A stretch of 64,000 nt of DNA from positions 613,908 through 677,907 of the forward strand of contig CAWFGE010000023.1 in assembly GCA_963815195.1 (NCBI GenBank), read 5' to 3'. Both the position numbers and the translations under genes were made by a program. This stretch comes from an uncultured Planctomycetaceae bacterium (lineage in GTDB: Bacteria; Planctomycetota; Planctomycetia; Planctomycetales; Planctomycetaceae). Under the pieces are notes generated by a model. The model ran no database searches. It saw nothing but the letters and a program-made list of their open reading frames with translations, and had not been told where the DNA came from. The stretch's first letter is position 1; each line of letters opens with the position of its first letter. Shown here one piece after another: positions 1-64,000 of the stretch.

Positions 1-129
1 GCTTCTCGGCTGGGAGAGAGTGCGGCATGCGGTGGAATTTCCCCGGTTCCTCGGGCTAACTGGAAATTGTCGCACACGCGGGGCGGACAGTTGCTTTACG
101 CGCCGGCGCGCGAATAAGATTGGGCTGTC

Positions 130-2099
130 ATGAGAAAGAAACTACCGCGCTTTTTGCTGGTCCTCTGCGTCGTCGTCTGGGCCGCCGAGGCTTCCGCTCA
201 GACTGGCTCGGTCAGCTTGGTCTCGCCGGATGAGAAGTTGGAAATTACCTTCCAGCCCGCCGGCTTGGCGCCCGCCGACGCTGGCGGACAACTCGGATAT
301 TCGGTGGCCTATGAAGGCAAGCCGGTGGTCTCGGGACAGAATCTCGGTTTGGCGGTTGAAGGCGGCCCGTTGCTGGGGTCGAACGTGCGGATCCGGTCGA
401 GTTCCAGGGACTCCGCCGATGAGACCTACGAGATGCCGCACGGCCGGTCGAATCCGATCCGCAACCACTACAACTCCCTGCGGATGGAACTGGCGGAACC
501 GGGTCCGCGAGGCCGCAAGCTCATCGTTGATGCTCGTGCCTACAACGACGGAGTGGCGTTCCGCTACATTGTGCCGGCGCAACCGAACATCAAGGATCCG
601 GTCGGCTTCCGGCTGCACGGGGAATCGACGGAATTCCGGTTTGCCAAGGATTCGATTTCCTATCCCCTCTATCTCACCGGCTTTCATAGCAGCTACGAGG
701 ATGAGTACACTCGCGAAGCGATCAGCGGGATTCCGGCGGACCGGTTGATTGCCATGCCGCTGCTGGTGGAGCTTGGCGGCATCGGCGACGTGGCCATCAC
801 CGAGGCGCATCTCGAGGAATATGCCGGCGCTTATTTGAAACACTCGGACGGCAATGCTCTCCGCGTCGAGCTCTCCTCCGACGGGGGGCCGATTGTCGAG
901 CATGGGCTCCCGCACAGCACTCCGTGGCGCGTCATCATGGTGGCGCCCGATGTCGGCAGGCTGATCGAATCGAATATCGTGATCAACCTGAATCCGCCGT
1001 CGGCCATCGCCGACACGTCGTGGATCAAGCCAGGCAAGAGCGTCTGGGACTGGTGGTTCGGCACGGTACACACACCCGATGGTTTCGTGACAGCGATGGA
1101 TACCCGGACTTTCAAGTACCTCATCGATTTTGCCGCCGAGTCCGGCTTTCAGTACGCTCTTGTCGACGATGGCTGGTCCGAGCGGCAGAACATTCTCGAG
1201 CCGAAGCCCGGCATCGATATTCAGGAGATCGTCGAATTCGGGAAGTCGAAAGGCATCGGCGTGTGGCTCTGGCTGCACGTCACTGGCGTGGAGCGGCACA
1301 TGGAAGAGGCATTCCCTCTGTACGAGAAATGGGGTGTGGTTGGCCTCAAAATCGACTTCATGGATAGCGACAACCAGTGGATGGTGAACTGGTACCATCG
1401 GGTGATCCAGCTCGCCGCCAAGCACCATCTGATGGTCGACTTCCATGGCGCGTACAAGCCCACCGGATTGCGCCGCACATACCCGAATCTCATGACCCGC
1501 GAAGCCGTGATGGGACTGGAGTACACGAAGTGGAGCCGCCGGGTGGACCCGGAACACAACATGATGCTGCCATTCACCCGGATGCTCGTCGGGCCGCTCG
1601 AATACACCCCGGGCGGCTTCGGCAATGTGACTCGTGACGAGTTCACTCCGAGGTTCGACGATCCGCTCGTGCTCGGGACGCGCGCCCACCAGCTCAGCCT
1701 GTTCGTCATTTTCGAGAGCCCCTTTCTCTGCGCCGTCGATCACCCCACCGCGTACCGGGGCGCTCCCGAGTTTCAGTTCATCAAGGACGTGCCCACGACT
1801 TGGGACGAAACGCGAGTCTTGATGGCGCCGTGGGAGACTACATCACGATAGCCCGCCGCCGGGGCGCCGATTGGTTCGTCGGCGGCGCGACGGATTGGAC
1901 CAGCCGTGAACTCGACGATTCCCTTGGACTTCCTTGGCGAAGGCGCTACTCCGCCGAGATTTACGCGGACGCTCCGGAGGCTGAACGCCGAACCGGCGAG
2001 GGTCTCTCTATCCCGGCAAGCGGTCGATCGGAGCACGGTCTTGAAGGTCAGCTCGCCTCCGGCGGCGGTCACGCGATCCGTATATCGCCGGACAAGTAA
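130..2099 (+). CDS. Glycoside hydrolase family 97 (secreted alpha-glycosidase), C-terminus broken by several indels
   Basis: Signal peptide (…AAEASA-Q); GH97 motifs RAYNDGVAFRY, SWIKPGK, GLKIDF, DFHG, TYPN…EAVMGLE, FTRMLVGPLEYTPG. The C-terminal domain (GDYITIARR…WFVGG…LDFLGEG…LASGGGHAIRI) continues in other frames after ~1820. Confidence 0.9.
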
Positions 2100-2127
2100 G
2101 GGCGACGTTGCGGGAGGAGTTCCCCAA

Positions 2128-2172
2128 CGGGCAGATCCGGTTCGGGACCAAGAACCGAACCGGAACTGCCCG
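2128..2172. terminator. Strong 18-bp hairpin downstream of the GH97 gene (terminator-like or REP-like, no U-tract)
   Basis: cgggcagatccggttcgg-gaccaagaa-ccgaaccggaactgcccg: inverted repeat with one mismatch, ~30 nt after the stop codon. Confidence 0.5.
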
Positions 2173-2451
2173 CCGCCGCTCTCCTCCTCCTTGGAGCGGG
2201 CCATCGGGACGATGTTAAACCCCGGCGCGACGACTGCTATTAAGTAGCCGACGGGAGCGAATTATAACCCCCCCGAACTGGCGTCTTCGGGCCGGCTTCG
2301 GGGCGACTTTATTGAATGCTATCACTTAGTCTTTAGAGCTGATACCCGGTATTTCCCGTGAATAACAGTAAGGGACATCCCTAGCGCAATTCCGATTTCA
2401 TGAAAATCCGAATGGTTTCTCTCCCCGGTCAAGGGGGTACAATCACTTCCG

Positions 2452-4691
2452 ATGGCTCAGATGCGGTTGAGAGGAAGATACCGTGAATCCAGTGATTTCG
2501 GGCGGCGCCGCCTACGTAATGTATCGATTCCCGCGGCTTGGTACCTCTTCTGACGGTCGGCGCTATCCGGCGCCGTCGCCGGTCTGGAAATCGTCTCTGG
2601 TGTGCCGTATCTTGGCGTTGCTTATATCCTGATGTTTTCCTGGGCCACTGGGCTCCGCGTCAACGGTTCAATACGGTATCGGCAAGCCTTTGCAGTGCGC
2701 TGACGCTGGTGGACCCCTCTCCTCGGGGGTGGGAGCGGATTCTCCGCGGATACGTCTAGTCCGATTGGTGCTCACATGGGCTGGCATTTGGGGCGCGTGG
2801 CTGATCTTGCTTCTGTTCCGCCGCGCGGAGATTGCCTGCCTGCGTTCCGAAGAGCTGTTTCGAATGAGCTTTCACCATGCCGCGACCGGTGCCGGGATTT
2901 CCACCTGCGACGGCCGGTTTCTTCGGGTCAATGATTCGCTCTGCCAATTCTTCGGGTATACCGAACCCGAGTTGCTGAACTTGTCCTGGGCCGATCTGAC
3001 GCATCCGGAAGATCGGGACTTGAGCGCTGCGAAACTCCGGGCGATGTTTGAGGGAGGACCCGAGTCCTTCAGCCTGGAGAAACGATACGTCCGCAAAGAC
3101 GGCTCCACGGCTTGGGGCTTGGTCACGGTTGCTCTGATCCGGGATGAGCACGGCGATCCCGTCAACCGGAGTGTGCAACTCTTGGACATCACGCAGCGAA
3201 AGCGATCGGAGGAAGAGCAGCTCGCCAGTCACGAGTGGTTTCGCAGCAGCTTTCATCACGCCGGAATCGGCATGGCCATCAACTCGCTCGATGGCTATTG
3301 GCTGCAGGTCAATCCGGCCCTTTGCCGGATGCTTGGCTACTCGGAACAGGAATTGCGGGACCGCCGTTGGCAGGACATAACCCACCCCGAGGATCTTGAT
3401 ATCACGGAAGGCGACCGGGCGCGGCTTCTTGGCCGGTGAGATCTTCGCTTACGACGCGGAGAAACGGTTTCTGCACAAGAACGGACGCCCTGTCTGGACC
3501 CATGTCACGGTCTCCTTCATCCGGCGTTCCGACCGCTCTCCCCAATACTTCACAGCGCAAATCGTCGACATCACTGAGCGGCGGATGGCCGAGGAAGCCC
3601 TCACGCGGGAGCGTAGGTTCGCCGACCGCATCATCGATACGCAGCCCAACCTGATCTTCGTCGGCGACGCCGGCAGCCAGAGCTTTGTCTTTGTCAATCA
3701 GCGGGTCACGGCGATTCTTGGTTACACGCCCGAGGAGTTGCTTTCGCTCGGGCAAGCCGTGGTGCTCTCAATCGCCCATCCCGATGACCGGGAGATGATC
3801 CTGGACATGCTGCGTCGGGTCAAGGCCGCGGCCGATGGCGAAATCATCGAGGCCAGTTACCGGCTGCAACATGCCGACGGAGGCTGGCGGTGGTTGACTG
3901 AACGAGCCTCCGTCTTGTCACGCAACGAGGATGGGACAGCCGATCTGACGATCGGCGCGGCCGAGGACGTGACCGTCCGGAGACGAATGGAAGAAGCGCT
4001 TAAAGAGAGTGAGGAGATCCTTCGGCGTCGCAACGATGAACTCCGCGATCTGACGGGACGTCTGCTGGCCGCCGCCGAGGAGGAGCGGGCTCGCATCGCG
4101 CTGGAGCTTCACGACGATCTGAATCAACAACTGGCCATCCTTGGCCTCGACCTGGGCCGGCTGGAACGGCAGGCTCGTGATACCCCGGCCGAGTTCGGAG
4201 ACCGCGTCCAGTCCTTGCAGGACCGGGTCGGAAAACTCTCGGATGACGTCCGCGGCCTGGCTTACCGCCTCCATCCGTCGGTCCTCGATTATCTCGGCCT
4301 GGAGGCGGCCCTGGAGTCCGAGTGCGCGCAATTCTCCAGCCGCGAACGGATGCGAGCCGACTTCACGGCGGTGGACGTGCCGGAGGACGTTCCTCAGGAC
4401 GTCGCGCTCTGTCTCTATCGAATCGCCCAGGAGGGCCTGCGAAACGCCGCGCGTCATGCCTCGTCTCCCCGCGCGACGGTGGCGCTAGTGGGCGATTCTT
4501 CCGGGATTCGGCTGCGCGTCAAGGACTACGGGCGCGGGTTCGATCCCAGCCTCCAGAGTGTCCATCACGGGTTGGGCATTGTTGGAATGCAGGAGCGCGC
4601 GCGGCTGGTGAGCGGGCGCCTGACGGTCGAGTCCCGACCGGGCCATGGTACGGTGGTGGAAGTTTGGGTTCCGCTATCTTCGGAGGGATAG
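2452..4691 (+). CDS. Membrane PAS-domain sensor histidine kinase (NarX/UhpB-type, HisKA_3), frameshifted near 3430; start uncertain
   Basis: Three PAS/PAC repeats (ITHPED…EKRY…DITQRK), H-box ERARIALELHDDLNQ, ATPase boxes EGLRNAARHA, DYGRGF, GLGIVGMQER. Joins ORFs 2690-3439 and 3396-4691. Confidence 0.88.
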
Positions 4692-4694
4692 CCG

Positions 4695-5336
4695 ATGAAC
4701 AGGCCGAAAGTTTTACTTGCGGACGATCATACAATTCTGCTCGAAGGACTTAAGGGTCTGCTCGAAGACGATTTCGAGTTGGTTGGCGCCGCCGCGAACG
4801 GAAGCGAGTTGCTTGCCGCGGCGGACGAACTCGAACCCGATATCATTCTCCTCGACATCTCGATGCCCATCCTCAACGGTATCGAGGCGGCGCGGAGGCT
4901 GAAGGAGAAGAAGTCTAAGGCCAAGATCGTCTTCCTCACGATGCACGCCGATTCGAGGTTCGTGAAGGAAGCGTTTCGCGTGGGCGCGTCTGGGTATCTA
5001 CTCAAGCGCGCGGCCTCGGCTGAGCTAGTAAGCGCCTTGCGGGAAGTTCTCGCCGGGCGTTATTATGTCACGCCCTTGATCACCAAGGACATCATGCATT
5101 CTCTGCTGGACCCGGAGTTCCTCGGGGAAGACCACACCCGCCAACTCACGCCGCGACAGCGGGAGGTCCTGCAACTGGTGGCCGAAGGCAAATCTCTCAA
5201 GGAAATCGCCACCGCCCTGAACCTTTCCACCAAAACCGTGGAATATCACAAGCGCAGCATTATGGACGAACTGGGCCTGCGCACGACGGCCGAGCTTACC
5301 CGGTACGCGATCAAACATGGCATTGTAAATCTGTAG
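4695..5336 (+). CDS. NarL/LuxR-family DNA-binding response regulator
   Basis: REC (LADDH…LDISMP) plus LuxR HTH (LTPRQREVLQLVAEGKSLKEIA…KTVEYH); 3 nt after the kinase. Confidence 0.95.
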   Translation: MNRPKVLLADDHTILLEGLKGLLEDDFELVGAAANGSELLAAADELEPDIILLDISMPILNGIEAARRLKEKKSKAKIVFLTMHADSRFVKEAFRVGASGYLLKRAASAELVSALREVLAGRYYVTPLITKDIMHSLLDPEFLGEDHTRQLTPRQREVLQLVAEGKSLKEIATALNLSTKTVEYHKRSIMDELGLRTTAELTRYAIKHGIVNL

Positions 5337-5347
5337 GCTCGCTGATT

Positions 5348-6623
5348 GTGCTTGTGACAAATCGCAGGGTATTTCTAAATCTCGGTCTTTCCGCCACCGG
5401 CCTCGCTCTGGCGCCGGGGTGCTCTCGGAATGAACGATCGGCCGAGGGACGATATCCGCTCGAGAAAGCTGTGCGGCCTGGCGACGGGGAGGCCTATTTC
5501 ACTGCGGAGAAGCTGGCGGAGATGGTTGGAGACGGCGATCTGGCGACGGGAGTCCGTCCCGCTCGTGGTGGCTTACAACTTCCCGAGCTGGCATCCCAGC
5601 CCCTACATGGAGAATCTTTTCGGCGAGGGGTGGACCGAGTACGATCTTCTCGCTGCTTCCGGCCCTCTGTTCCCCGGTCATCTGATGCCAAAGTACCCGC
5701 TCTGGGGTTACTTCAACGAGGCCGATCCGGAGTGGGCCGAGAAGGAGATTGGCCTGGCGGCCGACGCCGGGCTCGACGCCTGGATGATCGACTGGTACTG
5801 GCACGACGGCACGATGTTTTACCAGGAGCAGCTTGAAGATGGTTTCCTCCGGGCGGAGAACCGCTCCCGGTTGAAGTTCGCTCTAATGTGGGCCAATCAC
5901 GACTGGAAGAATCTTTACCCGGGCACGACCCCGGGCGATTCCCCCGTTCTATTGCACCAGCGGCACAGCGAAGGAGACACGCTCCGCGCGATCGACTACT
6001 GCATCGAGCATTACTTTTCTCAGCCGAATTACCTTCGATTTGGCGGCGATCTGGTTTTTGGGATCTTCAGCCTGGATCCATTCCTCAAAGCGATGCCAGC
6101 CGATCGTGTGAAATGGCTGTTCGACCAAGTGCGGGAACGAGTGGCGAAAGCCGGACTGGGCGATATCCACCTGCAACTCAATGGAGGGTTCGCCGGCCGC
6201 GAGGAGACATTTCACGAGTTCGGATTCGACAGCGCCGTGCCCTACCATTGTTTTCCGTGGACCTATTTCGGGTTTCCCAAAGGAGAACGGACCCCCTACG
6301 GCAAGGGTTGCGTCGACTCGATCGGGATGTGGCGGGGGCTGCGCGCCCGATGCAAGGCGCCCGTGCTGCCTACCTGCTGTGTCGGTTGGGATGACAGCCC
6401 GAGGTTCGGCCGGGAGTCGCACATTGCCGTGCAGAGAACGCCCGATCAATTCGAGCGTCTCCTGACCGCCGCTCAATATCACCTGGCGGAATCTCCGGCT
6501 AACACCCCGAATGCGGTTTACATCAATGCCTGGAACGAGTGGACCGAAGACAACTACCTCTTGCCCGACGCCTGTTACGGCTACAGCTATCTCGAAGCCG
6601 TCCGCCGGGCCTTCCGCCGCTGA
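5348..6623 (+). CDS. Tat-exported GH99-like/WbsX-family glycoside hydrolase-fold protein (one frameshift near 5545)
   Basis: N-terminal NRRVFL…LAPGC Tat/lipoprotein-like signal in ORF 5348; body in ORF 5430 with AYNFPSWH, PLWGY, DWYW, LMWANHDW, GWDDSPR, INAWNEWTE. Confidence 0.8.
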
Positions 6624-6629
6624 AACGCG

Positions 6630-9086
6630 TCAGCTCGCCACAAACTCGTAGGTCGCGCCGGCTTCAGTATCGAACTCCAGTATGTCCGCATCCCTCCGGA
6701 ATGGAATCTCCTTGCCCGCGGAACGCACCACGACATCCTTCCACGGAGTGGCAAAACGAAGGCGCGCTCCCCGTTCGCTGTGAATCCTTGCCCCGGTAAC
6801 CCGGCGGCCATCCCAGGCGGCGCTGACGAGGAAGGCGCCCGCCGCGCGGAGTCCGTCGAAGCGGGCCGGGCCCAGGTTCCCGGTGTTGGGGAACAGACGG
6901 ATAACGCCTGCGTAGCTCTGCAACAGGCATTCGTTCAACACCGCCGGGAGTGAGAGGTTCTCGGTCCACACGCCCATCCGCATCATAAAGTCGTTGTCGG
7001 TCAGGTCCGTGTAGCGTCCGCCGATTTGCCGAGTCCGGTCATTGGCGATTCCATTCGGCAGTTGGCAGTACCGCACCTCGCGTTTGAACCATTCGAGATC
7101 GAGCATCCCGAGCCGCGCCCGCGCCAGCGGTTGCCAGACCAGATCGTTTCCGCCCTCAAGACGAATTGTGCGGACGGTCCCCCTGGCGATCTCCAGCAAG
7201 TCGCGGCTGCGGTCCAGGCCCACCTGTTCGGCCGGAAATACGGGCGAAGCAGTGACTGGCACGTTATAAACATGCTCAACGGGAGCGTTTGCGATGTCGA
7301 GCCAGACCTCGCCATAGGGCCCCTCCCCCCGTGGATAGGGCGCCAGGTTGCGCCGGATCTCCGACCACCTCCACCGGAGGTCCTCATCTCGCTGAAGCAC
7401 TTTCGACGCTTCGATCATGGCGTCAAGCAGGAACTCGGTAAGGGCAATGTCGATGATGCAGTCGCGGTTGAGCCGCTGATCCACCGTGAGCCCCCAATTC
7501 TCCGGAGACACCGTCGGGTTCAGGTGATACTTGCCGTCGGCTTCCTTCCTGGCGTAGGCGGCGAGGAAGACGGTGGCGGCCCGCAACAGCGGATACACGC
7601 GCCGGAGATACTCCTCGTCCAGGGTGTGCTGGTAGTGCCACCACAAGCTCTGCACCGTCCACGGCGTCTCACAGATCTCGTATCCCCAGGGCGGCGCCGG
7701 ATAGGGATTCACGTTGCTCGGAACCGGGTAGGCCGAGTGGGGAAAGTATGCGCCCGGCAAGCCGAACTGCTCGCGGGCGTTCCACTCCGCCATCGGAAGG
7801 AGCTTCTCGACGAGATCCACGTAAGGCAAGTGCTGCTCTACATGGTTCGAGGAAAACACGCCCCAGAAGACCTGCTGGGTGTTGTAGTTCATGTGGTAGT
7901 CGCCGTGCCACGCCGTGCCAATGTTGCCGGTAGACCAATTCCCAAACAGGCCCGGCGCGACTTTGCCGGGCCTCAGGCAGCAGGCCAGCAGGTACTGGTT
8001 GTAATACCAGAAGCCCTCCAGTTCCCGATCGTCGAACTCGACCGCCGACCGGCTCCAGAAATTCTCCCAGCTTTGGCGCGTCTCCTCCCGGTTGGCGGAT
8101 GCGGAACGCGCGGACTCCTCGCGCAACGCTTGCCGGGCCCGGCTACCCGGATCCGGGTCCTCAACCGACGTGTATATCGCGAGGTCAAGTCTCAGGGGAC
8201 CGCTCACACGCGGCTTCAAGAAGATGTGAGGACGGTTCCCTTCAACCAGCGAGCCGTACCAGCCTTCCGGCGCTCTGCCACAAAGCGCGAATGTGCGATC
8301 GTCTTCCGAAGAACCAGGTTCGGGCCGGTCCGCGGTTGGCGCCGTGGCGGGCAGACGTTGCCGGCAGAGAAATCCAGCGCCCTCGAAGCTCAGCTCCGGC
8401 AGCGGCATCTGGGCGTCATGATCGACGTGCGGGTAGTAGGCGATCGATGTGACCGGAGCCGAGCCTTCCACCATAAGGTGGCCGGTGCTCCAGTTGACAC
8501 AACAACCGAGTGCCGCCTTGCCTTGGCTTCCCTTCAAATCGTCAGTCCTCAACTCCAGGCTGTAGAGGCCCGTCGAGATGTCCAACTCCTGGCGCTCTAC
8601 CCGGACCTGGCGGCTGTCCCAGTGGATCCAGACCGTGCCGCAGGGCCAAGGCCGAGGCCAGATTTTGTCATAGGAGGAGCGGACCTTCTGAAGGTAGGCG
8701 CGGAGGCCGGGGTCGTTCACCTCCAGGAACATCTGATCGGGCCTGCCTTCCTGCTTCGCTTTTTCGCCGGCCTCCCTCCAAAGCTTAAGGACACCGGCGA
8801 ACGGCAGCAGGTGTTCCACGTGCTCCTCAGTCACCCTTATGTCCCAGACGTCCAGTTTGCCGATGTGCAGGCCGAGCGCGTCTGGTCGAACCACGGCGCA
8901 GACGCCGATATCTCCGTTGCCAAGCAGCATTCCCTCGAAGAAGTTGGGTGTGGGCAGACTGCGGACAAGCTTGTGCCTCCGGGCAATAGTCACCGCGTCA
9001 ATCGCCACAGCCGCCGAAGCCGGAAGCGGCATGGCCGCGGCGGCCGGGATCCCAGCCAGAAACTCCCGCCGGTTTGGTCCAGTCAT
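6630..9086 (-). CDS. Tat-exported GH95-like (alpha/alpha)6 glycoside hydrolase
   Basis: Start MTGPNRREFLAG (Tat); LLGNGDIG, WHGDYHMNYNTQQ, PTVSPE, NECLLQS, IRLFP, LRAAGAFLVSA resemble the GH95/GH65 clan. Confidence 0.8.
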   Translation of the reverse strand: MTGPNRREFLAGIPAAAAMPLPASAAVAIDAVTIARRHKLVRSLPTPNFFEGMLLGNGDIGVCAVVRPDALGLHIGKLDVWDIRVTEEHVEHLLPFAGVLKLWREAGEKAKQEGRPDQMFLEVNDPGLRAYLQKVRSSYDKIWPRPWPCGTVWIHWDSRQVRVERQELDISTGLYSLELRTDDLKGSQGKAALGCCVNWSTGHLMVEGSAPVTSIAYYPHVDHDAQMPLPELSFEGAGFLCRQRLPATAPTADRPEPGSSEDDRTFALCGRAPEGWYGSLVEGNRPHIFLKPRVSGPLRLDLAIYTSVEDPDPGSRARQALREESARSASANREETRQSWENFWSRSAVEFDDRELEGFWYYNQYLLACCLRPGKVAPGLFGNWSTGNIGTAWHGDYHMNYNTQQVFWGVFSSNHVEQHLPYVDLVEKLLPMAEWNAREQFGLPGAYFPHSAYPVPSNVNPYPAPPWGYEICETPWTVQSLWWHYQHTLDEEYLRRVYPLLRAATVFLAAYARKEADGKYHLNPTVSPENWGLTVDQRLNRDCIIDIALTEFLLDAMIEASKVLQRDEDLRWRWSEIRRNLAPYPRGEGPYGEVWLDIANAPVEHVYNVPVTASPVFPAEQVGLDRSRDLLEIARGTVRTIRLEGGNDLVWQPLARARLGMLDLEWFKREVRYCQLPNGIANDRTRQIGGRYTDLTDNDFMMRMGVWTENLSLPAVLNECLLQSYAGVIRLFPNTGNLGPARFDGLRAAGAFLVSAAWDGRRVTGARIHSERGARLRFATPWKDVVVRSAGKEIPFRRDADILEFDTEAGATYEFVAS

Positions 9087-9159
9087 CGCCACCGGTGTAT
9101 CACAAACCGGAGGCTTCGGGAGACGCGCTCTTCTGTCCGTTGAGAATACAATAACTTCC

Positions 9160-10287
9160 ATGACGCATCGTGAACGAGTCCTCGCCGCTCTCAACCACCG
9201 GCAACCCGACCGTCTTCCTTTGGATCTTGGCAGCACCCGTGTTACCGGCATGGTGAAGGATGGCTATGAGCGGCTGTGCGATCTTCTCGGTTTCGGCAAG
9301 CCGGGTCCGTGCATCGACATGATGCAGCAGCTCTACGAATTCGATGAGCGGGTGCTCGAGTATCTCGACGTCGATGTTCGCGGCGTCTCGCTCGGCGCTC
9401 CCGATGGCGATGGCGATCGGATGCTTCCCGATGGCCGCCATAAGGACGAGTGGGGCGTGACGCGGGTCAAACCGGAGGGCTGCCACTACTACGAGTTGAA
9501 CGTCTGTCCGCTGGCCGGGGCGATCACAGCGGCCGATATCGCCAACCATAAGCTGCCGGATCCAACTGACGCCGGGCGCTTCCGTGGCCTTCGCGAACGC
9601 GCCAGGCGATTGCGCGAGGAAACCGATTTCGCCGTCATTTACAACGCCCGCTATCACCTTGTTCACCAGACGCAGTACTTGCGCGGCTTCGAGGACTGGT
9701 ATTGCGATCTGGCAGGCGATCACGATCTGTTTCGCGCCTTGCTCGACGCGGTTCTCGAGAATATGCTCGAACTCAATCGCCGCGCCTTTGAGGAACTGGG
9801 CGATCTGATCGACATTGTGGGCTTTGGGGACGACATCGGGCTCCAGGACCGTCCGGTATGTTCGCTACCGATGTACCGCGAACTCATCCGCCCGTATCAG
9901 GAGCGCATCACTTCGCATATGCGAGCCCACACTGGCGCGAAGATCTTTTATCACACCTGCGGCTCCGTCTATAGATACATTCCGGAGTTTATCGAACTGG
10001 GTGTCGATGCTTTGAATCCGGTGCAGGTCAGCGCGAAGAACATGGAGCCGGAGCGTTTGAAACAGGAGTTCGGCGGCCGCATCGCCTTCTGGGGTGGCGT
10101 CGATACGCAGCATCTGCTGCCGCATGGCTCGGCGGAAGAAGTGTCGTCCGGCGTGCGCCGTATGTTCGACATCATGGGCCCGGGCGGCGGCTATGTCCTC
10201 TCGGCGGTCCACAACATCCAGCCCGATGTTCCGGCGGAAAATATACTGGCCATGTTCGAGACCGGGCGGCAGTGCGTTTACGGCTAA
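9160..10287 (+). CDS. Uroporphyrinogen decarboxylase/MtaA-CmuA family protein
   Basis: MTHRERVLAALNHRQPDRLP start, DEWG, GDDIG, YHTCG, LNPVQ, FWGGVDTQ, HNIQPDVP. Confidence 0.88.
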   Translation: MTHRERVLAALNHRQPDRLPLDLGSTRVTGMVKDGYERLCDLLGFGKPGPCIDMMQQLYEFDERVLEYLDVDVRGVSLGAPDGDGDRMLPDGRHKDEWGVTRVKPEGCHYYELNVCPLAGAITAADIANHKLPDPTDAGRFRGLRERARRLREETDFAVIYNARYHLVHQTQYLRGFEDWYCDLAGDHDLFRALLDAVLENMLELNRRAFEELGDLIDIVGFGDDIGLQDRPVCSLPMYRELIRPYQERITSHMRAHTGAKIFYHTCGSVYRYIPEFIELGVDALNPVQVSAKNMEPERLKQEFGGRIAFWGGVDTQHLLPHGSAEEVSSGVRRMFDIMGPGGGYVLSAVHNIQPDVPAENILAMFETGRQCVYG

Positions 10288-10296
10288 ACTCAGAAA

Positions 10297-10319
10297 CCGT
10301 TCCCTGACGGTCGCGGCTC
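10297..10319 (-). repeat. REP-like short repeat GAGCCGCGACCGTCAGGGAACGG (copy 1)
   Basis: Lies in the 34-bp gap between convergent genes; 19/23 identical to 60478-60500. Confidence 0.6.
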
Positions 10320-10321
10320 CG

Positions 10322-10748
10322 CTAGCCAAGAGCCGTCAAAATCTCATTGACGGGCGGCTTGCCGCGCTTGGCGTACTGGATGACACCCTTCTCGTCGATC
10401 ACATAGACCGTGCGCTTGACGAAAACGCCGGCGCAGCGGTACATCTTCGCCACGCGCTTGCCGGTGTCGACCAGGAGTGGGAAGGGGAATTTGTGCCGCT
10501 CGCGAAAGCCAGCATGACGCGCCTCGCTGCCCGGATTGATGCCGTAGACCGCGGCTCCGCGTTCCATGGATCTCCTCATAGCTGTCTCGAAGAGCGCACA
10601 ATTGGTCTGTGCAACCCGGCGTGTTATCCATTGGATAAAACACGAGCACGACGCGATGGCCGCGCTGCCGCTCCAGCACGAACTCCCGGCCCTGCTCATC
10701 CAGGCAAGTGAACAGCGGCGCCGTCGAACCGGCCGGCAACGGCTTCAT
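10322..10748 (-). CDS. bcp: Peroxiredoxin, BCP/PrxQ type (frameshift near 10570)
   Basis: FYPMDNTPGCTDQLC active site in ORF 10344-10766; C-terminal FPFPLLVD…KRTVYVIDEKGVI in ORF 10322-10699. Confidence 0.85.
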
Positions 10749-10777
10749 CGAGAAGAGTGACAGCATCTCAACAGAAG

Positions 10778-13389
10778 TTAAGCAGGTGTTCGGACGCTAT
10801 GCAAGCTGCATTCCTTGGAGCGAACGAACTGGTCGACGGCCTCTGTGAGCTTATTCAGATCGATGGGCTTGCTGAGATAGTGGTCCATTCCGGCTGCCAG
10901 GCATTTCTCCCGGTCCGCTTCCATGGCGTGGGCCGTAAGCGCGCAGACCGGTATTCGGGCGCCGCCGGATTCGCGCTCGCGGATCCATGCGGTCGCCTCG
11001 AAGCCGTCCATCTCCGGCATTTGGCAATCCATGAGAATCAGATCGTACAGGCCGCTTGCCCCAGGCCTCGACCGCCTCCAGGCCGTTTCCCGCCACATCG
11101 ACCTCCAATCCCAACTTTTGGAGAAGCCGGGCGGCGATCTTCTGGTTGACGGCGTTGTCTTCCGCCACCAGTACTCTGGGGCGGTTCTCATCCGCGTGCC
11201 CAGCTCCGGGCGCCGAAGGCGGCTCCCATGCCGGTTCGTGGTTCGAGGCGGCGGCGGTTTCCTTCTCGCGCTGGCGATATTGCCGTTCGTTGATCGTATG
11301 GCGGGTAATGAGCGGCGCGCCTCCATTCCGCTCCGGCTCGCAGGACCTCTTCAATCACGCCCCGCAACTCCTCCGGCTGGACCGGCTTCAGCAGATATCC
11401 GGAGTATCCCGCGCGGTGAACCCGTATGCCATCCCCGCGCATCGGAGACGAGGTCATTGAGATCAGGAGGACCCCCGCGATCGCCGGATCCTCCCGGATC
11501 TCCTGCTCCACCCGTCTTCGCTCCAACTGGGCCAGTTCAAGATCGATCAGTGCCACCCGAAATGGATCGCTCCCGGCTACCGCCGCTTTGAGCCTCGGCA
11601 CGATCTCCTCGCCCCGGCTGACCGCGGTTCCAACACAGCCCCAAGACGGAAGATACCTACTCACGATTGCCCGGGCACTGTTGCTGCTGTCCGCTACCAG
11701 GACCCGCAATCCCTCGAGTTCGACCTTCGAGCCGGCATTTCCAGACGCCAGCAGCGGTTGTTTGCCAAATGGAGCCGTGAACCAGAATGTGCTGCCAACG
11801 CCAACTTCGCTCTCAACTCCGATCTGTCCTCTCATCAGCTCGACGATCTGCTTCGAGATCGCGAGGCCCAAGCCCGTGCCACCATATTTCCGATTCATGG
11901 AATCGTCGCCCTGCATGAAAGTCTGGAACAGATTCTGCCGCTGCGCTAACGAGATCCCGATGCCCGTGTCTTTCACGGCGAACCGGAGGGTGACCTTCTC
12001 ACCGCTGTCCCGGATCAGTTCGATTCGCAGAGCGATCTTCCCTTCATGGGTGAACTTGAGGGCGTTGCCGAGCAGGTTGTTCAGAATCTGCTTCAGCCGC
12101 CCTGGATCTCCGGCCAACTGACACTCTAACTTCGGTGGGGCCTCGCATGTGAAGTCGAGATTTTTTCCTCTGGCCCGCAGCTCAAAGACCGTGGCCACCT
12201 CCCGGACGGTTCCGCCCAGGTCGAAAGGAATGGTCTCTATTTGCAGCTTGCCCGCTTCGATCTTGGAGATATCCAGAATATCGTTCAGAATGGTCAGCAG
12301 CGAGTTCGCCGAGCTTTTGACCGAGCCGGCGTATTCCCTCTGCTCGCTGTTGAGCGGCGTGGACAGCAGAAATTCGGTCATGCCGATGACCCCATTCATT
12401 GGCGTCCGGATCTCGTGGCTCATATTCGCCAGGAACCGGCTCTTCAGTTTTGTCGCTTCCTGGGCTTTCAGTAGCGCGATTTCGAGCTCGCGGTTCTTCT
12501 GAGCCACCTCGCCGGCGTTCTGGGAGACGCGAATCTCGTTCAGCTTGCTGGCCGTAATATCCCTCAGAATCACCAGGGCGTCATTCCACTCCAGCGGCAG
12601 CACGCGCGCTTCATAGAACTGGCTTTCGCCGTGGCCGCCGGCCTCGTACTCGACCACAACGGCTGAACGCGACTCGCGGACCCGTTTCATGGCCTCCGCT
12701 ATTCCGCGGGCCGCGTCCGGCGGGATCGCGTCGCTCAGGCGCTGGCCGGCCGCCAGCAGGGAAGGCCACCTGGCGCCGGCCGATTTTCCGGCTTTCGAAT
12801 CCCGAATGACTCCTCCCTCGCCGACTCGAAGAAACAGGTCGGGCAGAGCCTCGAATAGCGCGCTCAGTTCCGACGTCGTCTGGTAGATGGCCTCTTCGCT
12901 GCGCTGGCGGTCCGTGATGTCCAGCGACTTGAATGCCATTCCGACAACCCGGCCGCCCTCGTCCCGCAGCAGGTTCTCGTGCACTTCCAGCAGCAGAGTC
13001 TCGCCATTCGGATGCCGGTACTTCTTCCGTGCAACAGGCTGCGGCGTCTCGCTTTCTATTCGCCGGAAGAAAGCCTGCCGCTCCTGATCCTGTTCCTCCG
13101 CCGGAACCAACTCCCAGCAAGTCATCCCGGCCAGCCGGGTAGGCTCCAGCCCACGCAAATCGCATTCCCGGTCATTCACGCTACGGATGATCCCATCGAG
13201 GTCCACCTCCTGGTAGCCTACAGGGGTCGATTGCAGCAGGCCGCGCAGCCGCTGTCGTGGGGAAAGCGCATCCCAAAGCTCGTCGCTATCTTTCGTCCGG
13301 CCGCGGCGAATCTTTCGGATTACCTGGACAAGCACTACCGCCAGGCACAAGAGTAGCCCTAGCGTCAGCCGGTCGAACTCGCCAAACAC
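10778..13389 (-). CDS. Hybrid PAS sensor histidine kinase with two receiver domains (frameshifts near 11330 and 11060)
   Basis: One N-terminal TM, two [55 protein letters not shown]; receiver [11 protein letters not shown]…[11 protein letters not shown]…KP in other frames. Start approximate. Confidence 0.88.
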
Positions 13390-13503
13390 TGCCGTCTTAT
13401 TGTGTCCTTTCAGTCCGATTGCACATCGGCGCGCACCGGGCGAGCCGGGGGCGCACATTCGTATTTATCGGTCGAATGTCCTGAAGGGTTTAGGGGCGAA
13501 GCC

Positions 13504-13935
13504 CTAGAGGAACTGCAGCAGCCGGTCGCGCACGGCCAGGGCGGTCTGGTTGTCCGGTGCGATGATCAGCATTGTGTCGTCACCGGCGATTGTCCCGACG
13601 ATCTCGGGCCAACCAGCGTTATCGAGAGCCACCGCCAACGAATTCGCGTTGCCAGGAGAGGTCTTCAGGACGACCTGGTTCTGCGCGACGCGTATATCCC
13701 GCAGGAATTCCCCGGCGATGATGCCAAGATCCGGCCCGGTCGAGGCCGAAGGCTCCACCTGCTGGTAGCCGGTGGCGGTTTTCACCAGGCCCAACTCCCG
13801 CAAATCGCGCGACAGAGTGACCTGCGTAGTCCGAATGCCAATCCGGGCCAGTTCCCGGGCCAGTTGCTCCTGGGTGGTGATGTGCTTCTCCTCGATGAGG
13901 TTCAGAATTTGGCCTTGCCGATAGCTCTTGTTCAT
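13504..13935 (-). CDS. argR: Arginine repressor
   Basis: MNKSYRQGQI…TQEQL…TQVTLSRDLRELG…KTSPGNA…GTIAGDDT. Confidence 0.96.
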   Translation of the reverse strand: MNKSYRQGQILNLIEEKHITTQEQLARELARIGIRTTQVTLSRDLRELGLVKTATGYQQVEPSASTGPDLGIIAGEFLRDIRVAQNQVVLKTSPGNANSLAVALDNAGWPEIVGTIAGDDTMLIIAPDNQTALAVRDRLLQFL

Positions 13936-15317
13936 CTTGATCTCATTTCGCCGAGCCGCTCTCCGGCCCGTTTGAGAGCGGCGGCCACGGCCTCGGGCCC
14001 CGTTCCGCCCGGGATCTCTCTGGTCTTCATGCCTTCGCCCGGCCGCAACAGCCGCGCCATCTCCGGCGTGATCTCGGGCGCGAATCCAGCGAGTTCTTCC
14101 GGAGACCAGTCTGCCGGTTTCCTGTTTTGCCGTAGGCTCTCCAGCACGAGGCGGCCGACAATCTGATGTGCCTGATGAAACGGCGTGCCAGCCCTGGCGA
14201 GCGCCTCGGCCAGATCCGTGGCGATCACCCAACTCTCCTCGGCCGCCGCCGCCGGCTTCTCGGGCCGCAACTCGACCGTATCCACCACCACCCTCATCAT
14301 CTCCAGGCTCCCGTTCACTTGATCGGCGGCCTCGAACAGCGGCGGCTTGTCCTCCTGCAGGTCCCGATTATAGGTCATCGGGAGGCCTTTCAAAGTCACA
14401 TAGAGTGAATTGAGGCTCCCCCACACCCGGCCCGTTTTGCCGCGGATCAGTTCGAGCGAATCCGGATTCTTCTTCTGGGGCATCAGGCTCGATCCGCTCG
14501 TGACGCCGTCGCCCAACTCCAGCCAGCCGAACTCTTCGCTCGAGTACAGAATCCAGTCCTCGCAAAGGCGGCTCAGGTGAAGCATGATCATCGAGGAGCC
14601 ATAAAGGTAATCGAGAACGAAATCGCGATCGCCGGAGACGTCCAGGCTGTTCGCCGTGATCCCGTCGAACTCCAGTTCCCGCGCCATCTCCTCCCGGTCG
14701 AATGAAAACGCGCTGCCGGCCAACGCCCCGGAGCCGAGCGGCAACAGATTCACTCTCCGGCGCGCTTGCTCCAGGCGCTCATGGTCCCTGGAGAACATCT
14801 CGAAATAGGCGAGCAGATAGTGCGGCCAAAGAACTGCCTGTGCCCGCCGCAAGTGCGTGTAGCCGGGCACCACCGCATCCGGGTAACGCTCCGCGCACTC
14901 GACCAGCGACTGCATCAGGCTGGCCAGCAGTTCCAAACCCCGGTCGATCTCCCCGCGAAGCCAGAGCCGCACGTCCACCGAGACCTGCTCATTGCGGCTC
15001 CGCCCGGTGTGGATCTTATCGGCCGGCCCGCCCACCTTTTCCTTCAGCTTCCGGATGACAAAGGTATGCACGTCCTCGTCCCCGGCGCCATCGAAGAAAC
15101 CGGCCGTTTGGGACTCCCGCAGGATCTCGTCAAACCCCGTCAGGATCCGGTCGCGCTCGCCCTCATCCAGGATGCCCGCCCGATGCAGAGCCCGCGCGAA
15201 TGTCTGTGAGCCCCTGATGTCGGCCTCCAGCATCCTTCGGTCAAAGGATAGCGACTCAGAGAAGCGCTCGAACACCTCCGACGGCCCCGCCGCGAACCGG
15301 CCACCCCAAAGCTTCAT
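13932..15317 (-). CDS. argH: Argininosuccinate lyase
   Basis: MKLWGGRF, HTGRSRNEQ, PGYTHL, GSSLMPQKKNPD, YNRDLQEDK. Confidence 0.98.
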   Translation of the reverse strand: MKLWGGRFAAGPSEVFERFSESLSFDRRMLEADIRGSQTFARALHRAGILDEGERDRILTGFDEILRESQTAGFFDGAGDEDVHTFVIRKLKEKVGGPADKIHTGRSRNEQVSVDVRLWLRGEIDRGLELLASLMQSLVECAERYPDAVVPGYTHLRRAQAVLWPHYLLAYFEMFSRDHERLEQARRRVNLLPLGSGALAGSAFSFDREEMARELEFDGITANSLDVSGDRDFVLDYLYGSSMIMLHLSRLCEDWILYSSEEFGWLELGDGVTSGSSLMPQKKNPDSLELIRGKTGRVWGSLNSLYVTLKGLPMTYNRDLQEDKPPLFEAADQVNGSLEMMRVVVDTVELRPEKPAAAAEESWVIATDLAEALARAGTPFHQAHQIVGRLVLESLRQNRKPADWSPEELAGFAPEITPEMARLLRPGEGMKTREIPGGTGPEAVAAALKRAGERLGEMRSR

Positions 15318-15326
15318 GTAATCTCG

Positions 15327-16536
15327 CTATCCCTTCTTCTTCAGGCTTGCCTGGATCTTGACCGGCAGGCCAATCAAATTGATGAACCCGAGGGCGTCCT
15401 TCTGGTCGTAGTCGGCGCCCATGGTGAAGCTCGCCACCGATAGCGAATAGAGCGAATGGGGCGACTTCCGCGACACTGGCGTCGACGTTGCCCTTGTACA
15501 ACCTGAGAACCACTTCGCCGGTCGTGTTGGCGTTGATCGTATTGAAGAAGGCGTCGAGAGCCTCCCGCATCGGGGTGAACCAGAAGCCGTTGTAGACCAG
15601 TTCCGCATAGTCGAGCGCCAGCTTCTGTTTGAAGTGGAGCGTGTTGCGGTCGAGCACCAGCGACTCCAACTCCTGGTGAGCCTTCACAATCAGCTCTCCG
15701 CCTGGCGTCTCGTAGCAGCCGCGGCTCTTCATTCCAACGAACCGGTTTTCCACTAGATCGGTCCGGCCAACACCGTGCTCTCCGCCGATGGCGTTCAGCG
15801 TCTCGATCAGCTTGACACCGGACATCGCCTCGCCATTAACCGAAATCGGCACGCCTTTCTCGAAGCCGATCGTCACGTCGCCCGGCGTATCGGGCGCCTC
15901 GGCCGGGCTCCTGGTCAGCATCCAGATTTCGTCCGGCGCCGCGTTCGCCGGATCTTCCAGCGCGCCGCCCTCATGAGAGAGGTGCCACATATTGCGGTCC
16001 CGGCTGTAGATCTTCTTCGCCGTCTGCGCGATCGGCACGTTGTGTTTCGCGGCGTATTCGATCGCATCCTCGCGCGAGACAATGTCCCATTCCCGCCAGG
16101 GAGCGATCACCGGCAGGTGCGGCGCCAGCGCCTTGTAGGTCAGCTCGAAGCGTACCTGGTCGTTGCCCTTGCCGGTGGCCCCGTGCGAGAGCCCGTCACA
16201 GCCCGTCTTGAGCGCCACCTCGACCTGCTTCTTTGCCAACAGCGGCCGGGCGATCGACGTCCCGAGCAGATACTTGTGCTCGTAAACCGCCCCCGATTTC
16301 ACCATCGGCCACAAATATTCCTGCGCGAACTCCTCCCGCATATCGGCGATGTGGACTTCGGATGCTCCTGTCTTGAGGGCCTTCTCTTCCAGCCCTTCGA
16401 GTTCATCGCCTCCCTGGCCGATGTCGCCGCAGACCGCGACCACTTCGCAGCCGTAATTCTCCTTCAACCAGGGAATGATCACCGATGTATCCAGCCCGCC
16501 CGAGTACGCCAGCGCGACCTTCTTAGGATTGCTCAT
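15327..16536 (-). CDS. argG: Argininosuccinate synthase (frameshift near 15480)
   Basis: LAYSGGLDTS, LGTSIARP, HGATGKGNDQVRFE, ENRFVGMKSRGCYETPG; true C-terminus RKSPHSLYS…YDQKDALGFINL is in ORF 15327-15608. Confidence 0.97.
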
Positions 16537-16555
16537 AATATTTCCGTTTCCTTAC

Positions 16556-17491
16556 TCAACTCATCAGCATCAGCAAAACCGCTTTTTGCGTGTGCAGCCG
16601 GTTCTCGGCTTGCTCGAACACCACGGACCGCGGACCCTCGATCACCTCATCGACAACCTCTTCATCGCGATGCGCCGGCAGGCAATGCATGAACACCGCC
16701 TCGGAGTCCGCCTTCGCCATCATCTCGGGATTCACCTGGTAGGGCTGAAAGTTCACCCGCCGCTCGGCTGTTTCATCTTCAAACCCCATGCTCGTCCATA
16801 CGTCCGTGTAGATCGCGTCCGCGCCTTTCACCGCTTTGTCCGGATCGTTCGTCACCTGGACCGAAGCGCCGCTGCGGGCGGCCAGGCGCTTGGCCTCGGC
16901 CACGATATCGGCGAACGGCTGATAGCCCGGCGGCGTCGCAATCGCGAAGCGCATTCCCAACCGGGCGGCGTCGAGCATCAGAGAGTGCGCCACGTTGTTG
17001 CCGTCGCCCACGAACGCCAGCTTGCGCCCCTTGAGATCGCCAAACCGCTCCTGCAACGTCAGCATATCGGCGAGCGCCTGGCAGGGATGGTAGAGATCGC
17101 TCAAAGCGTTCACCACCGGCGTCGACGCCCATTCTGCCAGACTCTCGATCGTGTCCTGCCGGAAGGTGCGGGCCACAATGCACTGGGTCCATCGTTCCAG
17201 GTTCCGGGCCACGTCCTTCAGCGGTTCCCGGCCCCCGATCGGACCCGTGCTCGAAACGCAATCTCCGCCCAACTGCTTAATGGCCAACTCAAACGTCAAC
17301 CGCGTGCGCAGCGATGGCTTCTCGAACATGATGCTCACGTACCGGCCCGCGAGCGCCTCTCGGAACTTTCCCGGCGCCTGCTTCATGACCGCACTTAGAA
17401 CCAGCGCCTCCTTCAGTTCCTCAGTCGAAAGATCCAAATCGTGACGCAAATGGCCAGCGGTGACCCTCGGAGCTAATGTATCTTTATTCAC
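16556..17491 (-). CDS. argF: Ornithine carbamoyltransferase
   Basis: FEKPSLRTR, NALSDLYHPCQALAD, YTDVWTSMG, FMHCLPA, QAENRLH. Confidence 0.96.
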   Translation of the reverse strand: MNKDTLAPRVTAGHLRHDLDLSTEELKEALVLSAVMKQAPGKFREALAGRYVSIMFEKPSLRTRLTFELAIKQLGGDCVSSTGPIGGREPLKDVARNLERWTQCIVARTFRQDTIESLAEWASTPVVNALSDLYHPCQALADMLTLQERFGDLKGRKLAFVGDGNNVAHSLMLDAARLGMRFAIATPPGYQPFADIVAEAKRLAARSGASVQVTNDPDKAVKGADAIYTDVWTSMGFEDETAERRVNFQPYQVNPEMMAKADSEAVFMHCLPAHRDEEVVDEVIEGPRSVVFEQAENRLHTQKAVLLMLMS

Positions 17492-17530
17492 CCATTTGAA
17501 TATTTACACATTCAAAGCCTCGGACGTCAA
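17477..17530 (-). promoter_or_regulatory. argF promoter with two tandem ARG boxes
   Basis: TGTATCTTTATTCA (17477-17490) and TGAATATTTACACA (17497-17510) match TGNAT-W4-ATNCA at a 20-bp period; minus-strand TTGACG (17530-17525) followed by a GTAAAT/TAAATA -10-like element 17-18 nt downstream. Confidence 0.8.
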
Positions 17531-17699
17531 CTTCGGCGCAGACCGGGTCATAGGGCTGCGCCGCCTATACGGGTGCCATTTCCGGGTCAGACGGCTTCTT
17601 GACTCCGCGACTTCCAACTCGCGCCCAGACGGCAGTCGAAAACCACTCTTAAGAGAAGCTATATGTCGGAAACAATCGTTCAGTCAACGTGGTTTTAGT

Positions 17700-18524
17700 T
17701 CACTCCGCCAGCGCCGGGCCCACTTCGCGCAGTGGCACGCGGTGGTGGCCATTGAAGACTTCGGTAAACAACTCCGCCGTTTCGTCATGGATGGCGCCGT
17801 TGGTGGCCAACAGGGTCGGCTTTCCCAGCCGGTTCGGTTTACCGCGCATATCGGTCACCCGCCCACCAGCTTCGTTGACGAGCAGGATGCCGGCGGCGAC
17901 GTCCCAGGGATTCAAGCCGAATTCCCAGAAGCCGTCCAGGCGGCCGCAGGCGGTGTAAGCGAGATCGATGGCGGCGGAGCCGGTGCGGCGGACGCCGTGG
18001 GCGATCATGGCCACCTGATGAAAGAAATGGACATTCACGTCCTCATGGCGCAGCCAGTTCGGAAACCCGGTCGCCAGCAGTCCCTCTTCCAGCTTCCGAG
18101 CCTTCGATACGCCGATCCGGTGGTTGTTGAGGTACGCGCCGCCGCCCTTTTCCGCAGCGAACATCTCCTGCGTGTTCGGGTCGAAGATCACGCCGGCAAT
18201 CAGTTCGCCGGCCCGCTCGAGGCCCAGCGTCACGTTGAACATCGGGAAGCCGTGCGCGAAGTTCGTCGTCCCGTCCAGGGGATCCACATACCAGCAATAT
18301 TCCGAGGAACCCTCGTGGCTCCCGCTTTCTTCGCCAACGATCGAGTGGCTGGGGAAATGGGAACGTAGGCGTTCAATCACCAGCGCTTCGGAGGCCCGAT
18401 CGGCGGCCGTAATCAGGTCATGCGCGCCCTTGTATTCGAAACCAATGTTGCGCTCGAAGTAGTGGGATAGAATCGCGCCCGCCTCGCGCGCGATTTCCAT
18501 GGAAGTTTCCAGGTAAGAGGCCAT
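17700..18524 (-). CDS. suhB: Inositol monophosphatase family protein
   Basis: GEE, WYVDPLDGTTNFAHG, RRTGSAAIDL, WDVAAG. Confidence 0.93.
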   Translation of the reverse strand: MASYLETSMEIAREAGAILSHYFERNIGFEYKGAHDLITAADRASEALVIERLRSHFPSHSIVGEESGSHEGSSEYCWYVDPLDGTTNFAHGFPMFNVTLGLERAGELIAGVIFDPNTQEMFAAEKGGGAYLNNHRIGVSKARKLEEGLLATGFPNWLRHEDVNVHFFHQVAMIAHGVRRTGSAAIDLAYTACGRLDGFWEFGLNPWDVAAGILLVNEAGGRVTDMRGKPNRLGKPTLLATNGAIHDETAELFTEVFNGHHRVPLREVGPALAE

Positions 18525-18543
18525 TCGTATCGCCGGATTCCGG

Positions 18544-18822
18544 TTATTCGAGGATTTCGTAGAGGTACTTGATGTCGTGCTTGAAGATGAATAGGTTCGG
18601 CCCGTCGGTCCGGGTCACGCGGATGAAGGAGGCGTCGTAGTACTCGATTGTGCCCTCAATCTCTTCGTTGCTCGTCATGCGGACACGGATCGGAATCTCA
18701 TCATCTATCAAGCGCTTCAGATAGCGGACCTCTTCGAAAGTCTGCTCGGGAGCGCGCTCCTTGGGGGCCGGTTTTCGCTTAACAACGGGACTTTTTTTCT
18801 GATCCACAACGGTTTTCGCCAC
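18544..18822 (-). CDS. Hfq/Sm-like RNA-binding protein (92 aa, GTG start)
   Basis: AGGAG SD before GTG; Sm1-like IRVRMTSNEEIEGTIEYYD and Hfq-like Sm2 LFIFKHDI; basic N-terminal tail. Confidence 0.75.
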   Translation of the reverse strand: MAKTVVDQKKSPVVKRKPAPKERAPEQTFEEVRYLKRLIDDEIPIRVRMTSNEEIEGTIEYYDASFIRVTRTDGPNLFIFKHDIKYLYEILE

Positions 18823-18824
18823 AC

Positions 18825-19793
18825 TTACTCCTGGTGCCGGGGCCTGTGCGCAGGGCCGCTCAGGTTCGGCGGCTGAGGCGGGGGGTCCCTGTCCTCTACA
18901 TAATAGCCAGAGCGCGTGATCACCCGCAAATCCGGACGGTTCACGTGAAGCTCCACGCGCCGGAAGCGTTCGGTCGAATACGGTAGATTCTTCGGATAAT
19001 AGCCGATCAAATATTGCGTCCTCAGGTCGCGCAATATATCGTCGAACGCCGAATCGAGCATCTCGCCGAGCGAGGCCGCGAACACGCGTCCGCCCGTTCC
19101 CGCGGCCAGCGCGATCAGGGCGTTTTCGCCCGCTATGTGCCGGCCCGGATCGTTGGCGACGGGGATGAGCATGATGCCGTACATCACGGCGTCGGCTTGA
19201 TGCACGGATTCCAAAGCGTCCTGGAAGTTCTTCGCGCTGGTGGTGTCGGCGCCGTCGGTGACCGCCACGATCACTCGGCGGCCCTCGCGCCGGCCCACGG
19301 CGTGGGAGGAGAAGAAGACCGCGTCGTAGAACGATGTGCCAGCCTGGGGTTTCAATGTTTTCAGCTCCTGCTCGATCCGCCCGACCCGGCGCGTGAAGCT
19401 GCATTCCAACGTCACATCGTCATTGAAGCTGTAAAGGGTGACAGCGTCCTCCGGTTTGCCATCCCGCAACAGCGCTTCAAGGAAGCGCAAGACCGAGCGA
19501 TTCGCTTCGTCGAGCTTGATGGCGGCGGAAGAACTCGTATCGACCAGAAGCGCTACCGAGATCGGGTGCGTGGTCGATCTCTGGAAAACAGCGATCTCCT
19601 GCTTCACGCCGCTGTCGGTCAGATCAAAGTCCTCTTTGGAGAGGTTACCGATGAGTTCGCCAGTGTTCGATTTTACGGTGGCGATCAATCGCACCAGCTT
19701 GACGTCGACGCGAAAAAGCGCGTCCTGGCCGGCGATCCAGGCCGCCGGCAGGAGGAGAAACGACACGAACAAAATGCCACGACGGAGGCTCAT
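18825..19793 (-). CDS. Secreted VWA-domain protein (acidobacterial VWFA-related type)
   Basis: Signal peptide, FRVDVKLV, MIDAS LLVDTSSS, GTSFYDA, VTDGAD, TGG, LRTQYLIGY. Confidence 0.9.
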   Translation of the reverse strand: MSLRRGILFVSFLLLPAAWIAGQDALFRVDVKLVRLIATVKSNTGELIGNLSKEDFDLTDSGVKQEIAVFQRSTTHPISVALLVDTSSSAAIKLDEANRSVLRFLEALLRDGKPEDAVTLYSFNDDVTLECSFTRRVGRIEQELKTLKPQAGTSFYDAVFFSSHAVGRREGRRVIVAVTDGADTTSAKNFQDALESVHQADAVMYGIMLIPVANDPGRHIAGENALIALAAGTGGRVFAASLGEMLDSAFDDILRDLRTQYLIGYYPKNLPYSTERFRRVELHVNRPDLRVITRSGYYVEDRDPPPQPPNLSGPAHRPRHQE

Positions 19794-20515
19794 GGCGCCA
19801 GGACGCTATCGTCCCACTCTCCCTCCACCCAAACCTCGCCATCGACAAAATACTCCTTCTTCCATATGGGAACAAGTCTCTTAAGCCGGTTAATTCCTTC
19901 GAGCGCCGCCTCGAAGGCGGGTTTGCGGTGAGGCGCCGTCACCAGAATCAAGACGCTCGTCTCGCCAACCGTCATGATGCCGAGCCGGTGAATCATGGCG
20001 ATCCGGCTGATCTCGTGCTCCGCCGCAATCTCGCACCCGATGCTCGCCATCGTTTTCACAGCCATCTTTTCGTAGCACTCGTACTCGAGGCGCTGGGTAG
20101 GACGCCCCTTCGTGTTGTCGCGCACCATGCCTTCGAAGAGGCTTAGAGCGCCGTCGCTGCCCTGCAGAAGCTCCTGTTTCAAATGGCTTACGTCGATCGC
20201 CTCCCGCGTGAGAGCGAAGAAGTGGCCCGCGTCGTCCGCAATCTGGTGGATATAGCCGGACCCGCCGCTCACCGGAGGCATGAAGGCTATCTCGTCGCCG
20301 GACGCGATCCTCTCGGCGCGTGCCGAGAACTCCTGGTTGCGGGCCAGCACGATGCTGCCGGAGTACTCCCGGAGGCGCGGAAAATCACTGGCGTAGCGGT
20401 CGAAGACGCCCCCGAGCGTGGCCCCTTCCGGCAGCTCCAGCTCATCGCTTGAGCAGCCGACGACATCCCGCAACATCCCGAAAAACAGTACTTTAACGCG
20501 CACGGCAATAGCCAT
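19790..20515 (-). CDS. Molybdopterin synthase MoaD-MoaE fusion
   Basis: MoaD (VKVLFFG…DEIAFMPPVSGG) in frame with MoaE (FEGMVRD, LEYECY, HRLG, APHR, PIWKKE). Start is ATG 20515 or GTG 20503. Confidence 0.93.
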   Translation of the reverse strand: MAIAVRVKVLFFGMLRDVVGCSSDELELPEGATLGGVFDRYASDFPRLREYSGSIVLARNQEFSARAERIASGDEIAFMPPVSGGSGYIHQIADDAGHFFALTREAIDVSHLKQELLQGSDGALSLFEGMVRDNTKGRPTQRLEYECYEKMAVKTMASIGCEIAAEHEISRIAMIHRLGIMTVGETSVLILVTAPHRKPAFEAALEGINRLKRLVPIWKKEYFVDGEVWVEGEWDDSVLAP

Positions 20516-20598
20516 GTTACCAGACGCGTGGGAAGCCCCCTCACGTTTCATCGAACCGCCAAAACAGAGCCGCGCCCGGAGGAAGCGGTCGCCCCTGG

Positions 20599-21915
20599 CT
20601 ACATCCGCAGAGTCCACATTGCATAAGCCAGCGAAGGCGAGGCGCCCGGCGTACAGCCCTTCAGGTAAGCTCCGGGCCAGAGATAGGCATAGCCGCCCAT
20701 GAACTCCAGATGGTTTGACAGGTGAAATGTGACGCGGGCGTCAATTTCTTCACCCACATGACTGGTCTCCGCGCCAGGGTCGCAGGCCAGCACGGCGCCA
20801 GAGAGCCCGTAAAGGCAGTCTTTCGAACTGGCCAGCCAGAAAGAGCGGAACCGGCCCTCGAGATCCCATCGCCGCCCCGGGTGGAGCGTCATGCCGAGGA
20901 TCGGCTCATGGATGTTGCGCCAGGCAATCGAGTCGGCGGTGGCCCATTTGTGCGTCGGGTACATCTGCTGGAAGGTGTTGTTGGAGCCGTCGCCCGGGTC
21001 GTCGTCGCCGGAGGCATAGCTGTACTCGACGAAAAGCCGGGGGGAAACGTCGCTGGGCCGGAAGTGGTAGCCGAGTTCCCAGTGCCCGCCCCAGGCGTTG
21101 AGCGAATCGTCCCGCACCTCGCCTCGCTGAATGGCGACTTCCATCTCTCCGTCCAAGTGCCGAGAAAAACGGTCCGCGGCCCGGCCGCCAAAGGTTTGAA
21201 ACCTCTCGCGGGTGGAGTCGTTGTCAGCCCCGAGGACGTATCCGTCGACGAGATTCAAATGCGGCACACGGCGCCAGGTCGAGTAAAATCCCCAAAGCTT
21301 GCTGTCGGTGCTGAAGCGGTCCATCTCGCCACCGGCCGGGCGCACCTTCGTGCTGGCGAAGCCGTCGAGCGTCATCCCATTGGTTCGGTAGGAAAGCCGC
21401 AACGCGTCAAATGCCGTCCCAACATTGCCCCAGTTGCTGGTGCTGAGCAGACGGCTGGAGCCGAACTTCAAAATCTGCCGGCCGGCCTGAAACTGCCAGC
21501 CGCGGCCGTCCGATCCCAGATCGACATGGGCCAGACGCAGCTCCGCCGTGTTGCGAACCGAAACCGGTGTGGGCTGAATATCCCATCCGGGCGCCCGGGA
21601 GTCCTGCAACTGGGCCGAGACCCGCAACCAAGGCTTCACCCGCACACTGGCGTCGAGGCGAAGGCGATGAAGGTAGTAGAGATGCCCGGAATCGGCCGCG
21701 TACCGTGTGTTGGACGGGCGTTCCAGCCGGCCCCGGTATTCAAGACCAAGGCTCAGCCTTGACGGGAGACTATTGTCCTTGGCCTCCGACACCCGCTTCA
21801 GCAGGCCCGGATCCCCGGCGTCTTGCGAGATCTCTTCGGGGCGCGCGGGACCCCCCCACCCAGCGGCGAGCAGCAGTGTGGCGAGAATAACGAATTGGGA
21901 GCCCCTGATTCCCAA
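20599..21915 (-). CDS. Alginate export (AlgE-like) family outer-membrane beta-barrel
   Basis: Signal peptide, QLQDSR, AGRQIL.FG, NWGNVGTAFDA, YASGDD, GEEID, amphipathic C-terminal strand. Confidence 0.8.
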   Translation of the reverse strand: MGIRGSQFVILATLLLAAGWGGPARPEEISQDAGDPGLLKRVSEAKDNSLPSRLSLGLEYRGRLERPSNTRYAADSGHLYYLHRLRLDASVRVKPWLRVSAQLQDSRAPGWDIQPTPVSVRNTAELRLAHVDLGSDGRGWQFQAGRQILKFGSSRLLSTSNWGNVGTAFDALRLSYRTNGMTLDGFASTKVRPAGGEMDRFSTDSKLWGFYSTWRRVPHLNLVDGYVLGADNDSTRERFQTFGGRAADRFSRHLDGEMEVAIQRGEVRDDSLNAWGGHWELGYHFRPSDVSPRLFVEYSYASGDDDPGDGSNNTFQQMYPTHKWATADSIAWRNIHEPILGMTLHPGRRWDLEGRFRSFWLASSKDCLYGLSGAVLACDPGAETSHVGEEIDARVTFHLSNHLEFMGGYAYLWPGAYLKGCTPGASPSLAYAMWTLRM

Positions 21916-21985
21916 CTTCGATTATCGCACAATTACCCGTTTCAGGCCTGTAGGTCCTAAGTGCAGCAGGCGCCTCGCGGGGGCG

Positions 21986-22576
21986 CTACTTGCGGCGGAA
22001 TATGCGGGACTGAATATCCGGCCAGAACTCGTCGAAGGTATTGCCGCCCATTTTCCCCAGGACTCCCCAGAGAACGCGCAATCCCGCGTCGCCCGCGCTG
22101 CTTTCGCTTTCGACCCGCCAGGTATTCGCAAGGAAGTTGTTCCCCACGTTCCCGGCCAGGCGCGCATAGGCAAATTTCAGGGAGCCCCCGGGCCGCTTGG
22201 TGTAGAAGGAGTATTTGATGGAGTGCTTCACCCGGTTCCAGACCCCGGGTTCTGTGCTTCTGAAGTACCGAGGGTCTTCGCCCCAGGCGGCGCCGAGGGT
22301 AGCCTCGATCGCATTGCCGGTCGAGACGCCGGTGAGGCGCATTCCAAAGCGCTTGCCGAAGCCTTCCCAGGTCCGGTTGTATTCCTCTGGAAGATTCCAG
22401 GCGGTGCCCCAACTTGCACTCAGCACACCGGCCGCCAGACTGCGCGGACCCACCGTCGAGTTAACGAACCAAGTGGCCCGGCCTTTGGCGGTGATGGGGT
22501 CGTAGGTCAGGTCGACAGGCTGGCCATGAACCACGCCCAGACACAGGAACGCCAAAACAATACAGCGAATCTTCAT
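21986..22576 (-). CDS. Secreted/membrane hypothetical protein
   Basis: Signal MKIRCIVLAFLCLG; motifs PEEY…W.GFGKR, GEDPRYFRS, EFWPDI of a type common in Acidobacteria. Confidence 0.75.
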   Translation of the reverse strand: MKIRCIVLAFLCLGVVHGQPVDLTYDPITAKGRATWFVNSTVGPRSLAAGVLSASWGTAWNLPEEYNRTWEGFGKRFGMRLTGVSTGNAIEATLGAAWGEDPRYFRSTEPGVWNRVKHSIKYSFYTKRPGGSLKFAYARLAGNVGNNFLANTWRVESESSAGDAGLRVLWGVLGKMGGNTFDEFWPDIQSRIFRRK

Positions 22577-22599
22577 CGCTTTCCCTCGCCTCAATGAAA

Positions 22600-23817
22600 T
22601 TATAGCGGCAGAATTACTTCGCGGACCGGGTCGAAATCCAGACGCCGCTTCTCCACGTAGGAAATATTGCCCAGGTGCGACGCCTGCGCCGAGCGGTGGC
22701 CAATCAGCACGTCGCCGTTCGGGCGCTGTCTGGTGACGACGCAATCGAGGAAGTTCTTCACGTGTTCAATCGTGAAATCGCCGTCATACTCCGGCACAAC
22801 CGTGACCGGTTTAGCGCTCCTGCCAACCGGCGTGAAGACATACCGTTCCCGATCAATCCAGAGACTGCCTTCGGTGCCGATGAACTCCTCAGCCGCGCCG
22901 CTCGTACCGGGCGCCAGGGTCGCTTCGAAGGTCGCCGTGAATTCGCTCGGGTACTCCAGCAGCACGTTGATCGTGTCGGGGGCCGTGCGACCGTCCTTGT
23001 AATAGTAGACCCCGCCCGCGGCCACGCCCGATTTCGGAATTTCCTTCTCCATGAACATGTGGACGACGTCGATCCAGTGAGTGAAGAGATCCGTCACCTG
23101 ACCGCCGCCGAAATCGAGGTAAGCGCGCCAGTTCCAATATTGCTGTGGATCGTAATCGCGCCAGCGGACCGGGCCGAGGAACCGGGCCCAGTCAAGGTTC
23201 GAAGGCTGCTTCTGCAAATAGTCCGGCGCCGTGCGGACGTGGTAGGTATTCCCGTGCCACCAGGTGCGGGCGAGCGTCACCTTACCCAGCCGTCCGGTGT
23301 CCATGTACTTTTGCTTGGCCTCAATGTAGTGGGGTCCGGAGCGCTGCTGCATCCCAACCTGGCAGACGCGGTTATTGACCCGGGCTGCCTTCACAATTTC
23401 CGGGCCTTCCTCAATCTTGAGCGTGAGCGGCTTCTCGACGTATACGTCCTTGCCGGCGTTCAGCGCATCGATCGCGGTGCGGGCGTGCCAATGGTCCGGC
23501 GTGGCGATAAGGACAACGTCGAGATCCTGGTAGGCGAGTAAATCGGGATGTTCGTGAAATGTCTTCGCTCCAGGGGCTTGCGAAAGAGCTTCGTCCAACT
23601 GCATCGCGTAGATGTCACATAGCGCGGTGACCCGGACCCGCTCCGTCTTCTGGAAAAGACCCATCACATGGCGGCCGCGTACTCCCGGCCCGATCACCCC
23701 GAGCGCCAGCTTATCGTTCGCCCCGATCACCCGGGAGTAAGAGGCAGCCGTGAGCGCCGCGGCGCTGCCGCCTGCGCCGCGGAGGAAATCCCGCCTGGCA
23801 AATTTATTGAGACCCAT
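22600..23817 (-). CDS. Tat-exported Gfo/Idh/MocA oxidoreductase
   Basis: ARRDFL Tat signal, IGPGVRG, IATPDHWH, GKDVYVEKP, QVGMQQRS. Confidence 0.95.
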   Translation of the reverse strand: MGLNKFARRDFLRGAGGSAAALTAASYSRVIGANDKLALGVIGPGVRGRHVMGLFQKTERVRVTALCDIYAMQLDEALSQAPGAKTFHEHPDLLAYQDLDVVLIATPDHWHARTAIDALNAGKDVYVEKPLTLKIEEGPEIVKAARVNNRVCQVGMQQRSGPHYIEAKQKYMDTGRLGKVTLARTWWHGNTYHVRTAPDYLQKQPSNLDWARFLGPVRWRDYDPQQYWNWRAYLDFGGGQVTDLFTHWIDVVHMFMEKEIPKSGVAAGGVYYYKDGRTAPDTINVLLEYPSEFTATFEATLAPGTSGAAEEFIGTEGSLWIDRERYVFTPVGRSAKPVTVVPEYDGDFTIEHVKNFLDCVVTRQRPNGDVLIGHRSAQASHLGNISYVEKRRLDFDPVREVILPL

Positions 23818-23855
23818 GTGCGAATTATACAATCCCGTGGCCACTTGGTATCAAA

Positions 23856-24219
23856 GTGTTCATCCCACTCACATTCGCTCTGGTGTTGCTGGCTGTATTT
23901 CCAGTGTTCGGACAAGAGGCTGGCCCGGCCCCGGACCCCTCCGACGCCAAGCTTGCCCGGGAAGTGCGCGAGCGCTTCGCGCATTCCAAAATCGCCGCCA
24001 ACGGCTTTACCGTGACCGTTCAAAATGGGCGTCGCCATACTCGAGGGCCGGACCGGCGTCGTCCAACACAAAGGAACCGCCACGCGCTTGGCGAAACTCG
24101 CCGGAGCCACCCGCGTCGACAACCGCATCAAGATTACGGAAGAGGCCCGGCAGGAGGCGGCCCGCAAGCGCCGGGGCAAGCCGCGGCGCGTCAAAGTCCA
24201 GCGCGGCCAGCCCCGCTAG
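23856..24219 (+). CDS. BON-domain periplasmic protein (frameshift near 24028)
   Basis: Signal peptide, SDAKLAREVRERF…FTVTVQNG, then (ORF 24025) VAILEG…AGATRVDNRIKI. Confidence 0.8.
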
Positions 24220-24296
24220 CCAGAAACCAGAAAAAGGGTAAATTTGTTACCGTCCCCTTTTCTGGGCGAAACTTGGGGGTGGTGGGATATTTCGGA

Positions 24297-25565
24297 ATGC
24301 GAAAACTTATTGTGCTGCTTCTTTGTGTGGTGGCGGCCGGCGCCGGCGCTGTGAGTCCGGAGACCGTTGTGGCCACCGTGAACGGAGAGAAGCTTACCGC
24401 GGGCGGCGTCGACTCCATTCTGGCTGGCGTGCCTCCGGAGATGCGGGAGAAGCTTCAGGCCGATCCCAGGCAGTTCGTACAGCAGTACGCTTTGGTGAGC
24501 TACCTGGCTCACGAAGGCGAAGAGAACCAGCTCGACGAGAAGGAGCCGTACCGCGGGCAACTCGAATGGAACCAGATGCAGGTGTTGCTTCAGGCCGCCA
24601 TCGCCGACCGTCACGCCAGCCTCCGCGAGGAGGGACTCAAAGAGGCGGATCTCGAAGCGGCCATGCAGAAATGGCTCGACGGCGTCCGCGAGAGCGTCCA
24701 GGTGTCGTTCGAGAACGAAGCGTTCTTCTCCGGGAACCCCGAGGAGGCCGGCACGGTCGATCTGGACACCGTAGTCGTCAAGCTAAATGGCCAGTCGGTC
24801 ACCGCCGGCGAGATCAGAAGCGCGGTGGCGGGGGCGTCGCCGCAGGTTCGCGAGAATTTCAGGAAAGACGCTAAGCAGTTTGTTGGCGAGTACGGGTTGA
24901 TGCTACGGCTGATCGAGTATGCCCGGGAGCGTCAGTTGGAAAGCAAGAGCCCGTATAAAGAGCAACTCGCCTGGGTGCGGATGAACATCCTTTCCCAGGC
25001 TCGGCTGAATCAGGCGACCAACTCCGTCACCGTGACCAGGCAGGATGAGCGGGATTACTACGATGCTCACCTGGACGACTACACGAAGGCCAAAGTGAAG
25101 GTCTTGTACGTCTCTTTTGGGTCGGGCGACAGCGTGGGCAAGGAATTCGCCGGCAAGAAGGTGCTTAGCGAGGAAGAGGCGAAGGCCAAAATCGATTCCA
25201 TTCGCGTGCAAGCCGCCGGGGACGCGGACTTCGCCGCACTCGTGAAGGAGTACTCCGACGACGAGACATCCAAGGCAAAAGGCGGTGATTTCGGCTCGAT
25301 CGGCAAGAGCGACAAGATCCCCGAGCATATCAAGGACGCCGTCTTCGCACTGAAGGCGGGTGAAGTGAGCGAGCCGATTCGCCAGCCGAACGGTTTCTAT
25401 CTGTTTCGGGTCGAGGAGACGGGAACGCTGCCCTTCGACGATGTCCGGAGAGAAATGAAGCAGAAGGTGCGAAACGCCAAGTTCGAAGAGTGGTTCGAAT
25501 CGGTTCGCCAATCCATGAAGGTCACCTTTGAGAACGAAGAGTACTTCGATGGAGCCGCAAAATAG
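24297..25565 (+). CDS. Periplasmic PpiC/parvulin-type peptidyl-prolyl isomerase (SurA/PrsA-like)
   Basis: Signal MRKLIVLLL; two VVATVNG/VVVKLNG chaperone repeats; DFAALVKEYSDD…KGGDFG…GEVSEPI…GFYLFRV. Confidence 0.9.
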   Translation: MRKLIVLLLCVVAAGAGAVSPETVVATVNGEKLTAGGVDSILAGVPPEMREKLQADPRQFVQQYALVSYLAHEGEENQLDEKEPYRGQLEWNQMQVLLQAAIADRHASLREEGLKEADLEAAMQKWLDGVRESVQVSFENEAFFSGNPEEAGTVDLDTVVVKLNGQSVTAGEIRSAVAGASPQVRENFRKDAKQFVGEYGLMLRLIEYARERQLESKSPYKEQLAWVRMNILSQARLNQATNSVTVTRQDERDYYDAHLDDYTKAKVKVLYVSFGSGDSVGKEFAGKKVLSEEEAKAKIDSIRVQAAGDADFAALVKEYSDDETSKAKGGDFGSIGKSDKIPEHIKDAVFALKAGEVSEPIRQPNGFYLFRVEETGTLPFDDVRREMKQKVRNAKFEEWFESVRQSMKVTFENEEYFDGAAK

Positions 25566-26093
25566 CTGTCCGGAGTTGCCTGGGTTTCAAGGGCGGCCGA
25601 TCACAATTCGCGCCGAAGCGGACTTGCGGGTCTATCGGGGCCGGTTGCGCACCTCGGGCGCCGATGGCGTAGCGGTTTATGGCGCCTCCAGCATCCGCGG
25701 CCGTCTGATTCTGCTGGAGCGCGGCTTGGTGAGGAAACCCAGGGAGCTGGAACGTATCTTCGTGCATGAGGTATTCCACTTCGTTTGGCGCGCTTGTCGA
25801 ATCAACGAAGACGCGCGTACGAGGATTTGATCAACGCCGAGTGCGAACGTGGCGCCCGGGGCGAGCTCGGCTGGCCGGCGGAATTACGAAAAGCCTCCTT
25901 GTCGGACAGCGACCGGCTAAGACGCAGCCGGCGGTGGCGGGAATACATCTGTGAAAGCTTCTGCGATACGGCCGCATGGTGGTTTTCGCGAGCCGCCGAT
26001 CATCCGGAGTGGACCCTGGCCCGGCGATACCGGCAAGGCCGCCGCCGGTGGTTCGCGGAGTTCATAAATTCCGGCCGGCGAATCGCCGTATAG
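25549..26093 (+). CDS. Hypothetical protein with HExxH zincin-like motif (frameshift near 25790)
   Basis: RIFVHEVFHFVW joined to …REYICESFCD… in ORF 25785-26093. Confidence 0.65.
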
Positions 26094-26117
26094 TAAGATA
26101 GCTTTAGGAGAACCCTC

Positions 26118-26720
26118 TTGAATCAAAGCTTTCCGCGATCTTTTTGCGTTGCCGTGGCCATGGCGCTGCTGGTGCTGGCCGGTTGCTCCGGCGGGAGTTC
26201 CGCCGCTCCCGAGAACATCTCAGTGAAGCCCGCCACGGACCGGAAGCAGGCGCCCGATTTTGAATTGAAGGATATCAATGGGAAGTCCGTGAAGCTTTCC
26301 GACTATCAGGGCCAGGTCGTGCTGCTCAACTTCTGGGCCACCTGGTGCGGCCCCTGCAAGCTGGAGATTCCCTGGTTCGTCGAGTTTGAGAAGAAAAACA
26401 AGGACCGGGGATTCTCGGTGATCGGCGTCTCGATGGACGAGGACGGCTGGGCGACCGTGAAGCCATTCCTCGAATGGGCTCGCGTCAACTACCGGGTGCT
26501 GATGGGGGACGACAGGGTGGCTATGCTTTACGGCGGCGTGGATTCTCTGCCCACGACGTTCCTGATCGACCGGGACGGAAACATCGCGTCCATCCACGTC
26601 GGTCTGGTCAGCAAGGGAGACTATGAGAGTGATATCGAGACGCTTCTTTCTCAGCCGGCGGGCTCTAATGCCGCTTCTGCTGCCAGTGATGGCGCTGCCG
26701 CTATCGCCCGCGCCAGGTAA
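26118..26720 (+). CDS. TlpA/ResA-family thiol-disulfide oxidoreductase (lipoprotein)
   Basis: Lipobox LAGC; LLNFWATWCGPC; LPTTFLIDRDG. Confidence 0.93.
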   Translation: MNQSFPRSFCVAVAMALLVLAGCSGGSSAAPENISVKPATDRKQAPDFELKDINGKSVKLSDYQGQVVLLNFWATWCGPCKLEIPWFVEFEKKNKDRGFSVIGVSMDEDGWATVKPFLEWARVNYRVLMGDDRVAMLYGGVDSLPTTFLIDRDGNIASIHVGLVSKGDYESDIETLLSQPAGSNAASAASDGAAAIARAR

Positions 26721-27119
26721 GGACGTTCTTTCCGTCAGCTCGCTCGCCGATTTCGTCACGGCGAAAGGACGGGCTTTCGACGTGCCACTCCGCGCGAAAA
26801 TCCAGCCCGGCTACCACGTCAACAGTCACCAGCCCACCGATGAGTACATCATCCCGCTCAAGCTGACCTGGACGGCGGAGCCATTGGAGGTCGTGAAATA
26901 ATCTACCCCAAGCCGGAGATGGAGAACTATTCGTTTTCCTCCAGTCCGCTTTCCGTATTCACCGGTGATTTCGATATCGGAACGCACTTCCGTGTCCCGG
27001 ACCAGGCGCCGTCTGGGGAAATTACGATCAGCGGAAAACTGCGCTATCAAGCCTGTACCGACAAGCTCTGCTTGCCTCCGAAGACCGTTCCCGTCACGCT
27101 CACCGTCACCATTCAATGA
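26668..27119 (+). CDS. Stand-alone DsbD N-terminal (alpha)-like domain protein (frameshift near 26900)
   Basis: IQPGYHVNSH…IPLKL, then YPKP…GKLRYQACTDKLCLPP; joins ORFs 26623-26901 and 26919-27119. Confidence 0.8.
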
Positions 27120-27955
27120 AGCGGTTGCTGATCCGGCCCGGCGCGATCGGCGACGTCATTGTTTCCCTTCCGGCGCTCGAATCGCTATCACCGGCCGGGA
27201 CCGAAATCTGGGTTCCTCGCGCGACTGCCAGCCTGGTTCGCTTCGGCCCAACGGTCCGAGGCCTTGCAGGACATGGGGTTGGATTGGCTTGAGGTGCCGG
27301 GAACTGATGAGCCGCCGGCCTTGCTGCGGACGCTTCGAGGATTTGACTCCATCGTCTCCTGGTACGGATCGAACCGCGAGGGGTTCCGCGCCGCCGCGGA
27401 TCGACTGGGCTTCCGATCGAGTTCCTGCCGGCGCTGCCGGATCGAGCGGCCACGCACGCGGTCGATTTCTATATGTCGCAAGCTATCGCCTTGGGCGGCC
27501 GGGCCGTGGATCCTGTTCCGCGCATCCCCTGCGACGTTCTCCGCGGCGGCTATGCGGCGATCCATCCCTTTTCCGGCAGTGCGCGGAAGAATTGGCCACT
27601 GAAGAATTTCGAGGCCATAGCCCGGCTTCTGGAGCTGGAACTGCGTGTCGAATGGGCGGCGGGGCCTGAGGAGACACTCCCCCAGGCGCGCCGTTTTGAC
27701 GGCCTCGACGAACTCGCGGCGTGGCTTGCCGGAGCGCGGCTGTACATCGGGAACGATTCGGGCATTTCCCATCTGGCGGCCGCCGTGGGTACGCCGGCTG
27801 TCGTGCTTTTCGGACCTACCGACCCTCGGGTATGGGCGCCAAGGGGAAATGGCGTGCGAGTGATTGAAGGCCTCGACCACGACGCGGGAGACCGTCGCCC
27901 GCATCGCCCGTTCCACTATTCGACGGTGATAATTCTTCCGGCCCCCCCGGCTTGA
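27116..27955 (+). CDS. Glycosyltransferase family 9 (heptosyltransferase-like), frameshifted
   Basis: MKRLLIRPGAIGDVIVSLPAL from ATG 27116; AIHPFSGSARKNWP; YIGNDSGISHLAAAVGTP.VVLFGPT.P..WAP. End approximate. Confidence 0.85.
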
Positions 27956-28692
27956 TAGTCTGTGCCCCAGTATTTTCGAAACAGGCGCTTGGCCCGCTCC
28001 CCGGTGCAATGCATCGGAGCCACGGCGCGGACGTTCAACTTCTGAAGGCTCTTGATCTCCTGGAGCACCTCTTCCTCGCCGAGACGGATCATGTGAAAGC
28101 CGCCCAGCAAGAGTCGGATTGAATCCGCGCCGCGCTGCTCCTCCACCGCCTCGATGATCGGCGTCAGCCCAGGGTGGCCGCACCCCACCAAGACCACTGG
28201 TCCATCGGCAGTCTCGACGATGAGCGCCTGCTCCGGGATCCGTTCGCCAATCGTGCCGGTCGTGTAAAATCCCGGAGCGATCTCTCGCGGACCCTTCACC
28301 CGCTCGGGGGTGAAGCCAATCGCCATTGCCGTTTCGAAATCCCGGGCGGGGAAACTGTCGAGAAAGAAGGTCTTGATGCTGGGATTGCGGAGAACGGTGC
28401 GATAGATCCCGCCGATATGATCGGCGTGGTGGTGGGAAATGACGGCGTGGGTGATCGACTCCGGCTCGATGCCCAGCTTGCCAAGGTTCTCGAGCAGCAG
28501 TTTCGGATCGGTCCCGGAATCGAATAGAACGCGCGCATTGCGATTGGTCACGAGCGCCGCGAATCCCCAGTCTTCGCCAAATTGTCCGTTTGCCGTGGTG
28601 TTGTCGTAAGCGATCGCGATCTCGACTTCCGCCGCCCGCCCGGCCAAGCTCGAAAGCAACAACAGCGCGGCCGCTCCTGGAATTAAGCCCAT
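27916..28692 (-). CDS. Exported MBL-fold metallo-hydrolase (COG1237-like)
   Basis: YDN, WGFAALV, LFDSG, ISHHHADHIGG, GCGHPG, GGFH, PMHCTG. Confidence 0.85.
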   Translation of the reverse strand: MGLIPGAAALLLLSSLAGRAAEVEIAIAYDNTTANGQFGEDWGFAALVTNRNARVLFDSGTDPKLLLENLGKLGIEPESITHAVISHHHADHIGGIYRTVLRNPSIKTFFLDSFPARDFETAMAIGFTPERVKGPREIAPGFYTTGTIGERIPEQALIVETADGPVVLVGCGHPGLTPIIEAVEEQRGADSIRLLLGGFHMIRLGEEEVLQEIKSLQKLNVRAVAPMHCTGERAKRLFRKYWGTDYQAGGAGRIITVE

Positions 28693-28786
28693 CACCAACT
28701 GCAATGTATCACCAACGGCGAGGCGAAAGCACTTGACGCGAAGCCAAATCTGTAGCAGAGTACCTGAAGCGGAAGGCGGAGGAGCC

Positions 28787-29536
28787 ATGCAACCATCGAC
28801 TACCACGACGCCCGGGAAGCCCGGCGGCGACATGAGCGAGCTGGGCTGTATCACGGGTATCTTCTGGGAGCCCAAGCCGGTCTACGAGAACCTCGCGGCG
28901 AGGCCTCGTTGGTGGGTCCCGGTCATCCTTTTGACACTCTTGTCGATCCTGTTTGTGTTTGCCTTCTCTCAAATCGTGGGCTGGGATACCCTCATGGTGC
29001 AGGAGATGGCCAAGAACTCCCGGCTTCAGGATATGCCGGAGACCCAGCGGCAGCAGATCGTGGAACAGCAAAGCAAATTCGTCGGCATTATCGTTTACCT
29101 CAGTGCGTTTTTCGGGACTGCCATTGTGCTCCTGATCGTCGCCGGCGCCTTGCTGTTCGTCTTCAAGACCGCGAGCGGAGGGGAGATGACGTTCCGGCGG
29201 ACGCTCTCGATTGTCAGCTATTCCTGGCTGCCGTTCGGCCTTTACCAGGTGCTCGCGTTCGTCGCCCTCTATTTCACCAACCCGGCGGACTTCGATATCA
29301 ACAATCCGCTTCCCTTCAACCTCGGTTGGTTTTTCGATCCGGCATCGAGCCCCGCGTGGTTGATCGCGCTGTTAAGTTCCGTGGATCTTTTCTCCTTCTG
29401 GGTAATGGCTCTCATGGCGCTCGGCTTCTCCGTCGCTGTGAAGAGGATGCGATTTGGAAGGGCGTTCTCAATGGTCTTCGGAGTCTGGTTTGTTTTCGTC
29501 CTGCTGAAGACCGGCTGGAGAGCGCTGGTCGGCTAG
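28787..29536 (+). CDS. Yip1-family membrane protein
   Basis: GGAG SD; IFWEPKPVYENLAARP.WW and five hydrophobic segments. Confidence 0.8.
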   Translation: MQPSTTTTPGKPGGDMSELGCITGIFWEPKPVYENLAARPRWWVPVILLTLLSILFVFAFSQIVGWDTLMVQEMAKNSRLQDMPETQRQQIVEQQSKFVGIIVYLSAFFGTAIVLLIVAGALLFVFKTASGGEMTFRRTLSIVSYSWLPFGLYQVLAFVALYFTNPADFDINNPLPFNLGWFFDPASSPAWLIALLSSVDLFSFWVMALMALGFSVAVKRMRFGRAFSMVFGVWFVFVLLKTGWRALVG

Positions 29537-31497
29537 GGACTCCGGAAACCGGCGGCGTTGAGCACCAGACCAAGTTCCCGCTGATCGCCCGGGGGGGAAA
29601 ACGTGCCCCCAGCCAGGATCTCGATGACCACGGAATCTCCCGCCGCCGCGATGACGCGATCCGAGACCAGTGTGTAGCTCCCGGGCTCCGGGTACTCACC
29701 GTGCGCTACCTCGACGCCGTCGGCCAGAATCGTTACCGTCCGGGCAGGGGATTGCTCCGGAATGTAGAAGTTGGCTTCGAGCGGCGCGGCTATGGCCGGT
29801 GGCTTCAGCAGCAGGACCCCCCGGCCGGCCATCCAGCGCCAGGCGCCGTTTTCCAGCTTGTAGACGCCGCTCACAATCTGGCTCTCAGCTTGCGGCGCAT
29901 TCATCGGCAGGTATGACAGCGCCGGCTTGCGCTCCAAGACGACCTCGGCCCGGACCTGGTCGATTGGCTCGCGGACAACATCGAACGGACGATACCCAAG
30001 TGTAACCGTGGAGTAGGCGGAGCGGGCATGGAGCCCGATGATCTGGAGCGGTATCGCGGATTCGATGTTCGCCGCCCGCAGTTCGGTGCGCACACCGCCG
30101 CCGGTCGTGAACTCGCTCGGGAACGATAGTTCGCTGGTGAGAACGGCGTCTCCGGCCTGTACCGGCTGGCTCTGTTCGAGGGCAAGGCCGCCGAGGGCTT
30201 CCGCATAGTAGCGAAGGCCCCACTCGCCATTGACCCAAACCCGGCGGCTGGGGAATTCGTCCGCAAGCTCGCGAACGAACTGGCGGTACCCGTCCCAATG
30301 CTGATAGTTGACGATGGCGAGTCCCAGGCCGATCAGCAACTGGAGCGCGAAGCCCACCGCCAGCCATGCCTTCGCGCGTGGCAATTGGCGGGTGACAAGG
30401 AGACAGACCGGCGCGGCGATGGGAAGCAGGTAGCGCGCCGATCCGGCGAAGAAGAGGATGAGTGCGGCCGCGAAGAAGAGGACGACCCATGCGGCGAGGA
30501 ACCACTGATCCGGGGAACGCCAGTCCGGCAGCCGTGTCAGGCACCAGAGTATGGCCGCCAGGCCGGCGCCGAAGGTGACCCAGAAAAGCGGATGGGGGTC
30601 GAGCCAGACGGCTCCGGCCAGCGCCGCCATCGTGACCGCCGCCCAGCCCCAGCGAGGCAGCCGCCAGAACGCGCGGATAGCGAGCAGCGGGAAAACGATC
30701 CAACCGGCATGAACGGTGAGGGCCACGGCGTTGTTGAGCTTGTTCGACATCCCTTGCAGTCCGTAGCTCTCGAAATGTCCGGCCAGCACGCTGGCGGGCA
30801 GAGCGCCGCCGGTGATCCGCTCAAATAGTTGCCAGAGTCCGATCACCGCGGCCGGTGTCGCGAGCGCGAGCCAGCCCATCTTCCATCCGCGGTCGTGGAT
30901 CCACAGATAGACTGCCAGGATCGGCATCAGCAGTACCGACTGATAGGCTCCGAGCGAAGCGGGAACCAGCGCGGCGGCCGCGGCCGCCAGTAGCAACGGA
31001 GACCGCCAGTCAACGGCAGCGATGAAGAAGGCCGCCGACGCCATCCAGAACGCCAGAAACGGAACGTCGGATTCGAGCGAATTGCCGTTCACCAGAAACG
31101 GCGGCACGGCGAGGAACAACAGGGTCGCCCAGACCGGGATTGGGGAGAAGCGCCGGGCCAGCCACAACATGGCCCACGCCGCGATCAACGAGAACAAAAT
31201 GTAAGCGGCGTGGAAACGTACCTCGTCGATATCGCCGAATAGAGCCAGCAGTCCGCCCAGGACCCACATATTCAGCGGCGGGTGAGGGTGGCCGCGCATG
31301 CTGACCTTCTTGCCCGTGAAGACATACTCACCGTGCGTCGGGTGCAGCGGATCGATCTGTGCGTGCATCGCCCCGCTGAGGTAGTAATAATCGTCGCCCT
31401 GAATGGCCTGGTTGAGGAACGGCAGACGCAGGGCCAGCACCAGGATAAGAACGATCAGGGCCTGGGCGCGCCACGAGGAAAGTATCCGCGTCTCCAA
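29533..31497 (-). CDS. ArnT/PMT-like (GT-C fold) integral membrane glycosyltransferase
   Basis: LRLPFL…GDDYYY…HPPL after the first TM, about a dozen TMs, ARYLLP, soluble C-terminal domain. Start approximate (TTG). Confidence 0.75.
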   Translation of the reverse strand: METRILSSWRAQALIVLILVLALRLPFLNQAIQGDDYYYLSGAMHAQIDPLHPTHGEYVFTGKKVSMRGHPHPPLNMWVLGGLLALFGDIDEVRFHAAYILFSLIAAWAMLWLARRFSPIPVWATLLFLAVPPFLVNGNSLESDVPFLAFWMASAAFFIAAVDWRSPLLLAAAAAALVPASLGAYQSVLLMPILAVYLWIHDRGWKMGWLALATPAAVIGLWQLFERITGGALPASVLAGHFESYGLQGMSNKLNNAVALTVHAGWIVFPLLAIRAFWRLPRWGWAAVTMAALAGAVWLDPHPLFWVTFGAGLAAILWCLTRLPDWRSPDQWFLAAWVVLFFAAALILFFAGSARYLLPIAAPVCLLVTRQLPRAKAWLAVGFALQLLIGLGLAIVNYQHWDGYRQFVRELADEFPSRRVWVNGEWGLRYYAEALGGLALEQSQPVQAGDAVLTSELSFPSEFTTGGGVRTELRAANIESAIPLQIIGLHARSAYSTVTLGYRPFDVVREPIDQVRAEVVLERKPALSYLPMNAPQAESQIVSGVYKLENGAWRWMAGRGVLLLKPPAIAAPLEANFYIPEQSPARTVTILADGVEVAHGEYPEPGSYTLVSDRVIAAAGDSVVIEILAGGTFSPPGDQRELGLVLNAAGFRSP

Positions 31498-31670
31498 GTC
31501 GTCGATTTTACACCGTGGAGCGGCCTGGAGGCGGCCATACCCGGTAGACCGGTTAGGGGTACTCCTTCGAAGTACCACAGGGGTTACGAGGTTTTCCCGA
31601 TGGTAATACGCGCCGTTTTCGCCGATAACTATTGTGAGTGGGCCGCCCGCCCGACATAAATACTCGAAAA

Positions 31671-32892
31671 ATGCCAGACCAACTACTGCAAATACTGCTC
31701 GTGGAAGACAATCCGGGCGATGCGCTCCTGGTACAGGAGATGCTGCTTGATGCGGACCCGGAGGGCTTCGAAGTGCACCGGGCCGAAACCCTGTTAGGGG
31801 CGCTGGACTCGATAGCGCAGCACGATGTCGACGTGATCGTGCTGGATCTGAATCTGCCGGACAGCATGGGGCTCGAGACGTTCACTTCGATGAAGACCCA
31901 TGCGCCCGGGACGCCGGTCGTACTTCTCACCGGCCACGACGACGACGGCCTCGCCTTGAAAGCGGTGGAGGCCGGTGCGCAGGATTACCTCGTGAAAGAC
32001 CGTCTGGAGGGGGAGGCCCTGGTGCGGTCGCTACGTTACGCGGTGGTGCGCCAGCATAGCCGACCGCCCTTGGGAGCGGACGAGGGTGGGGCGAAAGGAA
32101 TGCTCATCGGAGTTCTCGGGACGAAGGGCGGCGTCGGCACGACTACCGTAGCGTGTCACTTGGCTCGTCAGTTGGGTCAACCCGCGGGAAAAGCGGGTGC
32201 TGCTTGCCGATCTCGACCTCAATGGCGGGTCCGCGGGCTTCCTGATGCAGGCCAAGAGCCCGTACACCATTCTGGATGCGGCCGACAACGTGCACCGGCT
32301 GGATGGCGGCTTCTGGGAATCGGTGGTTAGCAAGAGCGGCGACGGCGTGGACGTCATCACTTCTCCGGCGCTGATGGGGCAGATCGAAGCTCCGGCCCCG
32401 GCGCGTTTCCGCCATCTGCTTCGCTCGGCTGCCCGCTCCTATGACTTCGTGGTCGTGGACCTCGGCCGGATGGATTCCTTATCGCGAACTCTGACGCCCG
32501 AGATGAACCGGCTGTTTGTTCTTACCACGTCGGACCTCTCGGCGGTTCACGCGACGGGCCGGGTTCTGGAGTCTCTGAGAGACCTCGGTTTGGCCGAAGG
32601 AGTGGTGACGCTCGTCCAGAACCAGGCGTCGCGTTGGTCGACGGGAACGAGCGTCCTGAAAGCGGTGGTAAGTCGCGAGATTGGGGCGGCGTTGCCGGCG
32701 TGCGAGAGCGAATTGGCTGACGCGATGGCGAAGGGAGCGCTTCTCGGCGAGGGGAGCGCCTTTGGGAAACAGATTGCCAAACTGGCGGAAGTCCTGTCCG
32801 CGGCTGGAGGCGCGCCCCGGCGGGAACCCGGCTTCTCGTTGAAGAGACTGGGGCTGTTCAGTGGGCGCGAGGCCCCGGCGGCGAATAGCTAG
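31671..32892 (+). CDS. Receiver + CpaE/MinD-like ATPase, paralog 1 (frameshift near 32185)
   Basis: ILLVEDNPGD…LDLNLPD…DYLVK; deviant Walker A KGGVGTTT; VLLADLD; YDFVVVDL. Confidence 0.85.
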
Positions 32893-32911
32893 AGGAGGAG
32901 TTGTGCGTTCC

Positions 32912-34093
32912 ATGGACAGAGTGAATGTACTGCTCATCGAGGACGACGCCGAAGAGGTTGCTCTTCTGCGGGAGGCGCTTGACAAGGAATCGGCTCCCCC
33001 GTTTTCGGTTCATTGGTCGGGTCTCCTGGAGATGGGGTTGGAACGGCTTGCCCGCGCCCGCTACGAAATCGTATTGCTGGACCTGTCGCTGCCGGACTCG
33101 TTTGGCCTGGAAGCCTTTGCGAGATTGCTGAGGGTGGCGCCGAATATTCCGGTGATCGTCCTGGGCGGCGCCGGCGAGGAGTCTCTTCTCTTGCGGGCGG
33201 TCCGCGCCGGGGCCGAGGACTACATCGTGAAAGGCGCTAAGGGCGCGGAGGGGCTGGCACGCGCGGTACGATGTGCGCTCGAGCGCCGGGTTCGCCGCGT
33301 GGCCGGGTCGCAACGCATAGTCCGCGGTCGCCGCCGGAAAGCACGGACAATTGGCTTCATCGGGGGCAAGGGCGGCGTCGGAACCACCACGGTGGCGCTC
33401 AACGTCGGGGCGGCGCTCGCGGCCGGCAAGCGCAAGACGGTGGTTGCTGAAATCCGGGGCTACCATGGGACGGTGGCTCAAAACCTCAAGCGCGTCTCCG
33501 TGCACGGAAATCTCTCGGCTCTCTTGGGACTGACGCCAGAGGCGATCAATGAAGTCGAAATCAACGCCCGCCTGGCTCGGTATTCGTCGGAACTGAGTCT
33601 GCTCTGCGGCCCGCAACGCGCTTCGGAAACGAGGCCATGTACAGCCTCGCATGTCCGGTCCGTCATCGAAGGGCTCAAGGGCATGGCGGAGTTCCTCGTG
33701 TTGGACCTCCCTCCCGAACCATGCGAAGCCATCCGCGAGGCAGCCCGCCAGGCGGATTTCATCGGCCTCGTGGTGGACAGGGAAGAGACCTGCGTGGCCT
33801 CTGCCCGTTTGATGGCGGACCATCTTCGGTCGTGGAAAACCGAAGCTCTCATAGGGCTCGTTGTCGTTCATCGCTCCCCTTTGGCTTGTCCGGTGGAACT
33901 GGAGGTCCTGGAGCGAGAACTGCAACTCGAAACGATGGAATTGATCCCGCCGGCCGCTGACTCATGCGTCATGGCCGCCAGCGCCGGCGTGCCGCTGGTC
34001 GAAGCCTACGGGGAAACACTCGTCAGCGCGAGTCTACAGGAACTCGCCGCCAAGCTATCCTCGGATCCGATCGTGGTTCGCAGGAGCGCCTAA
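32912..34093 (+). CDS. Receiver + CpaE/MinD-like ATPase, paralog 2
   Basis: GAGGAG SD; VLLIEDD…LDLSLPD…DYIVK; GKGGVGTTT; FLVLDLP. Confidence 0.85.
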   Translation: MDRVNVLLIEDDAEEVALLREALDKESAPPFSVHWSGLLEMGLERLARARYEIVLLDLSLPDSFGLEAFARLLRVAPNIPVIVLGGAGEESLLLRAVRAGAEDYIVKGAKGAEGLARAVRCALERRVRRVAGSQRIVRGRRRKARTIGFIGGKGGVGTTTVALNVGAALAAGKRKTVVAEIRGYHGTVAQNLKRVSVHGNLSALLGLTPEAINEVEINARLARYSSELSLLCGPQRASETRPCTASHVRSVIEGLKGMAEFLVLDLPPEPCEAIREAARQADFIGLVVDREETCVASARLMADHLRSWKTEALIGLVVVHRSPLACPVELEVLERELQLETMELIPPAADSCVMAASAGVPLVEAYGETLVSASLQELAAKLSSDPIVVRRSA

Positions 34094-34530
34094 AGACCGG
34101 GATTCCATCGTCCTGCTCGTTGGACGGTCATTCGTGGGCGGTTTTCGAGCGTCTGTTCCCCATTCATAGTGGGGAGCGAATAGCCATTGAGCGAGACGGT
34201 CACGGTATTTGGCGCCCCGGCGGCGTCGCGCGTCCACGTCACCGACACGTTCTCCGGTTTTAGGCCGGGTGCGACAGAGCCGGCGCCCGCGGCGGGTTCG
34301 GCCATGCCGTAGGCCACCACATTTTGCACCTTTCGAACAAACCGGTAGGAAGGTTCGTCGAATTCCGCCATGGCTGCGTAGCGCGCTCCGCTTCTCACGG
34401 CGCTGCTGAGTTGGTTGAGAACCAGCATCGAAATACTCAACTGGACCATTCCAACGAATAGCACCGCGAGCACCGAGAAACCGAGCGCAAATTCAATCAG
34501 GCCGCTGCCCCGGCGGGATGGTCTGGTCAT
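34090..34530 (-). CDS. TadE/TadG-family pseudopilin
   Basis: RRG|SGLIEFAL prepilin-like motif, TM segment, AVRSGARYA. Confidence 0.85.
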   Translation of the reverse strand: MTRPSRRGSGLIEFALGFSVLAVLFVGMVQLSISMLVLNQLSSAVRSGARYAAMAEFDEPSYRFVRKVQNVVAYGMAEPAAGAGSVAPGLKPENVSVTWTRDAAGAPNTVTVSLNGYSLPTMNGEQTLENRPRMTVQRAGRWNPGL

Positions 34531-35408
34531 TCGGAGAGCCTCACTTCGTACAGTCCGGACGGCCCGGCCCCGTTCCGGCTGGCATTGAGCACCGGGGACG
34601 AGCCTACGTAGATTCCGGTGCATTCGCCGGTGACGGAGGCGTCCGCTGGTACAAGCAGGGTGGCATACCCGAGGGAACCGGCTGCGGAATTTTGACTCTT
34701 GACTTCGGCCGTCAGTATCCTTTGCCCATTGCCTTGCCGGATGTAGCGGGAATAGTCATCCGCGGCGGCGTCGGTGTCGTGACGCAAAAGAACTGCCAGG
34801 GCCGCTCCGCACTTACCGGCGGACTCCGCCTGGATCGGGACGGGCTGTCCCGGCGCAAAGCCGAACCCGGCCGCGGTGGCTTCCGGGGCGACGATCGAAT
34901 ACCTCAGCACGGTCCGGCGCCCCGGCCCGAGACGAACCTGCCCGGCGATAGAGTGCACGACGACACGTTGGGCCGCGGGCGCGGTGGGTACTATTGGCAG
35001 GAAGAAGAGTTTCGCCTTGGCAGCAACGGCAACCTCAACGAAACGCTGCCCCGAAGCTTGCGCCGGTGACACCTGCCAAGCCGCTTCCGGATCCGTCCGG
35101 AATCGAAAGCGGAGGTCGTTCACCTCGTCGGTGCTTACCGAAAACCATTCGCAGTGCCGCCGGCGCGCTCCGGCGCTTCGGGCCCGCTCCAACCCCTCGG
35201 CTGTGCCGTCGAGTTCTCGGGCGGCATTGAGCGCGACTTCATCGGCCATCGCCTGTAACTCGCCTTGTACCAGATAGATATGGCTAAAATCTATACCAGC
35301 GCCTAAGGTCAGTACGGTGACTCCCATGGCCACCAGAGTCAGCAGAAGGCCGAAACCGGACTGACTCCGTCGCGGACCAATACTCGCTGTGCATGGGATG
35401 CGCGCCAT
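34527..35408 (-). CDS. TadG-like pilus assembly protein (Tad N-terminal domain)
   Basis: RRSQSG|FGLL…GAGIDFS…ELQAMADEVALNAA; 4-bp overlap with the tadE-like gene. Confidence 0.78.
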   Translation of the reverse strand: MARIPCTASIGPRRSQSGFGLLLTLVAMGVTVLTLGAGIDFSHIYLVQGELQAMADEVALNAARELDGTAEGLERARSAGARRRHCEWFSVSTDEVNDLRFRFRTDPEAAWQVSPAQASGQRFVEVAVAAKAKLFFLPIVPTAPAAQRVVVHSIAGQVRLGPGRRTVLRYSIVAPEATAAGFGFAPGQPVPIQAESAGKCGAALAVLLRHDTDAAADDYSRYIRQGNGQRILTAEVKSQNSAAGSLGYATLLVPADASVTGECTGIYVGSSPVLNASRNGAGPSGLYEVRLSE

Positions 35409-35484
35409 CTCGACCTGTCTCCAAAGAGATCGTCGGACAGGCGTCAACTCTTTAGGTGATCGGAGGACTGATATGGAAGGTGAG

Positions 35485-35561
35485 TGGTACGCCCGGCAAG
35501 ATTCGAACTTGCGACCTCTTGCTCCGGAGGCAAGCGCTCTATCCAACTGAGCTACGGGCGC
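35485..35561 (-). tRNA. tRNA-Arg (anticodon CCG)
   Basis: GCGCCCGTAGCTCAGTTGGATAGAGCGCTTGCCTCCGGAGCAAGAGGTCGCAAGTTCGAATCTTGCCGGGCGTACCA: 77 nt, canonical cloverleaf, encoded CCA. Confidence 0.98.
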
Positions 35562-35639
35562 TCTCAACGTGAGTTTAGCACATCGGCCGCGGCGCCTTTG
35601 CGAAACTGCTCCGCGCGATCATGCTGAGATTCCGCCGGC

Positions 35640-35972
35640 TCACGGCACGTCGGCGCCGGTCACGTCATAGCCTCTCCACGCGGCGCTCGTGGCGATGTCT
35701 TCGGCGGCTGCCCAGGCGTCGACGTGTTCCTGGCTGGCCACCCATTTCACACGGTTCTCCTCGGTGTCGAACATCAACTCCATCTGATAGTTGAATTCGG
35801 ACGGGGCGGCCTGTATGGCTCGCGAGACCGCCGGGGCGTAGATGCGCAGCAGCTTCGAGCCGAGGTAGCCTTGCTGCTTACGCATCGCTGGGACGTAGAC
35901 GTCTTCGTACATCTTTTCAAAATCGGCGTTTCTCTCTGGCGCAATCTCAAAATAGATCTGTAGCAGGATCAT
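35640..35972 (-). CDS. ABM/EthD-like dimeric alpha-beta barrel protein
   Basis: AAGGA SD; FEKMYEDVYVPAMRKQQGY…FDTEENRVKWVASQEH. Confidence 0.65.
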   Translation of the reverse strand: MILLQIYFEIAPERNADFEKMYEDVYVPAMRKQQGYLGSKLLRIYAPAVSRAIQAAPSEFNYQMELMFDTEENRVKWVASQEHVDAWAAAEDIATSAAWRGYDVTGADVP

Positions 35973-36001
35973 GGCGTCTTCCTTGTCATCGTGCTCGCAG
36001 G

Positions 36002-36877
36002 CTAATTCTCGTGGAGCAGCCAGCGCGCGGCGTTCTTTTGCATCTTTTCGTACTCCGGGTTCCAAAGGGCGCTGATCATGTGGCCGGGCGCCATGAAGCA
36101 GACCCTTCCCTTGCCGTAGTCATAAGCCCAGACCGACTCACAGGAATTGCTGACCCGGCCGGCGCTGTCCTTGAAGTCGAGGCCGTCTTCGTTCACGCTT
36201 CTGGCCAGCACGTACTTCGGATCCTTGTCGTAGGTGACGTAGTGCTGCTCGTCGGTGACGATGAAGTCGTTTACACCTTTCGTGATCGGATGGTCGTGAT
36301 TGACGATCTTGACTTTGAACGGACGGATGGGCGGGTGCCCGGTGTAAATGGCGCCTTCGACATCCCGGTAATCCTTGTTGGTTAGCGACACATGGCTGTT
36401 GTTGTGCCAAGCCCACAGTGAGCCACCCTCTTCGACCCAGCGCTTCACGCCGCCACCCTGTTCCGCCGTCATCCAGTGCGCCGCCTCTCCTCCGATCTTC
36501 TTCTTAATGGGCGGGTCGCTGACGACGTCCTCCGGCTTTGGCTGCCAGTACATGGCGTACCAATAGCCGTTCGGAAAATACATGCCATCCCGGAACATGA
36601 TCAGGATCTTGTAATGCCGCAGGTTTTCGTAAGAGAGCATTTGCACTTCGTCGGTGAAATCGATCGGGAGGCCGGCCTCCTTGACGAGCGTGCTGGTAAG
36701 CCCGGAACGTATGTAGTCGGAGTTGTGCGACTCGTCGCCGATGAGGGCGAACGCAGTGGCCTTGGTCCCGGAGATGGTGTGAATGGCGCTGGCCTTGCGG
36801 GCTCCCACGCCGAGCGCGCCTCCAATCCCTGCCGCCGCCCGAACGGCGGATCGTCTGGTCACCAGTTCATGTTTCAT
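36002..36877 (-). CDS. Tat-exported ThuA-like domain protein
   Basis: TRRSAV Tat-like signal; GDESH, VEEGGSL..WH, HPITKGV.DF…DEQH, YGKGRVCF.APGH. Confidence 0.85.
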   Translation of the reverse strand: MKHELVTRRSAVRAAAGIGGALGVGARKASAIHTISGTKATAFALIGDESHNSDYIRSGLTSTLVKEAGLPIDFTDEVQMLSYENLRHYKILIMFRDGMYFPNGYWYAMYWQPKPEDVVSDPPIKKKIGGEAAHWMTAEQGGGVKRWVEEGGSLWAWHNNSHVSLTNKDYRDVEGAIYTGHPPIRPFKVKIVNHDHPITKGVNDFIVTDEQHYVTYDKDPKYVLARSVNEDGLDFKDSAGRVSNSCESVWAYDYGKGRVCFMAPGHMISALWNPEYEKMQKNAARWLLHEN

Positions 36878-36880
36878 GTC

Positions 36881-38092
36881 TCAATTCCTGTCTCCGCTAT
36901 CTACTTTAATCCGATGTTTTGAATTCCGCTCGGTAACCACGATCTGCCCCGCTTCGAGTTGTACGTCTTCCACCCCCGCGAAACCGGGTGGAATCCGGGT
37001 CAGGAAGATCGTGTAGGTGGTTTTCAAGCGCTCGCGCCCTTTGATCCAGCCGTAAGTTGGCGCGCCGAACAGGGCGCCTCGCTCGACGCTTCCCCGGATT
37101 CCCTCGTCGAGCGGCGACGTTCCGAATTCAATGCCCCGGGCGATCATCTTCCCGAGCCGCGGGGTATTCGGGGCGCTTTGGTTTTCCTGCCAATCGCAGA
37201 TCCACGGATTGCCGGCCGTGGGAAAGATGTATCCGATGAGCAGCGGGTAGCCGGAGTTGTATATCGTGAAATAGCCGGTGTCGCGCGATGGGTCAAGCAG
37301 AATAGCTCGGAACACGCTGGTCTTCGCATCCCTCTGGTAAGGCCTCAGGTCCAGCGAACCGCCCTCCGGCGTCGTCCCCTCCGGCCAATGGATATCGGTT
37401 GTCCGGCCGCGGGTGCTGGTTCCCTGAGTGCCTGGCAGATCGAGGAAGTTCATGCCGTTGGCGACGAAGGGAGCACCGAAGGTCACATGCTGGTTCCGGT
37501 TGAAGGGCCGGTCATAGGCGGCGAGGTTCTCAATCCACTCTTCGACGCGCGCCACGGATGCGCCAGCGGGAAGATGTATGCTGCGCTCGACTCGATATTG
37601 AGAGAGCGGCAGTTCCGCCGAGTAGAACAGCGTGACTCCGCCCGAATCGATTTGAGGCGGCTTCGGCTGTGTCCATTCAACAGCCAAAGCCTCCCCATGA
37701 AAGCCCAGTCCATTGCGAACTTCCTCTTCCGAGGAAGTGGGGCCGAACGAAGGAAAGCACAGCAGGTGCCCCATGTAACCCGCGTCGAGATACCGGTTCG
37801 CCCCGCTGCCGTAGAACGCTCCGTGCTTCGCCTGGTTGTACTCGTAGGGTTCGATCGTCGGGTACACAGGCACGTAAAGGGGATTGATGTCCGCCTTCGG
37901 ATCGTCAGCCAGTAGACGAATTTCCGCGATATGGCCGCCGCCGCGGAGAGCGCTCACACGAATTTTTCCGTTCTCAAGAACGTACGCCTGCCGTCCGTAC
38001 AGGTCTTCGGACCGAAAGGACGACGGCTGGGCTGGCAGCAAGGAAGCCGCGAGGATTAACACGGCGAGGGCTCCTGGAAATGTACCACTCAT
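36881..38092 (-). CDS. Secreted hypothetical protein, possibly galactose-mutarotase-like beta-sandwich
   Basis: Signal peptide; GGHIAEI, GHLLC, HGEA, QHVTFGAPF, RGIEFG. The fold call is an inference. Confidence 0.6.
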   Translation of the reverse strand: MSGTFPGALAVLILAASLLPAQPSSFRSEDLYGRQAYVLENGKIRVSALRGGGHIAEIRLLADDPKADINPLYVPVYPTIEPYEYNQAKHGAFYGSGANRYLDAGYMGHLLCFPSFGPTSSEEEVRNGLGFHGEALAVEWTQPKPPQIDSGGVTLFYSAELPLSQYRVERSIHLPAGASVARVEEWIENLAAYDRPFNRNQHVTFGAPFVANGMNFLDLPGTQGTSTRGRTTDIHWPEGTTPEGGSLDLRPYQRDAKTSVFRAILLDPSRDTGYFTIYNSGYPLLIGYIFPTAGNPWICDWQENQSAPNTPRLGKMIARGIEFGTSPLDEGIRGSVERGALFGAPTYGWIKGRERLKTTYTIFLTRIPPGFAGVEDVQLEAGQIVVTERNSKHRIKVDSGDRN

Positions 38093-38146
38093 GTTTGCTC
38101 TGTTGACTCTATCGCGGTGAGACGGACGAATCAATCGAGCGCCCGA

Positions 38147-39376
38147 CTAGCCTTCAAATTCTATCTCGAGGGCGGCGCCATCCGGTAGGCCTTGAGTGGT
38201 CAGGAGTGTGCAGCCACGCACGTTGGCAAGCTCGTCCAAAGTTGGATTGTGCGGGATGCCGCTGTAGGTATCGGGGAAGGTGGAAACGGCCACCCGGCGT
38301 TCGCGGCCACCGGGAACGGGGAGCGGCAGAATCTCGTCCAGCAGTTCGGCATCGGGTGTTCCGTTGTGGCTGCCGTGGTGGCTCACCTTGAGAAAGTGGA
38401 CGGGTGAGAGCGCCCCGGTTTTGTTCATCTGCTTCCAACTGCGAACCTCGGCGTCGCCGGGGAATAGAAGCTTCCAACCGCGCCACTTGAGGCAGAAGAC
38501 GATGCTCGAGTTGTTGGCGGCTTTATCGATTGCAAGGAGATTGTCGACATAGCCGGACCGCCGCAGTGCCACCAGATTGTAGAAGGCGCCGGCGTCCACA
38601 CCCGCGGGCGGCGTAACTTCGACCCCGTCCCGCCCCGGAGCGAGACCGGGCGCGTCGCCGAAGGCCATCGGCCGGAACTGCCCGTAGTATTCGCTTGCAT
38701 CCTCTTCAGGCGCCCATATCTCAAACTCCGCCTCTCGAAACGGATGCGTGCCAGCGAGGTCGAAGGTGTCTGTCCCCTTCGAGCGGTGGACGTAGTGGGT
38801 GTGGCCGGCGCTGGCCAAGTGGCGGATGTATTCGACGCAATCCGCGGTCCGCGAGGGGCTGAGGTCTCCGGCGGCGGACTTAGCCAGGAATCGGTTGTTG
38901 TTGCGGAGCAGCACCTCGATTGCCTCTGGGACCGGCTCTTGCGAGGCGTTAAGCGATTTCTGTGTTAGGAAGAAGGCATCGATCGCCTCGCCTAGTTTTT
39001 TCTTCGCTTCGGGGTGGGTGTCATAGTAATCCGGATCGGACGACGCTGGCAACCACACGTGCCGCGGACTAAGCTTGGCCGCCAGATCGACGCCCGCGAA
39101 GCGATTCTCCGCGGCCCACAGCAGACCCTGCACATGGTCCATGTGCTCGTGGGTGGCGATATAGAGGTCGAGGGGTTGGCCGTCCAGAATGCGCAGGATA
39201 TCCTCAAAGACCGGTGTGAAGACTTCGTCCTCGCCGCCCTCCTTCGAGGCCGCGTTGCCGACGTCGATCAAAATGTGGCGCATCCGCGGGACGCCCGCTT
39301 CGTCCTGGTCCGGTACGGAGACCAGCACGCCGTCGCCGAAGCGCACGTTGTAAAGCCGCACGGTCAGCTTGTTCAT
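38147..39376 (-). CDS. ComEC/Rec2-like MBL-fold metallo-hydrolase, cytoplasmic
   Basis: YNVRFGDG, ILIDVG, THEHMDH, NNSSIVF, LLFPGDA, LKVSHHGSHN; no signal peptide or TM. Confidence 0.9.
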   Translation of the reverse strand: MNKLTVRLYNVRFGDGVLVSVPDQDEAGVPRMRHILIDVGNAASKEGGEDEVFTPVFEDILRILDGQPLDLYIATHEHMDHVQGLLWAAENRFAGVDLAAKLSPRHVWLPASSDPDYYDTHPEAKKKLGEAIDAFFLTQKSLNASQEPVPEAIEVLLRNNNRFLAKSAAGDLSPSRTADCVEYIRHLASAGHTHYVHRSKGTDTFDLAGTHPFREAEFEIWAPEEDASEYYGQFRPMAFGDAPGLAPGRDGVEVTPPAGVDAGAFYNLVALRRSGYVDNLLAIDKAANNSSIVFCLKWRGWKLLFPGDAEVRSWKQMNKTGALSPVHFLKVSHHGSHNGTPDAELLDEILPLPVPGGRERRVAVSTFPDTYSGIPHNPTLDELANVRGCTLLTTQGLPDGAALEIEFEG

Positions 39377-41050
39377 GCCGGCCCCCCGCCGCAGATGTGA
39401 AGCATCCGCGCCGACCGCTTGACTCGCAGCAGGTCTCCGGAAACCTCGGCGAAGGGAATCTGTCGGTTCGGCTTTCCAATCGAGCCGATCGCTTCCCCGC
39501 CGATTCGGAGCAAACCGTCGGAATACAGACTGAGAAGCATCGCGCTACGGTCTCCGGCTCCCCGATTCCGGGATGAATCAGAGGTCAGCAACGCTCGCAC
39601 AGTCTTCTTCTCCCAGTTGATGGCGAGTGTCATGCCGACGGTGATCTGACGGCGTTCCGGTAGTCCGCGCATGGCCGGGTTCTGCTCCTCCGCGTCCCAG
39701 GAAACCTTCAGGATGCACTCACGAATGTTTTCGGTATGTTCCTTGCCGAGCCAGTACTGCTTGGTCACGTCGAGTCGCGGACGAACCCACAGAGAGAGCT
39801 CTTCCGGAATACCCAGCAAATCCCGGTATGTGTTGACGAAGGTGTAAGCGGCCCAATCGCTCTTGATCAGCATTGGGAGGTCCACCTGCGACAGCGCCGC
39901 ATTCAGTTTGGCGATCTGTTTCGGATCCGGGATGACGTTCAGTTCGTTCGCGCTCTTAACCATCGCGCGGCGCTCGAACTCCTTGGCGATCCACTCACGC
40001 TCCTCGGCGAACGCTGGATGGAACGCTTCGTCGGACGCGGTGATCGCCCGCCCGTAGTCGGCGAACGAGATCTCGCCCGGAGGCAGATAATCGAGCGCCC
40101 GAAGGACCATCCGTTTGAACTGCTCGCTGGCGACGAACAGAGCCTTGCCCGACGACCAATCCGGGTTCGCGGCCTTGCGTTGCTCGTGCATCCGCACCAT
40201 CACCGAGTAGAGCGCGCCGCTGAGAATCTCGCTGAGTTCATGGGGCGCCCAGCGGGCCCCTCCCGATTCGGGCAAGCGGTTGTCGTTGAGCAGAGCCCGC
40301 AGCGGGCGCAGTTGGCCGCTGGCATGCCGGCCGGCCCCGAACTCCTCGGCGATCGAACTGAACGCAGTCGGGTTCGCGATGGAGCCGCCGGTCTGGTCGA
40401 GAACCGTCTGCCGCAGCGCCCGGCTCCGGAAGGAGGTAAGCACCGCCGTCAGGTCCGCCACCGACTCATGCAACGCCAAGGACTGCGGACTGACGGCGTT
40501 GTAGAGATCCGGCGCGATTCCATCGAGGATGGCGTGCCCGGTTTCGTGAGCGACGATGTCGTGCGAGAGGCTGGTGTAGATCTCCGTCCCCTCAGCCCTG
40601 GCCGACAGGAAGTGAAAGAACTGGAGGCTGTGGGAATCGCGTTCGTAGTAAGCGTTGGCCCACTTTCCGGCGCGGGGAACCACCAAGCAGACTGCTGGCG
40701 CATCGAAGCCCCAGGTCAGGCGTCTCCCGAGCGTGTCGGGCTCCTCGAACATTTCCATCGTCTTGCGGACTGTGGCGAAGGCGTTGACCTGGATAAACGC
40801 GTCCGAGAGCGGATCAATCGGTTCGTCCAGAAGGTAAGAGGCCTTCTTGCCATCGGCCGCTGGAGCCTGGAAGCTCGCTCCCGGTCGCAGTCTGCCGTCG
40901 TCGTCGAAGTCGAGAACCGCAATCCGTTCCGTAACCGGACCGTCGAGGAAGAACTCTTCTTCGATGCGTGACCGATTCGGTGATGTCGGGCATTCCCTTG
41001 GCCAGAGTGACCATCTGGTCCTGGATCATGGCCGGGATTTGGATCTTCAT
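39373..41050 (-). CDS. M4/M36 (thermolysin/fungalysin-like) gluzincin metallopeptidase, cytoplasmic (frameshift near 40968)
   Basis: NAYY, SHDIVAHETGHAILDG, ALHESVADL, PHELS; N-terminus MKIQIPAMIQD (41050) joins …FLDGPVTERIAVLDFD… in the frame of ORF 39373-40758. Confidence 0.85.
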
Positions 41051-41062
41051 GACGCTCTGCCG

Positions 41063-42085
41063 TTAGCGAGTGACGCGGATGCTGTAGCTGCCCACGCCGC
41101 CGCTCTGGTTGAAGTGACGGATCTGAACGAAGTACTCGCCGGGGCTCAAGTCAGCCACAATCTTCGAGTTTCTGCCAATGCCCCCATCGTCGTCTTCGGC
41201 GACTACTTGTGTCTGGCTGTTCGGGCCGAAAAGCTTCATTACGACATCCGTCTCCCCGCCCGTTTCGATGGTGTGCCGGGCCGCTTGGCCGACGGTGAAC
41301 TTGTATAGATCTTCTTCTCCGGGCGCTCCGATACTGGCTGAGACGCCTGCCGTCTCGATGACATCGAGTTCGGTCGCCTCCACCGCTGGAGCCGCCACGG
41401 CCGGGATACGCTTCAGCGCTCTTGATGAAGGCAATGTCCATTTGTGATACGTCGGAATTGCCATGAGTGGCTACGCCATTCAATGTCCAGCGGGCCGGAA
41501 ACTCGTAGAGCATGATGGAGTCCGGATCGAACCGGGTTCCTTTGATTTGGTCAACGCCGTACTTCTCCAGAACGTTGTGCCGGATCTGGGCCTCGGTCCA
41601 ATTGTTGGGCGGCCCGCTAAGATCGCGAATGACTTCCGTCTCGTTCCACTGAATGCCGCCATCGGGGTTCTGATGCTCGTGTCCCAGGCCGATCGCATGC
41701 CCGAACTCGTGGGTCGGCGTTCCGCGGTCCAGGAAGCCCGAGGTTAAGGGTCGCCTGGTTCGCCGGAATCTGGGTGGCGTCGGTGCCGACCCACGACCAG
41801 GCGCCGTCGATCGAATCGAACGTGATGCGGATATCGGCGTCGGGATGGTCCCCGAAATCGAACTTCAGATTGGCATGCGCCGTCCAGCGGGCCGCTTCCT
41901 CCATGTACCTGCGCCTTTTGGTCCGAGTTCCCCTCCAGGAAGCGGACTTTGAGAGTCGAACCATTGACCCACCGCTTGCGGAACTCGAATACCGCGCTTA
42001 GGCGGCCGCCGATCGATATCATGCGCCGGGGCCGGTTCAGATCAGCCGGCAGGACGCGGTCGAAACAGAGTCTGGGTGCGGACAT
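41063..42085 (-). CDS. Astacin-like (M12A) metzincin peptidase with C-terminal PPC-like domain (about four indels)
   Basis: GAGGAGG SD; W.NGSTLKVRF, IRITF…GAWSWVG, HEFGHAIGLGHEH, Met-turn SIMLY; PPC-like EEDLYKF…DDDGG…PGEYFVQI. Confidence 0.85.
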
Positions 42086-42244
42086 TGTGAGCCTCCTCTA
42101 AGTTGCTGGTTTCCAGTTGGTGCTGCTGCACACGAGAGTAAGGCAATTTCCGAGGAATTACAAGAGTTATGACTGCACTCAAGGTTCCGGAGAAACCTGA
42201 ACCGTTGTACGAGATGAAATGCAAGCCGCGAGAAACCATGATCG

Positions 42245-45200
42245 TCAGTACAGCAGCTTGATGGAGAATTGAATCTGCCGGCTCGGGGTGGCGGTGTTGT
42301 TGATCTGGCCGAAGCCGGAGCCGAGCGCAATGTTCGAGGGCAGGCCGAAGTTGACGAGGTTGAAGGCGTTGAAAAATTCGGCCCGGAACTGGACGGTAAG
42401 AAGTTCGGCGTTTCCACGGGAGCCGATGAGCGTGTCTTTGATGAGACCCAAATCGAAGTTGTAGAGGCCGGGGCCGCGGAAGGTGTTGCGGCCGAGTGAG
42501 CCAAAGCGGCCGCGGTTGGGGCCGGTTCCGCCGGGGACATCGATCGGGATGCCGAAGAAGCTCGCATTGTCCGCGCCGAGGCCGAAATAGTCCTCGCGGA
42601 TCTTGCGGCCGGTGGAGAGACTGGGACCGCCAATCTGGTCGGGCCGGTCGGCGGAGTTTGAGCCGGCGCCTGTTTGCTGGATGCCGGAATAGACAGAAAA
42701 GGGCATACCTGTCATCAAAGTCGTCACCGCCATGACCTGCCAACCAGTGGTGACGGAGTGTGGAGCCGAGCGCAGTCCGGGGATCTTCATGACCGGCAGT
42801 TCTTGAAAAGCGCTCATGCTGAAAACGTGGCTGACGTCGAAGGTGGACGGGCCCTTTTCGGCGCGCCAGTTGCGAGGGTCCTGGGCGGAAGTCTGGCTGA
42901 GGGCGCCGGACGAGGCGGTAATGAAACCACCGAGCACCCCGGAGGTGTCGTCGAGTGATTTGCTGTAGCCGTAGCTGGCCTGGAAGCTCAAACCAAGCCG
43001 CGCGGATTGCTTGGCCGCTGAGAGTTGGAACGAGTGGTAGCTCGAGTGGGAATGGTTGGACATCACCGACATGAGCCCATAGCCGCCCTCGGCCTGGCCG
43101 CTGGCGTCGTAGCTGGTGTATCGGGCGTAGTCCGGGCCGGCGCCCGAGTAGCCGTTCGGGTAGCTGATGGCGGGGAGACGGACGCCAGCGGTGGCCACGT
43201 AGGCGGCGTTGACGGTTACGTCGCCGAAAGTATGCTCCAGACTCGCTGTGACGCTGGGCACGTAACCCGTCGTGAAAATGTCGGCGATGCCTCCCGCAGC
43301 CATCGGCCGGAGCTGGCCGTCCGGGCTGAGCGCGGCGATTTCGTGAATGAAGCGGTCAGTATCCATCTCGGTATTGGGAGCGACGTCGGTGGATCGGCCC
43401 CTCGCGAAGATCAGGGCGCCTTCCGGAGTGTAGAAGTCCGGCAGCGGGAGTTGGATGACGCTATTGCTGAACGGGATCGGGGCTCCGGGCGCGGCCGCCA
43501 GATGGGTGGCGACCGAGAACGGTGTGCCGCCGGTGAGCATATTCTCCTGCCAAAGGTTCGTCAGCAGATTGGTGATGCCGGCTCCCGCGCGGAAGACCGT
43601 GTTCGGGCCGAGCTTCCAGTCGAAGGAGACACGGGGCGCGAAACCATTCCAGGTCAGATCGTAGGAGGGCTGCGGATTCACGAGGAACTTTGCCTCGGGC
43701 GGCCGGCCGTCGGGTCCCGTGGAGAAGGCGGGACCGGAGAACCGCAGGGCGGATGCGCGCTTCTGGTGCTCGCGAATCTGCGAGTTGATTTCGTACCGAA
43801 GGCCAAACGTCACGGAGAATTGCGTGGAGGGCCTCCAAGTGTCCTGCCAGTAAACGTTGAATGCGTCGCGGTGAATCGCACTCAGGCCCATCTTGTCGCC
43901 TTGGGCGAACAATGGTGGGGCTTGCGCGTTGTTGAAGGAGAAGGGGCTCCCGGTAAGAAAACTCGACAGGGCGTCGGGCAGCGGGTCGCCCTTCTCGATG
44001 TCGTGCAGACCGCTGGCCGAGCGAATGTATGCAGGCGAGCTGGCCACGCCGCCGCCGAAACTGTAGCTACCATTTGGACTGGAGCCCCAGACGGTGCTGT
44101 CGCGGTTGAGGCGCAGCTCCCAACCCCATTTCATGGAGTGGTGGCCGGCGATGCGGCTGAAATCCTGGTGAAACTGCCAGAGGTTGCCGTAGGAGCCCAT
44201 CACGGATCCGGCCGACTCGTTGAAGGGTTCATAGATGCCGTCGAGAAAGCGCAGAGCAGGCTGCGTACTGTTGAATGCCGGAAAATTCGGCGTGCTCCGC
44301 AGGAATCCGATGGCGGTTTCGACCACGAAATTCGGCGTTGGCGTCCAGTGATGCTTGAGTCCCGCGTTGCGCTGGCGGTCGTGGAAGCTGACGGCGAAGC
44401 CAGGATCAATGGCGGTCTGATTCGGATTCGTCGCCGGGCCGTCGACGTTGTTGTAGGAGAAACGGAAGAAGAGCCTTTGAGACTCTGAGATCTGATGATC
44501 GAGGCGGACGGAGACTTGATCGGAGTTCGTCTTGATTTTAGACGACGTCGAGTAGGTGCGGTTGCCGTAAGGACCCTGGGCGTCGTTGGGAGCGGGATAC
44601 GCATTGACCACGTTCGCGATCTCCGGATGGAGTGGAACGTAGAGAGTGTCACCGGCGAAGGCGGTCGTGTTGATCCCTTTCCGCTCGTCGAGGCTGGGTA
44701 CCGATAGCACCTGAGTCGTGCCCAGAACCTGGCGGAAGCCCTGGTATTGGACAAAGTAGAAGGTGCTGCCGCGGCCGTCGTAAAGGCGCGGCAGAAAGAC
44801 GGGGCCGCCGCTGGTCAACCCGAACTCGTGACGGTTGAACGGCGGCAGGCGATTCGGATTGGCCACCGAGCGCCGGTCGAAGTAGTTGCGGGCGTCGAAG
44901 GCGGCGTTCCGGACGAACCAGAAGGCGGAGCCGTGGACATCGTTCGTCCCGGACTTCGTGATGACGTTCGTGAATCCGGCGGCCCCTTGTCCGATCTCCG
45001 GAGGCATCACGCCGGACATCGAGTCCACTTCCTGAATTGCATCCACGTTGAAGTTCGAAAAGGTGGCTCCGCCCATTTCCGGATCCGAAGTGAAGATGCC
45101 GTCCATCGCGAAGACGGTGGCGGTGCCACGCTGCCCATTGATCGCGAATTGCTGCGTGAAATTCGCGGCGCCGTTGGTGTCGGTTCGGGCCCCGGCGGCC

Positions 45201-45442
45201 AAGAGCAGGAGCTGGCTGAAGTCGCGCTTGTTGAGCGGCAAGCCGGAGACCGTCCGGCTATCGAGTTGCTCGGCGGCGCTGGCGGCATGCCCCACGGCTT
45301 TCCCGGCGTTGTCCGCGGGACCCATTGAGCCACTGCCGGCGCTCTCCGGCGCCGGAGCGTCAGTCTGCGGATACAGAGGCGTGAGCAATACCAGGACGAG
45401 CGCCGGAATCACCCGCTTGAAAACGATCGATGAAAAGTGCAC
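42245..45442 (-). CDS. TonB-dependent receptor (Oar-like acidobacterial type)
   Basis: LPLNKRDF, INGQRG, DAIQEV, TKSGTN..HGS, DARNYF, QDTW…GLRYE, FAPRVSF, GRNTFRGPG, RAEFFNAFN, RQIQFSIKLLY. Confidence 0.93.
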   Translation of the reverse strand: MHFSSIVFKRVIPALVLVLLTPLYPQTDAPAPESAGSGSMGPADNAGKAVGHAASAAEQLDSRTVSGLPLNKRDFSQLLLLAAGARTDTNGAANFTQQFAINGQRGTATVFAMDGIFTSDPEMGGATFSNFNVDAIQEVDSMSGVMPPEIGQGAAGFTNVITKSGTNDVHGSAFWFVRNAAFDARNYFDRRSVANPNRLPPFNRHEFGLTSGGPVFLPRLYDGRGSTFYFVQYQGFRQVLGTTQVLSVPSLDERKGINTTAFAGDTLYVPLHPEIANVVNAYPAPNDAQGPYGNRTYSTSSKIKTNSDQVSVRLDHQISESQRLFFRFSYNNVDGPATNPNQTAIDPGFAVSFHDRQRNAGLKHHWTPTPNFVVETAIGFLRSTPNFPAFNSTQPALRFLDGIYEPFNESAGSVMGSYGNLWQFHQDFSRIAGHHSMKWGWELRLNRDSTVWGSSPNGSYSFGGGVASSPAYIRSASGLHDIEKGDPLPDALSSFLTGSPFSFNNAQAPPLFAQGDKMGLSAIHRDAFNVYWQDTWRPSTQFSVTFGLRYEINSQIREHQKRASALRFSGPAFSTGPDGRPPEAKFLVNPQPSYDLTWNGFAPRVSFDWKLGPNTVFRAGAGITNLLTNLWQENMLTGGTPFSVATHLAAAPGAPIPFSNSVIQLPLPDFYTPEGALIFARGRSTDVAPNTEMDTDRFIHEIAALSPDGQLRPMAAGGIADIFTTGYVPSVTASLEHTFGDVTVNAAYVATAGVRLPAISYPNGYSGAGPDYARYTSYDASGQAEGGYGLMSVMSNHSHSSYHSFQLSAAKQSARLGLSFQASYGYSKSLDDTSGVLGGFITASSGALSQTSAQDPRNWRAEKGPSTFDVSHVFSMSAFQELPVMKIPGLRSAPHSVTTGWQVMAVTTLMTGMPFSVYSGIQQTGAGSNSADRPDQIGGPSLSTGRKIREDYFGLGADNASFFGIPIDVPGGTGPNRGRFGSLGRNTFRGPGLYNFDLGLIKDTLIGSRGNAELLTVQFRAEFFNAFNLVNFGLPSNIALGSGFGQINNTATPSRQIQFSIKLLY

Positions 45443-45477
45443 GGCTAACAGATGAGAATATCACCCGCGCCCCTCAG

Positions 45478-46005
45478 CTATTCCTCGAGTAGCTCTTCTA
45501 TCGTCTTTCGCATATTCACTTCTTCGTTCTTGAAGAAGTCATCGGTGCCGAGATACTGGCCCCGGATATTGCCGCTCTTGTCGATCACCACGAGGATCGG
45601 AGTCCAAAGGGTGAGCATGATCGGGTGTTGGAGAAACTCGATCACCTTGTCGCGGTCGCCGAGCCCGACCGGATAGGTGGCGCCGGTTTGAACCGCATAC
45701 TGCTTGACCATCTGGAGGTTCGCGTCATTGAATGCGATGCCAACTGCCTGGAACCCCTTCGAGCCATAGTCGGAGTACATCTGCTGCATCACCTTGGATG
45801 TTCTCTGGCAGTGCGGGCAGGTGGTCAGCAGGAATTCCAGAGCGATCACCTTCCCCTTGTACTTGCTCAAGTTGGCCTTCTCGCCGCCCGGCAACTGAAA
45901 CGTGAAGTCATCCGCGGGACGCGGAATCTTCGCCCCGAACATAGGCATGCAAACAAGGGTGGCGACGATCCAGCCGCTCAGCACACGACGATACATGAGA
46001 TCCAA
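45478..46005 (-). CDS. TlpA-like redoxin
   Basis: Signal peptide; LSKYKGKVI…TTCPHC; TPILVVIDKSG. Confidence 0.85.
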   Translation of the reverse strand: MDLMYRRVLSGWIVATLVCMPMFGAKIPRPADDFTFQLPGGEKANLSKYKGKVIALEFLLTTCPHCQRTSKVMQQMYSDYGSKGFQAVGIAFNDANLQMVKQYAVQTGATYPVGLGDRDKVIEFLQHPIMLTLWTPILVVIDKSGNIRGQYLGTDDFFKNEEVNMRKTIEELLEE

Positions 46006-46087
46006 CCCTCCTCTACGAAGTACTTTCTACTAGCTTAACCCAGGCCCACCATCCAATGGCTGGACCTATCACCCGTGTTGGACGCCG

Positions 46088-47389
46088 CTAGCGGACCCGG
46101 CGTTTCGGCCACTTCCCGATCTCGCCGCCCGTCCGCAGCCCCTCCACCGAATAGACGGCCTTTCCCGCCAGCCGTACCTCGAAATGCCCGTCGTCGCCGG
46201 TTCCCTGCAGAAAATCGGCATTTTCCCGTTCGACTGACATATCGTCCCACTTTCCTTTCAAAGCCTTCCGGTAGAATTCAAAAAAGGCTCGCGCGACCTC
46301 ATCGGACTCCCACACGGAGGTTTGCAGGAGCACCGTGCGGCCGTCTTTCTTGTCTTCGAGCAACCGGTAGCGCCCCGCGCGCCAGGCCGGCGCGATTCGC
46401 CGGACGTCATCGTCGGTCGCGAACTGCCGCAGCAGAACGGCGTAGTCGAATTCGCCCACATCGCCTTCGGCAAGGTTCCGAAATCCGCGCTCATGCCTCA
46501 AGTGGGCGAGTTTAGGCCGCTCCACATCCCGGCGGACGAAGTAGTGCTCTGGATGCAGGACCTCCTGCGTCGTGGACGGCGGATTGCGGAACACCTCCGG
46601 GAAAGCTTCTTTGCCGAGCCGTTCCACTACAGCTTGCTGGAACTGCATTCCACTCGTATATGGGAACAGCATCGATTCGCGCATATAGAGCGGCGCGTTG
46701 TCGAAAATCGGAAACTCGCCGCCCGAGGCGCCGATCATTCGGGACATCAGTCGAACAGTCTCCGGAGAATTCACCAGCGTCTGTCCCATCTTGCGAACCA
46801 TCGACTCCGACATCAACCATGTCGCCTGTCCCTCCATCACGGCCATCCGCGCCAGAGCCCCGTCGTCGTTCTTGCCGGCCGCGTCGAGGAACTTTTCCAG
46901 TTTGAAGTGCTGGTCGGCCAGGGCGTGAGCGAGTTCGTGCGTCAATGCCGCCTCCTGCATGGCGTCGTCGCCGGAGTTGAGCAGAAACAGCCGCTGCTTC
47001 CGGAAGTCGTAAAAAGCCGCCGCCTGTTCGGTGTAGAGATCGATCATCGTCCCCTTAAGATCGAAATCCCGCGGGACGAAACCGAACTTCTTCAACAGCA
47101 GTTCTTCAATCCGAATCTCCTCGGGCTCGATCTCTTCCTTCACCCGCTGTTCGAGGAACTCCTTCAGGTGTTCTCTGTCTATGAGCGCGTAGTCGACCTT
47201 TCGCTCCACGGCCAGTCCGGTAATCTCGGCCAGGCCAGCGGTGATTTCGTCGATCCGCTGGAAGATCGGCTCAGCCGCCGCCTCCGGCGGCGCAACGGTT
47301 TGCGCTGGCGCCGCGGCCAGAAACAGCGCGGCCAGGGCGAGAAGAACTTTCAATCTGTCGGGGTGTGAGATGAATTTGACGTCGGCCAA
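46088..47389 (-). CDS. Secreted gluzincin-like putative metallopeptidase
   Basis: Signal-like LLALAALFLAAAPA; AAFYD, THELAHALADQ, MEGQA, LFPY..G, PPSTTQEVLHP. Start uncertain. Confidence 0.7.
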   Translation of the reverse strand: MADVKFISHPDRLKVLLALAALFLAAAPAQTVAPPEAAAEPIFQRIDEITAGLAEITGLAVERKVDYALIDREHLKEFLEQRVKEEIEPEEIRIEELLLKKFGFVPRDFDLKGTMIDLYTEQAAAFYDFRKQRLFLLNSGDDAMQEAALTHELAHALADQHFKLEKFLDAAGKNDDGALARMAVMEGQATWLMSESMVRKMGQTLVNSPETVRLMSRMIGASGGEFPIFDNAPLYMRESMLFPYTSGMQFQQAVVERLGKEAFPEVFRNPPSTTQEVLHPEHYFVRRDVERPKLAHLRHERGFRNLAEGDVGEFDYAVLLRQFATDDDVRRIAPAWRAGRYRLLEDKKDGRTVLLQTSVWESDEVARAFFEFYRKALKGKWDDMSVERENADFLQGTGDDGHFEVRLAGKAVYSVEGLRTGGEIGKWPKRRVR

Positions 47390-47568
47390 TTCCCAGGATA
47401 CAACGCCATCGGTCTAGCGGACGGCACGACTCGAATCGACGCTATATGCTCTTCCAGCCATCGTCTCGAGGCCGGTTTCCTTGTCTCGCCCACCTCCTCC
47501 AGTTAGTACGCGCGATGACTGCGCTAGAATGAGTAGAAGTTCACGAAAATACTTGGAGACCACACACA

Positions 47569-47700
47569 TTGCCTGACGAAAAATTGTACAAAGCTGAATA
47601 CCAGGGAAGTGGCACGTTCCTGATCAGTAAGCCAAAGCGCAAGAAGACCAAGCGCCGGCAGTTGAAGCTGAAAAGCCCGAAGCGCGGCATGCGGAAGTAA
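47569..47700 (+). CDS. Small Lys/Arg-rich protein (43 aa), absent from the ORF track
   Basis: GGAG SD, TTG start, MPDEKLYKAEYQGSGTFLISKPKRKKTKRRQLKLKSPKRGMRK*; TAGAAT -10-like hexamer at 47525-47530. Confidence 0.7.
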   Translation: MPDEKLYKAEYQGSGTFLISKPKRKKTKRRQLKLKSPKRGMRK

Positions 47701-47723
47701 CATCCCGCCCCGCCCGCTCTTCC

Positions 47724-49025
47724 ATGAAGATCACCGAGCTGCGCCTCCATCCCGTGGCGATCGCCGACGCGCCGCTGCGCAGTTCTTACGGACGCCACGC
47801 CCCTTACGCTCTCCGCACGATTGTTGAGATCCGCACCACAGATGGACTCGTGGGCGTCAGCGAGACCTACGGCGGCGATGGCCCGCTGGCGGCGCTCGAG
47901 AAGGCTCGCGGTTTCGTTGTAGGTCGCGATCCCTTTCAACTGACACGCCTATGGCAAGACCTCTCGAAAGACATCCCGCGGGGTGACCGGAGCCAGACGT
48001 ACCTGGTTCCCGGCGAGAATCCGCTCGACATTCACACGCGGACCTTTGGCGCGATTGAAGTGGCGTGTCTTGACGCGATAGGCAAAGCCATCGGACTGCC
48101 GGTCTGCGACATCGTGGGCGGCCGGGCCCGGGATGAAGTCCCCTTTTCGGCCTACCTGTTCTATAAACATGGTGGGGGCGGGGGACTGGGCGACGATGCC
48201 CGGGAGGACGAGTATGGCGAATGCCTGGACCCCGAGTCGATGGTTCGGCAATGCCGCGAGATGATAGGCCAGTACGGATTCCGGGAGATCAAGCTCAAAG
48301 GCGGCGTCCTGGAGCCAGATCTCGAGATAGAGACGATTCGCGCCTTACGTGACGAATTCGGCCCCAGCGTTCCTTTGCGGATCGATCCCAATTGCGCCTG
48401 GTCGCCCGACACCTCGGTTCACGTGGGCGTGTCGCTCGAAGAGGAACTTTCCGGCGGCGGGTACCTGGAGGATCCAACGGCCGGCATGGAAGGCATGGCC
48501 GAGGTCCGGCGGCGCCTGCTCGAGAAGGGAATTGATGCGCCGCAAGCCAGCAACGTCGCCGTCACCTGCTTTGAGCACGTGCCGCAAGCCAAGCGGCTGG
48601 ACGCGGTGCAGATCGTGTTGTCGGACCCGCACTACTGGGGCGGTGTCCGAAACCTGCAGCGGCTCTCGTTTCTCTGTGAGACGCTCGGCATGGGCCTTTC
48701 GATGCACTCTAACAATCACCTCGGCGTCAGCTTGATGACGATGGCGCACGCGGCCGCGGCGGCTCCTCGCCTGACCTATGCCTGCGACACTCACTACCCG
48801 TGGCAGACGGAGCGGGACGAGGTGGTGGCCGGCGGCCGGATTCCCTTTCACGAGGGTTGCGTGAGAATCCCCGATAAGCCGGGCCTGGGCGTCGAACTAG
48901 ATTTCGACCAGGTGGCGCGGCTAGGCGAAATCTACAACAAGCTCCCCTACCGCAAGCGCGATGACGAGGCGGAGATGAGAACCCACGTAGACCCGGATTG
49001 GAAGCGTGTGCTCCCTCGCTGGTAG
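47724..49025 (+). CDS. Glucarate dehydratase-family enolase-superfamily enzyme
   Basis: GVSETYG, VPFSAYLFYK, KLKGGV, LRIDPN.AW, YLEDP, LSDPHYWGG, MHSNNH, CDTHYPW. Confidence 0.9.
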   Translation: MKITELRLHPVAIADAPLRSSYGRHAPYALRTIVEIRTTDGLVGVSETYGGDGPLAALEKARGFVVGRDPFQLTRLWQDLSKDIPRGDRSQTYLVPGENPLDIHTRTFGAIEVACLDAIGKAIGLPVCDIVGGRARDEVPFSAYLFYKHGGGGGLGDDAREDEYGECLDPESMVRQCREMIGQYGFREIKLKGGVLEPDLEIETIRALRDEFGPSVPLRIDPNCAWSPDTSVHVGVSLEEELSGGGYLEDPTAGMEGMAEVRRRLLEKGIDAPQASNVAVTCFEHVPQAKRLDAVQIVLSDPHYWGGVRNLQRLSFLCETLGMGLSMHSNNHLGVSLMTMAHAAAAAPRLTYACDTHYPWQTERDEVVAGGRIPFHEGCVRIPDKPGLGVELDFDQVARLGEIYNKLPYRKRDDEAEMRTHVDPDWKRVLPRW

Positions 49026-49046
49026 CGGGAGAATGGAGGTGAATTT

Positions 49047-49946
49047 GTGAGCGGCCACCCGGTAATCGAGCGCGGCATGATCGGCTTCCCGCTGGCGCCA
49101 TTCCACGAGAATCTGGAACTCAATCTCTCCGCCCTGGAGCGTGACGTGGCCATGTTGGCGAGTCACCCGTTCCGCGCCATCAACGCGCCCGCAGGGATAT
49201 CGGAGGTCTTCTCGCTCACCGTCGAGGAGTCGGTCGATATCGTCCGGACGACGGTGAATGCCGTAGCGGGGCGGATGCCGGTGATCGGCTGCGTCTGCTC
49301 GAGCCTGCCCCAGGCCCAGGCGATGGCTCGTCAGATGGAAAAAGCCGGCGCGGATGCGCTGCTCGTCCTGCCGCCCTACTATCCCAATGCGCCGTTCGAG
49401 GGATTGCTCGATTATTACCGGGGCATCGGCTCCGCCAGCGGTTTGCCCCTGGTGATCTACAGCCGTGGCTGGGCCAATTTCTCACCGGAGGAAGTTGAGC
49501 GGCTGGCGGGAGAGGTCCCGTCGCTGCGGTACTGGAAGGACGGCCAGGGGGACATGAGAGCCTACCAGCGCATCATGTCGAGGGTGGGAAACCGGCTGAC
49601 CTGGATCGGCGGTGTTGGCGACGACGCGGCCGCCGGATATGCCGCCATCGGCATCGAGGTTCTGACCTCCAGCATCTCGCCGGTCGCGCCCCGGCTCTGC
49701 TTTGCGTGGGGAGAGGCGGCTCTCGACGGCGACTGCCCGCGCCTCAACGAAATTCTGGTCAAATACGTCCATCCACTCTTTGCCCTCCGCAGCCGCAAAC
49801 GCGGATATGAGGTGGCGGCGATGAAGAAACTCAGCGAGATGCTGGGACGGCCGGTCGGTCCGGTGCGCCCACCACTGCCCGGCTTGGGAGATCGGGAAAT
49901 CGCCGAGCTGCGCGAGATCGCCGAAAGCTGGCAGCCATTTCTGTAA
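49047..49946 (+). CDS. DHDPS-family lyase, probably 5-dehydro-4-deoxyglucarate dehydratase
   Basis: GFPLAPF, LLVLPPYY, VIYSR, KDGQGD, R.RKRGYEV; follows the glucarate dehydratase gene. Confidence 0.8.
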   Translation: MSGHPVIERGMIGFPLAPFHENLELNLSALERDVAMLASHPFRAINAPAGISEVFSLTVEESVDIVRTTVNAVAGRMPVIGCVCSSLPQAQAMARQMEKAGADALLVLPPYYPNAPFEGLLDYYRGIGSASGLPLVIYSRGWANFSPEEVERLAGEVPSLRYWKDGQGDMRAYQRIMSRVGNRLTWIGGVGDDAAAGYAAIGIEVLTSSISPVAPRLCFAWGEAALDGDCPRLNEILVKYVHPLFALRSRKRGYEVAAMKKLSEMLGRPVGPVRPPLPGLGDREIAELREIAESWQPFL

Positions 49947-50002
49947 CCTCGCCGTGAGTCAATCGCGCGCCCGAACCGTTCGCCGTCGGAAGGAGCACGG
50001 CT

Positions 50003-51814
50003 CTAAAAAATGAAGCTCAGCCCGCCCCGGACGGAGCGCGGGTTCTGGATCAGGTACAGAGTGCGGCCGTCGGAGGTGGCCACTGAAATATAACCCTGGG
50101 CCATCAGGTTGCGCAACTCGGCGCTAGCCACCAGACGTCCGGACCATATGCCAAAGGACGGAAGCGACTGGCGCAATCGAATATTCAATCCTAACTCCGG
50201 TTGGACGCCGCTGGTCAGATACAAATGGTTCGGCGTCAGGACACTGAAATCGGTCCATTGATATCCGGAGGAAAATTGGGTCCCGGTCCACGGGATTATT
50301 CCGGAAACCTTCGCCGCGACCCAATTGCGCCGCTCGCCCTTCATGGCTCCCCGCAACTCGTCCGGATTTGTCGTATCCAGCGCCAAAGAACTGTTCGACA
50401 GCACCCCGCCGTTGCCCCCCGCCAGCGTGAAGGTCAGAGTGTCGCCAACCTTCTGTGTCGCCGAGGCCCGGAAACCGATCCGCTCGAAGTCGCCCATGTT
50501 GAAGACGTAAGTGCTCGAAGAGAGGTCCGGGAGCAGATCCGCGCCGGAGTAGTATCCGCCAGTGGAAGCCATCATGAAGGCTGAATTCGTCACGCCTTCC
50601 CGGTACGCACTGACCGCGACGGAGCGGCTGCCTAAATTCTTCCGGTAGCCCATCTCGAAGTTCTGAGTGCGCTGAACCCTCGCGGCTCCGCCGAGCAGCG
50701 AAACCCTGGGGAAGAGCGCCAGCGTGGCCAGGTCGTCCTGCATGTCCAACTCCGGGCCGCGGGCGCCACTCATCAACTCCGCCGGAGGCATGCCGGAACT
50801 GAAGGCCGCTTCGATGGCGCCAAACCGCCCGAAATCATTGGTGATTCTCGCGTATGGGCTAACGTAATTCAACCGTTCGATGAATGCGACCGATTCCAGC
50901 GAGGCTCCGTATTCCAGATGCAACGAGTCCGTCAATTGCCGCCGGTCGAGCGTGCTGACCGACATCGTCCTCAGCGGCGGAGCGCCTTCCTGGTTGCCGC
51001 GGAGCATCGCCAGACCGGCTTGCCCGCCCAAGAAGACCTGCCGCATTGTCAACGCCACTTCCGGCTTCGCGCCCCACAGGTCGTTGCTGTAGCTGGTGCG
51101 GAAACCAGCCGTCGGCGTGCCGGTATTCGAGGCGTAGCCGAAGTTGCCGCTGAACTGAAGTTCGTTCGAGCCATACACCGAAGTGGCTAGCGCGAACGCC
51201 GTGCCCAAATCAGCTTGGGAGCCGAATGCCGCCAGCGAACCTCCCTCTCCGGTTGAGACCTTGACCAACCCTCTCGTGTGGCTGAAGATCTCGGATCGCG
51301 CCGAGGCCAGTTGCGGCCCCTTGGCCGGATCGCTAATGTCAACGCCCGGAAGGATGCGCAATATGGGTCGCGCGGGCGTGGCCGCGCGCAGAACCCACTT
51401 CCAGTCGTCGTTCATCACCGACGCCTCCCCGGGGGCGGCGTAAATTAGCTCAATCGAACTCAGCACGCTGGCGAGGTTGATGGAGAGAAAGCTCCTCATC
51501 CCCGGCTGGATGGCGATATTCGCCTTCATCGCGGGAACGAAACTCGCCAGGCTGACGCGCATGGAGTACACGCCCGGCAATAGGGACTCGAAACCAAAAG
51601 CGCCTTTTTCGTTGGTGAGCGACCGGCCGACCAGCCGGTCGTAATTGTTGTAGAGCAGGACCGCGGCGCCCATCTGAGGGGTCCCGCTCTGGTTGCTGAC
51701 GAAGCCGATCAGACTGCCTGAGAATTTCCCACCCGGCTCCGCGCCGACGGCATTGGAGCCGGCGAGCACGACTGCCAGCAGAATGATCATTTTGGTTGGC
51801 GTCCGTGGATGCAT
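50003..51814 (-). CDS. Carboxypeptidase-regulatory-like domain + outer-membrane beta-barrel protein
   Basis: Signal peptide; GTPQMGAAVLL…TNEKGAF.FESLLPGVY; DDWKWVLR; beta-rich body ending GGLSFIF. Confidence 0.75.
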   Translation of the reverse strand: MHPRTPTKMIILLAVVLAGSNAVGAEPGGKFSGSLIGFVSNQSGTPQMGAAVLLYNNYDRLVGRSLTNEKGAFGFESLLPGVYSMRVSLASFVPAMKANIAIQPGMRSFLSINLASVLSSIELIYAAPGEASVMNDDWKWVLRAATPARPILRILPGVDISDPAKGPQLASARSEIFSHTRGLVKVSTGEGGSLAAFGSQADLGTAFALATSVYGSNELQFSGNFGYASNTGTPTAGFRTSYSNDLWGAKPEVALTMRQVFLGGQAGLAMLRGNQEGAPPLRTMSVSTLDRRQLTDSLHLEYGASLESVAFIERLNYVSPYARITNDFGRFGAIEAAFSSGMPPAELMSGARGPELDMQDDLATLALFPRVSLLGGAARVQRTQNFEMGYRKNLGSRSVAVSAYREGVTNSAFMMASTGGYYSGADLLPDLSSSTYVFNMGDFERIGFRASATQKVGDTLTFTLAGGNGGVLSNSSLALDTTNPDELRGAMKGERRNWVAAKVSGIIPWTGTQFSSGYQWTDFSVLTPNHLYLTSGVQPELGLNIRLRQSLPSFGIWSGRLVASAELRNLMAQGYISVATSDGRTLYLIQNPRSVRGGLSFIF

Positions 51815-51864
51815 TCAGGACCGCGCCCCGTTCCCCGCGCTTCCACACGCGGGCTTGCTCGCCC

Positions 51865-53550
51865 TTATATTACCGTGAAAGTCGCTTCCGGAGTAAGAAT
51901 TTCGTTCTTCAACCGGTCGGTCACTTTCATCCGGATTGTGTATTCGCCGGGTTCCAGGTTGCCCAGCGGCAGCACCTTCTCGACCGTCGTCTGGTTGGCT
52001 GACGCCCCATCTATCGTCGCCAACTCCTCGGTGAACTCGAAAATCTTCTGGTTATCGCCAGTTCGCACGACCTCGTACTCTATGTTCCCGTCCGGCTTCC
52101 GGGTATCTTCGCTGACATCGAAGTTGTAGAGCTGGAAGATAGATCCCCATCTTTTCATCGCGCTTGAAGGTGTCGTCGATGCGCGGCCGGACCTTGGAAC
52201 TGCCGATCACGAACTGGCCCGTTCCAATGCTGCGGGTCGGCACCTTCTCGATCAGGTCCGCCAGAATCAGGCTGCTCATCCGAGCTCTTCGTCGTCGAAG
52301 TAGGGCACGCGCAACGCGACTTCGTAATTGTTCATGTTGCCGCTGACGACATCCTTGGCGACCACGTTCAGACGGTAGTTGCCCGGAGCCAGCGGGATCG
52401 ACTTCTGGTAAATCGCCGACGCCCCATCACTTCGCCGAGCAGCGGAGTCGGGACTTCGGTCGTGATCGACGTCCTCAAACACGTTCACCACCCGCCGCGA
52501 CATAGAGGTGATGCGCGCGTAAACGTTGATCGTCGCCGTCGAGACCCCTTCTTCATCCTTGAATTCCAGGTCCTTGCGGTCGAACTGCAACGTCACGTTC
52601 GTCATGACGGTCGAGGTCGGTCATGCGCATATAGTCGGCTCGCGCCTTCATCGGCAGGAGGTTGTAACTTGACGGTCGACGTTACCGCCGCTTCCAGGTC
52701 CTTGAACTTCACCGGCGGCGGCTTCTGCACTTCCGCGAAGATACGCAACCGCTCGAACTGGTTCATGCGGCTGGAGAGCGGCTGATCGCCCGTTCCCAAG
52801 TCGAGTGCCGTCGGTGCGGTTGAAGCGGTCCGCCTTGTCTGGCGAGGCCCATCTGCTCCCACATGGTCAATCCGGCGCCGGGCACATACATCAGGGCGTC
52901 CTTTTCCGAGGGGTCCATCGTCATTCGGTACTCGCCCGTCATCGTCGGGTCGACGAACTCCAGCATGATGTCGGTACCCGACGCCTTCGATCTAGCGGTA
53001 CCGCCAGATCTCAAAAGGATAGGTGGAGGTAGTGCCGCCGCCTTCTTCATACGGCCGCATGTAGCTTCCGCCCGAGGGGTGAGAGTCGACTTCGTCCGGG
53101 CGGGCCGAACGCGATATAGATCCGCCCCCGGTCGGTCTTCCAGCCCGGTTTTCCAGAGGCAAACCGCTCATTGGCGTAAGCGATCCGGCGGTAGTGTTCT
53201 TCCTTGAATTCGTTCTCGACGCTGTCCGGCGTCGGATCGCGGCGCAGCCAGAACTGCTCGATGAACTGCTCCATTTCCTCGCCTGTCTGCAAGCGTTTGA
53301 AGGCGGTCCGCTCTTCGTCGGAAATGATGTAGGTAACGTCCTCATCAAGCCATTTCCGGAATGGCCGCTCCAATTCTTTACGGAGCTGCTTATCTCTTTT
53401 CTTGCGCTGCTTCTCGGTTAGGGGTTTGGCGACAGTCTCACGCTGCCCCGGGGCCTCGGCTTGGTCCTGCGCCGCCGTGGGGCCAACGAAGGCCAGTAGC
53501 ATGAGTGCAAGGACGGGGCACAACGCAAATAGTAGCTTTCTCATACGCAT
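51865..53550 (-). CDS. GWxTD domain-containing protein (multiple indels)
   Basis: [46 protein letters not shown]; remaining pieces in six collinear ORF fragments. Confidence 0.9.
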
Positions 53551-53921
53551 ATCCAGCTTCGGCGCTTAGCTAACTCGATTGTATGGTTTTGAGGGGGAGC
53601 GTCAACCCGGCGGGGTGGCTCCTCCCGTGCCTTTCGCCATAGAGCATGACTTCCGGTTGGACGTCCGGCGAAGCCGCCCGGTTTCCGACCAGATGGAGCT
53701 TGAGACTTTTCCGGTCCCCGAAGTTCGATAGGTTTCTACATTTCCTGAAAGCGCCGAATTCCCGAAAAAGGAATCCGGATTCCGGAAAGCGTCGTCTATG
53801 TGCTTGAAACCATAGTATAGTTGTTTATTCAGTTCCTGCATTCGCGGATTGGAAGTCGGATTGCTCAGTGAAGGCCGGGTAGGTGTCTCGGTCCGCTGAG
53901 CGCCCACAACGAGCTTTTCCG

Positions 53922-56859
53922 GTGAGAGAACTTAAGGCACAATTGATCGGCGCTCTGCTCGTGATCCTTACGGCCGCCGCCGTCATTTCGGCCGGAATTA
54001 ATTTTCAACAGCAGAGCAAGTTCCGCATGGCGGACGACGGCGCGATCTGGGTCGACCGTACCTCCGATAACGGGGGACGCCACGTCGAGGCTCTCGACAC
54101 GGCCCCCAATAGCGCCGCGGCCAAGGCCGGTCTCCGCGCCGGTGACATCCTGTTAAAGATCCAGGGCGCGCCGGTTCCTGATGCGATCGCCGTTCCCCAG
54201 GCGCTGGCGAGAATCGGAGCCTGGAACAAAGCCGAGTATACGTTTTTCCGCGACGGAGTCGAAGCGGAGGCCACAGTTTATGTCGGGGAGAGCGTGCCGG
54301 GCGGCGCCATCTACTACCAGTACGTCGTCGGGCTGGCCTATCTCGCCATCGGGATTTTCGTCTACTTCCGGCGCGGCGGCGCCCACAAGGCGCGCCACTT
54401 CTATTTGCTCTGCCTGGTTTCGTTCGTGCTGTGCACTTCGTTCCATTACACCGGCAAACTCAACAAGTTCGACAAAGTGATCTATTGGGGCAACGTCGCC
54501 GCGGGACTGTTCGCGCCCGACGTTGTTTCTCCATTTCTGTCTGACTTTCCCCGAGCCGCGGAGGTGGATTCGAGGGTACTTTCGGACTTCGCTTCTTTAT
54601 CTGCCGGCGACGGTCATTCTCGCGGTCTATGTGGCGACTTGCTTCCGGGGTCCTGCAGGTCGGGGCGATGTCGCTGGTGGAATTGCGCTGGTTCATGGAC
54701 CGGCTTTGGCTCACGTTTTTGGCGGGCGTCTATCTGCTGGGCGCCGCGGCCGTGACGCGCGGCCTACCGGCAGGCGCGGGACCCAATCATACGCCAGCAG
54801 CTAAAATGGCTGCGCAACGGTGCGGTCTTCGGCATCCTTCCGTTCACGCTGTTCTATGTCGTGCCATACCTGCTCGGAGTTGTCCCCGGTCCGTACATGG
54901 ATTTGGCCATTTTCTCTCTGCCCCTGGTCCCGCTCACCTGGGCCTACGCCGTGCTCCGCTACCGGCTGATGGACGTCGATGTCATTTTTCAGCAGGGTTA
55001 CGCCTACACGTTGGCGACGCTGGCCGTCTTGGGCGTGTCCTATGGGCTGGTCCTGTCGCTTGGGCGAGTTCGAGGATCTTAGCTCCACGGCCGTGGTTAT
55101 CCTGATCGTGATTGCGACGTTCGTGTTTCAGCCCATCCGCAACTGGATTCAGGAGCAGTTGGACCGTTACTATTTCTACAAAGATCGGTACGATTACCGC
55201 CGGACGCTGATTGAGTTTGCCCGCGAGTTGGGCTCGGAGACGGACCTGGACACCATGCTGCAATCGGTGGCGGACCGCATGGTTCATACACTGTCGATCC
55301 AGCAGGTGGCCTTCTTCCTCGCCGGCGAAGACGAGACCGGCTATCGATTTCACAAGGGTGTCGGGTTCTCCAGCTCGCTGCCCGAAGAGCTGGACCTGAG
55401 CTTCCTGAGCTCCCGGCCGGAGCGGCCCTACCTGTTTTTCGAGCGGACGCGACATCTGCTGGATGTGGTCTCCCACCATTGGTCCCCGGCGGCGCGCAAG
55501 TCGATCGCCGACGCTGGATTTGACCTACTACGTGCCCTGTTCGGTCCGGGGGCGCACGATCGCCTACCTCGGCGTCAGCCGCACCGCGAAAGGTGAGTTT
55601 CTGACCAGTGACGACATCGAATTGCTTGTCACGCTCTCCGGCTACGTCGGCATCGCCATTGAGAACGCCCGCCTCTACCATTCGCTCCAAAGCAAGGTGG
55701 AGCAGTACGAGCAGGCTCAAGGATTTCAGCGAGAACATCGTCGAGTCGATCAACGTCGGAATCATGGCGGTCGACCTGGAAGACCGGGTGGGGAGCTGGA
55801 ACACACAGATTGAGTTGCTGACCGGCATCCCGAGGGAGTGGCCGTGGGCCGCCGATTGAGCGAACTGTTCCCGCCGGAGCTGGCCGCTGAGTTCGACACA
55901 GACCCGCGGGGAGAGCGGCATCCACCACATTTACAAGTGCAAGCTCAACGCCGTGACATTCCGTCGCATTGCGAACCAGCAGCCTCATCCCGACGAACGC
56001 GCAACGGCGGCAACGGAAATGGCAGCCGGCCGGCACTCCCGGGCAATCGAAGAGGCGACGTCAACATCGCGATTGCGCCGCTGGTATCGAAGAGATCGCG
56101 AGCAGATCGGGCGGCTGATCATCTTCGACGACATCACGGACCGCTCCGAGTTGGAGCGCAAGCTGATACAGGCCGACAAGCTGAGCTCCATCGGACTGCT
56201 CGCCGCCGGAGTCGCGCACGAAGTGAATACGCCGCTCGCCGTCATCTCCACTTACGCCCAGATGCTGGCCCGCCAGGTCTCGAGCGACGAGCAGAAGGCC
56301 AGGATGCTTGAGAAGATCGCCGACCAGACGTTCCGTGCCAGTGAGATCGTCAACTCCCTGCTCAACTTCTCCCGCACCTCAAAGACGGAGTTCGACAAGA
56401 TGGACCTGAACAAAATCATCCGGGAGACGATCAGCTCGTTGGAACACCAACTCGCAAAGAACGGTGCATTCCGTCGAACCTGTCGCTTGAGGAATGGCTG
56501 CCGCTCAGTCAGGGCAACGCCGGCAAGCTGCAGCAGGTGTTCCTCAACCTCTTTTTGAACGCGCGCGACGCGATGGAGACCGGAGGCGTGTTGCGGGTGC
56601 GCACGCTGCCGCCAACGGCTCGGCGCTGGTCGACGTGGCCGATAACGGCAAGGGCATTCCGCCGGAGGCCCTCGCCCGTATCTACGATCCGTTCTTCACC
56701 ACCAAGGCGGCCAAGAAAGGCACCGGGCTCGGGCCTGTCGGTCACGTACGGGATTGTGCAGAGAGCATGGTGGCACGATAGAGGTGGAGAGCCTGCCGGG
56801 CGCCGGGACTTGTTTCCACCTGGATTTCCCCTTGGTGCAGCAAGCCGGTGACTGCCTGA
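53922..56859 (+). CDS. PDZ-membrane-GAF-PAS sensor histidine kinase (NtrB-like), many indels
   Basis: PDZ ([14 protein letters not shown]), multiple TMs ([12 protein letters not shown]), GAF (IAIENARLY), PAS, H-box [41 protein letters not shown]. Confidence 0.85.
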
Positions 56860-58339
56860 ACCGGCGCGGCGGAGGCACCCATTCCCACAGTCAGGCGAGC
56901 ACAGCATTCTGGTAATCGACGACGAGGCCGACATCCGCGAGAGCCTCGAATTCTGCTCGACCTCGGAGGGCTATCGCGTCGGATACCGCCGAGAACGGTC
57001 GGCGAAGGACTGCGCGCGGCTGGACAACGCTGCAGCTACGACCTCGTCCTGCTCGACCTGATGATGCCGGACCGTTCCGGCATGGAGGTGCTGCCCGAGG
57101 TCCGCGAGCGAGACCGGCGAGACGCCGATCTTCATGATCACCGCCTACGGTTCGGTCGAGAACGCCGTACAGGCGTTGAAGGCCGGCGCCGAACGACTAC
57201 TTCACCAAACCCTGGGACAACGACAAGCTCCTGCATCGAGATCGCCCGGATGATCGACACGCGGCCGGCTGGAGCAGCGAGAACATCCAACTCAAGCGCG
57301 CGCTGCAAGGCAGCGCTACAGCTTCCCCAACATCGTCGGCAAGAGCGAGCGCATGCAGAGCGATTCTGGACCTGGTGGCGCAGGTGGCGCCGAGCCGGTC
57401 GACGATCATGATCACCGGCGAGACGGGCACCGGCAAGGAGCTGATCGCCAAGGCGATCCATGCCGCCAGCCCCCGCGCCGACCAGATGTTCGTTGCCGTC
57501 AACAGCGGCGTCGCTGCCGCCGGATCTGCTCGAGTCCACTCTGTTCGGCCACATCAAGGGCGCCTTCACCGGGCGACGTGCGCTCGCGCAAAAGGGCTAC
57601 TTCGAGACCGCCAACAACGGCACCATCTTCTTCGACGAAGTGGGCAACATCAGTCTCGATATCCAGGCGAAACTGCTGCGCGTGATTCAGGAACGGGAGT
57701 TCATGCCGCTGGGCAGTCTCGGAGACGGTGCGCGTGGACGTTCGCATCCTGGCCGCCACCAACTCGGACCTGAGGCGGCTGGTCGAGGAGGGAAGTTCCG
57801 CGAGGATCTCTACTATCGCCTGAATGTCATCAACCTGGTGCTGCCGCCTTTACGCGAGCGCAAGGAGGACATCCCGCTGCTGGTGGAGCACTTCTTCACC
57901 AAGTACTGCCGGGAGAACGACAAGTTCCTCGGTCCGGACGGCCGGCGCCAGCTTCGAGTTCGAGAGACGAGCCATGCAAGTGCTGATGGATCACAACTGG
58001 CCGGGCAATGTTCGGGAGCTGGAAAACGCCATCGAGCGCGCCGTGGTGCTGGCCACCGAGGAGACGGTGCCCGTCGAGCGTCCTGCCGGATCACGTTCTC
58101 CATGCGAGCGGCATCCGCATCCGCCGCGACGCGGGCGGATCGCTGCCGCCGCCGACGCTTCCCTGTTCGAGGTGGTCGCCGACTTCGAGCGGCGCAAGAT
58201 CATGGACAGCCTGGAAGCCTGCAACTACAGCCAGACTGAAGCGGCCGAAGCCTTGCGCATCCCGCTCTCGACGCTGAACCAGAAAATCAAGCGCCTCGAA
58301 ATCCCGATCAAGAAGAAGGCGGCTGGCGAGAAGCGCTAA
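56852..58339 (+). CDS. Sigma-54-dependent response regulator (NtrC family), many indels
   Basis: [64 protein letters not shown]-terminal Fis-type HTH. Confidence 0.9.
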
Positions 58340-60444
58340 TTTGGCGGCGAAGGCCGGTCCGATCCGCCATGCTTCAGCCACCGGTCGATCCAACCGAGAA
58401 ACGTGTCGTACCATAGAACGCTATTTTGTGGCTTTCCGATCCAGTGCCCCTCCTCGGGGAAGAGCAGCAGCTTCGCCGGGACCTCCTGCAATTTCAGCGC
58501 GGTGAAAAGCTGCAATCCCTGGCCATAGGGGACCCGGAAATCCTGTTCGCCATGGATGACAAGCGTGGGCGTGAAGAAATCCGAGATGTACGTGCTCGGA
58601 GACCAGCGCTCATAGATCTCCGGGTTTTGCCACGGCATGCCCTGCTGATCCCAGATGGGAAACCATAGCTCTTCGGTCTCCATCGCCCAACTCCGCATGT
58701 CAAACAACCCGGCGTGGGAGACGAAAGCCCGGAAGCGTTGGGTGTGTCCGAGCATCCAATTGACCATGTAGCCGCCATAGGATCCTCCCGCCGCTGCCAT
58801 GTTTCCCGCGTCGGCATAGGGCAGGTTGGCCACGTGCTCGACGACAGTCATGATGTCCTCGTAGACCTTGCCGCCGTAATCCAGATTAATGTCATCAGTG
58901 AACTTCTGTCCGTAACCTATTGACCCCCTTGGATTTGGCATCACAACTATGTAGCCCGCTCCAGCGAAAACCTGGGCGTTCCAGCGGTAGCTCCACGATT
59001 CGCCCCAAGCTCCCTGCGGTCCGCCATGGATCAGGAAGATCACCGGATAGCGTTTGCCGGGATCGAAATCCGGAGGCTTCAGCAGAAAGCTCTGCACAGG
59101 CGTCTGGCCGGGCCCATCCACCCGGAAGTCCTCGAACGGAGTGAGCTGACAACGCTCCAGAACCGAATAATTCAGGTTGGTCAACGCCACCGGAGCGCCG
59201 CCAGACGCGGAGCCAGAAAAGATCTCGACGGGCCGCGAGCCGCTCTGTTGCGTGTAGATCATCGTGCGGCCGCCGGGGGTGAATTGCATGTCGCCGAAGG
59301 TGCTGGAGCCGGGTACGACGACCCGCACGCTGCCCCCGCTCACTGACATCATCTGGATCGCCGAGCGGCCCCGGTCTTCCGTGGTGAAGAAGATGCGTTG
59401 GGAATCCGGGAACCAGGTAAGTTCATTGACCGGGCGGTCGAGGCCATCGGTGAGATACGAGGTTGTTTCAGGATCCCACCGCCACTTGGCGGCCTCCGCG
59501 CCCTCAGCGGCGTCCTCTCGCGGAACCCGCCGCATCACCGCCAGCCGCCACCGGTCGCTCTCGTAACCGCCGCGCATTTGCGAGAGAAAACCGAGCATGC
59601 TGCCATCTGGCGAGTACTGCGGTCCGTTGTCGGCGCCGGGCGTGTTCGTGACCCGCACCGGCTCCCCGCCCGCGGCGTCTATCACGTAGAGCTCCGAGTT
59701 CGTGCTGACGGCCGGGTTCTGGTCCGGCTTCATGACAAAGCAAATCTCCTTCCCGTCCGGGGAGATCGCATAGTCCTCCGGCCCGCTGAGCTTGAACGGC
59801 GGCGCGTCCAGTGGCCCGGGTGTGAGATCACGCGCCGCCCCGCCGGAGACCGGCACTGTTAGCAGGTGTGTTACCCGCGCGGTTCGCCAATGGTCCCAAT
59901 GCCGGTACAGCAGGGAATCGTAGATGCGCGCCTTGAGCTTGCTCTCTTTCGCTGCCTCCAGTCGCCGGGCGTTGCAGGCCTCGCCATCGCAATCGGGGAA
60001 GACCTCGGAGGTGAACAGAAGATAGTCGCCGGCGGGAGACCAGAGTACTCCGTCCGCCTCCGTTGCGATGTCGGTGACCTGCCGGGGGCTTGCACCGTCT
60101 TTGTCCATCACCCACAACTGGCTGGAGCCGCCGCGGTCTGAAACAAAGGCCATCTGCCGCGAATCCGGAGACCAACGCGGACGGGAGTTGTTCGAACCGG
60201 CCCAGGTAATCCGCTGCGGGCTGCCGCCGCTCACGGGCACTGTATAGATCTGCCGCGGCTTGGTATTCGCGCTCAGATCGACCGTCTGCACAACGAACGC
60301 CACCGCCGTCCCATCCGGCGACAACTGCGGATCGCTGATCCGCTGCAACTCCATCAGCGCATGAACATCAAAAGGTCTGTTTTGCGCCCACAGAGAGGTT
60401 ACGAACGAGAAATAAAGACACAGCAGCCCAAACCAACGCAACAT
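58336..60444 (-). CDS. S9 family (prolyl oligopeptidase/acylaminoacyl peptidase-like) serine peptidase
   Basis: Signal MLRWFGLL; TolB-like propeller (SPDG repeats); [26 protein letters not shown]. Confidence 0.95.
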
Positions 60445-60477
60445 ATTCTCAATTCTATCGCTTGTAGGGTCAAGGAC

Positions 60478-60500
60478 GAGCCGCGCCCGTGAGGGAGCTG
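60478..60500 (+). repeat. REP-like short repeat (copy 2, degenerate)
   Basis: GAGCCGCGCCCGTGAGGGAGCTG, intergenic; 19/23 identical to the reverse complement of 10297-10319. Confidence 0.5.
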
Positions 60501-60726
60501 TGGCGCATGCTTCAAGACTCCCGGACATCCTGATCCACCCACAACCACCGCGTGCTTCCGTGCCGGAACCAGCATTTACGATCCGCTCCATCACGACCCA
60601 GCCGGTTCAAGCCCTTTTGATTGCCGTGCAGGTGCGGCCCTCATGCGATTCTTGATATCCGGGCGATTCAAAATCCGGTCTACAATGTCCGAGTAGATTT
60701 TGGTGGTGATTCACCGGATCTCTCAC

Positions 60727-60765
60727 AAAAAAAACCGCCGGAGGTTCTGCCAACTCTCCGGCGGT
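60727..60765 (-). terminator. Rho-independent terminator of the radical SAM gene
   Basis: Minus strand ACCGCCGGAG-agttggcagaac-CTCCGGCGG-T8, ~45 nt after the stop codon. Confidence 0.9.
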
Positions 60766-60810
60766 ACTGGCAATTTGCTTTGAGGAATTCTTGGTTTGTG
60801 CCCTTTGGAG

Positions 60811-62969
<2,159 letters not shown>

Positions 62970-63171
62970 GATGTTTTTCCAGTCGTTGGGAAGGGTTGAG
63001 GGTCCCTCTGAGTTGAACTGCTGCCAGTCTCTATTACTATATGCATCGAGATTACGTCAGCGGCTACAGGGGATATGAATTAAACTGCTTGTTTTCTTAG
63101 CCGTATGGCAATATCCGCCGCTGAACGGGAACTGGTGAACGCCATAAACTACTATAAAGACAGGAGATTAG

Positions 63172-63785
63172 TTGACGGCGACCCTGATCAAGCAGCTCAG
63201 CCGGGACTGCGGTTTCGACCTGGCCGGCATCGCCCCCGCCGAGCCCGTGCCGGAAAGCGGAGCAGTACCTCGAATGGGCCCATTCGGGGATGGCCGGGGA
63301 GATGGGCTACCTCACGGACCATCGCGCCGAACTCCGCCTATCGCCCAAAGATCTTCTCCCGGGAGCCCGCGCCGTCATCTGCGTGGCCAAGCTCTACAAT
63401 GGACCCGAGCCGCGCTCGACCGAGTTCTCCGCCGCCGAGCGCGCCTGGATCTCCCGGTACGCCTGGGGCGACGATTATCATGACGTCCTGCGCCGGGATC
63501 TTCGCCGGTTGGCCGCGCGAATCGCCGAGTCCGGAGCCCCGCCGTTCGAGTACAAGATTTGCGTTGACGCCGCGCCGTTTCTCGACGCCGCCTACGCCCG
63601 TTACGCCGGCCTCGGTTGGATTGGCAAGAACACGTGTCTCATCAACCAAGCGAAGGGATCGTGGTTCTTCCTCGGCGCCTTGCTGACCTCGTTGGAACTG
63701 GAAGCTGACGCCCCGCCGCCCAGCCGTTGTGGGACCTGCACCCGCTGCATCGACGCCTGTCCCACCCCGCCATTGTTCCCGCCGC
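63172..63785 (+). CDS. queG: Epoxyqueuosine reductase, frameshifted and truncated at ~63785
   Basis: AGGAG SD + TTG; CGFDLAGI, GEMGYL, ISRYAWGDDYH, CVD.AP, AGLGWIGKNT, GSWFFLG, CGTCTRCIDACPT; the second Fe-S motif is absent. Confidence 0.88.
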
Positions 63786-64000
63786 CACCAGCCCGCACCA
63801 GGGTCTCTCGGTCCAGCGCATTGCCGACAACGTCGACACCTTCAGTCGCCTCGCGGTCGATGACGACGGTCGTCTCCCCGGCATCGGCGAGCATCTGTCG
63901 TACCTTGCGGCCGACCTCGCCGAAACCTGCGATCACGATAGGCCCGAGCCGCGTCAGGGGTATGGCCAGGCTATCCAGCCGCTCCAGAGCCGCCTCAGGG
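63786..64000 (-). CDS. Internal fragment of a TrkA-N/KTN (RCK) domain, as in Kef-type cation:proton antiporters
   Basis: PIVIAGFGEVGRKVRQMLADAGETTVVID…DVVGNALDRETLVRAG; homology ends abruptly at the queG junction. Confidence 0.7.

Follow-up and report, generated by a model that had tools for sequence, protein, structure and literature searches.

A gluzincin-MBL hydrolase gene pair with a conserved, predicted docking motif, a putative metalloprotease form of the MBL pro-nuclease modules activated by proteases

The operon described here lies in a window of 64,000 nucleotides (the whole stretch of DNA that was analysed) and has a core of two genes, encoding an M4/M36-fold gluzincin and, directly downstream, a ComEC-fold MBL hydrolase. 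The two genes are linked and have co-evolved across genomes, their products have recognizable folds with intact catalytic residues, and a short MBL motif has repeatedly become the tail of gluzincins whose MBL partner is lost. Co-occurrence, congruent trees, and a predicted complex support the two proteins being direct partners. We give slightly better than even odds that the pair represents a metalloprotease variant of the protease-activated MBL pro-nuclease modules, that is, a cytoplasmic protease-effector system held as a latent gluzincin-MBL complex.

All three genes are co-oriented on the minus strand (Table 1). The layout given in the original prediction was confirmed in the sequence: a strong GAGGAGG Shine-Dalgarno, 12 nt separating the stop codon of gene 1 (41063) from the start of gene 2 (ATG at 41050), and a shared ATGA where genes 2 and 3 overlap (39376-39373). 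The motifs it listed for the three proteins were likewise all recovered. A promoter and terminator scan stayed at chance level.

Table 1. Features of the three-gene operon, in window coordinates.
Feature	Position	Strand	Remarks
Shine-Dalgarno GAGGAGG	42092..42098	(-)	Sequence; 6 nt before gene 1 ATG at 42085
Gene 1, myroilysin-type M12A (astacin) zymogen, accessory	41063..42085	(-)	Segments 67-80% identical to intact 345-aa L001 protein
Zinc motif of gene 1, HEFGHAIGLGHEH	41673..41711	(-)	Sequence; HExxHxxGxxH type
Met-turn of gene 1, SIMLY	41519-41505	(-)	Sequence
Gene 2, M4/M36-fold gluzincin, core gene	39373..41050	(-)	~555 aa; one net frameshift near 40969
Zinc-binding helices of gene 2, HETGH...HESVAD	40453..40548	(-)	Sequence
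Gene 3, ComEC-fold MBL hydrolase, putative gated pro-nuclease, core gene	38147..39376	(-)	Intact, 409 aa, two insertions
Disordered linker of MBL	38624..38659	(-)	Residues 240-251, pLDDT under 50; just before docking motif
Docking motif PPxGVDAGAFYNLxxxR	38561..38611	(-)	MBL residues 256-272, end of second insertion; predicted gluzincin-exosite binder

In the assembly, gene 1 is split by +1 frameshifts across four reading-frame segments and gene 2 across two. Set against the intact orthologous three-gene operon at locus L001, each break is a gain of one base, at ~41906, 41739, 41392, and 40969, and gene 2 carries three additional, mutually compensating gains at 40696-40686. Because 8 of the 24 other testable genes of the same contig segment, including argG, also change frame, the breaks are probably assembly errors. 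Public contigs aligned to the locus, and small shares of three DNA read runs, contained no sequence across the break sites. Real frameshifts in a dead, decaying copy are improbable, a question that concerns the window's copy and not the whole family. The density of breaks favors decay (four net frameshifts plus the local triple in 3.9 kb, against a somewhat lower segment rate of 11 in ~26 kb), but every break is a single-base gain, in-frame stops are absent, identity to L001 holds at 67-80% across the segments, and housekeeping genes of the segment are broken likewise. The contig is chimeric, and the window falls within a foreign, Acidobacteria-like part of it. A search for empty sites in same-genus genomes gave no match and is void for this reason, the window being foreign to the bin; a search of 60 relatives likewise does not bear on kin of the window's true host.

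The MBL hydrolase, with its THEHMDH, GDA, and KVSHHGS motifs, found its best fold match in the ComEC MBL domain 9ic4 (Z 23.2, rmsd 3.0, 254 aligned), in agreement with the ComEC-type assignment originally made. These 254 of 409 residues align to a 266-aa ComEC domain, a helical insertion and a disordered linker are present, and the metal ligands are invariant in 82/82 sequences. Models of Avs1a, Lamassu-MBL, and DRT-MBL gave weak, partial matches that were under the cut-off where one is given (42 bits against 420 for Avs1a, and also far under the 6A-MBL cut-off). No named defense system in PADLOC or NCBIfam was matched beyond this, neither protease having a model there, and the original prediction had likewise recognized none. 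Directly upstream of the linker is a candidate scissile stretch, F-x-P-x-A-L/F-G, and we infer that the linker is cut by the gluzincin. The second-best fold match was the phosphorylcholine esterase Pce (Z 20.4) and lipases are frequent neighbors, so the MBL substrate may not be DNA.

Gene 2 has a thermolysin fold with an HExxH...E-xxx-D zinc site. A model of its homologue L009 matched M36 and thermolysin structures at Z 21-22, which bears out the M4/M36-like assignment, and the match begins at residue 1, indicating that there is no propeptide. As a correction to the original description, gene 1 does have a short, cysteine-bearing pro-segment. Identity to solved M4/M36 members is 12-16%, and no Pfam or NCBIfam family, M4 and M36 included, matched gene 2. 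The zinc ligands, an N-A-x-Y edge strand, and an Arg are invariant in 82/82 gluzincins. Gene 2 shares with thermolysin (M4) and fungalysin (M36) the fold, the HExxH plus Glu zinc site, the edge strand, and the Arg and His, but differs in its lack of a signal peptide and propeptide and in an extra C-terminal region of ~170 aa (about residues 375-545). The family is large, with 1,394 clusters at 50% identity (E up to 1e-30). An automatic ESM Atlas label on the nearest clusters, 'serine protease family protein', is contradicted by fold and motifs.

Linkage of the pair is far above chance: the two genes adjoin each other at 60 of 74 loci from genomes and at 72 of 72 from metagenomes, counting loci with room, and in an even sample the MBL lies directly downstream in 9 of 13 gluzincin-bearing genomes. 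Gluzincin and MBL trees of 82 pairs, built with tails trimmed and spanning at least 10 phyla, are congruent (Mantel r 0.79, a value reached in 0 of 999 permutations; of 37 well-supported splits, none conflicts). The coupling of three genes that was originally proposed therefore holds for the gluzincin and MBL but not for the astacin, which adjoins the gluzincin at just 17 of the 80 genome loci. Of the other features that the original prediction had singled out for survey, patchy distribution was found, the spread being very patchy with a mismatch between tree (95 rows) and taxonomy, and defense-island context was not: PADLOC matched 7 of 136 near genes and 9 of 140 far genes in 40 long loci (from 180 and 154 genes called, respectively). 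It also counts against the preferred reading that the MBL is adjacent in only 10 of 23 gluzincin loci of sister clades and that no conserved sensor domain was detected in the operon.

Complex modeling, which had also been suggested, favored a direct interaction. The predicted complex of the L001 gluzincin and MBL scored 0.81 against 0.00 for the best control; 116 of 157 solved complexes attain the score mark, as do 2 of 215 mismatched pairs. Separate runs had at least 81% of contacts in common with partner pLDDT of at least 80, and interface columns were conserved at 0.80 and 0.74 versus an average of 0.58. In these models the conserved MBL peptide is predicted to dock on a gluzincin exosite, and equivalents of the linker region (residues 237-241) are among the contacts. 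The predicted contacts comprise exosite and cleft edge rather than zinc ligands, which counts against the preferred reading. Among 8,349 locus ORFs, the motif occurred in no third-gene partner, bar one shadow frame.

The docking motif also forms a C-terminal tail in 28 of 313 gluzincins, where the MBL has been lost. This tail form requires 10 changes on the tree, at least 8 of them forced by well-supported branches (the 313-row tree is restricted to proteins of 500-660 aa whose C-terminus is complete). Tails are MBL-derived and trimmed on either side of the motif, and the candidate cut site is absent. For one tail form, an independent AlphaFold model gave pLDDT ~90 for the motif and under 50 for the linker before it; the tail linker is disordered and 17-40 residues long. 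At every one of the 12 tail loci whose context is known, representing at most about four lineages of which some probably share ancestry, the next gene is another protease, and none of six tail genomes searched (6/6) carried a close-clade MBL elsewhere. Repeated tail capture amounts to a natural experiment, in which the protease needs the peptide even without the nuclease.

Gene 1 looks like a latent zymogen of the cysteine-switch type. It has a short pro-segment, a catalytic domain with HExxHxxGxxH motif and Met-turn, and a C-terminal PPC domain that exceeds the Pfam cut-off, as originally described; its family profile matches myroilysin 5gwd (E 6e-87). The pro-segment Cys (residue 7) is conserved in 108 of 120 homologues and, by analogy with myroilysin, a cysteine-switch enzyme as cited in a passage of PMC9848320, would ligate the zinc. 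The catalytic domain and Cys-bearing pro-segment are shared with myroilysin. The nearest assayed relative is Streptomyces SCO6992/AbsR1, whose model NF050131 covers residues 56-338 and scores 142 bits, where the cut-off is 650. Gene 1 differs from both in lacking a signal peptide (by proxy), in its PPC domain, and in its recruitment to a gluzincin operon. With milk or azocasein as substrate SCO6992 had no protease activity, and it was reported to be a beta-glucuronidase, which counts against the preferred reading. Myroilysin-type genes mostly stand alone, with 0 of 9 beside a gluzincin across 300 evenly sampled genomes, and the third-gene slot is also occupied by patatin, alpha/beta-hydrolases, or S8.

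Signal peptides were judged by a hydropathy proxy rather than SignalP. Genes 1 and 3 of the window scored 1.34 and 1.25, against 2.3-3.0 for four secreted-looking neighbors, in line with the originally noted absence of signal peptides. Values above 1.8 were seen in 7 of 241 gluzincins, 2 of 120 astacins, and 11 of 119 MBLs, in every MBL case at the first beta-strand. By this measure, a cytoplasmic module is supported.

Work from 2025 described MBL nucleases gated by serine and cysteine proteases: ComEC-fold MBLs with two insertions, which are cut there by trypsin or caspase partners and so become active DNases (PMC12799240; PMC12642450). The known set comprises Avs1a/Avs1b, HamMAB, Lamassu and DRT trypsin-MBL, and the Canu caspase-nuclease (PMC12799240; PMC12642450; bioRxiv 10.1101/2025.09.03.673762). 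The window's module resembles them in its stand-alone ComEC-fold MBL, with intact metal ligands and apparently two insertions, and in its adjacent, co-evolving protease, and it has the gene order of Canu, with the protease upstream of the nuclease. However, the upstream gene has an M4/M36 fold where Canu has a caspase-family protease, and there is no sensor, whereas the protease of Avs1, HamMAB, and trypsin-MBL (Clade 1) is trypsin-like and fused to one. Known partners are trypsin, caspase, and S8, whereas the one found here, a zinc gluzincin, belongs to clan MA, and the distinguishing feature is a discrete docking motif able to move onto the protease. Motifs of the window's MBL clade are absent from the MBL table of PMC12642450, a table of the serine-protease clade. 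The MBL 'Clade 3' of that paper (Fig. 1B) adjoins S8 subtilisin-like proteases and is uncharacterized there; the main text names S8 only and gave 0 matches to metalloprotease terms. A sister clade in our data has S8 fused to the gluzincin, with a homologous MBL gene immediately downstream (L172, L188, L204-L206; hhalign probability 99.4 and 99.9), whereas S8 is absent from the window's operon and S8 fusions from its clade. In the literature searched the gluzincin-MBL pair is undescribed; the supplementary figures of PMC12642450 and PMC12799240 may show the partner. Passages of PMC7159879 and PMC12419801 concern other systems.

Under the preferred reading, gluzincin and MBL would be co-translated into a latent complex, with the MBL motif on a hydrophobic exosite of the gluzincin N-terminal beta domain, where it would replace the missing propeptide and keep the gating linker at the cleft edge. 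On a trigger, the gluzincin would cleave this linker, with a hydrophobic residue likely following the cut, and so open the ComEC-type phosphodiesterase. This enzyme would most likely act as a DNase, and the cell would be killed or arrested. The third gene would be an interchangeable extra latent hydrolase, here a cysteine-switch myroilysin that is probably matured by the gluzincin and would stay as output once the MBL is lost.

The order astacin to gluzincin to MBL, as originally proposed, was not borne out: gene 1 is itself apparently latent and is accessory, and for these reasons a role as target is more likely than one as initiator. An astacin or S8 that acts first, cutting the disordered linker to free the motif and activate gluzincin and MBL together, is accordingly an unlikely scheme. 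It draws on the second protease retained beside every tail form with context, on the tail linker being open to cutting, on S8 fused upstream of the gluzincin in the sister clade, and on the cysteine switch or PPC domain, which could sense thiol status or calcium; yet 63 of 80 genome loci are without an adjacent astacin and most without any second protease, the astacin would need its own pro-segment removed, and its relatives are mostly solitary.

Slightly less probable still is a protease-inhibitor pair, in which the gluzincin is the effector, in competition or turnover, and the MBL motif an antidote or folding partner with no activation by cleavage. Retention of the motif in cis whenever the MBL is lost, minus the candidate cut site, fits this idea, and PMC9505478 offers a precedent in protealysin, an M4 enzyme that is described as intracellular, as gene 2 would be, and has its inhibitor encoded in its operon. 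The invariant MBL metal ligands and the apparent two-insertion build, as in gated pro-nucleases, would, however, be needless for a pure inhibitor. We regard as least likely a metabolic or envelope role, in which the operon, next to lipases, would supply a regulated phosphodiesterase for head groups of lipid or teichoic-acid-like type and play no part in defense or death. The Pce match, the missing defense context, and the hydrolases among 117 flanking, mostly co-oriented proteins (patatin 9, Tle1-like 3, LCAT-like 3) point that way; the very patchy spread and tree-taxonomy mismatch do not, the lipase-type partners have no signal peptides by the proxy, and alpha/beta-hydrolases are themselves known protease-activated death effectors.

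The metalloprotease variant of gated MBL modules would extend these nucleases to a zinc metalloprotease family without a Pfam model, and suggests that the conserved partner in the uncharacterized S8-linked clade may be a fused gluzincin. The docking motif offers a precise handle on how the partners in such pairs recognize one another and are kept silent. More tentatively, the family may form an intracellular zinc-protease cascade of death or immunity, with a propeptide-less thermolysin-like initiator, a portable docking peptide, and interchangeable zymogen effectors. Its latency peptide would be supplied in trans by the nuclease substrate, or in cis after nuclease loss, and the effectors matured would be the DNase, the cysteine-switch astacin, S8, or lipases. 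If true, such a cascade would bring the protease classes paired with MBL pro-nucleases to four and would be a metalloprotease analogue of the logic of initiator caspase, executioner, and DNase.

The operon lies on the minus strand of the window, and its SD sequence, 12-nt gap and ATGA overlap, as well as every motif quoted in the original prediction, are present in the sequence. By a hydropathy proxy, none of the operon proteins carries a signal peptide, as had been claimed. Frame changes are confined to genes 1 and 2; alignment to L001, an orthologous operon from an Acidobacteria MAG with identical gene order and intact frames (71% DNA identity), resolves these breaks as single-base gains. 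Because 8 of 24 other testable genes in the contig segment holding the window are also frameshifted, the breaks in genes 1 and 2 are most likely errors rather than real.

Coordinates of the three operon genes within the window
Gene	Position	Strand	Basis	Remark
Gene 1, astacin-like protease with PPC domain	42085-41063	minus	sequence	
Gene 2, M4/M36-fold gluzincin	41050-39373	minus	sequence	
Gene 3, ComEC-fold MBL hydrolase	39376-38147	minus	sequence	frame intact

The terminal ~108 kb of contig G000:C23, which begin at about 569,000 and include the whole window, have a tetranucleotide signature sharply unlike the rest of the planctomycete bin. This segment duplicates argG, argF, hflX, rph, rdgB, ispA, and moaE, with copies 41-51% identical, and the switch point between the two contig parts falls inside rpoD. 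A planctomycete-type motif, presumably that of family DUF1559, was found on 14 of the bin's 25 contigs, and the nearest clusters of a flanking window protein are from Acidobacteriota. Judging from composition and gene content, we read the ~108-kb stretch as an Acidobacteria-like segment misjoined to a planctomycete-type contig and stemming from a second organism, probably of low coverage, and the bin's taxon should not be given as the source of findings from the window. At window positions 31638-35561, a pair of ParA/CpaE-like genes with receiver domains, of which the first appears to be frameshifted, lies beside a tRNA-Arg(CCG), together with genes that we take, from their translations, to be TadE/TadG-like.

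The best fold match of gene 3 was the ComEC MBL domain (Z 23.2, rmsd 3.0, 254 residues aligned), followed by the phosphorylcholine esterase Pce (Z 20.4), with weak, partial matches to models of Avs1a, Lamassu-MBL, and DRT-MBL. Two insertions add about 150 residues, and residues 240-251 are disordered. Gene 2 had no family match in Pfam, NCBIfam, or PADLOC; a homologue model matched M36 and thermolysin (Z 21-22) over about residues 1-370, and since the match begins at residue 1, the gluzincin lacks a propeptide. All 82 sequences have the same zinc ligands, catalytic Glu, edge strand, and Arg, and 80 of them also keep the His. A third gluzincin subfamily (L198-L203, L176) has open frames of 500-640 aa and no MBL nearby. 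In the ESM Atlas, row 22 for P0125 groups 76 M36/M4-like proteins of ~500 aa, 88% of them viral (Uroviricota) and of interest as possible phage-encoded relatives or mimics.

The conserved linkage looked for was borne out for the gluzincin and the MBL. Among the best 80 of 566 gluzincin genome loci, six ended too soon; in 60 of the 74 scorable loci (59 identified by script, and L062 with its frameshift) an MBL lies directly downstream, and the remainder comprise 11 tail forms (gluzincins ending in the MBL docking motif, with the MBL gene absent), one locus with a divergent MBL, and two with neither. In the best 80 of 250 metagenome loci, a gluzincin lies directly upstream of the MBL in all 72 with room for one, the other eight leaving no space for it; both sets are best hits, not a random draw. 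An even draw of 300 genomes of the bin's phylum gave a gluzincin match in 13, with an MBL next door in nine of these. The window's close clade was not found in 300 genomes of L001's phylum, of which 20 carried sister clades, with an adjacent MBL at 10 of 23 loci. Gluzincin and MBL trees (82 pairs) correlate at r 0.79, have 31 of 37 strong splits in common and none conflicting, and depart from taxonomy. At L068:9874-12834, a single ORF spans gluzincin and MBL, as a fusion or an assembly indel. Stacked modules (L099:1120-5678, L042:9914-15830, L073:9851-13756, and L026:9914-21591) include a tail gluzincin ahead of a second gluzincin and MBL, tandem gluzincins with an S8 nearby in a Bathyarchaeota MAG, and one run of two gluzincin-MBL pairs, a patatin, and a third gluzincin.

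The three-gene unit fared less well. An astacin adjoins the module in 17 of the 80 genome loci and in four of the 80 metagenome loci, of which three nearly duplicate genome loci. It stands upstream in three loci and downstream in all others. None of the nine myroilysin-type genes in an even sample of 300 genomes was adjacent. Nor did the proposed defence-island context emerge, defence-gene density near modules not exceeding that far from them. Other flanking genes, mostly co-oriented, encode patatin, Tle1-like and LCAT-like hydrolases, S8 and papain proteases, and second MBLs. A few modules (L115:4453-6381, L119:2863-6027, L183:9974-12808, L069:13607-16486) are followed downstream by proteins that are STAND-type or carry a TIR domain (DUF4062-AAA-TPR, TIR-NACHT-FGE, WD40-Roc-TIR); these are candidate sensors, with recurrence too low to call.

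Complex modelling, fed with purpose-made alignments, supports gluzincin-MBL binding: the L001 pair scored 0.81 in three runs, against 0.00 for the best control, and the score mark was met by 116 of 157 solved complexes and, among mismatched pairs, by 2 of 215. The runs had no less than 81% of their contacts in common, with partner pLDDT of at least 80. Neither chain turned up a close relative of solved structure, which makes it unlikely that the model reproduces a known complex. The best predicted contacts join MBL residues 261-275 to gluzincin residues 35-46 and 122-141, which form a conserved patch on the N-terminal beta domain; the predicted interface also takes in MBL 237-241 and the cleft-edge gluzincin loop 127-130.

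The second MBL insertion ends in a conserved docking motif, PPxGVDAGAFYNLxxxR (117 of 143 MBL ORFs by strict pattern), and at 12 loci lacking the MBL the gluzincin C-terminus is this same motif, as in 16 of 268 database proteins. On a 313-row tree, 28 tails represent 10 changes, at least eight forced by well-supported branches. The sister of L064 (gluzincin, MBL, S8) is L054, in which an S8 follows the tail form; the L054 DNA aligns first with the MBL motif region of L064 and next with the start of the S8. Linker letters are also shared between a close MBL and two tails of the window's own clade. The MBL was thus deleted on either side of the motif, and more than once. No close-clade MBL was found elsewhere in six tail genomes searched, all incomplete MAGs. 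In the AlphaFold model, the tail motif has a pLDDT of about 90 and follows a disordered linker. The tails retain the motif without the candidate cut site, which argues that the protease needs the motif as a ligand, for latency or stability. In all 12 tail loci with context the next gene is another protease (10 astacin, one S8, one gluzincin), pointing to a functional tie between two proteases, with no direction given.

Gene 1 encodes an M12A protease of the myroilysin type, with a PPC domain and a Cys-bearing pro-segment, the latter present in 108 of 120 homologues. For its relative SCO6992, the portion of PMC9705864 available reports that general protease activity was not seen; this protein may be a protease that is latent or of narrow specificity. 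SCO6992 adjoins SCO6993, a large ATP-binding LuxR regulator, and the NCBIfam model NF050131 ("beta-glucuronidase AbsR1") spans a myroilysin-type protease with PPC domain. The cascade had been proposed to run from astacin to gluzincin to MBL. We instead favour the gluzincin upstream of the astacin, since at most loci the module works with no second protease present, and since the astacin is a zymogen in its own right. In the scheme to which we lean, if only slightly, gluzincin and MBL would form a latent complex in which the docking motif stands for the missing propeptide and places the gating linker; a cut by the gluzincin would open a DNase, and the third gene would be an optional additional zymogen. 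This follows the logic of trypsin- and caspase-linked MBLs in PMC12799240, PMC12642450, and bioRxiv 10.1101/2025.09.03.673762, whose main texts, in the portions available, do not mention metalloproteases.

As first suspected, the operon is not a recognised named system: it falls outside Avs1, HamMAB, and Canu, and by analogy may work like a protease-activated MBL pro-nuclease module. A sister clade, homologous across the whole MBL and gluzincin catalytic domain, includes loci with S8-gluzincin fusions beside an MBL (L172, L188, L204-L206) and is probably the S8-linked MBL Clade 3, itself uncharacterised. Nine other loci (L190-L196, L058:1277-4867, L066) carry S8-gluzincin fusions of ~1,200 aa and have no MBL beside them. 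Protealysin, an intracellular M4 protease with a co-encoded inhibitor, offers a precedent in the part of PMC9505478 available. The gluzincin-MBL pair was not found in the literature searched, where supplementary figures could still show one. The gluzincin-MBL module is real, conserved, and undescribed in that literature, and its portable docking peptide is an unusual feature.
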